From: Thermoflexales bacterium
Lineage (GTDB): Bacteria; Chloroflexota; Anaerolineae; Fen-1058
Assembly: GCA_017882055.1 (NCBI GenBank)
Contig: JADGQE010000002.1
Coordinates: 1-35,850 of the forward strand
Direction: 5' to 3'
DNA length: 35,850 nucleotides
Numbering within the stretch: position 1 is the first letter of the stretch; every line of letters starts with the position of its first letter. This document shows, one piece after another, positions 1 through 35,850 of the stretch. The notes under the pieces are model-generated. The model was given only the letters and a program-made list of their open reading frames with translations. It searched no databases and was not told the origin of the DNA. The position numbers were made by a program, and so were the translations under genes.

Positions 1-1
1 T

Positions 2-427
2 CCTTATCAGGGCAAGTCGGTAAAAATTGCTCAAAGACCCATCCCGCCGTTTGAAACGCTCCAATCGCCACAGGACGAGTTTAAGCCAGCAGACCCGCCG
101 CGTGTGAACTTTGAGGTGGTTGATGCGCGTCATTCTGATGTAGCTGTGACTGAGTTCGACCCTCCGCTCATCTTAGAGATCGAATTTACGGATGAACAAA
201 TTAAGGCCGCGCAGCAAGCAGCCCAAGAGGGGAAGCTAACTCATGTAGAGAACCAACCAGCCATGCCGCTCTGGGGTTTTTGGGATGGGACACATTGGGT
301 CGCCTTTACCAAAGAGAAGCATAAGCTTGACTATATTCCAAATGGGAAAACCAAATCTGGCGTCATTTCAACCGTCAAACTGAACCGTTGGGCGGATCCT
401 CCTATCGCCTGGTGGCCCAGGTCATGA
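2..427 (+). CDS. hypothetical protein, 5'-partial (frame open to window edge)
   Basis: Track ORF 104..427 starts at a GTG, but the same frame is stop-free back to nt 2 (PYQGKSVKIAQRPIPPFETLQSPQDEFKPADPPR then VNFEVV...). The gene probably starts upstream of the window. A strong hairpin terminator follows. No family recognised. Confidence 0.4.
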   Translation, partial: PYQGKSVKIAQRPIPPFETLQSPQDEFKPADPPRVNFEVVDARHSDVAVTEFDPPLILEIEFTDEQIKAAQQAAQEGKLTHVENQPAMPLWGFWDGTHWVAFTKEKHKLDYIPNGKTKSGVISTVKLNRWADPPIAWWPRS

Positions 428-450
428 TCTGATCTCTATTTGAGTATATT

Positions 451-488
451 ACCCGCGCCAAGATCGATCTTGGCGCGGGTTGTTATAT
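451..488 (+). terminator. rho-independent terminator
   Basis: Perfect 30-nt palindrome ACCCGCGCCAAGATC/GATCTTGGCGCGGGT (451..480) followed by T-rich TGTTATAT, 24 nt after the stop at 427. Confidence 0.7.
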
Positions 489-513
489 AATGACCTCCGG
501 GAATGGAGGCGAT

Positions 514-3500
514 ATGCTGCACGTAATTTCTCCACGAGTGTTGTTAGTCGCAGGCGCCGGTGTGATCGCGGTCGTCGTTCTGGTGGTCGTGTTGACCGTC
601 CTCACTCGCGTCACGCCGAGTACGGGGCTGACACCTGTCCCGGCTGCATCGTCGGCGCAGGCCACTCCGGCCAACGCGGTGTGCTTCGTCAGCAACGATC
701 AGGCAGCCTGTGTCAATCGCATTAGCATACAGGCGGCCGGTACCTTGACCGATCAAGTTCGAGCGCAGGTTCAATCGCTGGTATCCGGCCCTACGTCTGA
801 CGAACGTGCTGCCGGAGTCCGATCGGCTCTGCCCGATGGAGCAACATTGAGTGATCTGTCGGTAACCGATCGTGATGTGGTGATCGATCTCGTGCTGCCC
901 GATGCCTTCTTATCGTCGCTCACCGCTTCGCAAGTTGAAGACGCCAACCAACAATTCCTCACGACTCTTCTTCCGTTCGATCTCCTGCGTATCGATGTGA
1001 TGGCGCGCGATTCAACCGGCGCCTTCAAGCCTCTGTCCTCGTTTCTTCCGCCGGTTGTGCAGCCACACAAGGAAAACAGTGCCCCTCTCCCGACGACATC
1101 TGCCTCGTCGGCGGGTTCGGGCCAGCCACCGATCACAGGTCAACCTCAAGGACATGGCGCATTGAGTGGCAAGACAGTGTTTGTGAGTGCCGGACACGGC
1201 TGGTACTGGTATTCGGCAGGCTCTTATTACAACACGCAGCGTCCCGTATATCCAACTACGCCGTATCCTCCGGGGCAGGGCATCATCGAAGACTTCAACA
1301 ACGCCGAAGTCGTCGATCAGTATTTGCTGCCCTACTTGTGGAATTCCGGCGCAGACGCGTGGACGGTGCGCGAGCGCGACATGAATACAGATATGTTGAT
1401 CGTCGACGACAGCAGTGGTGGCTTCTCGACACAAGGCTCGTGGAGTACGGGCACGGGTGGCTATGCCAACAGCTATCACGCGGCGGCGACTTCGGCCTCG
1501 GCTACGGCGACAGCCATGTGGACCTTCGTGCCGCCGACAACGGGCACCTACGCGGTGTATGTGTGGTTCCCTGCTCCTGCCTCGATTACGCGCACGGTGG
1601 ATGTGCACTACTCTATCGATCATGCTGGCGGCACGACGCCGCTCACGATCACGCAAGCTCGCGACAACAGCAACTGGCGCTTCGTCGGCTCATATCCGTT
1701 CCTGGGCGGGCAGGCGGCCAGTGTGCGACTTAGCAATCAATCGAGCACGCCCGGCTTAACGGTCCTGGCTGATGCCATCCGTATTGGCGGCGGAGTGGGT
1801 GATGTCAGCGTGCAGGGCGCGCCGTCCAGCGGCAAGCCGCGCTGGGAAGAACAAGCGATGCAGTATGCCAGGTGGGTGGGCGTGCCCAATGTCGATTCAT
1901 TGAACGACGTGATCGTCCGCCCCATCTATTCCGAATGGGAAAGGGATCCGAGCGAAGATGCCGTGTATATTTCCTGGCATACCAATGGTTACAACGGCTA
2001 CAACACAACCGCACGCGGCACAACGTCGTATATTCATTCATTTCAACCGACGCCTGACAGCGATGTCTTGCAGAGCTACCTTCACACGGAACTGCTGAAT
2101 GATATTCATCTCGGCTGGGATTCGGGCTGGCCCGATCAAGGCAAGCAGTCCGCTGATCTGGGCGAGCTGCGCCTGTTGTCGACGATGCCGGGCGTGTTGC
2201 TCGAGAATGGTTTTCACGATAATCCGATCGATGTCACGTCGATGAAGGATCCACGCTTCAATCAATTGTCGGCGCGTGCGGTCTATCATGGCCTGGTGCG
2301 TTATTGGAACCATATGGATCCGGCTCATGTGCCGCTTGTCTTTTTGCCTGAGCCGCCGACACATTTGGCCGTGCGCAACAGCGGGGCAGGACAGGTGACA
2401 CTGACCTGGCAGCCAGGCCCGACGGATGGGCAAAAGGTATTGGGTGACGCCGCGACGTCGTATCGTGTGTACATCAGCTCGGACGGAATCGGCTGGCGGG
2501 ATGGCATCAGTGTCGCGCAGACCACTTGCATTCTCACCGGCCTCGCGACCAACCAATTGATCTACGTGCGTGTGACGGGCGTGAATACCGGCGGCGAATC
2601 TTTTCCGACACCGGTACTGGCGGCGCGCGTGGCTGCGACGGGCATCGCGCCGATCTTGATTGTGGCGGGCTTCGATCGACTCGATCAGTCCATGACCATT
2701 CCGCAATACGATGCGCCGGTGGGGATCGACATGCGGTTGTTCCTCAATCGCATGAACCGTTACGATTACATCATTCAACATGCCGGCGCTATCACGCCGC
2801 CATTCGATAGTGTGCAGCACGCGGTTGTATCCGATGGGCAGATCGGTCTGAGTAGTTACACCGTAGTCGATTGGCTCGCGGGCCAGGAGGAAACACCGGA
2901 CGTGGCCCTGAACGCCAATGATCAGGCTCAACTCACTGGCTTTTTGAACGGCGGCGGTGGACTGTTCCTCAGCGGCGCGGAGATTGGCCTCGATCTCGTG
3001 ACGAACGGACAGGGGGCGTCATTCTACACCAACCAGCTGCACGCCTCGTTCGTGCTCGACAACGGCGATGTCAATCATGCCTACCTGGTCAATGCTCCGT
3101 CCGGCAGTATCTTCAACGGCCTGGGCAGCATTGCGTTTGATGACAGCACGCACGGCGGCACGTACAACGTCAATGCTCCTGATTCGTTCAATCCATTGAG
3201 CGGAGCGTCGACGGCGCTGGTGTATAATACGGGCGGCCCGGCGGCGATTCAATATCGCGGCGGGACGTGTGGCGGCCTGGTCTATCTGGGGGTGCCATTC
3301 GAAACGATCTATTCCAATGCGATTCGCAATTCGATGATGTCGCAGATCGTCAGTTACCTGGGCAGATGCCTGGCGAGTTCGCTCAACGCTTCCAGGGTGT
3401 CTCTGCCATTGATCGCAAAAAACTATGTCGCTCCGATACCGCCGGTGACGTCGACCTGCTCGAACCTGATCGTCAATGGCAGTTTTGAAGCGGGCGATTT

Positions 3501-3939
3501 ATCGGGCTGGACGACGCCGACTTCCTGGCCGTCACCCGGTACGGTGCTGACGAATACGCTGGGTGGCAGCTACGCGGCGCGTGTGGGCGCGATCGATACG
3601 GCAAACACGCTGACTGGCGACTCGTCGATCCAGCAGGCCGTCATGATTCCAGCCGGCACGTTGACTGCGACGCTATCGTTCGTGCGCTATCCTTATTCGG
3701 GCAATACGACTCAAGATTTTCAATATGCAGCCGTTCTGACAACTACCCAGGTGCCTCGTTATCTGGTGTATGACCAATCGCTTGTGGCGAATGCTCGCTT
3801 GTGGCTGCCGGCGCGGTTCGATTTGACGGCCTTTGCCGGTCAGACTATCCAACTGCGCTTTTCGGCGCGTAATTCCGCGCCGAATGATGGGACCGGTATG
3901 TTCGTCGATGAGGTGGTGCTGCAAGTCTGTACGCCGTAA
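514..3939 (+). CDS. membrane-anchored multidomain N-acetylmuramoyl-L-alanine amidase
   Basis: ORF 490..3939; in-frame ATG 514 preferred because GGAGG lies at 505..509. N-terminal TM helix. GerMN-like segment (LVSGPTSDERAAGVRSALPDGATL). Amidase_3-like motifs (SAGHGWYW, EDFNNAE, ISWHTNGYNG, LLENGFHDNP) are split by a beta-rich insert ending ADAIRIGGG, which I recall as golvesin C-terminal-like. FN3 module (VTLTWQP..YRVYIS..VRVTGVN). C-terminal CBM/jelly-roll-like region (NGSFEAGDLSGW). Confidence 0.8.
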   Translation: MLHVISPRVLLVAGAGVIAVVVLVVVLTVLTRVTPSTGLTPVPAASSAQATPANAVCFVSNDQAACVNRISIQAAGTLTDQVRAQVQSLVSGPTSDERAAGVRSALPDGATLSDLSVTDRDVVIDLVLPDAFLSSLTASQVEDANQQFLTTLLPFDLLRIDVMARDSTGAFKPLSSFLPPVVQPHKENSAPLPTTSASSAGSGQPPITGQPQGHGALSGKTVFVSAGHGWYWYSAGSYYNTQRPVYPTTPYPPGQGIIEDFNNAEVVDQYLLPYLWNSGADAWTVRERDMNTDMLIVDDSSGGFSTQGSWSTGTGGYANSYHAAATSASATATAMWTFVPPTTGTYAVYVWFPAPASITRTVDVHYSIDHAGGTTPLTITQARDNSNWRFVGSYPFLGGQAASVRLSNQSSTPGLTVLADAIRIGGGVGDVSVQGAPSSGKPRWEEQAMQYARWVGVPNVDSLNDVIVRPIYSEWERDPSEDAVYISWHTNGYNGYNTTARGTTSYIHSFQPTPDSDVLQSYLHTELLNDIHLGWDSGWPDQGKQSADLGELRLLSTMPGVLLENGFHDNPIDVTSMKDPRFNQLSARAVYHGLVRYWNHMDPAHVPLVFLPEPPTHLAVRNSGAGQVTLTWQPGPTDGQKVLGDAATSYRVYISSDGIGWRDGISVAQTTCILTGLATNQLIYVRVTGVNTGGESFPTPVLAARVAATGIAPILIVAGFDRLDQSMTIPQYDAPVGIDMRLFLNRMNRYDYIIQHAGAITPPFDSVQHAVVSDGQIGLSSYTVVDWLAGQEETPDVALNANDQAQLTGFLNGGGGLFLSGAEIGLDLVTNGQGASFYTNQLHASFVLDNGDVNHAYLVNAPSGSIFNGLGSIAFDDSTHGGTYNVNAPDSFNPLSGASTALVYNTGGPAAIQYRGGTCGGLVYLGVPFETIYSNAIRNSMMSQIVSYLGRCLASSLNASRVSLPLIAKNYVAPIPPVTSTCSNLIVNGSFEAGDLSGWTTPTSWPSPGTVLTNTLGGSYAARVGAIDTANTLTGDSSIQQAVMIPAGTLTATLSFVRYPYSGNTTQDFQYAAVLTTTQVPRYLVYDQSLVANARLWLPARFDLTAFAGQTIQLRFSARNSAPNDGTGMFVDEVVLQVCTP

Positions 3940-3952
3940 CCGTTGATTGAGG

Positions 3953-4016
3953 GTAACTACTCAGCCCGCATCCTTCGACTATGCGCCGCGCTCCGCTCAG
4001 GAGGCTGAGTAGTTAC
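3953..4016. repeat. long-stem inverted repeat (14-bp perfect arms, 36-nt loop)
   Basis: GTAACTACTCAGCC (3953..3966) pairs perfectly with GGCTGAGTAGTTAC (4003..4016). The loop holds a small CGCAT...ATGCG hairpin. No flanking T-run on either strand. Confidence 0.6.
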
Positions 4017-4018
4017 AA

Positions 4019-5347
4019 TTGAGGCCGTTCCAATTTGAGCTGGCTATGACTTCACGGACTGAAGGCAACATCGGCACGACCACGCTGGTCTTGCGCAACG
4101 CCTTTGCGCGTTTGTCGCGCGAAGATCTCGATAAGCTGCGCCAGTTCGCCACGGTCAGGAGCTATCCATCGAACACGGTGCTGTGCCACGAAGGCGAGAT
4201 CGAGCACACATTTTATGTGCTGCGTTCGGGCGCGACTAAAGTGACGCAGCGCCTATCGGACACTGAAGAGCGTCTGCTGGTGATTCGCGGGCCGGGCGAA
4301 TTCTTTGGTGAACTGGCGTTACTCGAGGATTCGCCGCGCACGGCTTCGGTCACGACGATTGCGGCTTCCGATGTGATCGAAATCACGGGCGAGGTGTTCG
4401 AGCAGGTGCTGGCCAATAGCCCGGCGCTGGCACTGACGTTGCTGCGACGGGCACAGATCGATCTGCGCAATACGATGCAGCGCCAGATTGCGGAGTTGCA
4501 GGAAAAGAACACGGCGCTGGAAAAAGCCTATCGCGATCTGCAGCAAGCCCAGGCACAGCTGCTGGCCGATGCGCGGCTGAAGCGCGATCTGGAACTCGCC
4601 GCGCAGTTGCAGCGATCGATCCTGCCGACGGAGTTTCCGCAGGTGAGGGGGCTGTCTTTTGCGGCGCACGCCCAACCGGCGCGTGAGATGGGCGGCGACT
4701 TTTATGATGTGTTCCAACTCGACAATCAACACCTGGGCTTGCTCGTGGCCGATGTGTCCGACAAGAGTATCCCGGCGGCGATGTTCATGGCCGTGTCGCG
4801 CACGCTGTTTGTCACTGAATCCCGTCGCAGTCTTTCGCCGCGCGAAGTCGTGCTGTCGGTCAATCAATTGCTGCTCGATTTGTCGTCGAGCGACGATATG
4901 TTCGTGACGGCCTTCTACGGCGTCATCCACCTCGCCGATCGGCGCTTAACGTACGTGCGTGCGGGGCAAGACAAGCCTTTGTTGCTGCACGCCGATGGTC
5001 AGATCGAGACGCTGGAAGGCGTGGGGCGTTTCCTCGGCATGCTGCCTGATCCGCCCATCGAGGAACGCAGCGTGACCTTGCAGCCCGGCGATCGATTGGT
5101 GTTGTATAGCGACGGCATTCCCGACGCGATGGATCGCCTCGGGCAATCGTATACGGCTCAACGTTTGAAGCAGATCGTGGTGCAGCACCGATCGGCGAGC
5201 GCGAGTCATCTGGCAGATGCAATCTTCGCCGATGTGCTGGCCTTTCAGGGCGATGCGCCGCAGTATGACGATGTGACGTTGCTGGTTGCGGCGCTTGATG
5301 AAGCGGTGCTCGATGAAGCGGCGCTTGATGAAGCGGCGCTCGATTGA
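4019..5347 (+). CDS. cyclic-nucleotide-binding domain / PP2C (SpoIIE-type) serine phosphatase fusion
   Basis: cNMP-binding motifs (FYVLRSG, GEFFGELALL, RTASV), a coiled-coil linker, and PP2C/SpoIIE motifs (GGDFYDV, LLVADVSDKS, VLYSDGI, DDVTLLV). Start is ambiguous: TTG 4019 or ATG 4046. Confidence 0.85.
   Translation: MRPFQFELAMTSRTEGNIGTTTLVLRNAFARLSREDLDKLRQFATVRSYPSNTVLCHEGEIEHTFYVLRSGATKVTQRLSDTEERLLVIRGPGEFFGELALLEDSPRTASVTTIAASDVIEITGEVFEQVLANSPALALTLLRRAQIDLRNTMQRQIAELQEKNTALEKAYRDLQQAQAQLLADARLKRDLELAAQLQRSILPTEFPQVRGLSFAAHAQPAREMGGDFYDVFQLDNQHLGLLVADVSDKSIPAAMFMAVSRTLFVTESRRSLSPREVVLSVNQLLLDLSSSDDMFVTAFYGVIHLADRRLTYVRAGQDKPLLLHADGQIETLEGVGRFLGMLPDPPIEERSVTLQPGDRLVLYSDGIPDAMDRLGQSYTAQRLKQIVVQHRSASASHLADAIFADVLAFQGDAPQYDDVTLLVAALDEAVLDEAALDEAALD
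5291..5347 (+). repeat. 15-bp in-frame tandem repeat (about 3.8 copies) encoding (A/V)LDEA at the phosphatase C-terminus
   Basis: GCGCTTGATGAAGCG / GTGCTCGATGAAGCG / GCGCTTGATGAAGCG / GCGCTCGATTGA. The last partial unit contains the stop codon. Confidence 0.9.
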
Positions 5348-5355
5348 ATGGTCCC

Positions 5356-5862
5356 ATGACTCACGAGAATCAACCCGTTCGACGTGTGCAAGCGCGCGTG
5401 TATCGGCCGGTGGGCGGCGCATTGTGGTTGGGACCCGCTATCGGGCTGGGGTTTGGCCTGTGCGCGTTGTTGGCGATCGGGTTATTGATCGGGGCGCGGC
5501 CACAGTCTACAGATCCATCAGCCAGTGCGCTTCGGCCAACGGCGATTCTAGCGACGATCACGCCCTCGCCCGTGGTTCCGACGGCGACCTCACGGCCTAC
5601 GCCGGTTCCATCGCCGACGCCGCAAGGTTTATATATCGGCGGCGCGGCTGTGGTGTCTGGCACCGGCTCGGCGCTGCGACTGCGAGCGGATCCGGGCTTG
5701 CAGACGACGACGCTTAAAACCATCAGTGATGGCACGCGCTTGCAGATTCTGGAGGGGCCGCGTAACGCGGATGGCTTGAGCTGGTGGCGGCTGCGTGATC
5801 CGGCGGACGACGCGGAAGGCTGGGCGGCGCAGACCTATTTGATTCCAGGCACGACACCCTGA
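5356..5862 (+). CDS. membrane-anchored SH3b-domain protein (paralogue 1)
   Basis: TM helix (ALWLGPAIGLGFGLCALLAIGLLIG), a Pro/Thr-rich linker, and a C-terminal SH3b-like domain (LRLRADPG..GTRLQILEGP..WWRL..GWAAQTYL). ATG 5356; alternative TTG 5344 overlaps the upstream stop. Confidence 0.75.
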   Translation: MTHENQPVRRVQARVYRPVGGALWLGPAIGLGFGLCALLAIGLLIGARPQSTDPSASALRPTAILATITPSPVVPTATSRPTPVPSPTPQGLYIGGAAVVSGTGSALRLRADPGLQTTTLKTISDGTRLQILEGPRNADGLSWWRLRDPADDAEGWAAQTYLIPGTTP

Positions 5863-5879
5863 AGGCATTTCTGATTTTA

Positions 5880-5910
5880 GATTGCTGATTGAAATCCAAA
5901 ATCAGCAATC
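5880..5910 (+). terminator. AT-rich hairpin, possible terminator
   Basis: GATTGCTGATT-gaaatccaa-AATCAGCAATC (11-bp stem) 18 nt after the stop. It lies inside a larger imperfect palindrome built from GATT/AATC heptads. No clean U-tract. Confidence 0.45.
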
Positions 5911-5937
5911 GGAAATCTAAAATTGAATGAGGTTGCT

Positions 5938-6444
5938 ATGTCACAGATTCAGAATTCGAAAGAGTCAAAAACGGTGGTATCGATTCGGCCGCGACCCGGT
6001 CAAACTGAATTATCCTGGCGTGAATGGCTGATGCTAACGGGCATTGCCATCGTTTCCGTCGTGATTTGCGCCTATGCCGGCAAGTCGATCGTCGGCAATT
6101 TTGCCAACGCGATCCCGACGCCGTCCGTGACACCGACGATCATCCGGCCGACGGTGACCCTGATTCCCACGCCGACTTCGGCCCCGACGTTTACGCCGAC
6201 GCCGGATGTTCCAGCGACGATTGCCAGGGGCGTGTATATTGTCGTGGTAAACGGTGTGAACTTCCGACAGAGCGCGGCGACGACAGCTCAGATCATCCGC
6301 ACCCTGGGCGAAGGCGAAGTGCTGCAAGTGACCGATGGGCCGACCACAGCTGGTAAGTTAACGTGGTGGAAGTTGAAGGACCCCAACGGCGTCGAAGGTT
6401 GGGCCGTGCAGGATTACCTCAAACCGACGGCAGCGCCCAGATAA
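5938..6444 (+). CDS. membrane-anchored SH3b-domain protein (paralogue 2)
   Basis: Same architecture as 5356..5862: TM helix, PT-rich linker, SH3b-like domain (VNFRQSAA..GEVLQVTDGP..WWKL..GWAVQDYL). ATG 5938 preferred over TTG 5923 because GAGG lies 6 nt upstream. Confidence 0.75.
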   Translation: MSQIQNSKESKTVVSIRPRPGQTELSWREWLMLTGIAIVSVVICAYAGKSIVGNFANAIPTPSVTPTIIRPTVTLIPTPTSAPTFTPTPDVPATIARGVYIVVVNGVNFRQSAATTAQIIRTLGEGEVLQVTDGPTTAGKLTWWKLKDPNGVEGWAVQDYLKPTAAPR

Positions 6445-6449
6445 AAGTG

Positions 6450-6498
6450 GAATTCGGAATGCAGAATTCAAAATGAAGAATGTAGAATGTAGAATGAA
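6450..6498 (+). repeat. heptanucleotide tandem repeat (7 units, consensus GAATKNA) spanning the lipoprotein gene start
   Basis: GAATTCG GAATGCA GAATTCA AAATGAA GAATGTA GAATGTA GAATGAA. It holds four ATGs; two are ATG-TAG start-stop pairs and two (6473, 6494) are in frame with the downstream gene. Confidence 0.7.
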
Positions 6499-7894
6499 GC
6501 ATCTTACTCAAGCATTGCTTGTTTTGTTGGTGTTGAGTCTGGCGGGGTGCGGCGCGCCTGCAGCGATCCCTTATTCGCCGACATCAGCAGCGGCCAGAGC
6601 GCCAATCAGTACGCCTATTGGCGCGCCGACCGCAGCGCCAACAGTTACTTCGAGTCAACTACCGATGCCGGCTACAGCAACTGCGCGGCCGGCGCTGGCG
6701 ACTGTAACTTCAGTGCCGACGCAGATACCGTTGCCCACTTCGACTGCAGCCCCGTCGATCTCGGTCGTTGTCCTCTCGGCGCAGTTGTCTGCGACAGTGG
6801 CAGCGCAACTTCCCCCGACCTCGACGCCGGATACATCGGGCATGGCTTTCGGCGGTTTCTCCGGGGTCAATGTACTGCCGCTCAAAACCGCGAATGGCCA
6901 GCCACCACTGTGGGCGGCTTTCACGTATGGGATGCGCAGCTTCGATCCGCAGCAGAATCATTTTGTGTCGATCTTTACTCACACTGAAACGGGTTGGCAA
7001 CAGCTGAGCCGCCTCGATCTGGAAGCGCCCGACTACATCGATCCGGACAGCATCCAGCAAGTTGCGATCGATCCCGCTCACATCTGGCTTGAGGTGCAGA
7101 GCGGTGTTGGCGCTCACGGCGGCTGTTACGATTTGCTGATGTTTGATGGCAGCGTGTTGACCGACACTGTTCAGAACTGCAGCAGCAGCCCCGGCGCGGG
7201 CAGCGTAGTCGATGTGAATGGTGACGGTCAACTCGACGTCGTATTAGATCAAACGGATGCCTATGTCTTTTGCTACGCGTGCGGCGTGCGTTTTCCTGGC
7301 TTTGCGGTGATGCGTTGGGATGGTCAACGATGGGTTGAGGTTCAACTAACATTGCTGCCGGACTCTGCTCCGGCCGAGTTGCGCCAATCGATCAATCACG
7401 CCGTCGAACTGGCGCAGGCCGGATTGTGGAAAGAGGCTTTAGCCGCAGTCGATCAGGCAGCGGCGCTCAACGCGCCGGATGAAACTGCGAATTGGGACGC
7501 CGCCTTGATTCGTTTGCAAGTGAAGGCGCTGCAAGATCAGATCGACAACCAGGCTTACCCGCTGCTTGATAACCTCTTCTACGGCGACTATCCGGCGGCG
7601 TTGAACGTGATGCGTGCCTATTCGCCAGAGCAACTCTTCGGCCCGGATACACCACTGATTACGGGCACCGTGGCTGAAGGTTGGGCCGATTCAGTCACGT
7701 ACTGGGTGACCTCTACAACGACTTCGGCTTTGAAGGTACAGCCCGATCTGGCCGCAGGTTATTTCCTGCAAGGGTGGGGGTTGCATCTTGCCGATCCGAC
7801 TAGCGCCGATGCAGTCGCCGACATCGAAAAGGCCGCGCAACTCGATCCGAATGAGCCGTTGTATTCACAAAGTCTGGCATACTTGAAGAAGTGA
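6494..7894 (+). CDS. lipoprotein with PT/A-rich linker, FG-GAP/VCBS-like motif and TPR-like C-terminus
   Basis: From ATG 6494 the N-terminus is a lipoprotein signal peptide with a lipobox (MKHLTQALLVLLVLSLAGC). Long Pro/Thr/Ala linker, VVDVNGDGQLDVVLDQ motif, helical repeat-like tail. The track start 6473 lies inside the heptad repeat. Confidence 0.7.
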   Translation: MKHLTQALLVLLVLSLAGCGAPAAIPYSPTSAAARAPISTPIGAPTAAPTVTSSQLPMPATATARPALATVTSVPTQIPLPTSTAAPSISVVVLSAQLSATVAAQLPPTSTPDTSGMAFGGFSGVNVLPLKTANGQPPLWAAFTYGMRSFDPQQNHFVSIFTHTETGWQQLSRLDLEAPDYIDPDSIQQVAIDPAHIWLEVQSGVGAHGGCYDLLMFDGSVLTDTVQNCSSSPGAGSVVDVNGDGQLDVVLDQTDAYVFCYACGVRFPGFAVMRWDGQRWVEVQLTLLPDSAPAELRQSINHAVELAQAGLWKEALAAVDQAAALNAPDETANWDAALIRLQVKALQDQIDNQAYPLLDNLFYGDYPAALNVMRAYSPEQLFGPDTPLITGTVAEGWADSVTYWVTSTTTSALKVQPDLAAGYFLQGWGLHLADPTSADAVADIEKAAQLDPNEPLYSQSLAYLKK

Positions 7895-8099
7895 AGGTAA
7901 GTCCGGCATGAAAGTCGGACGCCACTCGGCAATGCAACCACTATACACCTGCCATGAATGTTCCAGCCGCAGTTGCGCGAAGCGTGCGGCAGTTCACTGG
8001 CACGCGCTGGCGCGCAGCAACTGCCTCGCAATATCTTCACGATCCGTTTGTCCGAAGCGTTGTATACTTGAAAGAGCGATGACCAGCGGGTGAGATGAG

Positions 8100-8420
8100 A
8101 TGGACGAGAAACTAAAAACGATTCTAACTGAATTGCACCGTCGCTTCGAAGAACTCTACGGCGAACGATTGGTCAATTTGGTGCTCTTTGGTTCTCAGGC
8201 GCGCGGTGACGCCGCGCCGGGATCGGACATTGACGTGCTGGTTGTATTGCGTGGCACGGTAGACACTTACCAGGAGATTACGCAGACCAGCCGGATCGTA
8301 TCCGATTTGTCGCTGCGGTTTGATGAAGTGGTGAGTTGCGTCTTTATGGATCAAGATCGCTTTGCACATCGTCACGGGCCGCTATTAAGGAACGTCCGGC
8401 GAGAGGGGATTGCAGTATGA
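8100..8420 (+). CDS. MNT-type nucleotidyltransferase (antitoxin of HEPN/MNT modules)
   Basis: Minimal nucleotidyltransferase signature LFGSQARGDAAPGSDIDVLVV, about 105 aa. Its stop overlaps an ATG (ATGA at 8417..8420), as is typical for MNT-HEPN pairs. Confidence 0.8.
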   Translation: MDEKLKTILTELHRRFEELYGERLVNLVLFGSQARGDAAPGSDIDVLVVLRGTVDTYQEITQTSRIVSDLSLRFDEVVSCVFMDQDRFAHRHGPLLRNVRREGIAV

Positions 8421-8508
8421 CAGAGGATCGACCGAACAAATTTCTCGCGCCGCGCAGTTCTTAGAAGTCGCCGAGCGGCTGATCGGCCCGATCCAGCCTT
8501 CGGCGTAA
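8417..8508 (+). pseudogene. HEPN toxin remnant (frameshifted, truncated after about 30 codons)
   Basis: The coupled ATG 8417 reads MTEDRPNKFLAPRSS then stops. The +1 frame reads STEQISRAAQFLEVAERLIGPIQPSA then stops at 8508, which resembles a HEPN helix-1. A full HEPN domain would need about 120 aa. Repeat copy A begins 36 nt later. Confidence 0.4.
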
Positions 8509-8543
8509 TGAATCCGAGTATTTGTCTACCGCGTTTCCTGGAA

Positions 8544-8675
8544 TGTCATTCTGAGCGGAGCGACGCCTGGCGGCCCACCGGCGCGATGCGCCGGGCATGG
8601 GCAGAATCTCTGCGCCGGTTATCATCAAGTGCCGGTCGTGGCAGAGATTCTTCGCAAAAAACGCTCAGAATGACA
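8544..8675. mobile_element. MITE-like nested-inverted-repeat element, copy A (132 bp)
   Basis: Perfect 14-bp terminal inverted repeats (TGTCATTCTGAGCG ... CGCTCAGAATGACA). Inner inverted repeat AGAATCTCTG / CAGAGATTCT. Internal hairpin CCGGCGC-gat-GCGCCGG. The first 70 nt or so closely match copy B at 35228. Confidence 0.7.
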
Positions 8676-8729
8676 CTTCGGTAAACAATTACGAATCCGA
8701 AAACCATCTTTGCCAGAGTGATAACGCTT

Positions 8730-10982
<2,253 letters not shown>

Positions 10983-11000
10983 TCGTCATGCAAGCGAAGT

Positions 11001-11029
11001 GCCCGGTGATGAGCCGGGCCTTTTCTTTT
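11001..11029 (+). terminator. rho-independent terminator
   Basis: GCCCGG-tgatgag-CCGGGC followed by CTTTTCTTTT, 19 nt after the stop at 10982. Confidence 0.8.
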
Positions 11030-11051
11030 GATCGGGTTGGCAGGCACTCGT

Positions 11052-11079
11052 TTTACAAATGTCGGCTTGAATGTATAAT
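11052..11079 (+). promoter_or_regulatory. sigma70-type promoter of the histidine kinase gene
   Basis: TTTACA (11052..11057), 16-nt spacer, TATAAT (11074..11079), about 38 nt upstream of ATG 11117. Confidence 0.55.
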
Positions 11080-11116
11080 CCAGCGACAACATCGATCGAT
11101 TGGACAGGTGGGTCAG

Positions 11117-12289
11117 ATGCAAGACGAACGCAAAACCAAACAACAACTGATCGCTGAATTGAATCAACTGCGCAGTAACGTTCGCCGTCAAGCCGAGCAG
11201 ATGGAGCAACGCGCGGCTGAACTGGAAAGCGAGCGCCAGCGAACGCAGGCGATCCTTGACTCCGCCGGCGAGGGCATCTTGTTGCTGAATACCGAGCAGG
11301 AAATTCAATACCTCAACCCGGCGGTCGAACGGCTCACGGGCCATACGGCGGTCGAAATGTTGGGGCACGAGCTGCGCATCTGGATCAGCGGCCTTACCCC
11401 GCACAGCGTGATGAGTGATCTGGATGATCATATACGCCGGGGCGAAGTGTGGCAGGGTGAAGTGATTAATCGGCGCAAGGATGGCTCTTTGTACGATGTC
11501 GCGCTGACCATCAACCCGCTCAAAGATTCCGAAGGTCGCGTGGCGGCTTACGTCGCCATTCAGCATGACATTACTCATCTCAAAGAACTCGATCGCCTCA
11601 AAGATCAATTTGTGACGCGGATCGGGCATGAACTGCGGACACCGGTCGCCAATGTGAAGCTGTATCTTGGATTGTTGGAGCGTGGCAAGCCGGAGAAGCG
11701 CGAGCAATACTTGCAAACGCTCCGCAACGAAACTGAGCGCTTGCAGAAACTGGTAAACGGCTTCCTTGAGATTTCCGAATGGGATACCAGCACTGAACCG
11801 GTTCATCTGATGGCTGTGAGTCTGAACCCGCTCCTGGCTGATCTGTGGGCCGATCGGGCGGCACTGGCCGCCGAGCGCGGCCTCAGCCTGGATACGAATA
11901 TCGATCTGGCCTTGCCTCCGGCGCTTGCCAATCAAGCGATGGTGTTCCACATTGCATCGAACCTGATTGCGAACGCGTTAGACTATACCCCGCGCGGTGG
12001 ACGACTCACGCTGAGTACGGCGGTTCGATCGAAGCAGGATCGGAACTGGGTCACATTCTGCGTACAAGACAGCGGGCCTGGCATTGCGCCCGATGAGGTG
12101 CCGCGCCTCTTTGAGCGTTTCTATCGCGGCAAAGCCGCCGATAGTTTTGCGATTCCGGGCGCGGGACTTGGTCTGGCGATCAGCAAGGTGATTGTCGGAA
12201 AGCTCGGCGGTTTTATCACGGTGGAAAGCCCGCCGGCAATCGAAGGAGAGGGTGCGGCTTTCATCGTCTGGCTGAAGATGGCGCCGTAA
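11117..12289 (+). CDS. PAS-domain sensor histidine kinase
   Basis: Coiled coil, then PAS (ILLLNTEQEIQYLNPAVERLTGH), HisKA H-box (RIGHELRTPV) and HATPase_c (NLIANALDYT, DSGPGI, GAGLGLAI). The track start 10889 lies inside the previous gene. ATG 11117 follows the terminator and promoter and has AGGTGG 5 nt upstream. No response regulator is adjacent. Confidence 0.85.
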   Translation: MQDERKTKQQLIAELNQLRSNVRRQAEQMEQRAAELESERQRTQAILDSAGEGILLLNTEQEIQYLNPAVERLTGHTAVEMLGHELRIWISGLTPHSVMSDLDDHIRRGEVWQGEVINRRKDGSLYDVALTINPLKDSEGRVAAYVAIQHDITHLKELDRLKDQFVTRIGHELRTPVANVKLYLGLLERGKPEKREQYLQTLRNETERLQKLVNGFLEISEWDTSTEPVHLMAVSLNPLLADLWADRAALAAERGLSLDTNIDLALPPALANQAMVFHIASNLIANALDYTPRGGRLTLSTAVRSKQDRNWVTFCVQDSGPGIAPDEVPRLFERFYRGKAADSFAIPGAGLGLAISKVIVGKLGGFITVESPPAIEGEGAAFIVWLKMAP

Positions 12290-12402
12290 ATGTGGGTGCG
12301 GGCACGGGCGGGCAGCTGTTGGCCTGGCTGTTGCTGCGCTTGACGGCCTCGGCTGGCCGCAAACGTGAAGCGTAAACGGGTACACACGTGCAAACGCTAT
12401 GC

Positions 12403-12432
12403 TTGACATCGGGCGAAGCGTGGGTGTACTAT
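12403..12432 (+). promoter_or_regulatory. sigma70-type promoter of moeA
   Basis: TTGACA (12403..12408), 18-nt spacer, TACTAT (12427..12432). Confidence 0.5.
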
Positions 12433-12476
12433 AGTCGCAACAAAACTGCGAAGCGGATTTGATCGAGTCAGTCCCT

Positions 12477-13721
12477 ATGCTATCAGTGCAGGAAGCTCAA
12501 CAGGCAATCTTATCCGGTATTCAGCGGCTGGAACCGGAAACCATTGATCTTGCAGAGGCACTGGGGCGGGTGCTGGCTGAAGAGGTCGTGTCTGATACCG
12601 ATCTGCCTTCGTTTGATAACTCGTCGATGGATGGCTACGCCGTTCGGGCCGAAGACGTGCGCGAGGCGTCGCCCGATCGACCGGTGCGTTTGCCGGTGTG
12701 TGCCGATATTCCCGCCGGTCATCCGATTGATCTGTTGTTGCCGGTCGGTGCAGCCGCGCGCATCACGACCGGTGCGATGCTGCCGGCCGGCGCGGATGCC
12801 GTGGTGCCGGTCGAGGACACCGACGACGGCGCGCGTGGTGCAAGCCCATTGCCGGCTGCGGTGGCGATCCATCGATCGCTGAAACGCGGCGCTTTCGTGC
12901 GGTACGTGGGCGACGATGTGAGACGCGGCGAGAAAGTATTGATCTCAGGCGCGATCGTTCGTCCGGCCGAGATCGCGTTGATGGCGGCGGTTGGACATAG
13001 TCGCGTTCAAGTGATTCGGCGTCCACGCGTGGCGTTGTTTGCCACGGGCGATGAATTGGTCGCACCTGATCAGCTGCCGGCGCCGGGTCAAATTCGCAAT
13101 GTCAACGAGCAGGCGACTGCCGCGCTCGTCGAGCGATATGGCGGCGTGCCAATCCGGTTGGGTATCGCGCGCGATCGATTGGACGCCGTGACCGAAAAAC
13201 TGGTGGAGGCGATCGAGCAGCGGGCTGATCTCATCGTCACTTCGGCCGGCGTTTCAGTCGGCGCTTACGATCTGGTCAAAGAGGCAGTGGCGGCGCACGG
13301 CTCGATCGATCTGTGGCGGGTTCGTATGCGGCCGGGCAAGCCGTTAGCTTTCGGCCAGTATCGTGGCGTGCCTTTCTTTGGATTGCCCGGCAACCCTGTT
13401 TCGGCGATGCTGACGTTTGAGCAATTTGTGCGGCCGGTACTGCGCGTGCTGGGCGGTTTCACCCGCTGGCACAAGCCGACCGTCGGCGTGATTTTGTTGG
13501 AGCCGATCGAGAGTGATGGACGCGAGACTTATGCACGTGCCCGGGTTGAGCGCGACGGCGATCATTGGACGGCGCGGCTGACCGGCGGGCAAGGCTCGAA
13601 CATGTTGAGCAGTCTGGCGCGTGCGAATGCGTTGGTGATCGTGCCGGATGGCGTCTGGCAATTGCCCGCGGGCTCAGCGGCGCAGGCGCAGATGCTGGAC
13701 TGGCCGGATGAAATCGGCTGA
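12477..13721 (+). CDS. moeA: molybdopterin molybdotransferase
   Basis: MoeA/gephyrin-E signatures: ALGRVLAEEV, FDNSSMDGYAV, GAMLPAGADAVV, TGDEL, SAGVSVG, RPGKP, GLPGNPVSA. ATG 12477 gives the usual N-terminus; the track start is TTG 12459. Confidence 0.9.
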   Translation: MLSVQEAQQAILSGIQRLEPETIDLAEALGRVLAEEVVSDTDLPSFDNSSMDGYAVRAEDVREASPDRPVRLPVCADIPAGHPIDLLLPVGAAARITTGAMLPAGADAVVPVEDTDDGARGASPLPAAVAIHRSLKRGAFVRYVGDDVRRGEKVLISGAIVRPAEIALMAAVGHSRVQVIRRPRVALFATGDELVAPDQLPAPGQIRNVNEQATAALVERYGGVPIRLGIARDRLDAVTEKLVEAIEQRADLIVTSAGVSVGAYDLVKEAVAAHGSIDLWRVRMRPGKPLAFGQYRGVPFFGLPGNPVSAMLTFEQFVRPVLRVLGGFTRWHKPTVGVILLEPIESDGRETYARARVERDGDHWTARLTGGQGSNMLSSLARANALVIVPDGVWQLPAGSAAQAQMLDWPDEIG

Positions 13722-13730
13722 GGCTTGACC

Positions 13731-13758
13731 TTGCGTGTTGCATAGTTCCTGATATAAT
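13731..13758 (+). promoter_or_regulatory. candidate promoter of the acidic-protein gene
   Basis: TTGCGT (13731..13736), 16-nt spacer, TATAAT (13753..13758). A better -35 (TTGACC, 13725..13730) is 22 nt away, which is too far. Confidence 0.4.
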
Positions 13759-13805
13759 CGCGTCGAATTATCCGAACTTGTCGGATGGATGGTAGGAGGT
13801 GGTTG

Positions 13806-14117
13806 ATGCCGCGCATTCGCTGTAACTATGAAGGTTGCATTCACTTGGAAGGCGGACTTTGTACGGCCGATGATATCGATCTTGATCAAGAATTAGGCTG
13901 CCTGACGTTTTCTCAGGTAGAGGAAGAAGAGATTGCCGTCGTCGACGGTCTCGAAGACGAGTGGGCGGAGGATGAGGTTGCCACTGCCGAAGATGAAGAT
14001 GAAGACGAAGAGGAAGATTGGGAGGACCTCGACGAGGAAGAGGACGATGATGACGATGATGAAGACGAAGACGATGATAGTTTTCGTCCCGCACCCCGCA
14101 GCCGTCGAAAGGCGTGA
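13806..14117 (+). CDS. DUF1540-like Cys-motif domain fused to a polyacidic tail
   Basis: ATG 13806 with GGAGG at 13794..13798. N-terminus RCNYEGCIHLEGGLCTADDIDLD..GCLTF resembles the DUF1540 pattern C-x4-C-x7-C-x-A-x2-I...C-x-T-F (from memory). A 52-aa stretch then has 39 Asp/Glu, followed by a short basic end (RSRRKA). Confidence 0.65.
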   Translation: MPRIRCNYEGCIHLEGGLCTADDIDLDQELGCLTFSQVEEEEIAVVDGLEDEWAEDEVATAEDEDEDEEEDWEDLDEEEDDDDDDEDEDDDSFRPAPRSRRKA

Positions 14118-14151
14118 TCTCTCTTTGTGGTGAAGGTTTCTCTGGAACGAA

Positions 14152-14183
14152 CAGCGGGTTCTATCGTTAGATAGAACCCGCTG
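14152..14183. terminator. bidirectional hairpin terminator between convergent genes
   Basis: CAGCGGGTTCTATC-gtta-GATAGAACCCGCTG (14-bp perfect stem), followed by ATGTTTTGT on the + strand. It sits between the stops at 14117 (+) and 14209 (-). Confidence 0.75.
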
Positions 14184-14208
14184 ATGTTTTGTGAGTGGCT
14201 AACATGCG

Positions 14209-15165
14209 CTAATTTTGCTGCCGATGCTGTTCAATCGTCCGGCGGAAGATATCTTCGTGTTCGGTGGAGGTGTTTATGCGGGCTTTGCCGGTCTTGCTCG
14301 CGGCGGGCGTTTCCGCGACATTCTGCTGAGCGGCTTGAAAGGCGACTTGCATCGGCGTCAGCACGGGTACCTCTTCTTCTTGTTCCAGCTCGGCCATCGC
14401 TTCGGCCATATCGAACTTCATCGTCAACTTGATTTGATGCTTGCGCGCATTCACTTCGAGGACGCGGACCTCGACTTCCTCGCCGACCTTAACCACGTCT
14501 GAAGCCTGGGCGACGTATCCGCCCGGCCCCATCTCGCTGATGTGTACCATGCCTTCGCGCTCGGCCCCGATGTCGACGAATGCGCCGAAGTGTTCGACCC
14601 GTGTGACTTTGCCGGGATAGGTCTGGCCGTGCTTGATGTCATTCCAATCGAGCGCCGCCGGTTCGAGCATGCTCAAGCCGATGCGATTTTCTTTGCGCGA
14701 GGCTTTAACCACCCAGACCGTGATCTCATCGCCTTCTTTGACCAGATCGGATGGTTTGTTGACCCGGGTCTTGGCCATCGAGCTAACGGGGACCAGTCCG
14801 TCTTTGGGCGCGCCGACATTGACAAACACGCCGAAGTCTTCGACCTTGACGATCTTGCCCGTCAACTTCAGGCCGCGCTGCAGATCATTCCAGTCGAGCG
14901 GCGGCGGCTCGATGCGGGTTAGTGCGATCAAGCCTTCAGCGGGCTTAACCTGCTTGACCCAGACGGTGACCGTTTCGCCTTCCTTCAGGACATCTGCAAC
15001 GCGGGTCGCCATATGGCCGGGCTGCAGTTCTGAGATGTGCAAAAATGCTTCGCGTTCGGCGCCGATATCAAAGCGTGCGCCGGCCAATTCGACCCTGGTC
15101 ACCTTGCCTTCGAACTTCATCTTGGGTTTGATGCTGCTGAGTGGAATGCGATCTGATTCGGACAC
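14209..15165 (-). CDS. S1 RNA-binding domain protein (three S1 domains), ribosomal protein S1-like
   Basis: Three S1 repeats (GKVTRVELAGARFDIG, GKIVKVEDFGVFVNVG, GKVTRVEHFGAFVDIG). GTG 15165 preferred because AGGAAGG lies 6 nt upstream. The track start 15240 lies inside a leader hairpin. Confidence 0.8.
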   Translation of the reverse strand: MSESDRIPLSSIKPKMKFEGKVTRVELAGARFDIGAEREAFLHISELQPGHMATRVADVLKEGETVTVWVKQVKPAEGLIALTRIEPPPLDWNDLQRGLKLTGKIVKVEDFGVFVNVGAPKDGLVPVSSMAKTRVNKPSDLVKEGDEITVWVVKASRKENRIGLSMLEPAALDWNDIKHGQTYPGKVTRVEHFGAFVDIGAEREGMVHISEMGPGGYVAQASDVVKVGEEVEVRVLEVNARKHQIKLTMKFDMAEAMAELEQEEEVPVLTPMQVAFQAAQQNVAETPAASKTGKARINTSTEHEDIFRRTIEQHRQQN

Positions 15166-15257
15166 TATTAACCTTCCTGCTCGACGTGGATAGATATACA
15201 TGGCAACGCCCCGTTTGAGCGGGGCGCTGGAAATTTCCATAGGCTATTTCCAGTTGC
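15166..15257 (-). promoter_or_regulatory. structured 5' leader of the S1-like gene
   Basis: Two hairpins on the minus strand: CTGGAAAT...ATTTCCAG (15227..15253, 8-bp stem) and CGCCCCG-n6-CGGGGCG (15207..15226). They lie between the consensus promoter and the SD. Confidence 0.5.
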
Positions 15258-15263
15258 GGGCCG

Positions 15264-15292
15264 ATTATACCGCTCTGGTGTCAGACTGTCAA
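15264..15292 (-). promoter_or_regulatory. consensus sigma70 promoter of the S1-like gene
   Basis: Minus strand: TTGACA (15287..15292), 17-nt spacer, TATAAT (15264..15269). Confidence 0.75.
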
Positions 15293-15312
15293 ACAAACCG
15301 CAGCATTCCGGG

Positions 15313-15507
15313 CTAATACCAGGGGCCTGTCTGCAGATCGCTTAGAAACTGTTCACGATCTTCGCGATCCTGGATGCTGTGCCCGGCTTCATACGCCAGG
15401 CGGCGATACTTTGCAGACTCGGTGGTGTTGCCGGCGCATGCCAGCGCACGAGCGACACTTTCATAAGCATAAGCAATATCGGCTCTTCCGGCTTCGGCGG
15501 GAAACAC
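15313..15507 (-). CDS. small hypothetical protein, possibly a C-terminal gene fragment
   Basis: The 64-codon ORF (GTG start) has protein-like helical sequence (ADIAYAYESVARALACAGNTTESAKYRRLAYEAG..DREDREQFLSDL). It has no SD, and its frame opens only at the arm of the palindromic element at 15513. No family recognised. Confidence 0.3.
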   Translation of the reverse strand: MFPAEAGRADIAYAYESVARALACAGNTTESAKYRRLAYEAGHSIQDREDREQFLSDLQTGPWY

Positions 15508-15512
15508 GCCAT

Positions 15513-15593
15513 CCTTGCGAGGGGTTTAGGGACGATGGGAGCACTGCACCGCAGGTGTTGACTATCCTCGCGGTCACCCCTCGCAAGGTTTTT
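15513..15593. repeat. palindromic element (13-bp arms, 50-nt loop) with T-run
   Basis: CCTTGCGAGGGGT (15513..15525) pairs with ACCCCTCGCAAGG (15576..15588), followed by TTTTT. It shares the 11-mer CTCGCAAGGTT with the dinB-proximal terminator at 32666..32676. Confidence 0.6.
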
Positions 15594-15650
15594 CCCGCTC
15601 AACTCGGAAGAGCCGCAATATCAAAATCTGCAAGGCCATTTGTCTCGCCG

Positions 15651-15674
15651 TCTGCTACCTGATAGGGTAGCAGA
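15651..15674 (-). terminator. hairpin downstream of recA (weak terminator candidate)
   Basis: TCTGCTACC-n6-GGTAGCAGA (9-bp stem) begins 10 nt after the recA stop. No U-tract. Confidence 0.35.
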
Positions 15675-15683
15675 GACTTCACT

Positions 15684-16892
15684 TCATGCTTCGTAACCCT
15701 CGGCCTCTTCGACTATCGCTTCGGCAATGGCGATCGCACCTTCCGGCGCGTCCTCATCTTCTTTGTCTTCCGCGGCGGGAGGCAGGCTGGCCTTCGCCAA
15801 CTCAGCAGCCTTCTCGACATTGCTGCGGATGGTGGCCTCGATCTCATTAGCGATCTCGGGATGGGCTTTGAGGAAGTCTTTGGCATTCTCGCGGCCCTGA
15901 CCAAATTTCACATCGCCATACGCGAAGAAAGCGCCGCGCTTGGTGATGATGTCCATGTTGGTGCCGATGTCCAGAACATCGCCGACTTTGCTGATGCCTT
16001 CGTTGAACATGATGTCGAACTCGGCTTCGCGGAAGGGTGGGGCGACTTTGTTTTTGGTCACGCGCACTTTGACGCGGTTGCCGACGACTTCGGCGTCGGT
16101 CTTGATGCTCTGAGTGCGGCGAATGTCCAACCGCACCGAGGCGTAAAACTTGAGTGCGTTACCGCCGGTGGTGGTTTCGGGATTGCCAAACATTACGCCG
16201 ATCTTCATACGGAGCTGGTTGGTGAAGACGAGGGCGGTGTTTGATTGCTTGATCGCGCCCGAAAGTTTTCGCAGCGCCTGCGACATCAGACGGGCCTGTA
16301 AGCCCATGTGACTGTCGCCCATCTCGCCTTCGATCTCAGCGCGTGGCACGAGCGCGGCGACGGAATCGATAATGATCAGATCGACTGCGCCCGATCGGAC
16401 CAGCTGTTCCGCAATTTCGAGTGCTTGCTCGCCGGTATCCGGTTGCGAGATGTACAGGTTATCGACATCGACCCCGCACAGGGCGGCGTAACCCGGATCA
16501 AGCGCATGTTCCATGTCGATGTAAGCGGTGATGCCGCCGCGCTTCTGCGTTTCGGCCACGAGGTGTTGACAGAGCGTGGTCTTGCCGGCCGATTCCGGCC
16601 CATAGATTTCCGTGACGCGGCCGCGCGGGATGCCGCCAACGCCCAGGGCCAGATCGAGTGCCAGTGAACCGGTCGGGATAGTTTCAACTTTCATATGAGT
16701 CGCTTCGCCCAGCCGCATGATCGATCCTTCGCCGAAACGCTTGAGGATGGTACCCAGCGCTTGATCGAGTGCGCGGGCCTTGCCCGGATCGATTTGAGGC
16801 TCGGCTTTCTTGGTCTTTTTTGTCTTGGCTCCTTCGATAAATTCCGTCAGTTCTTCAGGTGAGTCTGCTTCCACTTTCTTTTTGCGTGCCAT
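15684..16892 (-). CDS. recA: recombinase RecA with Lys-rich N-terminal extension and acidic tail
   Basis: [22 protein letters not shown], Walker [63 protein letters not shown] 6 nt upstream of ATG 16892, overlapping the upstream stop codon. About 36 extra N-terminal residues ([32 protein letters not shown]). Confidence 0.95.
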
Positions 16893-16902
16893 GTTGTATC
16901 TC

Positions 16903-17256
16903 CTATAGTGTTGATCGAATTGATTGCAGCACGTTGCGTGCTTCAGGAACGAAGTTTAAGAAACCGGCCAACTTTTGGCAGGTATCGAACTCACGGCAAT
17001 GCGCGCAATTGGGAATTTGATGCACGCTGCCGCAAGCCCGGATCTCGCATTCGGCGCAGTGGCCGCCCTGTCGTCCGCCGAAAGCCACACAGCCGTCACA
17101 AGTAACGTAAGCGGCTGTTAATCCCGGCGCGTTATAGAGTTGCTGCCATTTGATGGCTACGCGTTCCCTGGCGGCTTCATCGTTTGCCTGGGTAGCGAGG
17201 TAAGCCTCACACTGGGAACAATTCAATCCGCATACCGCGATCAGTTGGTCCATCAT
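16903..17256 (-). CDS. DUF3795-like Cys-rich protein
   Basis: [41 protein letters not shown] pattern. The stop is 10 nt from the recA ATG, so the two are probably co-transcribed and translationally coupled. Confidence 0.75.
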
Positions 17257-17284
17257 GACCTCTTGTAACTTTGAGGATTATACA

Positions 17285-17313
17285 AGAATAGCACAAGCGT
17301 TCTACTCTGTCAA
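17285..17313 (-). promoter_or_regulatory. promoter of the DUF3795-recA operon
   Basis: Minus strand: TTGACA (17308..17313), 17-nt spacer, TATTCT (17285..17290). A second -10-like TATAAT lies at 17277..17282. Confidence 0.6.
17289..17304. promoter_or_regulatory. candidate LexA/SOS operator (TAGAAC-N4-GTGCTA)
   Basis: Minus-strand TAGAACGCTTGTGCTA fills the promoter spacer and overlaps the -10. It is 14/16 identical to the box at 33158..33173 in the dinB-operon promoter, in the same register. Confidence 0.5.
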
Positions 17314-17400
17314 TCGAACAAAACCTTAAAATCTGGCGCAGGATTTGGGGGCGGCGGCGGGGCAAGGGCGTGGATTGCATTTTCAGACTAGCACAGGTTG

Positions 17401-17883
17401 CTAGATCGAATAGGCTTTCCACTGCGACGTCGAACTGGGCGGAATGTCAATTTCCGTTAGCCCGGTCGATTCACTGCTCAGCATTCGCAAACCGATCTTG
17501 CGTGATAAGGGGAACACCGGTTCCAATGCTGCGATCTGTTCTGCGTCGAAAAACTCAGCCGCGCTGATTTCGTATTCGTCGGCGTGTGGCTCACCCGATG
17601 AGACTTCAGCCCGAAAGATGACGAGTACCGCGCCGCCCTTTTCGCCGTAGCGTGTCCGCACGCCGACGATGCCCCTGACGGCGATCTCAAGCCCCGTCTC
17701 TTCAAGCAGTTCGCGCTGCACCGCTTTGTCGAGTGTTTCAGCGTGATTGACATAGCCGCCGGGCAAAGTCCACGTGCCTTTGTGAGGTTCGTAGTTGCGC
17801 TGAACGTATAACACTTTGCCGTCGCGCACGACGGCGCCCGTTACACCGATATCCCAGCGTTTGCCTGCGTCTTGATCTCTCAT
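17401..17883 (-). CDS. NUDIX hydrolase
   Basis: Nudix box GGYVNHAETLDKAVQRELLEETGL. ATG 17883 preferred; the track start 17931 would overlap the upstream gene by 35 nt. Confidence 0.85.
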   Translation of the reverse strand: MRDQDAGKRWDIGVTGAVVRDGKVLYVQRNYEPHKGTWTLPGGYVNHAETLDKAVQRELLEETGLEIAVRGIVGVRTRYGEKGGAVLVIFRAEVSSGEPHADEYEISAAEFFDAEQIAALEPVFPLSRKIGLRMLSSESTGLTEIDIPPSSTSQWKAYSI

Positions 17884-17896
17884 GCGGCCTGCTTGC

Positions 17897-18199
17897 TCAC
17901 TGCGGTTCTTCTTTCGCAAATAGCCTGGCAAAGCCGGGATAAGCGACCAAAGGAATCACATCAAATGTAATCAGTCCCTGTTCGACGAGGGGCAGGGTGC
18001 TCAATACGGTTTTGGCCTCTTCCATGCTTGCGCATTCGAGGATGAGTACGGCGCTAGGCCGATCGGCGCGGAAGTATAGTTCTCGCAGAACGCCGGCCTG
18101 ATACAGTTTCCACGCTCGGGCTGATTCCGCTTTCAGATGTGGCTTAAAGTCCTCGGCTGTGAAGCCGGCAACGTCTTGCTCAAGCGCTAAGATTTTCAT
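17897..18199 (-). CDS. small dimeric alpha/beta-barrel protein, muconolactone-isomerase-like
   Basis: 100 aa. The pattern AWKLYQAGVLRELYFRAD..AVLILECASMEEAKTVLSTLPLV..FDVIPL resembles MIase-like family members (recollection, not a search). Confidence 0.55.
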   Translation of the reverse strand: MKILALEQDVAGFTAEDFKPHLKAESARAWKLYQAGVLRELYFRADRPSAVLILECASMEEAKTVLSTLPLVEQGLITFDVIPLVAYPGFARLFAKEEPQ

Positions 18200-18208
18200 C
18201 GATGTGTC

Positions 18209-19180
18209 TCACCACGCATAGGCTTCGGGTGCTTCACCGCCGGGACCGGGGAAGATGGCATCGAGTTGCTTCAATTCGTCGCGGCTGAATTTGATCTTTA
18301 AGGCACGCAGACTGCCATTGAGTTGCTCCAGCGTGCGCGGGCCGATGATGGGCGCAGTCACGACGGGATTGCGCAACAACCAGGCCAGCGCTACATCGGC
18401 CGGCTTCTCACTCCACTTGCGGCACAACGCTTCATAGGCCTTCAACCTGGGCAGGTGCAGCTCGATTTTTTTCTGCATATCCTTGTCTGCGCGGCGGCCC
18501 GCGCTGATCTTTTGCAGCACGCCGCCGAGCAGACCACCCGCCAGTGGACTCCACGGAATCAGGCCCAGGCCATAGGCCCGACAGGCTGGAACGACCTCCA
18601 ATTCAATCGTGCGATCTTTTAGATTGTAGAGGCTTTGCTCGGAGACCAGGCCGAGGAAGCAGCGCGCCCTGGCTGTTTCTTGTGCTTGCGCCAGATGCCA
18701 GCCGGCGAAGTTGCTGCTGCCCACGTACAGCACTTTGCCTTGCTGGACCAGCACTTCCATGGCCTGCCAGACTTCGTCCCATGGCGTCTCGCGATCGATG
18801 TGGTGCATCTGATACAGATCGATGTGATCAGTCTTGAGGCGGCGCAGGCTTTCTTCACAAGCATGACGAATGTGATAAGCCGACAGTCGATGCTCGTTAG
18901 GCCCTTCGCCCATCCGGCCAAAGACTTTGGTGGCCAGCACGATCTTCTCGCGCCGGCCGCCGCCCAGTTGAAGCCAGCGGCCGACGATTTGCTCTGTGAC
19001 GCCTTCACCCATTTTCCAGCCGTAGACGTTGGCCGTATCGAAAAAATTGATGCCGAGTTCCAGTGCGCGATCCATGATCGCGTATGAATCTTCTTCGCTG
19101 GTGAGCGGGCCGAAGTTCATCGTGCCGAGGCATAAGCGGCTGACTTTCAGGCCGGTGCGACCGAGTGAAATGTGTTCCAT
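18209..19180 (-). CDS. aldo/keto reductase
   Basis: LGRTGLKVSRLCLGTMNFG, FFDTANVYG, DLYQMHH, YVGSSNF, SEQSLYNL: the typical AKR signature set. AAGGAG SD upstream of ATG 19180. Confidence 0.9.
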   Translation of the reverse strand: MEHISLGRTGLKVSRLCLGTMNFGPLTSEEDSYAIMDRALELGINFFDTANVYGWKMGEGVTEQIVGRWLQLGGGRREKIVLATKVFGRMGEGPNEHRLSAYHIRHACEESLRRLKTDHIDLYQMHHIDRETPWDEVWQAMEVLVQQGKVLYVGSSNFAGWHLAQAQETARARCFLGLVSEQSLYNLKDRTIELEVVPACRAYGLGLIPWSPLAGGLLGGVLQKISAGRRADKDMQKKIELHLPRLKAYEALCRKWSEKPADVALAWLLRNPVVTAPIIGPRTLEQLNGSLRALKIKFSRDELKQLDAIFPGPGGEAPEAYAW

Positions 19181-19359
19181 GATATTGCTCTGCTCCTTGA
19201 GTTGATGTGGGTGGATGTTAAACGAAGAGTGATGCCCTAATTGTATGATCAGGCGCGGTATTTGGCAACCCCCTGATTGATCAGAGAGGCTCGCTCTGCC
19301 GGTTAATCGACTTCGTCCGGCCGCCGGGCAGCCTGCTCAATGCATTTCAACCGCGTCGG

Positions 19360-19368
19360 TGATACAAT
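19360..19368 (+). promoter_or_regulatory. extended -10 promoter element upstream of the peroxiredoxin-like gene
   Basis: TGaTACAAT (TG 19360..19361, TACAAT 19363..19368). No good -35. Confidence 0.35.
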
Positions 19369-19449
19369 AGCGGCACTTGCAGGTCGATAAGCGTCAGGCA
19401 GGTCTCATTCGCTGGTCGGAAATAACCCAGAAAGGAAATCACATTCTTG

Positions 19450-19929
19450 ATGAGCCAATCGCCGGAAATAACGATCGGATCGCCCGCGCCGATTTTTCGT
19501 TTGCCGGCAAACACCGGCGGCGAAATCGGATGGGCCGACTACGCCGGAAAATCGTGCGTGGTGTTGTTCTTCGTGCGCGAGTTCAACTGAATGCAGTGTC
19601 GCGTGCATGCCGGCCAGTTGGGCCGGCTCTACCCTGAATTCAAAGCGTCCAGCGCCGAAGTAGTGGTGATCTTAGGCGATACGCCGGAGCGCGCTCGCAA
19701 ATATGCGGAGTCGCTTAAATTGCCATTCCCGGTGCTGGCGGATGTCGATCGGGATGTGTATCACCAATTCGGTTTGGAGAAAACCCTGTTCGTTATTCAG
19801 CGCACGGCTTCGGTGATTATCGATCAGGGTGGCGTGATTCGTTACCTCAAGCAGGCGACGAATCCAAATACCTGGCTGGCGGAAAGCCGCGAATTGTTAC
19901 AGGCTGCTAAGGATCTTGCCAGGAAGTAG
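19450..19929 (+). CDS. peroxiredoxin-like (AhpC/TSA, PRX_like2-type) thiol oxidoreductase with in-frame TGA 19588..19590: candidate UxxC selenoprotein, or a nonsense pseudogene
   Basis: ATG 19450 opens 46 sense codons (MSQSPEITIGSPAPIFRLPANTGGEIGWADYAGKSCVVLFFVREFN). TGA follows, then the same frame continues as track ORF 19591..19929 (MQCRVHAGQL...). Together they make one about 159-aa thioredoxin-fold protein, with TGA at the first position of the x-M-Q-C redox motif. Confidence 0.6.
19609..19627 (+). promoter_or_regulatory. candidate bacterial SECIS hairpin
   Basis: GCCGGCC-AGTTG-GGCCGGC (7-bp GC stem). The stem starts 18 nt after the UGA and the apical loop 25 nt after it, with G at loop position 2. 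Confidence 0.45.
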
Positions 19930-19973
19930 CGTGAAGCACGGTACAAAATCATTGTGAAACTCGAAAGGAAATC

Positions 19974-22421
19974 ATGGCTCCGGATATTGAAACTCTCATC
20001 GCTCAAATGACGTTGGAAGAAAAAGTGTCGCTGCTGGCGGGCGCGGATTTGTGGCACACCGTGCCGATCAAACGCCTGGGCATTCCGGTCCTTAAAGTGA
20101 CGGATGGCCCCAATGGTGCGCGCGGTGCGGAAGGATACCTGGGAGCAGCCTCAGTCTGTTTCCCGGCGGGTATTGCATTGGCCTCAACCTGGAACACGGC
20201 GCTGGTCGAACGGATCGGTCAGGCGTTGGCGGATGAGACGAAGGCCAAGGGTGCGCACATGCTGCTGGCGCCCACGATCAATATTCATCGTTCGCCGTTG
20301 AGCGGTCGCAACTTTGAATTCTACTCGGAAGATCCGTACCTGGCAGGCCGCATGGCGATTGCCTATATCTCGGGCCTGCAAAGTCGCGGCGTCGGCGCGT
20401 GCCTCAAGCATTTTGTATGCAATGATTCTGAATTCGAGCGCCTCACGATCAGTTCGGTGGTTGCCGAGCGGCCCTTGCGCGAGATTTATCTGAAGCCATT
20501 CCAGATGGCAGTGCGCGAGGCCGGGCCGTGGTCGATCATGTCGTCGTACAACAAAATCAACGGCGTCTCTGCCAGTGAAAATGCCTATTTGCTCAAGGAC
20601 ATTCTCAAGGGCGAGTGGGGGTTCGAGGGTTTTGTGATGTCCGATTGGACGGGCACTTACAGTCCCAATGTCGTCGGCAATGGCCTTGATCTGGAGATGC
20701 CCGGCCCCGCTCACTGGATGGGCGAACATGCTCTTAAGGCTGTCAAATCGGGCGTAGTGAGCGAAGCGCAGATCGATGATAGCGTGCGTCGTTTGCTCAA
20801 GGTGCTGGTGAAAGTCGGCGCGTTTGATCAGCCTGAACTACAGCCGGAGCAGGCGATCGATCGGCCGGAACATCGCCAGTTGGTGCGCGAGGCCGCTGCT
20901 GAAGCGATTGTGTTGCTGAAGAATTCGAATAACGCTTTACCTTTGGACGCTGCCAGGATCAAGTCGATGGCCGTTATCGGCGTGAATGCCGAGCAGCCAT
21001 CCATCATCGGCGGCGGCAGTGCTGCCGTGACGCCGCATTACGTGATCAAGCCGATCGATGCCATACGGCAGAAGGCAGGTGATTCAATCGCCGTCGAGTA
21101 CGCGCCGGGCCGCCTGCTGCATCGGATGCTGCCGGTGCTCGATAAGGATTGGGTCTCAGACGAGGCTGGGCGGCACGGAATCAAAGTTGAATTATTCGGC
21201 GACGCGGCCCTGGGTGGAAAGCCGCTGGATACCGTATTCCTCGACCGGCTGTGGGTGGAGTTTACCGATCGGCTATTAAGCAAAGCCAACCGTTTTCGCT
21301 TCTCGGCGCGTTTGACTGCTAACTTTACCCCTACCGCCACGGGGCGCTATACGTTCGGGCTGGAAGGCTCCGGTACGTATCGTTTGTTCATCGACGACGT
21401 GAGGTTAATTGATGAGTGGGCCGATCGACCGGCATCTACCACGCCGTGGACTCAACCGGAAGCAACGGCCGAGATCGATCTGATCGCCGGTCGGACTTAT
21501 CGATTCAAGGTTGAATATGCTCTGGAGAATACGAATCCCTGGCGGCGGTTGCGTCTCGGCTGTCTGCCGCCGATCTCGCCGACGTTGCTGCAGGCTGCGA
21601 TCGATCTGGCCGCTCGATCGGACGTGGCCATCGTGTTTGCGGGCACCACGCATGAATGGGAGAGTGAAGGTTACGATCGACCCGATATGAATCTACCGTG
21701 CGCACAAAACGAGTTGATCGAAAAAGTTGCGGCGGTGAATGCCAGTACGATCGTGGTGCTGAACACGGGTTCGCCTGTTGCGATGCCGTGGCTCTCGAAA
21801 GTGGCGGCTGTGATTGAGGGCTGGTTTGCAGGACAGGAGGCGGGTAACGCCGTCGCCGATGTGTTGTTCGGCGATGTGAATCCGTCCGGCAAATTGACGC
21901 AGACCTTTCCGGCACGGCTGCAAGACAATCCGGCCTACATTAACTACCCGGGCGAGAACGGCGAAGTGGTCTACGGTGAGGGCTTGTTTGTGGGCTACCG
22001 CTACTACGACAAGAAAGACATCGCGCCGCTGTTTCCTTTCGGCTACGGTTTGTCATACACGACCTTTGCGTATCGCAATCTCGTCGTCGACGCAGGCGAA
22101 GGCAAGTTAGGTGATGCGATCACGGTCAGTGTGGATGTGGAGAATACCGGCTCGCGTGCCGGCCAGGAAGTCGTGCAACTGTACGTACACGATGTTCAGT
22201 CGAGCCTGGTGCGGCCCGATAAAGAACTGAAGGCTTTCGCCAAAGTTGATCTTAAGCCGGGCGAGACCAGGACCGTGACACTGACCTTGGACGTCGAGGC
22301 GCTGTCCTTTTACGATCCCGTTCGCACGAGCTGGATTGCGGAACCCGGTGAGTTTGAAATACTCGTCGGCAGCTCGTCGCGCGACATTCGCTTGCGCGAT
22401 CGCGTTACGCTCAAAGCCTGA
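19974..22421 (+). CDS. glycoside hydrolase family 3 beta-glucosidase with PA14 insert
   Basis: GH3 N-domain (LTLEEKVSLLAG, KHFVCNDSE, nucleophile region GFVMSDW). PA14-like insert (GIKVELFGD..GRYTFGLEGSGTYRLFIDD). C-terminal FnIII-like domain (VSVDVENTGSRAGQEVVQLYV). Confidence 0.9.
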   Translation: MAPDIETLIAQMTLEEKVSLLAGADLWHTVPIKRLGIPVLKVTDGPNGARGAEGYLGAASVCFPAGIALASTWNTALVERIGQALADETKAKGAHMLLAPTINIHRSPLSGRNFEFYSEDPYLAGRMAIAYISGLQSRGVGACLKHFVCNDSEFERLTISSVVAERPLREIYLKPFQMAVREAGPWSIMSSYNKINGVSASENAYLLKDILKGEWGFEGFVMSDWTGTYSPNVVGNGLDLEMPGPAHWMGEHALKAVKSGVVSEAQIDDSVRRLLKVLVKVGAFDQPELQPEQAIDRPEHRQLVREAAAEAIVLLKNSNNALPLDAARIKSMAVIGVNAEQPSIIGGGSAAVTPHYVIKPIDAIRQKAGDSIAVEYAPGRLLHRMLPVLDKDWVSDEAGRHGIKVELFGDAALGGKPLDTVFLDRLWVEFTDRLLSKANRFRFSARLTANFTPTATGRYTFGLEGSGTYRLFIDDVRLIDEWADRPASTTPWTQPEATAEIDLIAGRTYRFKVEYALENTNPWRRLRLGCLPPISPTLLQAAIDLAARSDVAIVFAGTTHEWESEGYDRPDMNLPCAQNELIEKVAAVNASTIVVLNTGSPVAMPWLSKVAAVIEGWFAGQEAGNAVADVLFGDVNPSGKLTQTFPARLQDNPAYINYPGENGEVVYGEGLFVGYRYYDKKDIAPLFPFGYGLSYTTFAYRNLVVDAGEGKLGDAITVSVDVENTGSRAGQEVVQLYVHDVQSSLVRPDKELKAFAKVDLKPGETRTVTLTLDVEALSFYDPVRTSWIAEPGEFEILVGSSSRDIRLRDRVTLKA

Positions 22422-22433
22422 TCGATTGAGCAT

Positions 22434-22463
22434 GTCACACCCGTGCAGGTCGAAGATGTCCAG
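22434..22463. repeat. degenerate copy of the GTCACACCCG... hairpin repeat
   Basis: TGTCACACCCGTGCAGGTCGAAGATGTCCAG matches 23327..23353 (GTCACACCCGCGCAGGCGGGTGTCCAG) at both ends. The central stem has decayed. Confidence 0.4.
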
Positions 22464-22467
22464 TTTC

Positions 22468-22572
22468 TGTCACTCCGGATTCCGCCCTTGCAGAGCAACG
22501 CCTGGCGGGCCACCCACACTCCAGTGGAGCGTGGGGTATGGCCGGGACGCCTGCGCGGCGCGAAGCGTGACG
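22468..22572. repeat. degenerate relative of the MITE-like family
   Basis: Starts TGTCACTCCGG (compare TIR TGTCATTCCGA). It contains ACGCCTGGCGGGCCACC, 16/17 identical to ACGCCTGGCGGCCCACC in copies A and B. The right end is poorly conserved. Confidence 0.3.
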
Positions 22573-22619
22573 GATCCCGTAGAACTTTCCAGAGCGTACT
22601 TAGATCAACGCTATGCGTT

Positions 22620-23279
22620 CTATGTGTCCTCGTTGTCTTTCACGGAGATGCCCAGCAATCCGGCCACTTGAACGGCCTGCACTCGATCGATGATGGCTCC
22701 CTGCAATTCCTTCGCCGTGACGCGCAGCCCATCGATGATCGACCCGCGCAAATCTGCCTCTTGAAGTTTCGCGCCAAGTAAATTGGCGTTGGTCAGATCG
22801 CACTGCTGAAAGATCACACCGCTCAAGTCGGCCTGCTCGAAGGAGACGCCGCGCAAATTGCATTTCTCAAAGCGCACGGCTTTGAAGGCGGTCGAGACAA
22901 ACACGGCGTTCTCCAGCGTGGAGTCTTTGATGAGGACATCTTCCAAATTGCCTTCAACGATCTGAAGCCCCAGCAAGCGGCAATTGATCAGTTCGCTGCG
23001 GCGCAAGCGGGTCTGTTCCCAATCGGCGCCGGACAAATCCGAAGTCTCGAAGCGCACATCGCTCAAGCGCGCGCGGGGCAGACGCGTGCGGGTGAAGTTC
23101 GCTCGCCGGAAGTGAATTTGCTCGAAAACCACGCTGGCGGCCGATTGCTGCATCAAATTGCAATCGGCAAGTGAGAGCGTTGTATACTCGGCGTGATCCT
23201 CGATTGCTGCCAGTGAAAACGCTGGCAGCGATTTGGGCAAGCGGGGCGATTGTAGGCCGTGACGAATCGATGTTTTCAT
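22620..23279 (-). CDS. pentapeptide-repeat protein (Qnr/MfpA-like size)
   Basis: Runs of A(D/N)LXX pentads (ANFTRTRLPRARLSDVRFETSDLSGADW..CNLRGVSFEQADLSGVIFQQCDLTNANLLGAKLQEADLRGS), 219 aa. The C-terminal ..QAVQVAGLLGISV resembles the Qnr tail. Confidence 0.85.
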   Translation of the reverse strand: MKTSIRHGLQSPRLPKSLPAFSLAAIEDHAEYTTLSLADCNLMQQSAASVVFEQIHFRRANFTRTRLPRARLSDVRFETSDLSGADWEQTRLRRSELINCRLLGLQIVEGNLEDVLIKDSTLENAVFVSTAFKAVRFEKCNLRGVSFEQADLSGVIFQQCDLTNANLLGAKLQEADLRGSIIDGLRVTAKELQGAIIDRVQAVQVAGLLGISVKDNEDT

Positions 23280-23326
23280 AGTGCTGACCTTTGAGGGTTA
23301 ATCATCACGGGTGAGGAAGTGAATGG

Positions 23327-23353
23327 GTCACACCCGCGCAGGCGGGTGTCCAG
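23327..23353. repeat. REP-like hairpin repeat
   Basis: GTC-ACACCCGC-gcag-GCGGGTGT-CCAG (8-bp stem, 23330..23349), 48 nt upstream of the pentapeptide gene start. Confidence 0.5.
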
Positions 23354-23518
23354 GCTGCCCGCGGGCTGAGTGTAACATGAGGACGATGAAATGCCAATGC
23401 GAGTGGGCGGCAATTGTTGTCGGGCCAGTAGCAGACCGGGCTCCTATGCCCGGTTGAACGGCGGCGTGGGAGCCGCCTCCGCTGACCTGTTTTGCGCGCA
23501 CACCAAGGTGCTGTTTGT

Positions 23519-23546
23519 TTGACAGTACGAGTGACCCCGGTATAAT
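23519..23546 (+). promoter_or_regulatory. consensus sigma70 promoter of the epimerase gene
   Basis: TTGACA (23519..23524), 16-nt spacer, TATAAT (23541..23546). GGAGG lies at 23563..23567 before ATG 23574. Confidence 0.75.
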
Positions 23547-23573
23547 ACGAAGACTTTAGCGTGGAGGCAAGTC

Positions 23574-24542
23574 ATGAAGAAAGCGTTAGTCTGTGGTGCA
23601 GGCGGTTTTATCGCGGGCCACCTGGCGAAAAAACTCAAGCAAGCAGGCTATTGGGTACGCGGCGTGGACATCAAGCCGCACGAGTGGTCGCCGAGTGCAG
23701 CCGACGAGTTCCTGTTGCTCGATCTGCGGAAGGAAGAGAATTGCAAAACGGCGTTGACGATCGACGGCGGCACATTCGATGAGGTCTATCAGTTGGCGGC
23801 CGATATGGGCGGCATGGGCTTCATTCATTCCGCCGAAACCGAGATCATGCACAACAGCGTTTTGATCAACATCTATATGACGGACTGGGCCGCCCGGTTG
23901 GGCGTGCCGCGTTACTTCTTTTCATCGTCGGTGTGTGTTTATCGTGACATGCAACCCGGCGAGCCTGAGATGACGGAAGCGGAAGCGATTCCGGCCCATC
24001 CCGACAACGAGTATGGCTGGGAGAAACTTTACTCTGAGCGTGTCGCGATGGCCTATGAGCGCCGCTATGACATGCAAGTTCGCATCGCGCGTTTTCAAAA
24101 CTGCTATGGCCCCGAGGGCACCTGGACGGGCGGTCGCGAGAAAGCGCCGGCCGCGATGTGCCGCAAGATTGCCGAAGCAGACGATGGCGGCACGATCGAG
24201 GTGTGGGGCGATGGGTCGGCGATTCGATCTTACACCTATGTCAGTGATATGGTGGATGGAATCTATCTGTTGATGCATTCGGACTTGCACGGCGCGGCAA
24301 ACATCGGCTGCCCGCAGTATGTCACAGTGGACGAATTGGCGAATACCGTTGCGCAGGTCTCAGGCAAGAAGATCGCCATCAAGCATGTACCCGGTCCAGT
24401 GGGCGTGCAATCACGGAATTTCAGCAACGAGCGAATCTACTCGCTCGGTTGGAAAGCCAGGGTCTTTATCGAAGATGGCATCCGGCAGACTTATCCCTGG
24501 ATCGAAGCGCAGGTTAAGGCGTTACAGGCCGCCAGGCATTAG
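23574..24542 (+). CDS. GDP-mannose 3,5-epimerase-like NAD-dependent epimerase (extended SDR)
   Basis: GAGGFIAGH Rossmann motif. LAADMGGMGFI, YGWEKL (YxxxK), RFQNCYGPEGTWTGGREKAPAAMCRK and HVPGPVGVQSRN closely parallel plant and bacterial GME sequences as I recall them. Confidence 0.85.
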   Translation: MKKALVCGAGGFIAGHLAKKLKQAGYWVRGVDIKPHEWSPSAADEFLLLDLRKEENCKTALTIDGGTFDEVYQLAADMGGMGFIHSAETEIMHNSVLINIYMTDWAARLGVPRYFFSSSVCVYRDMQPGEPEMTEAEAIPAHPDNEYGWEKLYSERVAMAYERRYDMQVRIARFQNCYGPEGTWTGGREKAPAAMCRKIAEADDGGTIEVWGDGSAIRSYTYVSDMVDGIYLLMHSDLHGAANIGCPQYVTVDELANTVAQVSGKKIAIKHVPGPVGVQSRNFSNERIYSLGWKARVFIEDGIRQTYPWIEAQVKALQAARH

Positions 24543-24587
24543 ATACGAGACACCGCGTTTGTTTTGAATAACCCATGTAAGAATTCG

Positions 24588-24619
24588 GGAGGCCGGCTTG
24601 AAATAACAAGTCGGCCTCC
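24588..24619 (+). terminator. hairpin terminator candidate after the epimerase gene
   Basis: GGAGGCCGGCTT-gaaataac-AAGTCGGCCTCC (12-bp stem with one G-U pair), 46 nt after the stop. No U-tract. Confidence 0.55.
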
Positions 24620-24911
24620 TGCCCAGCACAAGGCAAAACGGATAACGGCGGAAGATCATTTCCGCAGCCATCCGCTTCGATTCGACCTGCCCTGCCTGCT
24701 GGCTCGCCCTGCGTGCTGTGTGCAGGGGTGCAGGGTTGTCCGCTTCGCGCAGCGGTCCGCTGACAGCCCTTTGCTGGCGATGGACAACAAGACGCACGCG
24801 GGCTATTCGCTGACGGGAGCACTCCCCCAAAAGATGGGGACTTCGTGCAGCGTATATGTGCCGGGCGCTTTTTCCGGCACGCGGCATCGTCCCTGTGTAT
24901 AATCGCCAGTC

Positions 24912-26753
24912 TCACCGGATGGACAGGTCCTCCGGTGTCAAAGTAAACTTCATCGCGGGCCTGGTCTCTATCGCATCCAGCGACTGATGCCGGAAGTAAG
25001 TGTTGTATAACTCCGCATAGTGTCCACCTTGTTTGATCAAATCAGCGTGATTGCCTTCTTCGATGATTTGGCCTGTGCGCATCACGATGATGCGGTCGCA
25101 CGTTTTCACGGTCGACAGGCGATGCGCGATCAGGATCGAGGTCGCATCGGCCAGGATCAAATCGAGCGCCTCTTTGATCTGGCTCTCGGTAAAGGGATCG
25201 ATGCTGGCGGTGGCTTCATCGAGAATGAAAATGGCGGGTCGCTGCGCCAGCACGCGCGTCAGTGCGACGAGTTGCCGCTGCCCCATCGAGAGCCGCCCGC
25301 CGCGTACGCCCACATCGCTGTGCAATCCATCGGGCAGCGTATCGAGCCATTCGCCGCCGCCGATACGATGCGCAACGACTTCGAGATCAGCATCGCTGAG
25401 ATCGGGTCGCGCATAGCGGATGTTGTCGGCGATGGTGCCTGCAAATAGAAACGGCGTCTGCGACACGACGCCCAATTGACTGCGGTAGCTGGCCAGATTA
25501 AACGAGCGAATATCCTGCCCGTCGATCAGGATCGAACCCGATTGGAATTCGTAGAAGCGAGCGATCAACTTGGCGATGCTGCTCTTGCCTGCGCCGGTAT
25601 GCCCGACCAGCGCCACATTCTCGCCGGCCTGAATATGCAAAGAAAAATCGCGCAGCACCGCTTCTTGCTCGGAATAGCGGAAGTTCACCCGGGCGAATTC
25701 GATTTCACCATGCAGTGTCGGGGCAGGGCGGTCATCGGTCTGGCGAACCACCGGTTCGGCATCGATCAGCGCAAAGACGCGCTCGGCCGCAGACAGACCC
25801 GATTGGAATTGGCTCCAGAATGAGGCGATGTTGATCATGGGTTGCCAGAAGCGATCGACGCTGGCAACGAACAGATACCAGGCGCCGATGGAGATGGTGC
25901 CCGCGGCCGCCGACTGGCCGCCGAAATAGACTAGGGTCGCGGTGCCCACGCCCGTCAATGCATTCAAGATGGGGAACACGTTGGCCAGCACAAAGCCGCG
26001 CCGCAAGTTCACGCGATAGGATAGTTTATTGATGCCGACAAAGTGATCGTACAGCGCCGCCTCCTGCCGGAAATTCTTGGCGATCTGAATGCCCGTCACC
26101 GCTTCCTGGACGGCGGCGTTGACTTCACCCATGGCGCGGAAGCCCTGCCGCGTCACCCGCCGGGCGATGGCGCGGAAACTCGTCGCCACCAGATACACCA
26201 CCGGCGTCATCGCCAGCATCGTCAGCGTTAGCTGCCATTCGATGGTAAACAAAATGGGCAGCAGGATGAGTACCGTAATCACCTGGCTGATCAAATCAGT
26301 CACCAGCGTCACCATCTGCGCGAATTCCTGCGTATCCGAGGTGATGCGGCTGACGATCTTGCCGGTCTGGAATTCATCATAGAACGACAGGTCATGATTG
26401 ACCGAAGCGTTGAAGGCATTGCTGCGCAACGCCAGCACGACGTCGCCAGTTACGATAGCCGTCATCCGTCGCCGCGCCCAGTTCGCGGCCCAGTTCAAGA
26501 CCCCTACCAGTAATACGACCAGCACCAGTCCGGCGAAATACAGATCCGATTGCGTTTGCACCAACGACTGCACGCCGTTTGAAATCAGCAGCGGTATCGC
26601 CGCGCCGAAGGCCGCCATCGACAGCGTCATGATGGCGATCAAAATGATGCGTGAACGATAGCCTCGAAAATATCTAAGGATGCGGCCAATCAGAACCCGA
26701 TCGGAATAGCTCCGGTCATAGGCCTCCGCATTCAAATTGCCAAACATGCCCAT
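24912..26753 (-). CDS. ABC exporter permease/ATPase half-transporter (carries the consensus-site Walker B Glu and a deviant signature motif)
   Basis: Six-TM domain plus NBD: Walker A GHTGAGKSS, signature LSMGQRQ (non-canonical), Walker B IFILDEATASID, H-loop IAHRLS. Confidence 0.9.
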   Translation of the reverse strand: MGMFGNLNAEAYDRSYSDRVLIGRILRYFRGYRSRIILIAIMTLSMAAFGAAIPLLISNGVQSLVQTQSDLYFAGLVLVVLLVGVLNWAANWARRRMTAIVTGDVVLALRSNAFNASVNHDLSFYDEFQTGKIVSRITSDTQEFAQMVTLVTDLISQVITVLILLPILFTIEWQLTLTMLAMTPVVYLVATSFRAIARRVTRQGFRAMGEVNAAVQEAVTGIQIAKNFRQEAALYDHFVGINKLSYRVNLRRGFVLANVFPILNALTGVGTATLVYFGGQSAAAGTISIGAWYLFVASVDRFWQPMINIASFWSQFQSGLSAAERVFALIDAEPVVRQTDDRPAPTLHGEIEFARVNFRYSEQEAVLRDFSLHIQAGENVALVGHTGAGKSSIAKLIARFYEFQSGSILIDGQDIRSFNLASYRSQLGVVSQTPFLFAGTIADNIRYARPDLSDADLEVVAHRIGGGEWLDTLPDGLHSDVGVRGGRLSMGQRQLVALTRVLAQRPAIFILDEATASIDPFTESQIKEALDLILADATSILIAHRLSTVKTCDRIIVMRTGQIIEEGNHADLIKQGGHYAELYNTYFRHQSLDAIETRPAMKFTLTPEDLSIR

Positions 26754-26829
26754 GAGTATCCAGTAATTAGTGGTTAGTAATGAGTAAGAAGTCGATCAGT
26801 TACGAATTACTATTCACTAATCATTCCTT

Positions 26830-28581
26830 TCATCTTGCAAAGATTCTTCGATACGCGCCGGACTTCGCCATCAATTCATCGTGCGTGCCGATGGCGGCAA
26901 CTTTGCCGCCGCGCATCACGATGATCAAATCGGCCCAGCGAATTTGCGACAGGCGGTGCGTGATCAATAAAGTCGTTCGGCCACGGGCGGCGTTGTAGAT
27001 CGCTTGCTGAATCTGATCCTCCGTCGCGCTATCGATAGCGCTGGTCGCATCGTCCAAGATCAGAATCTTGGGATCGGTCAGCAAAGCGCGGGCGAGGGCG
27101 ATGCGCTGTCGCTGCCCGCCCGAGAGGGTCACGCCGCGTTCGCCGACGATGGTGTTATAGCCATCGCTGAACTTCAGGATAAAGTCGTGGGCTTGCGCGG
27201 ATCGGGCTGCGGCTTCAACCTGGGCCTGCGTCGCCTCAGGGCAGCCGAACTTGATATTTTCGGCTACGGTGCGTGAGAATAGAAACAGGTCCTGCTCGAT
27301 GATGGAAATCTGCCGGCGCAGAGCCGCCATTTGCCAGTCGCGCACATCAATGCCGTCGATGGTGACGCGGCCTTCGGTTGCTTCGTAGATGCGGTTGAGC
27401 AGTTTGATGATACTGGTCTTGCCTGAGCCGGTCTGTCCCACCAGTGCAATCGTTTGACCGGGCTTGATTGAGAAGGTCACATCGTCCAGCACCGGCGTTT
27501 CTGAGTGGTACTTAAACGTCACGTGCTCGAACTCGATCTCGCCTTTCATCTCGCCGGCGTAACCGGTCTGGTTCTCGTCGAGATCACTCCTGGCGTTGAT
27601 CAGTTCGAGAATGCGGCGGGCACTGGATAGGCCCGAGGCAATCTGCGGATACGCGAACGAAGTCTGAAAGGTCGGGAAGCCAAACAATTGCAGCAAGCCG
27701 TTGTAGGTGATGACCTGGCCGATATTGAGCAAACCCAGGCGATATAGGATCAGCGAATGCGCCAGGCCGGCCGCGCTGATAATCGCCAGCCACAAAAACG
27801 GCAGGAAACGTGCCTCGATGCGGCCTTGAGCGACATAGGCGTCGCGATAGGCTCGGGCACCCGTTTCAAATTTCTCGATTGCCTGGGTTTCTTGCGCTGC
27901 ACCCTTGACCGTTTCAATGCCCTCGATCGCCTCGGCCAGTACCGCGTTCATCCCGCCGAACTGGCGTCGGACCATCTCGGTCGCCGGTCGCAGCTGGCCT
28001 AAGAACCGTTGCAGCAACAGGAAATACCCGATCGCAAAGATCAGCGGCACGACGATCAGGGTCGGCTGCATCGTAGGCGCAATGACCAGCGGCATCACCA
28101 GAAACATGAACGAGCCAATAACCAGATTGACGCCGGGGTTCATCATCAAGTTGACTTCGCGCACGTCGTTGGTGGCGCGCGCCATCACGTCGCCCACCGA
28201 TTGCTGATCGTGGAACGTCATGCTCTTGCCGATCAGGCTGGCATACAGCTCATGGCGCGTATCGCGTTCGAGCCGCTGGCCGATGACTTCGCTGCTGAAG
28301 TTGCGGCCCAGCTGCAGGATGCCGCGCACGACTTGCGAAACGACGATGCCCAGCGCAGCCAGGCCGATCAAGTCGTACTGGATGGGCTTCGCAGTCACTG
28401 CGTTGAAGGCTTGTCCAATGTACACCGACATGAAGGCCGCGCCGGCCGCGTTGCCGATTGCGCCGATGAACAGGGTGACGATGAAAATCTTGTGGCGCAA
28501 AACATGCGACAGCACCCAGCGTCCGGCGTTATCGCGATGTTCGGGCGCCCATTTGAGTTGAATCGAAAATTCTGAATTCAT
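26830..28581 (-). CDS. ABC exporter permease/ATPase half-transporter (degenerate-site Walker B Asp, canonical signature)
   Basis: Walker [10 protein letters not shown], signature LSGGQRQ, Walker [13 protein letters not shown] (Asp replaces the catalytic Glu), H-loop ITHRLS. It is the upstream partner of 24912..26753. Confidence 0.9.
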
Positions 28582-28697
28582 GCTTTGATTATTGAAGGCA
28601 ACAAGTCGCCAGGTAGCGTATATCGAGCGACGTAAAGAGCGCAGGGCTAGATTTGCGTTCGCCTTTGCGCTCCTGGTTAGGCCAATGGGCTGGTTGT

Positions 28698-28970
28698 TTA
28701 GCGCGGCTCGTAGACGCTGCGGCGGTGACCAATGAGGTGGACAATGAGAAGTCGGCCTGCGCTGTCAACCGAATAGATAACCCGGTAATCACCGGCGCGA
28801 AGTTTGAACAAGCCTCTAAACTCACCGGTGAGCGCTTCATGTGGCACGCGGTCAAAGTTCTCAGCGAGCCATTTAATCTTATCGAGCACACGCTGCGCCG
28901 CTGAAGGGCTTAACCGGCGCAGGCCGTCACGGGCTTCGGGCCTGAATTCGACCGGGTAAGTTGTTACCAT
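28698..28970 (-). CDS. type II toxin, RelE/ParE family
   Basis: 90 aa. The [31 protein letters not shown] pattern is typical of RelE/ParE toxins. Its start overlaps the upstream gene's stop (ATGGTAA). Confidence 0.85.
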
Positions 28971-29182
28971 TTCAGCCCGAGATCTTTAGCAACCTCTTTG
29001 GCGGCGAGGCCGCGTTCGCCGTGCTTAACCGCCGCCATCGAGCGGCGCAGCCTGGCTTTGACGGCGGGCTTGAGTTCAAGTCCTTTATCGGGATCGCCAA
29101 GCAGCTCAGTTAATTTGCGCTCAACCGCATTTTCGATCAGCGCTTCGAGTTGCGGAATGGTCAGTTGCGAAATTGTTTTCAT
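28964..29182 (-). CDS. putative cognate antitoxin
   Basis: 72-aa gene directly upstream of the toxin and overlapping it by 7 nt. AGGAGAA SD. Assigned by position; family not recognised. Confidence 0.6.
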   Translation of the reverse strand: MKTISQLTIPQLEALIENAVERKLTELLGDPDKGLELKPAVKARLRRSMAAVKHGERGLAAKEVAKDLGLKW

Positions 29183-29233
29183 CGTGCTTCTCCTGGCTTC
29201 ATTCTACTCTAAACTTGGGGCCTGTGCCAGCAA

Positions 29234-31324
29234 TTAGCCGGGCGTCTCGCGCAGCACTTGTTGAATCAGCGTGAGCAGCGGCCCGCGTTCCTCGAAACCC
29301 TGCTCGTTGAGGGTGCTGATGGCGAGATAAATCTTCGTCCGGCAGCGGCGAATCAGACCTCGCATCAAGCGTAATAACGTTTCACGCCGGGCTGCCTGCT
29401 CGTCTTCGTCGGCCCATTTCTTGTCGGCCGGCCAATTGCGACTGAGCACATACGGATGCGTCAGCGGTTGATACAACCGTTCCCACCAGGCCGGGCTGCC
29501 CGCATTCAACCAGAATTGGTAACTCACGGATTCGTTGCTAAGCAAAAACGTATAAGCCGGCGCGAGCAGTACGGCATTCGGCGCTTCGGCGTACGGGCTT
29601 TCGACAAACGTCGCCGCGACGATACCTTCTGCCACCATGCGCACGTAGTCGCGACCGACATTGGGATCATTGGTCGCGGCATACGGGTCGGGGTTGATCG
29701 TCTGCCGGAACTTCCGCGCCGACTGGATGATTTGCGCCGTAATGCGTCCCGGATCGATTTTGGCGTGGAAGCCATAGCCGGGCTGCGATAGCAGCTCGCC
29801 GAAAAGTTTGGCGAGAAAATGATCGAGTGGGATCGGCGCATCCGCATGCCGCTGATCGCTTAGCCACTGCCGCAGCCGATCGTACTTTGCGCCGACTTCA
29901 TAGCCGATCCGATCTTGCAGTTCGGGTCGCAGGCTGTCGAATGTACGCAGTTCAGTTTGCCCGTCCCGCGATCGATATAGCCGCTCTGCAATCAGGTGTG
30001 CCCGCGCCGGATCGAGCCGGTCGATCGACCGTGCCAGCATCTGGGCGACATCGGCTTGCGGCGGCATCATTTTCCAATCAGGGTGTGCCAGCGCCGACAG
30101 CGTCATCAAGCCGCGCGTGATCGCTTCTTCATTTAATGCGCGCGACGGTCGCAGCGATCGCGTTGCGATGTTGTGCCGTGTCAATCGATCGTCCAGCGCA
30201 AATCGCAGCGCATCGCCCAGAAACGGCGCGAGGATGACGATTTCGCGCGGCGCGATCTGTTGCTCGTTGACGAGTTTGGCGACTTCACTCATGACCCAGT
30301 CCAGCATTTGTGGATGGAAGCGACCGCCGCCAAAAGCTAGCGCATTACTCGTGTTACCATGCGCCGTTCGCATAGGCAGATCGCTATCGTCGGCCAATGA
30401 ACGAACGATCGCTGCTTCAAGTGCGTGCACGTTGTCCGACATCACGTGCGATTCCGTCAGTTCGATATGTTGATCGCAGACCGCTCGAAGCGCGTAAGCC
30501 GATTGGGGATCTGCTCCCAAAAACGATCGGTAGCCCGCCTCGCGGTCGTAAACGATCAACGCCGAGTCAGTCTGCGGAATCCAATCGCGCAGCAGATCGT
30601 GCGTAATCGGCGTGTCCTCTTCGACGTTATCGATGACGAGATGGCGATAGCGTTTGAATAAGCGATCGCGGAACCAGTCACGTCGAAGCAGCTGCGTAAA
30701 GACTTCGATTTGCAAAGAGAAGTCGAGCAAGTTGTTGGCCAGGCAGTAATCGCGAAAGCGATTGATGCAGTCCTGAACTTGCGCAAAAGTGATCGTCTGC
30801 GCCGACGGACCTTCCCAGGCGGCGATCAACCGTTTGCCGACTTCGGTATGCGGAAAGCCGACGAGCGCGGCTTTGTTGAGGTTATCGAGCAATTGGCTGA
30901 AGAGGCGTTGGCCGGGCACGCGCACGCCATCGAAGTACAGCTTCTCGGCGACGAAAGGCTCGACCACTTTCTGCATGTAATATTGCGCGGTTTCGAGCGT
31001 GAGGAAAGTTGGCGGCTGATCGGCGCGCAGCGTGGTGAAGCCGGAATCATCGGCGATGGCCGGCCACATCAGATCGACCGACCGGCGTGCCAGTCCGCCC
31101 ATTGTTAATGCCTCGACTTGTTCACCTGCGGGTAAATCTGCCTGGCGCAAGAGCTGTTGATAGGGTTTCAGCAGACTTCTTTGTGGCGCGAGGACGAGGA
31201 TGCTCTTGCCATCGATGCGCGCTGCCAGCAGGGCGCGCAAACGCGCGACAGCCCATGTCGTTTTGCCTGAGCCTGCCGGGCCAGAAAGGAAAAGACGATT
31301 GAGGAGTTCGTTTGCGACGAGCAT
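29234..31324 (-). CDS. AddB/UvrD-like SF1 P-loop protein, no nuclease domain recognisable
   Basis: Walker A GPAGSGKT followed by ILVLAPQRSL (AddB-like). Motif II position reads HLVIDNVEEDTP, with D-N instead of D-E. The C-terminal RRCRTKIYLAIS resembles motif VI. No Cys cluster or PD-(D/E)XK motif seen. ATG 31324 preferred over track start 31396. Confidence 0.7.
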   Translation of the reverse strand: MLVANELLNRLFLSGPAGSGKTTWAVARLRALLAARIDGKSILVLAPQRSLLKPYQQLLRQADLPAGEQVEALTMGGLARRSVDLMWPAIADDSGFTTLRADQPPTFLTLETAQYYMQKVVEPFVAEKLYFDGVRVPGQRLFSQLLDNLNKAALVGFPHTEVGKRLIAAWEGPSAQTITFAQVQDCINRFRDYCLANNLLDFSLQIEVFTQLLRRDWFRDRLFKRYRHLVIDNVEEDTPITHDLLRDWIPQTDSALIVYDREAGYRSFLGADPQSAYALRAVCDQHIELTESHVMSDNVHALEAAIVRSLADDSDLPMRTAHGNTSNALAFGGGRFHPQMLDWVMSEVAKLVNEQQIAPREIVILAPFLGDALRFALDDRLTRHNIATRSLRPSRALNEEAITRGLMTLSALAHPDWKMMPPQADVAQMLARSIDRLDPARAHLIAERLYRSRDGQTELRTFDSLRPELQDRIGYEVGAKYDRLRQWLSDQRHADAPIPLDHFLAKLFGELLSQPGYGFHAKIDPGRITAQIIQSARKFRQTINPDPYAATNDPNVGRDYVRMVAEGIVAATFVESPYAEAPNAVLLAPAYTFLLSNESVSYQFWLNAGSPAWWERLYQPLTHPYVLSRNWPADKKWADEDEQAARRETLLRLMRGLIRRCRTKIYLAISTLNEQGFEERGPLLTLIQQVLRETPG

Positions 31325-31331
31325 AAGAGCG

Positions 31332-31340
31332 ATTATAGCA
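31332..31340 (-). promoter_or_regulatory. extended -10 element positioned for a leaderless transcript
   Basis: Minus strand TGcTATAAT, with exactly 7 nt (CGCTCTT) between TATAAT and ATG 31324. No SD. The -35 is weak (TCAACG at 18 nt). Confidence 0.45.
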
Positions 31341-31461
31341 CGCGTGTGTGATAGCCGTTGATTTCGCTTGCCTTCGCGTAGGCAATGCGCTATCAAACAT
31401 GTTCGTCTTGCGAGTTTTCTTTGAGAAATAAGAGGCTATGCGAACAGGAGCGGGCAGGGCG

Positions 31462-32631
31462 TCACTTCTTTTTCCTCGGTCGAATCAGCGATCCGCGTTG
31501 CAGTGATTGTGTGCCAAAGCGATGCCGGATTTGATCGACCGTCCTGGTGAGTTGATCAATCCGTTCGCTTCTCGGCTCAAAGAGACTGAGCTGTCTGGCA
31601 GCCAGACCCAAACCACGTGCCGCCACACCAATCAATCGAATGGGGCGGCGATTCCAATTGGCCTCGAAGAGCGACCACGCGGTTTCGAAGATGGGCTGAT
31701 CGAGATCGATCGGTTGGGGCAGGGTGGTCTGCCGTGTAAAAGTCGTGAAGTCGCCGTAGCGAATTTTGATCGCGATGGTGCGCGCGCTCAACTGATCTTC
31801 GCGCAAGCGAGCACCGACGTGCTCGCTGAGTTCGAGCAACACACTCCGTAAACTGGACACGTCTGCCACATCGCGCGTAAAGGTTGTTTCCTGGCTGACC
31901 TGTTTGATCGATTGCGCCGATTCGACGGGGGATTCATCTTCGCCGCTGGCGCGTCGAATGAGATCGGCCGCGCCGCGTTGGCCGAAGTGCCGAACCAACG
32001 TATCCGATCGCGTTTGAATGATTTGCCCGATCGTCTCAACACCCATCGACTTCAATATCTCAGCCGTTTTAGGCCCGACGCCCCACAAGGCTCGAACCGG
32101 CAGCGGTGCGAGAAAGGCGGCCTCTTGACCAAATGGCACGCGACAAATGCCATTCGGCTTCGCTTGCTCGGTGGCGATTTTGGCGACGAGCTTATTGCTG
32201 GCAATACCGATCGAGCAGGGGAGACCCAATTCATTGCGGATACGGTCGTGCAGCCAGTGCGCGAGTTTGTCGGCCGAACCGTAACGCAGTTCGGTACCGG
32301 TCACATCGAGGAATGCCTCGTCGATCGAGAATTGCTCGATTTGGGGCGTTATCTCGGATAACATCGATATGACTTCGCGCGAATGTTGTGAGTAAATATC
32401 ATGGCGACCGGGCAGGAGAATCAAAGCGGGGCACAACTGCAAAGCCGTTCGGGTCGGCATGGCCGAGCGGACACCGAACTTGCGCGCCTCGTAGGAAGCG
32501 CTGGCGATGACGCCACGCTGATCGGCGCGTCCGCCCACTGCGACCGGCTTGCCACGCAGATCGGGTCTGTCGAGCAGTTCGACCGAAACAAAGAACGCAT
32601 CGAGATCGATGTGCAGGATCGTGCGTGTCAT
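31462..32631 (-). CDS. dinB: DNA polymerase IV (Y-family)
   Basis: ILHIDLDAFFVSVE, SYEARKFGVRSAMP, SIDEAFLDVT, SIGIASNKLVAKIA and WGVGPKT: the canonical DinB motif set. Confidence 0.95.
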   Translation of the reverse strand: MTRTILHIDLDAFFVSVELLDRPDLRGKPVAVGGRADQRGVIASASYEARKFGVRSAMPTRTALQLCPALILLPGRHDIYSQHSREVISMLSEITPQIEQFSIDEAFLDVTGTELRYGSADKLAHWLHDRIRNELGLPCSIGIASNKLVAKIATEQAKPNGICRVPFGQEAAFLAPLPVRALWGVGPKTAEILKSMGVETIGQIIQTRSDTLVRHFGQRGAADLIRRASGEDESPVESAQSIKQVSQETTFTRDVADVSSLRSVLLELSEHVGARLREDQLSARTIAIKIRYGDFTTFTRQTTLPQPIDLDQPIFETAWSLFEANWNRRPIRLIGVAARGLGLAARQLSLFEPRSERIDQLTRTVDQIRHRFGTQSLQRGSLIRPRKKK

Positions 32632-32637
32632 GGCGAC

Positions 32638-32675
32638 AAAAAACCTTGCAAGAGTTTCCGAACTCTCGCAAGGTT
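32638..32675 (-). terminator. intrinsic terminator between the 143-aa gene and dinB
   Basis: Minus strand AACCTTGCGAGAGTT-cgga-AACTCTTGCAAGGTT (15-bp stem, one mismatch) followed by TTTTTTG. It starts 4 nt after the upstream stop, and its U-tract ends 6 nt before the dinB ATG. Confidence 0.75.
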
Positions 32676-32679
32676 GGAT

Positions 32680-33111
32680 TCAGCGTTTGCCGTTAGGCGA
32701 AGCGAGTAGTTTCTTATACGCGCCTTGCCATAGGGTAGGGGACTTCGTAAAGGTTGAGATGCGGATGTCGGAGAAGCGCGCTGCCAGGCCGGCGAGTTCG
32801 ATCGGCGCGGTGGCCCAATCGTCGCTGCGCAGGATCTGTTCGAGCCGCTTCGATGTATCGGGTAACCATAACCACTCGCGCCGAAGTTGATCGGCTTTGA
32901 CGTAGTAATCGCGCTTTTCCCACGCGCTGGCCGATTGATCGATCGATGTATCCATGCTGCGTAAGCCCACCACGATGAAGGCCAGCATGTCTTTGGCTTC
33001 GGCGTCGATCGATTTCTTTTCGCTGAGATGGCGTAGGATTTCGGCGATGGCGCGGCGAATGGCGTTGCGCTGTTGTGTGGGTGTTCCGTCGATGTGAGTG
33101 ATACGGCTCAT
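32680..33111 (-). CDS. hypothetical 143-aa protein, first gene of the dinB locus
   Basis: Clean ORF with helical, protein-like composition, directly downstream of the SOS-box promoter. No family or motif recognised. Confidence 0.6.
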   Translation of the reverse strand: MSRITHIDGTPTQQRNAIRRAIAEILRHLSEKKSIDAEAKDMLAFIVVGLRSMDTSIDQSASAWEKRDYYVKADQLRREWLWLPDTSKRLEQILRSDDWATAPIELAGLAARFSDIRISTFTKSPTLWQGAYKKLLASPNGKR

Positions 33112-33153
33112 AGTGATTTTGATCTCTGATTTGCGATTTCGGATTTGACGCCG

Positions 33154-33182
33154 ATGTTAGCACAAAAGTTCTAATTCGGCAA
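33154..33182 (-). promoter_or_regulatory. promoter of the 143-aa gene / dinB locus
   Basis: Minus strand TTGCCG (33177..33182), 17-nt spacer, TAACAT (33154..33159). Confidence 0.55.
33158..33173. promoter_or_regulatory. candidate LexA/SOS operator (TAGAAC-N4-GTGCTA)
   Basis: Minus-strand TAGAACTTTTGTGCTA. It starts 3 nt after the -35 and overlaps the first two nt of the -10, exactly as in the recA-operon promoter. Confidence 0.5.
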
Positions 33183-33575
33183 GCTCGAGAAATGAAGTTA
33201 CTCCAAACGTCGTAGGCCCACGTGCTTTCGCGGTCGGTGCCCGACGATGGCGCGTATTATCCACGATTTGGGCGAATTCGCAAGGCTTGCCGCCGCACCT
33301 TGATAAAAGAGGCTCGTTGAGCCGTTTGCCATAGCCATAGGTGGCTGCCTGGAGTGTTGTATGGTCAAATGGATTGCCATGGATTATCTGGGAAATCTCA
33401 CCTTAATTGCGACGGGCATGGGCAGACGCGAAGAACATTTTTCAAGGAGCGATCAACTAACAAAAAACTTGGTGCCTTGGTGGCGAGATAAAGGTCAACT
33501 GCCTGAACGTTTACCGTTTTGGAAGGAAGTTGTGTGCTCAATGAGCCGATTTTCTACATCAAAGTGAATTCACCC

Positions 33576-33604
33576 TTGACAGCGCCCGAAAATAGTATTA
33601 AACT
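33576..33604 (+). promoter_or_regulatory. promoter of the HNH-integrase pair
   Basis: TTGACA (33576..33581), 17-nt spacer, TAAACT (33599..33604). AGGAG lies 10 nt before ATG 33643. Confidence 0.55.
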
Positions 33605-33642
33605 CAACATACACTTAGTCATGTAACAGGAGTTTTGAACAC

Positions 33643-34137
33643 ATGAAGAAGATCTTGTTGTCCGCCAGTGGCAAGGGTCGGCCCTCAAATCGCACGGAAC
33701 CTGTCTACGCTCTGGTTGATGATGAGGACTACGAGTGGTTGTCACAATGGAACTGGACGGCCATCCTGACCCATCGAAAGAGCGGCGGTTATGCTACACG
33801 CAATGAATATGGTCAATCTATTCTCATGCACCGCTTAATTATGGATGCTAAAGAGGACGAAGAAGTCGATCACAAGAACAACACTGGCCTCGATAATCAA
33901 CGGGAAAATCTACGTATCGCCACGACTAAGCAAAACCGGGCAAATAAATCAAAATACGGCAACAACACATCAGGCTTCAAGGGTGTCAGTCGCAGTGGTA
34001 ATAAATGGCAAATGCACCTCAAGGCGATTTACGATACTCCAGAAGAAGCGGCTCAAGCCTATGACGCCTGCGCCAGGATCCTATTTGGTAAATTTGCCAA
34101 TCTCAACTACCCTGAGACTGAACCTCGCCGAGGATGA
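33643..34137 (+). CDS. HNH endonuclease with C-terminal AP2-like DNA-binding domain
   Basis: HNH_3-type motif VDHKNNTGLDNQRENLRIATTKQN. AP2-like FKGVSRSGNKWQMHLKAIYDTPEEAAQAYDACARILFGKFANLNYP. The coding sequence is visibly AT-richer than the flanking genes. Confidence 0.85.
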   Translation: MKKILLSASGKGRPSNRTEPVYALVDDEDYEWLSQWNWTAILTHRKSGGYATRNEYGQSILMHRLIMDAKEDEEVDHKNNTGLDNQRENLRIATTKQNRANKSKYGNNTSGFKGVSRSGNKWQMHLKAIYDTPEEAAQAYDACARILFGKFANLNYPETEPRRG

Positions 34138-34140
34138 AAA

Positions 34141-35202
34141 GTGGCTAACACGCTTAAGTCGAAATCGTCCCAATCAATGCCACTGGCGTCAGCGCCGACG
34201 TTCACCGTCGCCGACCTTGAATATGGCGAACAATTCATCGCCACCATCGCATCGAGTCCGAAAACCGCCGACGCTTATCGCTATGGACTGGGGCAGCTAG
34301 CCGAGTTCTTTGCTGCAACTAAATACCTGCCAGGCAACAAGCCCCCTGCCCCCAAATATGCTATCGCGCGATTGAACGACACAGTGCTATTGAAGTTTTA
34401 CGAATGGCTAACCAAACAAAAGTATGCCCAGACAACTTGTGATAACTATCTGGCGGCTGTAAAGCGCTTCCTGATCTGGCTCGACGCCAACGATCGATTG
34501 CCGAGTGGCTTTCAGGTGGGCAAAGCCGTCAATCGCTTGAAGGCGGCGCGCGGGACCCGCCGGGTCGCAAAGGCCGGACGCGAACCTGATCCGGGCGTGC
34601 CCAACATGGTGACGTACTACGATGCCATCCCCCTGCCCGCGCTGGACGAAAAACGCGGCAAGATCAAGCGCCTGGAGATTCTGCGTGCGCGTGCGATCGT
34701 GCATACGTTGTATGCCTCTGCCGGCCGCGTGAGCGAAGTTGCGTCTCTTACTCGCGAGATGGTACTTGATGGCCGCAAGAGCGAGATCCGCATCACGGGT
34801 AAAGGCAACAAGGATCGCATCATGTTGCTGACGGCCGACGCTCAGCGTGCCATCGCTGCCTACTGCCGCGAGCGCGACGACGATTATCCTGGTCTGTTTG
34901 TTTCGCATGGCCGCGATGTCGGTAAAACGCTGGGACGTGGGACGCTGTGGTCGGTGGTGAAAAAAGCGGCCAAAGCGCTGGGATTGTTCAAGGGCACATC
35001 GCCACATGCCTTTCGACATTTTCGCGCACAGCAACTGTTGCACGAAGGCATGGATTTAGACGTGCTACAAGCCTACCTCGGCCACGCTGACATCAGCACG
35101 ACGCGTCGCATCTACGCGCCGTACACCGCTGTGGAGAAAGTGCGCGATCAGTTGGAGACGTTTGGACGCAGTGCGCGAGATGCGGCAAATGACGCGCGAT
35201 GA
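34141..35202 (+). CDS. tyrosine recombinase / phage-type integrase
   Basis: N-terminal SAM-like core-binding domain (FYEWLTKQKYAQTTCDNYLAAVKRFLIWL). Catalytic residues R (AGRVSEV), HxxR (HAFRHFRA) and H..Y (LGHADISTTRRIYAPY). The GTG start is 3 nt after the HNH stop. Confidence 0.9.
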   Translation: MANTLKSKSSQSMPLASAPTFTVADLEYGEQFIATIASSPKTADAYRYGLGQLAEFFAATKYLPGNKPPAPKYAIARLNDTVLLKFYEWLTKQKYAQTTCDNYLAAVKRFLIWLDANDRLPSGFQVGKAVNRLKAARGTRRVAKAGREPDPGVPNMVTYYDAIPLPALDEKRGKIKRLEILRARAIVHTLYASAGRVSEVASLTREMVLDGRKSEIRITGKGNKDRIMLLTADAQRAIAAYCRERDDDYPGLFVSHGRDVGKTLGRGTLWSVVKKAAKALGLFKGTSPHAFRHFRAQQLLHEGMDLDVLQAYLGHADISTTRRIYAPYTAVEKVRDQLETFGRSARDAANDAR

Positions 35203-35204
35203 TG

Positions 35205-35369
35205 TGCCATTCCGAACGCGACCGGCGTGTCATTCCGAACGGAGTGACGCCTGGCGGCCCACCGGCGCAGTGCGCCGGACATGGGCGGAATCTCTGGCAC
35301 CGCAGGCTACGTTTTTAGTCGGCAGTGCCAGAGATTCCTCGTCGCAAAAAGCCGCTCCTCGGAATGACA
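35205..35369. mobile_element. MITE-like element copy B (35228..35369) preceded by one solo end unit (35205..35220)
   Basis: TIRs GTGTCATTCCGA ... TCGGAATGACAC. Perfect 14-bp inner inverted repeat GGAATCTCTGGCAC / GTGCCAGAGATTCC. The left half closely matches copy A. An extra unit TGCCATTCCGAACGCG lies 23 bp upstream. Confidence 0.7.
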
Positions 35370-35380
35370 CCCAGTATGCC

Positions 35381-35671
35381 TCAGCCCAACTCCGCGCCCA
35401 AGTCCTGCCACGCAGGATTGCGCGACTCAATCAGCGCGATTTTCTTTTCGCGCCGCCAACCCTTGAGTTCTTTCTCGCGCGCGAGGGCCGCCTGCACGTC
35501 TTCCGTGCTTTCGTAGTAGACCAGCAAGGTGCAGTCATACTTCTGCGTGAAGCCTTCCACCAATTTCTGCTGATGTTGCGCGACGCGCCGCCGCAGGTCG
35601 TTCGTCATGCCGATGTAGATCACGCGCGAGTGGCTGGCCATGATGTAGACGTAGTAGTGTTTGGTGAGCAT
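35381..35671 (-). CDS. GIY-YIG nuclease family protein (small stand-alone URI domain)
   Basis: YYVYIMAS..VIYIGMTNDLRRRVAQH..., conserved Glu region AREKELKGWRREKK, 96 aa. GGAG SD 7 nt upstream. Confidence 0.9.
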   Translation of the reverse strand: MLTKHYYVYIMASHSRVIYIGMTNDLRRRVAQHQQKLVEGFTQKYDCTLLVYYESTEDVQAALAREKELKGWRREKKIALIESRNPAWQDLGAELG

Positions 35672-35693
35672 GTAATGCTCCAGTCATGTGTAA

Positions 35694-35737
35694 TGTCATT
35701 CCGAACGGTTGGTGTGTCATTCTGAACGCGGCTAGTG
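35694..35737. repeat. two iterated solo end units of the MITE-like family
   Basis: TGTCATTCCGAACGG (35694) and TGTCATTCTGAACGCG (35715) are in phase with the end of copy C at 35738 (spacings 21 and 23 bp). Confidence 0.65.
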
Positions 35738-35836
35738 TGTCATTCCGAACGGAGTGAGGAATCTTTCACGCGGCAGGCTGTGTGACTGTCTGTACCAGAG
35801 ATTCCTCGTCGCACAAGCATGCTCCTCGGAATGACA
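35738..35836. mobile_element. MITE-like element copy C (short variant, 99 bp)
   Basis: It has the same TIRs (GTGTCATTCCGAACGGAGTGA ... CTCCTCGGAATGACAC) and inner GGAATCT / AGAGATTCC repeat. It lacks the CGCCTGGCGGCCCACCGGCGC... segment of copies A and B. Confidence 0.65.
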
Positions 35837-35850
35837 CGGCACTGCGAGGG

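Follow-up and report, generated by a model that had tools for sequence, protein, structure and literature searches.

In the 35.85-kb stretch of DNA analyzed here (hereafter, the window), two promoters, one in front of a gene unit containing recA and the other in front of a unit containing dinB, carry almost the same 16-nt imperfect inverted repeat in the same position, where it overlaps the extended -10 element. We consider it likely that these 16-mers are Cheo-type LexA operators fused to the promoter, which would block RNA polymerase until the DNA is damaged. A preliminary description of the window had named them as a candidate LexA (SOS) operator, and this proposal gains support from the placement of the box within the recA and dinB promoters and from its retention at an unchanged register in some 30 otherwise diverged promoters of related Chloroflexota. 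From the sequence we infer which protein binds there, that it represses the promoters and that damage induces them.

Two promoters of the window share a 16-nt box

All genes of the two units are encoded on the minus strand. The first unit begins with a gene for a Cys-rich DUF3795 protein of 117 aa (16903..17256; Pfam PF12675, E 7e-15), which is followed by recA, encoding a 402-aa protein (15684..16892; PF00154, E 4e-135; TIGR02012, 541 bits). Because recA starts 10 nt after the DUF3795 gene, co-transcription of the two genes is probable. The second unit begins with a gene for a 143-aa protein, designated p143 (32680..33111), which is helical by prediction and has no Pfam, NCBIfam or PDB-fold match. 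Downstream of p143 are dinB, encoding a DNA polymerase IV of 389 aa (31462..32631; PF00817/PF11799, and NCBIfam NF002677 above the cut-off), and a gene for a UvrD-like superfamily-1 helicase of approximately 690-720 aa (29234..31396; weak PF00580 match), the true start of which may lie about 30 codons inside the ORF. Both copies of the 16-mer had been said to precede SOS genes. The genes are as stated, except that neither unit starts with recA or dinB: the DUF3795 gene stands ahead of recA and p143 ahead of dinB, so that both come second.

The nearest relatives of the RecA protein are those of Anaerolineales, Anaerolineae and Chloroflexota metagenome-assembled genomes (MAGs; 68-74% identity), which places the organism in Chloroflexota/Anaerolineae. 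In exact-protein searches, the genes at the window ends had no match, and RecA led only to a JGI metagenome contig of 10.5 kb, 99.6% identical to window positions 8147-18674; the DUF3795-recA order was also found in JGI contig L081. In the window and in L081, recA is separated from the SOS-type promoter by the DUF3795 gene; in the related genomes, recA directly follows the promoter. As it sits behind an SOS-type promoter, the DUF3795 gene would be damage-induced in this organism. The window contained no tRNAs and no Rfam matches.

On the minus strand, the recA-side promoter (17313..17285) reads TTGACAgagTAGAACGCTTGTGCTATTCT and the dinB-side promoter (33182..33154) reads TTGCCGaatTAGAACTTTTGTGCTAACAT; they can be laid out as TTGACA-gag-TAGAACGCTTGTGCTA-TTCT and TTGCCG-aat-TAGAACTTTTGTGCTA-ACAT, respectively. 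In the recA-side promoter, the -35 element TTGACA (17308..17313), the TTG of which is kept in 30 related promoters, is followed by the candidate operator TAGAAC-GCTT-GTGCTA (17289..17304; GAAC at 17299-17302 and GTGC at 17291-17294), which lies at approximately -26 to -11. The right half-site of this operator overlaps an extended -10 element (17285..17295) that is composed of T-GTG-C (TRTGn) and TATTCT (17285-17290) and fits the consensus TGTGCTAtnaT. In the dinB-side promoter, the -35 element TTGCCG (33177..33182) begins with TTGCC, the majority form in related p143 promoters, and is followed by the candidate operator TAGAAC-TTTT-GTGCTA (33158..33173; GAAC at 33168-33171 and GTGC at 33160-33163) and by an extended -10 element (33154..33164) composed of T-GTG-C and TAACAT (33154-33159), which agrees with the 30-promoter consensus given below. 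When both sites were re-read, the 16-mers proved to be identical at 14 of 16 positions, to start 3 nt past the -35 element and to end in the TA that opens the -10 element, exactly as previously reported.

The recA-side promoter was found independently by a promoter scanner as TTGACA-17-TATTCT with TG before the -10 element (17313..17285). The dinB-side promoter, TTGCCG-17-TAACAT with TG, has 8/12 matches and falls just under the 9/12 cut-off of the scanner. Both show the features of an extended -10 promoter of the sigma-70 type, namely, TTGNNN, a spacer of 16-17 nt and TG one base before TAnnnT, and in both the box lies between the -35 and -10 elements of a promoter that serves core SOS genes (DUF3795-recA and p143-dinB-helicase). 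A perfect TATAAT sequence at 17277-17282 was considered as an alternative -10 element for recA and rejected, as it would have either a 25-nt spacer from TTGACA or a poor -35 element (GTAGAA), and relatives retain the -10 element that overlaps the box instead. Farther upstream, at a distance of approximately 95 nt from the SOS promoter, the sequence TAGCAACCTGTGCTAGTCT (17385-17403, minus strand), which begins at the stop codon of the NUDIX gene, contains a TGTGC-TAnnnT-like element; it lacks GAAC, its -35 element is poor, and it is probably not functional.

The full motif had been found only twice in 35.8 kb. Consistent with this, an exact search of the 35.85-kb window gave no third copy of TAGAAC-N4-GTGCTA, and the core GAAC-N4-GTGC occurred in the same two places only. 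The window was also scanned with a weight matrix trained on six recA-promoter sites, all of which came from other genomes, the window sites being kept out. The dinB-side site ranked first (21.3 bits) and the recA-side site second (15.1 bits), whereas the third-ranked score was 9.6 bits. In 200 shuffles of the window, the mean best matrix score was 11.3, and the second-best score never exceeded 15.1. The third-ranked match (31391-31406), being under the mean shuffle maximum, was rejected as a third site. Two perfect GAAC-N4-GTTC sequences, at 17512 and 21761, were likewise rejected as operators, since both are within ORFs and without promoter context.

The box is kept at recA and p143 promoters of related loci

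Of seven recA loci of the Anaerolineae type, six (L001-L004, L006 and L045) carry the box in the register seen in the window, and the seventh, L005, lacks it. The six promoters have the design TTGACN-N4/5-GAAC-N4-GTGC-TAnnnT, located 70-190 nt before the recA match, and their surroundings are unrelated. A scan of metagenomes with p143 yielded 80 loci. The p143 promoter sample, for which enough upstream DNA was required, comprised 23 loci (20 with at least 60% identity, together with L223, with 56%, L282 and L283), and the design TTGNNN-N3-TAGAAC-N4-GTGCTAnnnT was present in 20 of the 23, at 42-85 nt before the start codon. By the criterion of phylogenetic footprinting, the box is thus conserved upstream of orthologous genes, for recA (6/7) as for p143 (20/23). 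The same promoter design was observed in three p143 loci of only about 47% identity (L251, L272 and L277). The 30 unique recA and p143 promoters, taken together, yield the consensus TTGcc-N4-tAGAAC-nttT-GTGCTA-tnaT, with flanks that carry approximately 0 bits of information. The promoter-embedded box was confined to recA and p143 promoters in the Chloroflexota loci examined (about 580 kb), except for one extra copy in L244, which precedes the p143 gene by about 600 nt; in the DNA sampled, the motif stands in front of two kinds of operon only.

In five distant p143 homologues (L257, L265 and L271/279/281), a perfect GAAC-N4-GTTC sequence is located directly downstream of a -10 element, which indicates that the recognized unit is a Cheo-type inverted repeat and not a quirk of the promoter. 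Among the related loci, perfect GAAC-N4-GTTC was observed only in these distant p143 loci and in L274. In the latter, the perfect palindrome TGAACAAATGTTCA (9496-9509) is intergenic, has AACAAATGT repeats on its flanks, and follows a phosphofructokinase-like gene and precedes a short Arg-rich ORF (MAEIIQRRRRRRRRRHK...). In the region upstream of a Chloroflexales recA (L021, approximately 2585-2615), the promoter TTGCAA-16-TGgTACAAT is followed by A-AGCACAGATGTTCA, in which AGCACAGATGTTCA is a 13-mer of the Anaerolineae recA boxes, inverted, placed after the -10 element and located about 360 nt before recA.

The box is not universal in the class, because a lineage represented by L224-L245 and L227 has p143 and recA promoters without it. 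The p143 genes of L224-L245 (55-59% identity) have a different, near-invariant promoter, GCTTGACGGTTCGGCGCAAAGCTGGTATCTT, located about 30-100 nt upstream and without GAAC-N4-GTKC, and the region upstream of recA in L227 (16480-16570) lacks the box. The different conserved spacer at p143 in this boxless lineage suggests regulatory turnover within the class; alternatively, this spacer may be bound by a second regulator.

The 5' leaders of the p143 genes, in the window (33112-33153) and in L202-L219, are A/C-rich and contain AATCC or AAATC(N) units at intervals of about 7 nt; a clear Shine-Dalgarno sequence is missing from them. In 14 of the 30 promoters, including the recA promoter of the window, AATCC lies no more than 35 nt past the -10 element.

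Comparison with known LexA boxes

In Firmicutes and Actinobacteria, the LexA motif is GAAC-N4-GTTC, or CGAACRNRYGTTYC (PMC3323433; PMC2248561). The 16-mers had been placed one base off this motif, and accordingly 7 of the 8 core bases match at both window sites, as they do at all 30 related sites, with a T before the right half. The window sites share with the Cheo box of Bacillus subtilis LexA/DinR the GAAC half-site, the 4-nt spacer and the T/Y before the right half. They are also alike in their location at the promoters of recA and of a Y-family polymerase, where they overlap elements bound by RNA polymerase. They differ from the Cheo box in their flanks (TA...TA instead of C...G), in the right half, which is GTGC in all 30 promoter-embedded copies and never the canonical GTTC, and in their fusion to the extended -10 element in a fixed register. 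A single core mismatch is frequent among functional LexA boxes (for example, table in PMC3091678). The Escherichia coli SOS box, CTG-N10-CAG (PMC3091678), follows the same logic, that of a LexA dimer site over the recA and dinB promoters, but is unrelated in sequence and half-site spacing.

The cyanobacterial LexA box, RGTACNNNDGTWCB, is asymmetric and experimentally characterized, for example, in Nostoc lexA (AGTACTAATGTTCT; PMC3091678). Although it belongs to another phylum, it is, like the window sites, a pseudo-palindrome of equal length with unlike halves (GTAC vs GTTC), and the window sites read on the opposite strand as AGCAC-N4-GTTCT, one base from the cyanobacterial AGTAC-N4-GTTCT. 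The opposite strands of the two sites, AGCACAAGCGTTCT and AGCACAAAAGTTCT, do not match RGTACNNNDGTWCB, because the third base is C for T in both, and the recA-side site additionally breaks the pattern with C at the D position.

Within the phylum, the LexA of Dehalococcoides ethenogenes is, to our knowledge, the only Chloroflexota LexA that has been studied. It is said, in a report by Fernandez de Henestrosa et al. in J Bacteriol in 2002, to bind GAAC-N4-GTTC, so that its box has both the phylum and the motif family in common with the window sites. This LexA reportedly did not bind its own recA promoter. No box was found upstream of recA in the Dehalococcoidia loci L020 and L073; in contrast, the Anaerolineae-type genomes do have the box at recA.

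Repression by LexA is the best explanation of the box, given that the motif is one base from the boxes of Firmicutes/Actinobacteria and of cyanobacteria and that a LexA of this kind is reported for Dehalococcoides. Most probably, the window sites are a further example of the well-known Cheo-type LexA switch. In the mechanism that we propose, the box would occupy the spacer and the extended -10 element of a sigma-70-type promoter, its left half, (T)AGAAC, lying in the spacer. The box would be bound by a dimer of a repressor, most probably LexA, covering approximately -26 to -11, and the bound dimer would exclude sigma from the extended -10 element and the spacer and keep RNA polymerase off by promoter occlusion. 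Upon DNA damage, the repressor would cleave itself, stimulated by RecA, and so release the promoters for transcription of DUF3795-recA and p143-dinB-helicase.

We searched for the repressor gene by tblastn using E. coli and B. subtilis LexA sequences, the latter being 93% identical to the lexA of B. amyloliquefaciens. Neither the window nor any of the Chloroflexota loci fetched yielded a lexA gene, and no Chloroflexota replicon was present among the 60 matches listed of 189 in PLSDB. Forty-five full-length LexA-like loci from IMG/VR, which are without taxonomy, had almost no Cheo-like box upstream.

This search result would also be compatible with the box being the operator of a damage-responsive repressor other than LexA, for example an XRE-HTH protein with an S24 domain (HdiR-like or prophage-CI-like) or another lineage-specific factor for GAAC-N4-GTGC, a reading that we regard as rather unlikely. 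The invariance of GTGC, which extends to copies outside the extended -10 element (L021, L250 and L255), hints at an altered specificity, and in three viral contigs an XRE-S24 gene is divergent from a TTGACA-N4-AGAAC-N4-GTGC-TATAAT promoter. However, the viral pattern was imposed by the search, and the scan of viral contigs with the promoter/operator pattern returned at least 120 matches, approximately the number expected by chance. Moreover, a single base separates the motif from the LexA motif established for neighboring phyla, perfect GAAC-N4-GTTC replaces the box upstream of p143 homologues, and the targets, recA and dinB, belong to the classical LexA core. It is possible, if doubtful, that the invariant GAAC/GTGC asymmetry reflects a lineage-specific repressor, be it a LexA variant or another S24-type protein, with a small Anaerolineae damage regulon of which p143 would be the most constant member.

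The three viral repressor genes (IMG/VR; L109, 10955-11788; L186, 603-1413; L201, 740-1514) encode XRE HTH proteins with an S24 domain of 204-213 aa. They are divergent from TTGACA-N4-(A/T)GAAC-N4-GTGC-TAT(A/T)AT, a design imposed by the search pattern; the adjacency of this promoter to an S24 repressor gene, which the search did not impose, was observed for 3 among the 120 viral matches listed.

The right half-site coincides with the extended -10 element

The right half of the box, T-GTG-C-TA, coincides with the TRTGn extended -10 element (the "-16 region") and the first two bases of the -10 element. Gram-positive promoters of this "-16 region" or extended -10 type, TRTGnTATAAT, were reportedly described by Voskuil and Chambliss in 1998, and T-G-T-G-C-TAnnnT fits TRTGn plus the -10 element. 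In the loci that we examined, TGTGnTAnnnT without GAAC had 49 unique occurrences, including the L227 recA promoter and recurrent elements of the TGTGGTATAAT type, which are used by non-SOS promoters. The boxes differ from such promoters in that n is fixed as C and GAAC stands exactly 4 nt upstream, which creates an inverted repeat: n was C in 27/27 sequences with GAAC four bases upstream, in contrast to G24/C9/T8/A8 in those without GAAC.

Since GTGC overlaps the generic TRTGn element, half of the apparent palindrome could be promoter-driven. The extended -10 element as a full explanation of GTGC is weakened by L021, L250 and L255, which have GTGC outside that position. The argument that promoter function alone requires no conservation of the spacer therefore applies to (T)AGAAC and the invariant C, and fails for the right half, which is itself a TRTGn element. 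From these patterns, the palindrome-breaking G (GTGC vs GTTC) would appear to serve the polymerase, and the invariant C and (T)AGAAC would be what a repressor needs.

It is accordingly improbable that there is no repressor at all and that the -35 element, the spacer element and the TRTGn extended -10 element merely set promoter strength. The generality of T-GTG-n-TAnnnT in these loci and the conservation of the -35 and -10 elements themselves would suit such an arrangement, but invariance of (T)AGAAC and of the C behind TGTG is limited to the recA and p143 promoters, and the other TRTG promoters have no GAAC and mostly G at n. Furthermore, the same 12-mer is located downstream of the -10 element in L257, L265 and L271 and is inverted in L021, where no role in the spacer or the -16 region is possible.

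That p143 itself binds the box and autoregulates its own operon together with recA is very improbable. In most loci p143 comes first behind the box, and its product is highly conserved, Arg/Lys-rich and of unassigned function; however, the protein is predicted to be a helical bundle with no recognizable DNA-binding fold or family, and the L224-L245 lineage has p143 with no box at either p143 or recA. A chance resemblance of two unrelated promoters is effectively refuted, because, although the 8-base core by itself has a calculated expectation of about 1 match per window, the 12 specified bases have one of about 0.004 on two strands of 35.85 kb, the -35/-10 register is identical, the box is kept in 30 unique promoters and both sites lead the ranking of an independent matrix.

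The p143 family

Homologues of p143 numbered more than 186, all of about 143 aa and all annotated as "hypothetical", some of them labelled Anaerolineae or Chloroflexi; at 50% identity, the family has 323 representatives. The set examined (homologues P0001-P0270; loci L202-L283) forms a stand-alone family. The helical bundle was predicted with a pLDDT of 76. Where p143 identity is at least 60%, dinB comes next and then, if the contig continues, the helicase gene; the p143-dinB-helicase order is kept in L204, L207, L209, L215 and L246. L202 (3512-4441) is 92% identical in DNA sequence across p143 to the window (31046-33176); dinB is precisely absent from it, and the helicase gene comes directly after p143. 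In view of L202, dinB looks like an insertion or deletion within a p143-helicase unit.

Being first behind an SOS-type box and travelling with DinB and a UvrD-like helicase, p143 is a candidate for a new protein of the damage response; on the doubtful reading of a lineage-specific repressor given above, it could act as a new accessory factor of translesion synthesis or fork processing. If the proposed regulation is correct, p143 would represent a candidate new SOS gene family that is co-transcribed with Pol IV and a helicase. The presence of this family under the box is the more novel by-product of the analysis.

In the searchable literature we found no description of SOS regulation for Anaerolineae, a class of Chloroflexota that is abundant and rarely cultured. 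As the operator is of a known kind and the class is one for which no SOS description was found, the consensus and the composite design are useful and not surprising. If the LexA reading is true, the consensus would provide an operator for regulon prediction in thousands of MAGs, and a single 16-mer would act both as a repressor site and as an extended -10 element, with a G for the polymerase and the next base, C, for the repressor. The general picture of the SOS response would be unchanged.

Divergent from p143-dinB, the window contains a gene for a Xer-like tyrosine recombinase (33643-35202, plus strand), which is below the NCBIfam cut-offs for XerC/D and integron integrase and is preceded by an HNH endonuclease gene. 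Counterparts of the recombinase gene were found in the relatives L282 (8401-9465) and L283 (8453-9505), with 62-83% p143 identity. The GC content of the window falls to 0.53 in positions 32001-34000.

Follow-up and report, generated by a model that had tools for sequence, protein, structure and literature searches.

The window, by which we mean the whole 35,850-nt stretch of DNA analysed, carries on its + strand at 19450-19929 a peroxiredoxin-like (Prx-like) gene that lies between a divergent aldo-keto reductase gene and a gene for a GH3 glycosidase 44 nt downstream. No terminator-like site was found between the Prx-like and GH3 genes. Elsewhere the window encodes a large cell-wall-associated protein, a SpoIIE-type phosphatase, SH3-domain proteins, a molybdoenzyme of the xanthine-dehydrogenase family, a histidine kinase, MoeA, an S1-domain protein, RecA, a NUDIX protein, two ABC exporters, a UvrD-like helicase, DinB, an HNH protein and an integrase. 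The molybdoenzyme gene (8718-10982, +) codes for a large subunit of the xanthine-dehydrogenase/aldehyde-oxidase family and is found near the moeA gene (12459-13721, +); some members of this family, though not necessarily the enzyme of the window, use a labile selenium cofactor. Near the end of the window, at 33643-35202 (+), an HNH-endonuclease-like ORF is followed at once by a tyrosine recombinase of the phage integrase family, possibly marking the border of a mobile element. The ORFs at 32680-33111 (-) and 35162-35725 (+) gave no family match.

When neighbouring genes were clustered across the orthologous loci described below, no conserved neighbour of the Prx-like gene was found. A glyoxalase-family gene is located upstream in approximately 21 loci, and ABC-transporter, luciferase-domain, hydrolase and ferredoxin genes occur in fewer, none of these being present in the window. 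As there is no conserved partner gene, the genomic context gives no clue to function.

A reading frame that continues through one TGA codon

The list of ORFs for the window contains only 19591-19929 at this site, a product of 112 aa, but the same frame is open further upstream. Sequence and translation bear out the proposal of the initial annotation that ATG 19450 opens 46 sense codons (MSQSPEITIGSPAPIFRLPANTGGEIGWADYAGKSCVVLFFVREFN) before a single TGA at 19588-19590, after which the frame resumes as MQCRVHAGQL and runs to a TAG at 19927-19929. There are 112 further codons between the TGA and this terminal stop, so that the joined product has 159 aa, with the TGA as codon 47. We scanned the whole window for a second case of in-frame TGA read-through, and this gave no convincing candidate.

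Orthologues start at the Met equivalent to ATG 19450, and an alternative in-frame start, TTG, is present at 19447. A purine-rich AAGGA at 19432-19436, a possible ribosome-binding site judging from its sequence, lies 13 nt before ATG 19450 and 10 nt before TTG 19447; inspection of the DNA upstream of ATG 19591 revealed no comparable motif. We also observed that the 11-mer GAAAGGAAATC occurs twice on the + strand of the window, at 19430-19440 ahead of the Prx-like gene and at 19963-19973 ahead of the GH3 gene, so that both genes may share a motif for ribosome binding or a leader. It ends 9 nt before ATG 19450, whereas it abuts ATG 19974 of the GH3 gene, and because the spacing differs between the two genes the Prx-like gene may start at either TTG 19447 or ATG 19450.

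A predicted BCP-like scaffold for the joined product

Residues 9-132 of the joined product matched the Pfam family AhpC-TSA (PF00578; E = 3.8e-25; 88.7 bits, cut-off 26), and the product also matched Redoxin and AhpC-TSA_2. Since the AhpC-TSA match runs through the TGA, a single domain spans the stop codon, in agreement with the AhpC/TSA-type N-terminus recognised at the outset. The name 'peroxiredoxin' that was given along with it holds for the AhpC/TSA domain, but not in its canonical sense. The universal peroxiredoxin active-site motif is PxxxTxxC, which comprises a Pro, a Thr and the peroxidatic Cys (C_P). When the product was aligned with the BCP structure 5enu, the Pro was replaced by Arg43 and the Thr by residue 47, the putative selenocysteine (Sec47), and only the C_P-equivalent Cys50 was retained. 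Arg43 sits inside an FFVRE motif that is found throughout the family. Because both the Pro and the Thr are missing, the protein is not a canonical peroxiredoxin.

The solved structures nearest by sequence are of BCP/PrxQ proteins (5enu, 2e-12; 3drn, 3e-11), followed by ResA at about 1e-6. Sec47 aligns with the Thr in the BCP motif N-T-P-G-C (TxxC) and, in the CxxC of ResA, with the first Cys, while Cys50, encoded by TGT at 19597-19599 and invariant in the family, aligns with the peroxidatic Cys of peroxiredoxins and with the second Cys of ResA. It was expected from the initial annotation that the TGA would fall on the first redox Cys, and this is where the joined product aligns both with ResA and with its natural Cys-containing homologues. 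The motif is therefore read as U47-M-Q-C50, in which Cys50 would be the resolving partner of Sec47. A further invariant residue, Arg118 (CGC, 19801-19803), is part of a QRTAS motif and lies one column away from the peroxiredoxin active-site Arg in the alignment with 3drn. Arg118 is probably the equivalent of that conserved Arg, and it may keep a peroxiredoxin-like activating role.

For structural comparison we used an AlphaFold model (pLDDT 87.4, pTM 0.81) of a natural Cys homologue, P0003, which is 66% identical to the window protein by BLASTP; the model is thus of the homologue and not of the window protein itself. In this model the Sec-equivalent residue, Cys45, directly precedes a helix at 46-64. 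The residue just before that helix is the canonical position of the nucleophile in the thioredoxin fold. Foldseek searches with the P0003 model returned Bcp1 (3drn) as the top match (TM 0.77/0.87, rmsd 2.1 Å), with ResA, DsbE and AhpE close behind. On the basis of this model, the window protein is predicted to combine a BCP-like scaffold with a UxxC centre of the thioredoxin type. Inspection of its short N-terminus revealed no obvious signal or anchor.

The TGA codon is retained across orthologous loci

To follow the TGA codon among relatives we scanned for orthologues, taking one genome per species, and recovered 80 loci at which tblastn matches run through the TGA. These are nearly all from Chloroflexota metagenome-assembled genomes (MAGs; Anaerolineae, Anaerolineales, Thermoflexales and Ktedonobacterales), at 53-68% amino-acid identity. 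The motif could be located in 77 loci, the window included, and it was found that the codon at the Sec position is TGA in 75 of these, TGC in one (L058) and TGT in one (L077). Cys is present at this column in the natural homologues P0003, P0008, P0009, P0016, P0020 and P0064, and in L058, L077 and L081. A nonsense pseudogene would have predicted close relatives with TGC or TGT and no hairpin after the codon, and the opposite was found, with TGA and the hairpin described below being kept. The same conservation excludes a sequencing error, which had been considered as another source of the TGA.

The frame ahead of the codon behaves as coding sequence. The 38 codons upstream of the TGA are free of stops in all 70 distinct Sec-form sequences, and entropies at the three codon positions over the last 12 codons before it are 0.65, 0.49 and 1.34, the downstream pattern being alike with the third position most variable. 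This codon pattern indicates purifying selection on a translated N-terminus, which neither a pseudogene nor a sequencing error can explain. We also considered a global reassignment of TGA (code 4 or 25), and rejected it because, of the 24 ordinary genes in the window, 14 end in TGA, the commonest stop codon there.

A candidate SECIS element downstream of the TGA

The sequence GCCGGCC-AGTTG-GGCCGGC at 19609-19627, within the coding region, forms a hairpin with a 7-bp stem (19609-19615 paired with 19621-19627) and a 5-nt loop, AGUUG (19616-19620). Counted from the TGA, the stem begins after 18 nt and the loop after 25 nt, and G occupies loop position 2; folding confirmed each of these features of the hairpin as first described. 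The published model of the bacterial SECIS (bSECIS) element asks for an apical loop of 3-9 nt on a stem of 4-16 bp, a G within the first two loop positions that is usually followed by G or U, a distance of 16-37 nt from UGA to loop, and a minimum free energy of -7.5 kcal/mol or lower (PMC13188914, Fig. 2A). With its AGUUG loop, 7 bp, 25 nt and -16.0 kcal/mol, the window hairpin agrees with the model on all four points, so that the bacterial SECIS geometry originally suggested for it is upheld. As a single sequence, however, the fold of this GC-rich stretch is unexceptional (z = -0.81 for 63 nt, with 32 of 200 shuffles folding at least as well), and the case for a SECIS element therefore rests on comparison across genomes. 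Rfam contained no match to a SECIS or other family at or near the gene, the sole weak hit being an L19 leader at E = 8.5, which is noise.

A strict form of the bSECIS test, with a contiguous stem, was passed by 60 of 71 Sec forms and by one of seven homologues with Cys or Tyr at the Sec position. Ten of the 11 Sec forms that failed have a single stem mismatch, and the other, L042, has a 4-bp stem at -7.2 kcal/mol and misses the energy threshold alone. The seven Cys/Tyr forms serve as natural controls: the hairpin is lost in four of them, where the 19-nt segment folds at only -1.6 to -3.6 kcal/mol, although L081, the Cys form nearest to the Sec clade, retains most of it and another Cys form, L084, also makes a stable hairpin.

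Conservation of the hairpin in relatives had been put forward as a check, and an ungapped alignment of 70 sequences showed that its register is kept and that compensatory changes are present. The inner five base pairs form in 87-100% of the sequences and the two outer pairs in about 60%. Shifting the 3' arm by one to three columns in either direction reduced pairing from 86% to 34-63%. Double-sided changes were counted in 31 cells against 5.6 expected, a value reached by none of 500 shuffles; these covariation counts are not phylogenetically independent, although the G26 state is seen in at least four different sequence contexts. Two pairs account for clear switches. Pair 26:36 is CG in 53 sequences, GC in six and GU in two (Fisher p = 3e-7), such that where codon 55 is GCC (Ala) the codon for Gly58 is GGG in 53 of 62 sequences, and in 8 of 8 sequences with GGC or AGC at codon 55, the window among them, it is GGC or GGU. 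Pair 23:39 is CG in 20 sequences and UA in 20, U23 occurring with A39 and C23 with G39 (p = 5e-5). It can be seen that at both pairs an amino-acid change on one arm is matched by a synonymous change on the other.

Synonymous codon choice in and around the loop is nearly frozen in the 70 sequences. Leu is encoded by UUR in 70/70 at the hairpin compared with 28% elsewhere in the same genes, and Gln by CAG in 70/70 compared with 61%. The corresponding values are 53/70 and 24% for GGG as the Gly codon, 59/60 and 39% for GCC as the Ala codon, and 44/46 and 33% for GUC as the Val codon. Six of the seven non-Sec homologues instead use CUN for the hairpin Leu. The hairpin does overlap the codons of conserved residues (A/G-Q-L-G-R), and part of its conservation therefore reflects the protein.

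tRNA-Sec and a second TGA-containing gene near orthologous loci

No selA, selB, selD or tRNA-Sec gene, and indeed no tRNA gene of any kind, was found in the 35.8-kb window, and tblastn searches with Escherichia coli SelA, SelB and SelD gave no match either in the window or in approximately 1.3 Mb of sequence flanking the orthologues. It follows that selA, selB and selD are not linked to the Prx-like locus. In one Chloroflexia MAG (L009), a 93-nt tRNA with anticodon UCA is encoded at 12016-12108 (+), 1.5 kb downstream of the orthologue, and it matched the Rfam tRNA-Sec model RF01852 end to end with 72.1 bits against a cut-off of 47. This tRNA gene is flanked by genes for a DUF169 protein and a peptidase M50, with no selA or selB nearby. 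Selenoproteins and tRNA-Sec have been reported previously from Chloroflexi (PMC1794560, PMC5389517).

A dozen loci contain, 3-4 kb upstream of the orthologue, a DsbA-like gene (PF01323) whose Pfam match begins just past the CxxC. The upstream frame reads LTIYSDYV-TGA-PWC-YVGQG in L045, L025, L046, L019, L010, L008 and L007, and in L020 and L004 the gene is in a Cys form (SDYV-Cys-PWC). In L045, for example, the gene covers about 5892-6467 (+) and has the in-frame TGA at position 1 of the redox motif. A hairpin follows the DsbA-like TGA in several loci; the gene is absent from the window. From these sequences the DsbA-like loci appear to be a second Sec/Cys pair and a candidate UxxC selenoprotein, and the DsbA-like family is already listed among the UxxC selenoproteins (PMC1088965).

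Representation of the family in protein databases

A protein search with the joined product returned 417 relatives. Among the best 120 of these, approximately 102 are entries of 109-135 aa that cover about 65-70% of the query and have their start at the Met that follows the TGA, or close to it. Only 18 of the best 120 are full length, and at the TGA column these have Cys in six cases, Tyr in one and Trp in 11 (P0004-P0007, P0010-P0015 and P0017). For P0005, the one of the 11 Trp entries whose DNA was checked (locus L082), the codon at 639-641 is TGA and the standard code does not yield the deposited protein. The Trp entries are probably gene calls made on short metagenome contigs under a code in which TGA is Trp, giving a spurious active-site W. 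No curated NCBIfam model reaches its cut-off with the joined product, which leads to systematic shortening of the gene in public records.

Two orthologues carry taxonomic labels from other phyla. The Prx-like genes of L019 ('Acidobacteria bacterium') and L064 ('Cyclobacteriaceae bacterium') are identical or nearly so to those of Chloroflexota MAGs, L016/L017 and L035/L048 respectively, the Prx-like region being identical among L016, L017 and L019. The labels of L019 and L064 probably reflect mis-binned contigs or a mislabelled MAG.

Discussion

The comparisons presented here point, with a probability that we put at about 0.9, to 19450-19929 being one genuine selenoprotein gene in which the UGA at 19588 encodes Sec. 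Its product would be a 159-residue thioredoxin-fold redox protein with a BCP/PrxQ-like scaffold and the active site Sec47-Met-Gln-Cys50. The hairpin at 19609-19627, with its AGUUG loop, would act as the bacterial SECIS element, binding SelB together with Sec-tRNA(Sec) and delivering it to the ribosome while the UGA occupies the A site, where RF2 would compete, so that the codon would be recoded as Sec during translation. The protein would then work as a Prx-like thiol:disulfide oxidoreductase, in which a selenolate placed at the N-terminal end of helix alpha-1 would be the attacking nucleophile, forming a selenenylsulfide with Cys50 that a thiol reductant would re-reduce. We infer the dependence on SelB, the insertion of selenium and the nature of the substrate, which could be a disulfide or a peroxide.

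A different outcome of recoding, which we consider improbable, is that the UGA is read as Cys or Trp, through a tRNA-Sec-like tRNA(Cys) or by near-cognate read-through, to give a selenium-free CxxC protein; on this reading the role of the conserved hairpin would still be to recruit SelB or to delay termination. There is a precedent in the deltaproteobacterial tRNA(Cys) that mimics tRNA-Sec, possible examples of opal suppressors (PMC5389517), but the tRNA beside the L009 orthologue fits the Rfam tRNA-Sec model from end to end (72 bits), and both the use of Sec and tRNA-Sec are documented in Chloroflexi (PMC1794560, PMC5389517). Moreover, if Cys were made, it would be pointless for 75 of 77 lineages to retain a codon as costly as UGA, because one step is enough to turn TGA into TGY, and this change is seen in L058, L077 and L081.

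Termination at the UGA followed by re-initiation at the overlapping AUG would produce polypeptides of 46 and 112 aa, either assembling or separate. The TGA is followed directly by ATG in the window, as it is in 53 of 70 orthologues, and the 112-aa product is what databases list. We rejected this explanation, which we regard as very unlikely, as 15 of the 70 orthologues have no canonical start codon at that point (CTG, CTA, ATA, ATC, TTA, AGG or GCA being found) and ATG 19591 has no ribosome-binding site. The break would furthermore divide one thioredoxin fold between strand beta-1 and helix alpha-1 with loss of the CxxC nucleophile, and the natural Cys forms are single chains. That the gene is a nonsense pseudogene, or that the TGA is a sequencing or assembly error for TGC or TGT, could be argued from the gene callers, which treat TGA as a stop and list the 112-aa tail alone, and from the absence of Sec machinery from the 35.8-kb window, but this explanation is effectively refuted already by the TGA being shared by 75 of 77 assemblies made independently from different species, by purifying selection on both flanks and by the co-conserved hairpin after the codon.

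Returning to the selenoprotein reading, a family of 'Prx-like thiol:disulfide oxidoreductase' selenoproteins with the PF00578 domain and a UxxC or UxxU motif is established in the literature (PMC2398784, PMC9312934, PMC13188914), in line with the class to which the initial annotation referred. It is also called 'Prx-like protein' in the Sargasso Sea study and 'Prx-like 1' in the GOS study, its type member is WP_010940744.1 of Geobacter sulfurreducens, and it is set apart by a UxxC motif like that of thioredoxins, where Sec-peroxiredoxins have TxxU (PMC1088965, PMC9312934). The window protein shares with this family the domain, the position of Sec47, which opens a thioredoxin-like UxxC and not a TxxU, and a consensus-type bacterial SECIS immediately downstream. 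By the rule used in the field, shared domain and Sec motif, we assign the predicted selenoprotein to the Prx-like UxxC family. The family is known from deltaproteobacteria and marine plankton, whereas the clade of the window comes from Chloroflexota/Anaerolineae.

Comparison with other relatives places the protein more exactly. Its best NCBIfam match is NF040769, SelL-related redox protein, which is likewise a thioredoxin-fold, Prx-like protein with its redox motif at the same place, but with 62.6 bits (residues 21-122), about half of the cut-off of 120, the window protein is a relative and not a member. BCP/PrxQ proteins (Sulfolobus Bcp1, 3drn; Burkholderia, 5enu) are closest in both sequence and fold, with Cys50 on the peroxidatic Cys; they differ in having PxxxTxxC, where the window protein has Arg43 for the Pro, Sec47 for the Thr and a thioredoxin-like U-x-x-C pair. 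Proteins of the ResA/TlpA/DsbE type are structural neighbours too, and the CxxC of ResA falls residue for residue on U47-x-x-C50, but at E about 1e-6 they are less closely related, and they are extracytoplasmic proteins anchored in the membrane, whereas no obvious signal or anchor was seen in the window protein. PrxU of Eubacterium acidaminophilum (NF040737) is also a selenoprotein of the AhpC/TSA superfamily; its Sec is at the peroxidatic position (TxxU), whereas that of the window protein would be three residues upstream of the C_P position, and the NF040737 score of 24.2 bits is far below the cut-off of 270.

A more far-reaching proposal, to which we give rather less than even odds and which is put forward tentatively, is that these proteins form a distinct, Chloroflexota-wide subfamily of BCP-fold selenoproteins in which Sec takes the place of the catalytic Thr while the Cys at the peroxidatic position and the active-site Arg are kept. 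If this is true, the hybrid active site could support chemistry unlike that of either peroxiredoxins (TxxC/TxxU) or thioredoxin-like CxxC proteins. Such a subfamily would have Sec nearly fixed (in about 97% of orthologues) and a near-invariant SECIS loop, C-AGUUG-G, and, being missed by current curated models, it would be cut short in essentially all public annotations.

Relatives of the protein are at present stored as fragments of about 110 aa or with a spurious Trp, and correcting these entries would restore the catalytic residue. The 70-sequence hairpin alignment, with its natural compensatory changes and Cys-form controls, would also make a clean training and test set for bacterial SECIS predictors. 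A Prx-like UxxC gene leaves the understanding of Sec decoding unchanged, and the clade is a Chloroflexota-wide addition to a class of selenoprotein that is already known. It would mark Anaerolineae-type Chloroflexota as regular users of Sec in a thiol-redox protein, which should help to predict whether MAGs recovered from soils, sediments and bioreactors depend on selenium.

Follow-up and report, generated by a model that had tools for sequence, protein, structure and literature searches.

We consider it likely that the region studied here, part of a 35,850-nt stretch of DNA from a Thermoflexales bacterium (hereafter the window), comprises three independent units: a LexA-repressed operon of dinB and a gene for a 143-aa protein (p143), an AddB-like gene, and an inserted ParE/RelE toxin–antitoxin pair. 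An earlier note had suggested that p143, dinB and the AddB-like gene, all on one strand, might make up an accessory set for DNA polymerase IV (Pol IV) behind an SOS-box promoter, and every part it described was indeed found on the minus strand (Table 1). The operator, the association of p143 with dinB and the conservation of that association in a related group all stand; the AddB-like gene, in contrast, is separate, and the toxin–antitoxin pair is missing from relatives. Because these last two are separate units, what remains is a predicted two-gene SOS operon rather than a three-gene cassette of Pol IV accessories.

Table 1. Positions in the window of the p143–dinB region and of the comparator recA locus
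Feature	Position	Strand	Details
−35 hexamer TTGCCG	33177–33182	−	p143–dinB promoter; TTGCC(N) kept, spacing unchanged, in L001–L013
LexA-type operator (predicted) TAGAACTTTTGTGCTA	33158–33173	−	inside 17-nt spacer, overlapping −10
−10 hexamer TAACAT	33154–33159	−	TAnnAT after GTGC in all close relatives
p143, 143 aa	32680–33111	−	soluble and helical; family unnamed, spread across Anaerolineae; ORF, homologue searches
Hairpin + T run	32636–32675	−	separates p143 from dinB as intrinsic terminator or attenuator; 15-bp stem, −22 kcal/mol
dinB, DNA polymerase IV, 389 aa	31462–32631	−	Pfam and NCBIfam domains
72-nt element TTCGCATAG-N54-CTACGCGAA	31373–31444	−	dispersed intergenic repeat of the clade, not specific to the locus
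Extended −10 TGcTATAAT	31332–31340	−	7 nt before AddB-like ATG; same layout in L003, L005, L009
AddB/UvrD-like SF1 helicase-fold protein, 696 aa	29234–31324	−	Walker A, no nuclease domain; separate transcription unit
Type II toxin–antitoxin pair	28698–29182	−	72-aa antitoxin-like ORF, 28964–29182; 90-aa ParE/RelE toxin, 28698–28970
Comparator operator TAGAACGCTTGTGCTA	17289–17304	−	identical type; DUF3795-recA promoter (TTGACA-17 nt)
DUF3795	16903–17256	−	operon behind comparator operator
recA	15684–16892	−	operon behind comparator operator

Operator and promoter of p143–dinB

The 17-nt spacer between TTGCCG and TAACAT contains the 12-mer GAACTTTTGTGC (33160–33171), which differs by one mismatch from the 12-bp inverted repeat GAAC-N4-GTTC, a LexA motif known from Gram-positive bacteria (PMC3323433). 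Taken alone, the 12-mer is not above chance in the window, where 13 sites occur against 14 expected when one mismatch is allowed, as would be anticipated if the match were accidental and none of the genes damage-regulated. We regard such a coincidence as extremely improbable, because the extended 16-mer TAGAACNNNNGTGCTA (operator consensus TAGAAC-N4-GTGCTA) occurs exactly twice in the window, where 0.03 occurrences are expected, the other copy lying at the DUF3795-recA operon, and because 12 of 13 orthologous promoters retain the operator while their flanks diverge. Both 16-mers occupy the matching position in a 17-nt promoter spacer; lexA itself is absent from the window.

Among 13 close relatives, 12 have GAAC-N4-GTGC at 51–88 nt upstream of p143. 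The 12 promoters concerned, which have diverged in the central 4 nt as well as in the flanks, keep the architecture TTGCC/TAGAAC/GTGCTAnnAT with the same overlap of operator and core promoter. The Gram-positive-type operator ('Cheo box') has similar half-sites at the same spacing and shares the overlap with the core promoter and the presence at recA (PMC3323433), but differs in that the promoter-proximal half-site of the p143 clade is consistently GTGC instead of the canonical GTTC, and is fused to the −10 (GTGCTAnnAT). Motif identity, position, the twin at recA and conservation thus identify, at the level of sequence, a genuine operator of LexA type, and the SOS-box promoter proposed at 33154–33182 is present. 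Fernandez de Henestrosa et al. are said to have reported the same LexA motif in J Bacteriol in 2002 for Dehalococcoides, a member of the Chloroflexota.

p143, dinB and the hairpin between them

The identification of dinB as the gene for Pol IV was borne out by Y-family domains in Pfam (IMS, 1e-52; IMS_C, 6e-32; IMS_HHH also present) and by NCBIfam NF002677 (349.8 against a cut-off of 256); its translation also carries a clamp-binding-type motif, QLSLF, near the C-terminus. p143 and dinB are adjacent and on the same strand in L001–L010, L012, L013, L087 and L090, a linkage seen in 12 of 13 close relatives versus none of 67 more distant Anaerolineae, and within 10 kb of p143 neither dinB nor the AddB-like gene was found at any of these 67 distant loci. 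In the window, no dinB promoter is predicted in the gap after p143, which has no room for one. p143 and dinB are thus predicted to form a clade-restricted operon behind a damage-type operator.

The intrinsic terminator claimed for this gap was found. Its stem-loop proper (32642–32675) has a 15-bp stem and a 4-nt loop, with a T run after it, and 10 nt separate its end from the dinB ATG. Gaps in relatives measure 13–81 nt and consist mostly of hairpin (the L005 gap is only 13 nt), and most of L001–L013 have strong hairpins of differing sequence at this place. The window hairpin is a canonical terminator, and since several of its counterparts lack a T run, attenuation is a role that we infer.

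p143 had been described as having no recognisable family, and the profile, PDB and Foldseek searches were all empty: the protein has no match in Pfam, NCBIfam, PHROG, PADLOC or PDB, and the structure predicted for it (AF2 model with pLDDT 83 and five to six helices) has none in Foldseek, the structural search suggested for both uncharacterised proteins, which gave matches for the AddB-like one (below). Two homologue searches returned 186 and 1917 members of a family of ~140-aa proteins, none of them named; further homologue counts gave 264 species and 323 clusters at 50% identity.

dinB is absent from 67 of 80 p143 species loci. One reading, which we consider unlikely, is that the operator serves dinB, and that p143 has a housekeeping function unconnected with dinB, just happens to lie in between and plays no part in the damage response. 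Consistent with this, the distant p143 neighbours are housekeeping genes (esterase, LCP, PFK, histidine phosphatase), and 57 of the 67 distant loci carry no recognisable box. However, L011 retains operator and p143 with dinB absent, and a LexA-type box occurs within 150 nt upstream of p143 at 10 of the 67 distant loci against 0.5 expected, a ~20-fold enrichment before dinB-less p143 genes; of 297 control genes taken from these loci, none has one. Several of these distant boxes are promoter-embedded, and they fall into at least four different promoter architectures. Since p143 is still preceded by a box at these dinB-less loci, its sequence context suggests an SOS gene independent of dinB, and not a dedicated Pol IV subunit. 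Such control would not be universal, given that a box can be recognised at only ~15% of the distant p143 genes; 17–18 other genomes have p143 in another conserved array, which combines it with two unknown genes and lacks a box.

Our best guess is that p143 is a non-enzymatic binding protein of the damage response rather than a subunit dedicated to Pol IV. More speculatively, and in our view doubtfully, it may found a new Anaerolineae-specific family of LexA-controlled effectors, with a fold unseen in the PDB, whose direct target would be the damage-tolerance machinery. Such effectors might, for instance, gate the access of Pol IV to the clamp or modulate RecA filaments, the operon with dinB then reflecting a functional link.

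The AddB-like gene and the ParE/RelE pair

The start of the AddB-like gene (ATG at 31324) is backed by homologue alignment, and the 137-nt gap that separates it from dinB contains the extended −10 described previously. TGnTATAAT recurs 6–7 nt ahead of the AddB-like ATG in the window and in relatives, and is probably an independent promoter giving a leaderless transcript. No terminator is predicted in this gap in the window, so that transcription may continue past dinB and into the AddB-like gene; in L001, the corresponding gap carries a T-run hairpin.

A nuclease-less, AddB/UvrD-like P-loop protein had been claimed here, and the product does combine an SF1 fold and a Walker A motif (GPAGSGKT, invariant among homologues) with the absence of a nuclease domain. 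Foldseek matched it to UvrD (E 1e-18), AddB (3u44_B; E 5.8e-18, TMq 0.58) and AdnB (5e-15), the alignment reaching only the N-terminal ~750 of ~1140 AddB residues and likewise the N-terminal ~750 residues of AdnB. Its sequence stops after the second RecA-like domain and gives no PDDEXK match in Pfam, and only three Cys are invariant in the homologue alignment. The C-terminal RecB-family nuclease and the Fe–S cluster of AddB are missing, the family HMM stays below threshold (PF21445 ADDB_N, 18.6 bits for a cut-off of 26.6), and NCBIfam returned no AddB match. The protein thus shares the four-subdomain SF1A fold and Walker A of AddB (of AddAB) and of the AdnAB/UvrD SF1A helicases, but differs from AddB in having neither the C-terminal RecB-type nuclease nor the Fe–S domain.

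Elsewhere, a UvrD-type helicase lies downstream of the AddB-like gene at 48 of 58 loci, often followed by a stand-alone PD-(D/E)XK nuclease (PDDEXK_1) and RecJ; no UvrD/AddA-type gene was found within the window. This usual neighbour recalls the AddAB pairing, except that related loci encode the nuclease in a gene of its own (PDDEXK_1); operons of unfused UvrD and Cas4-like nuclease are known from other bacteria (PMC5704561). We propose that the AddB-like protein, which has no nuclease, serves as the B-type subunit in a split AddAB-like module for end processing, and that it probably binds ATP but is impaired in hydrolysis. In other genomes this module is encoded as AddB-like protein, UvrD-type helicase, stand-alone nuclease and RecJ. 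The AddB-like gene would be transcribed from its own extended −10 promoter, and would stand beside dinB only in the p143–dinB clade.

These findings bear on whether a single SOS cassette unites p143, dinB and the AddB-like gene, with both uncharacterised proteins as dedicated Pol IV accessories, comparable to imuA-imuB-dnaE2 or umuDC. The three genes do share a strand behind a genuine operator with no terminator predicted after dinB in the window, and their order is kept in L001, L003–L005, L007–L009, L087 and L090. Nevertheless, the promoter ahead of the AddB-like gene, the L001 hairpin, and p143–dinB pairs lacking the AddB-like gene (L010, L012 and L013) argue against a single unit, as do the many p143 loci that lack dinB and the pairing of the AddB-like family with the helicase instead of dinB, which is upstream at 2 of 55 loci (a LexA-type box at 2 of 79). 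The neighbourhood conservation put forward as a check therefore holds for p143–dinB among close relatives and fails for distant p143 loci and for the AddB-like gene; with synteny missing outside one clade, the three-gene cassette is largely refuted, and we consider it highly improbable.

The RelE/ParE pair was present 51 nt beyond the AddB-like gene, as described. Its toxin scores 36.4 bits with PF05016 (cut-off 23), and the 72-aa ORF, which overlaps the toxin start by 7 nt, has no family match. No homologue of the pair was found in the L001–L013 loci, and it appears to be a recent insertion specific to the window.

Proposed regulation and relation to known polymerase operons

In the arrangement that we favour, of three independent units, the operator TAGAAC-N4-GTGCTA would fill the spacer and overlap the −10 of a sigma-70-type promoter such that bound LexA blocks RNA polymerase; upon DNA damage, RecA-stimulated self-cleavage of LexA would lift repression, as in the established SOS mechanism. 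The transcript would carry p143 first and then the strong T-run hairpin, and because the latter ends so close to the dinB ATG, Pol IV would be made only from transcripts that extend through the hairpin, and so probably in smaller amounts than p143. The history that we consider most likely starts from p143 as an existing SOS gene, behind which dinB was placed in one Thermoflexales-related clade, borrowing the p143 operator.

The E. coli dinB-yafN-yafO-yafP operon, a LexA-regulated Pol IV operon of strain-variable gene content (PMC3105422, PMC9578287), similarly couples dinB to co-transcribed non-polymerase genes under LexA control. Here, however, dinB comes second, after a gene resembling none of YafN, YafO and YafP and separated from it by a strong hairpin; the operator is of the GAAC-N4-GTTC rather than the CTGT-N8-ACAG type, and the RelE/ParE pair lies outside the operon and is absent in relatives. 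The imuA-imuB-dnaE2 and umuDC operons are damage-inducible and combine an error-prone polymerase with small accessory proteins (PMC9578287). p143 differs from the latter in showing no RecA-like (ImuA), inactive Y-family (ImuB) or S24-peptidase (UmuD) features and no Pfam match, and in being found mostly without any polymerase gene; neither p143 nor the AddB-like protein matches any of the ImuA, ImuB, UmuD or YafNOP families.

SOS regulons are almost unstudied in the Chloroflexota, an abundant and mostly uncultured phylum. The motif TAGAAC-N4-GTGCTA fused to a −10, internally validated by recA, could seed regulon reconstruction across the Anaerolineae. The predicted p143–dinB operon would show clearly how a translesion polymerase can be placed under another gene's operator and throttled by a hairpin between the two genes. 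Placing the AddB-like gene in a split AddAB-like helicase/nuclease/RecJ module widespread in the class, and not with Pol IV, corrects a tempting reading. Finally, the p143 family (~1900 database members) is conserved and wholly unannotated, and its apparent recurrence under LexA-type control makes it a candidate for a new SOS function.

Layout of the locus and a putative LexA-type operator

The earlier note had proposed a single SOS cassette in which the 143-aa protein (p143) and the AddB-like protein form an accessory set for Pol IV, and all parts that it listed are indeed present on the minus strand between 28698 and 33182, where an Rfam scan (28500–33700) returned no RNA family at E ≤ 1. 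When one mismatch is allowed, the 12-mer box occurs 13 times in the window against 14 expected, which is chance level, while the 16-mer TAGAACNNNNGTGCTA, again with one mismatch allowed, occurs only at the p143 and DUF3795–recA sites (0.03 expected). The DUF3795–recA promoter consists of TTGACA and a 17-nt spacer holding TAGAACGCTTGTGCTA, and the p143 promoter carries TAGAACTTTTGTGCTA at the equivalent position. Within a comparison set of 80 species-level loci encoding p143 homologues, GAAC-N4-GTGC lies 51–88 nt 5′ of p143 in 12 of the 13 closest, and the arrangement TTGCC-N-TAGAAC-N4-GTGCTAnnAT is kept among these close relatives, with the central four bases and all flanks diverged. In Gram-positive bacteria, GAAC-N4-GTTC is the established motif for LexA (PMC3323433). 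Given the 16-mer twin at recA, the conserved promoter architecture and this known motif, we accept the p143 promoter site as a putative LexA-type operator. A regex search across all loci found no lexA gene. The DUF3795 gene may be SOS-regulated and co-transcribed with recA (15684–17313, minus strand).

Features of the window discussed in the text
Feature	Position	Strand	Remarks
recA	15684–16892	−	3′ of DUF3795 gene
DUF3795 gene, 117 aa	16903–17256	−	5′ of recA
LexA-type operator of DUF3795–recA promoter	17289–17304	−	matches p143 operator
72-aa ORF overlapping ParE/RelE toxin	28698–29182	−	51 nt past AddB-like ORF
SF1-type ORF (AddB-like), 696 aa	29234–31324	−	
dinB to AddB-like gap, 137 nt		−	TGcTATAAT 7 nt ahead of ATG
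Inverted-repeat element, 72 nt	31373–31444		after dinB
dinB	31462–32631	−	exceeds NCBIfam Pol IV cut-off
Hairpin, 15 bp, then T run	32636–32675	−	10 nt short of next ATG
p143 ORF, 143 aa	32680–33111	−	
Promoter TTGCCG-17 nt-TAACAT	33154–33182	−	GAACTTTTGTGC inside spacer
HNH homing-endonuclease-like gene	33643–34137	+	directly 5′ of recombinase
Xer-like tyrosine recombinase	34141–35202	+	upstream of, divergent from, p143–dinB
GIY-YIG domain protein, 96 aa	35381–35671	−	adjoins recombinase

The AddB-like gene and other neighbours

Membership of the AddB-like gene in a Pol IV cassette was not supported by a survey of its neighbourhoods at 86 loci, 58 of which had enough downstream sequence. A UvrD-type helicase gene comes next on the same strand in 48 of these 58 (within 500 nt in 41), often followed by a stand-alone PDDEXK_1 nuclease and RecJ, whereas dinB lies 5′ in 2 of 55 loci, both close relatives of the window, and LexA-type boxes precede the gene in 2 of 79, which is not an enrichment. 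In the window and its relatives, TGnTAnAAT sits 6–7 nt ahead of the AddB-like ATG, as in a leaderless-type promoter. Because the gene has its own promoter, a helicase neighbour elsewhere, rare linkage to dinB and no enrichment of boxes, we treat it as a unit of its own, the B-type member of a split AddAB-like module for end processing, and in the window's clade it is detached from its helicase partner, which in L005, a close relative, lies ~6 kb away. The AlphaFold2 model (pLDDT 82) matches UvrD, PcrA, Rep, AdnB and, over its N-terminal ~750 residues, AddB; the protein has neither a nuclease nor an Fe-S domain. The family (>5000 members) has an invariant Walker A. Where motif II would carry its catalytic Glu, there is an invariant Asn (DNVEED), a placement based on aligning the motifs, weakly, with those of helicase IV. 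The array of AddB-like, UvrD-type helicase, PDDEXK_1 and RecJ genes is widely conserved in Anaerolineae (L081–L166; for example L083, 7001–14548, L084 and L086) and resembles a split end-resection machine of AddAB type; operons of unfused UvrD and Cas4-like nuclease have been noted previously (PMC5704561).

The ParE/RelE toxin–antitoxin pair is flanked by the AddB-like gene on one side and two ABC-transporter genes on the other. No relative carries a counterpart, and since the matching gap in the closest relative (L001) is only ~88 nt, the pair is a strain-specific insertion. The element 3′ of dinB (TTCGCRTAG-N53–58-CTAYGCGAA, 71–76 nt) has a variable interior between 9-bp terminal inverted repeats, finds no Rfam match, and recurs in L001, L003–L005 (two copies in L005), L007–L009, L011–L013 and two metagenome loci, L087 and L090. 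It always lies just past a stop codon, sometimes providing the TAG, whether of dinB, an M20 peptidase gene or a GidA-like gene; its one variable pair, on the strand opposite the genes, is GU in 8, GC in 4 and AU in 2 copies. Together with the tyrosine recombinase, this element prompted an integron or gene-cassette reading, which was rejected on three counts: the recombinase scores 60 bits against a threshold of 265 for integron-integrase, in its C-terminal part only; in 13 genomes it keeps its place alongside the ABC transporters; and attC core sites are missing from the element, which occupies unrelated intergenic positions. Given this synteny (72–82% identity), the recombinase is a chromosomal Xer-like gene, not a mobile-element integrase. 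The HNH gene (PHROG 99, E 3e-32) occurs in only some relatives (L008, L009, L010 and L012), and this patchy presence beside a syntenic recombinase makes it look like a mobile insertion. The interval 33200–35202 is low in GC (48.5% versus about 57%). The stand-alone GIY-YIG protein was recognized by Pfam at E 3e-15.

Linkage of p143 and dinB

In all but one of the close relatives (L001–L010, L012 and L013) and the two metagenome loci, p143 is directly followed by dinB on the same strand. The gap is 13–81 nt (just 13 nt in L005) and mostly filled by a strong hairpin, whose sequence varies among genomes. In the window, this hairpin qualifies as a canonical intrinsic terminator, and the stretch from its end to the dinB ATG is too short for a promoter; with a terminator there and no such space, dinB expression would depend on read-through of the hairpin, acting as an attenuator, which would yield more p143 than Pol IV. 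Hairpins 3′ of p143 in the distant loci are mixed (z ≤ −2 in 23 of 67) and were given no weight. The closest known system is the LexA-regulated dinB-yafNOP operon of E. coli (PMC3105422, PMC9578287), but here the genes stand in another order, with another partner gene, another type of operator and an intergenic hairpin; the locus is of neither the imuAB-dnaE2 nor the umuDC kind.

The 67 more distant loci (p143 identity 41–59%) span Anaerolineales, Ardenticatenales, Aggregatilineales, Promineifilaceae and others, and none has dinB or an AddB-like gene within 10 kb of p143. Outside one clade, then, the synteny is not conserved, an outcome that the earlier note had named as refuting its reading. 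Their p143 neighbours are assorted housekeeping genes. The box is nonetheless found without dinB: in L011 both the operator and p143 persist, and the M20 peptidase gene that comes after dinB in L012 and L013 stands directly behind p143, and GAAC-N4-GT(T/G)C occurs within 150 nt 5′ of p143 in 10 of the 67 distant loci against 0.5 expected (perfect palindromes, 4 against 0.19), in several promoter layouts, versus 0 of 297 neighbouring control genes. Since boxes are present without dinB, our conclusion is that p143 recurs as an SOS-box gene by itself, independent of dinB, and that dinB was most likely recruited behind it in one clade. A putative damage-type operator and a dinB linkage in one clade are supported; a dedicated Pol IV accessory role for p143 is possible but disfavoured.

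The p143 family

p143 is a real, strongly conserved gene. Homologues, first 186 and later 1917 (264 species, 323 clusters at 50% identity), are all ~140 aa, unnamed and from Chloroflexota, and share the invariant core SAxAWEKRDY(Y/W)xKA; longer homologues were uninformative as to domain fusions, one resembling a chimeric fragment with malic enzyme. The protein is soluble, with a pI that differs across the family, and its AlphaFold2 model is a five- to six-helix bundle (pLDDT 83). Matches were absent from NCBIfam, PHROG and PADLOC, from Pfam at a cut-off as loose as E = 1 with 45 members, and from PDB sequences, as were Foldseek matches of the model to PDB and BFVD; with no Pfam, PDB or Foldseek match and no transmembrane segment, identification as RecX, DinI, HEPN, a DinB/YfiT-type bundle or a division inhibitor was rejected. 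In 17–18 of the 67 distant loci, p143 comes last in a conserved same-strand array with 525-aa and 141-aa proteins, ~2 kb 5′ of p143 (L030, L032, L035, L036, L038, L041, L043, L049, L050, L057, L061, L063, L064, L068, L071, L078 and L080). For neither array protein did Pfam, PHROG or PDB give a confident match; the smaller one, of 141 aa, matches RepL marginally (E 3e-4, 20.7 bits versus a cut-off of 20.3). The novel element here is p143, an unannotated protein family tied to SOS-type operators.
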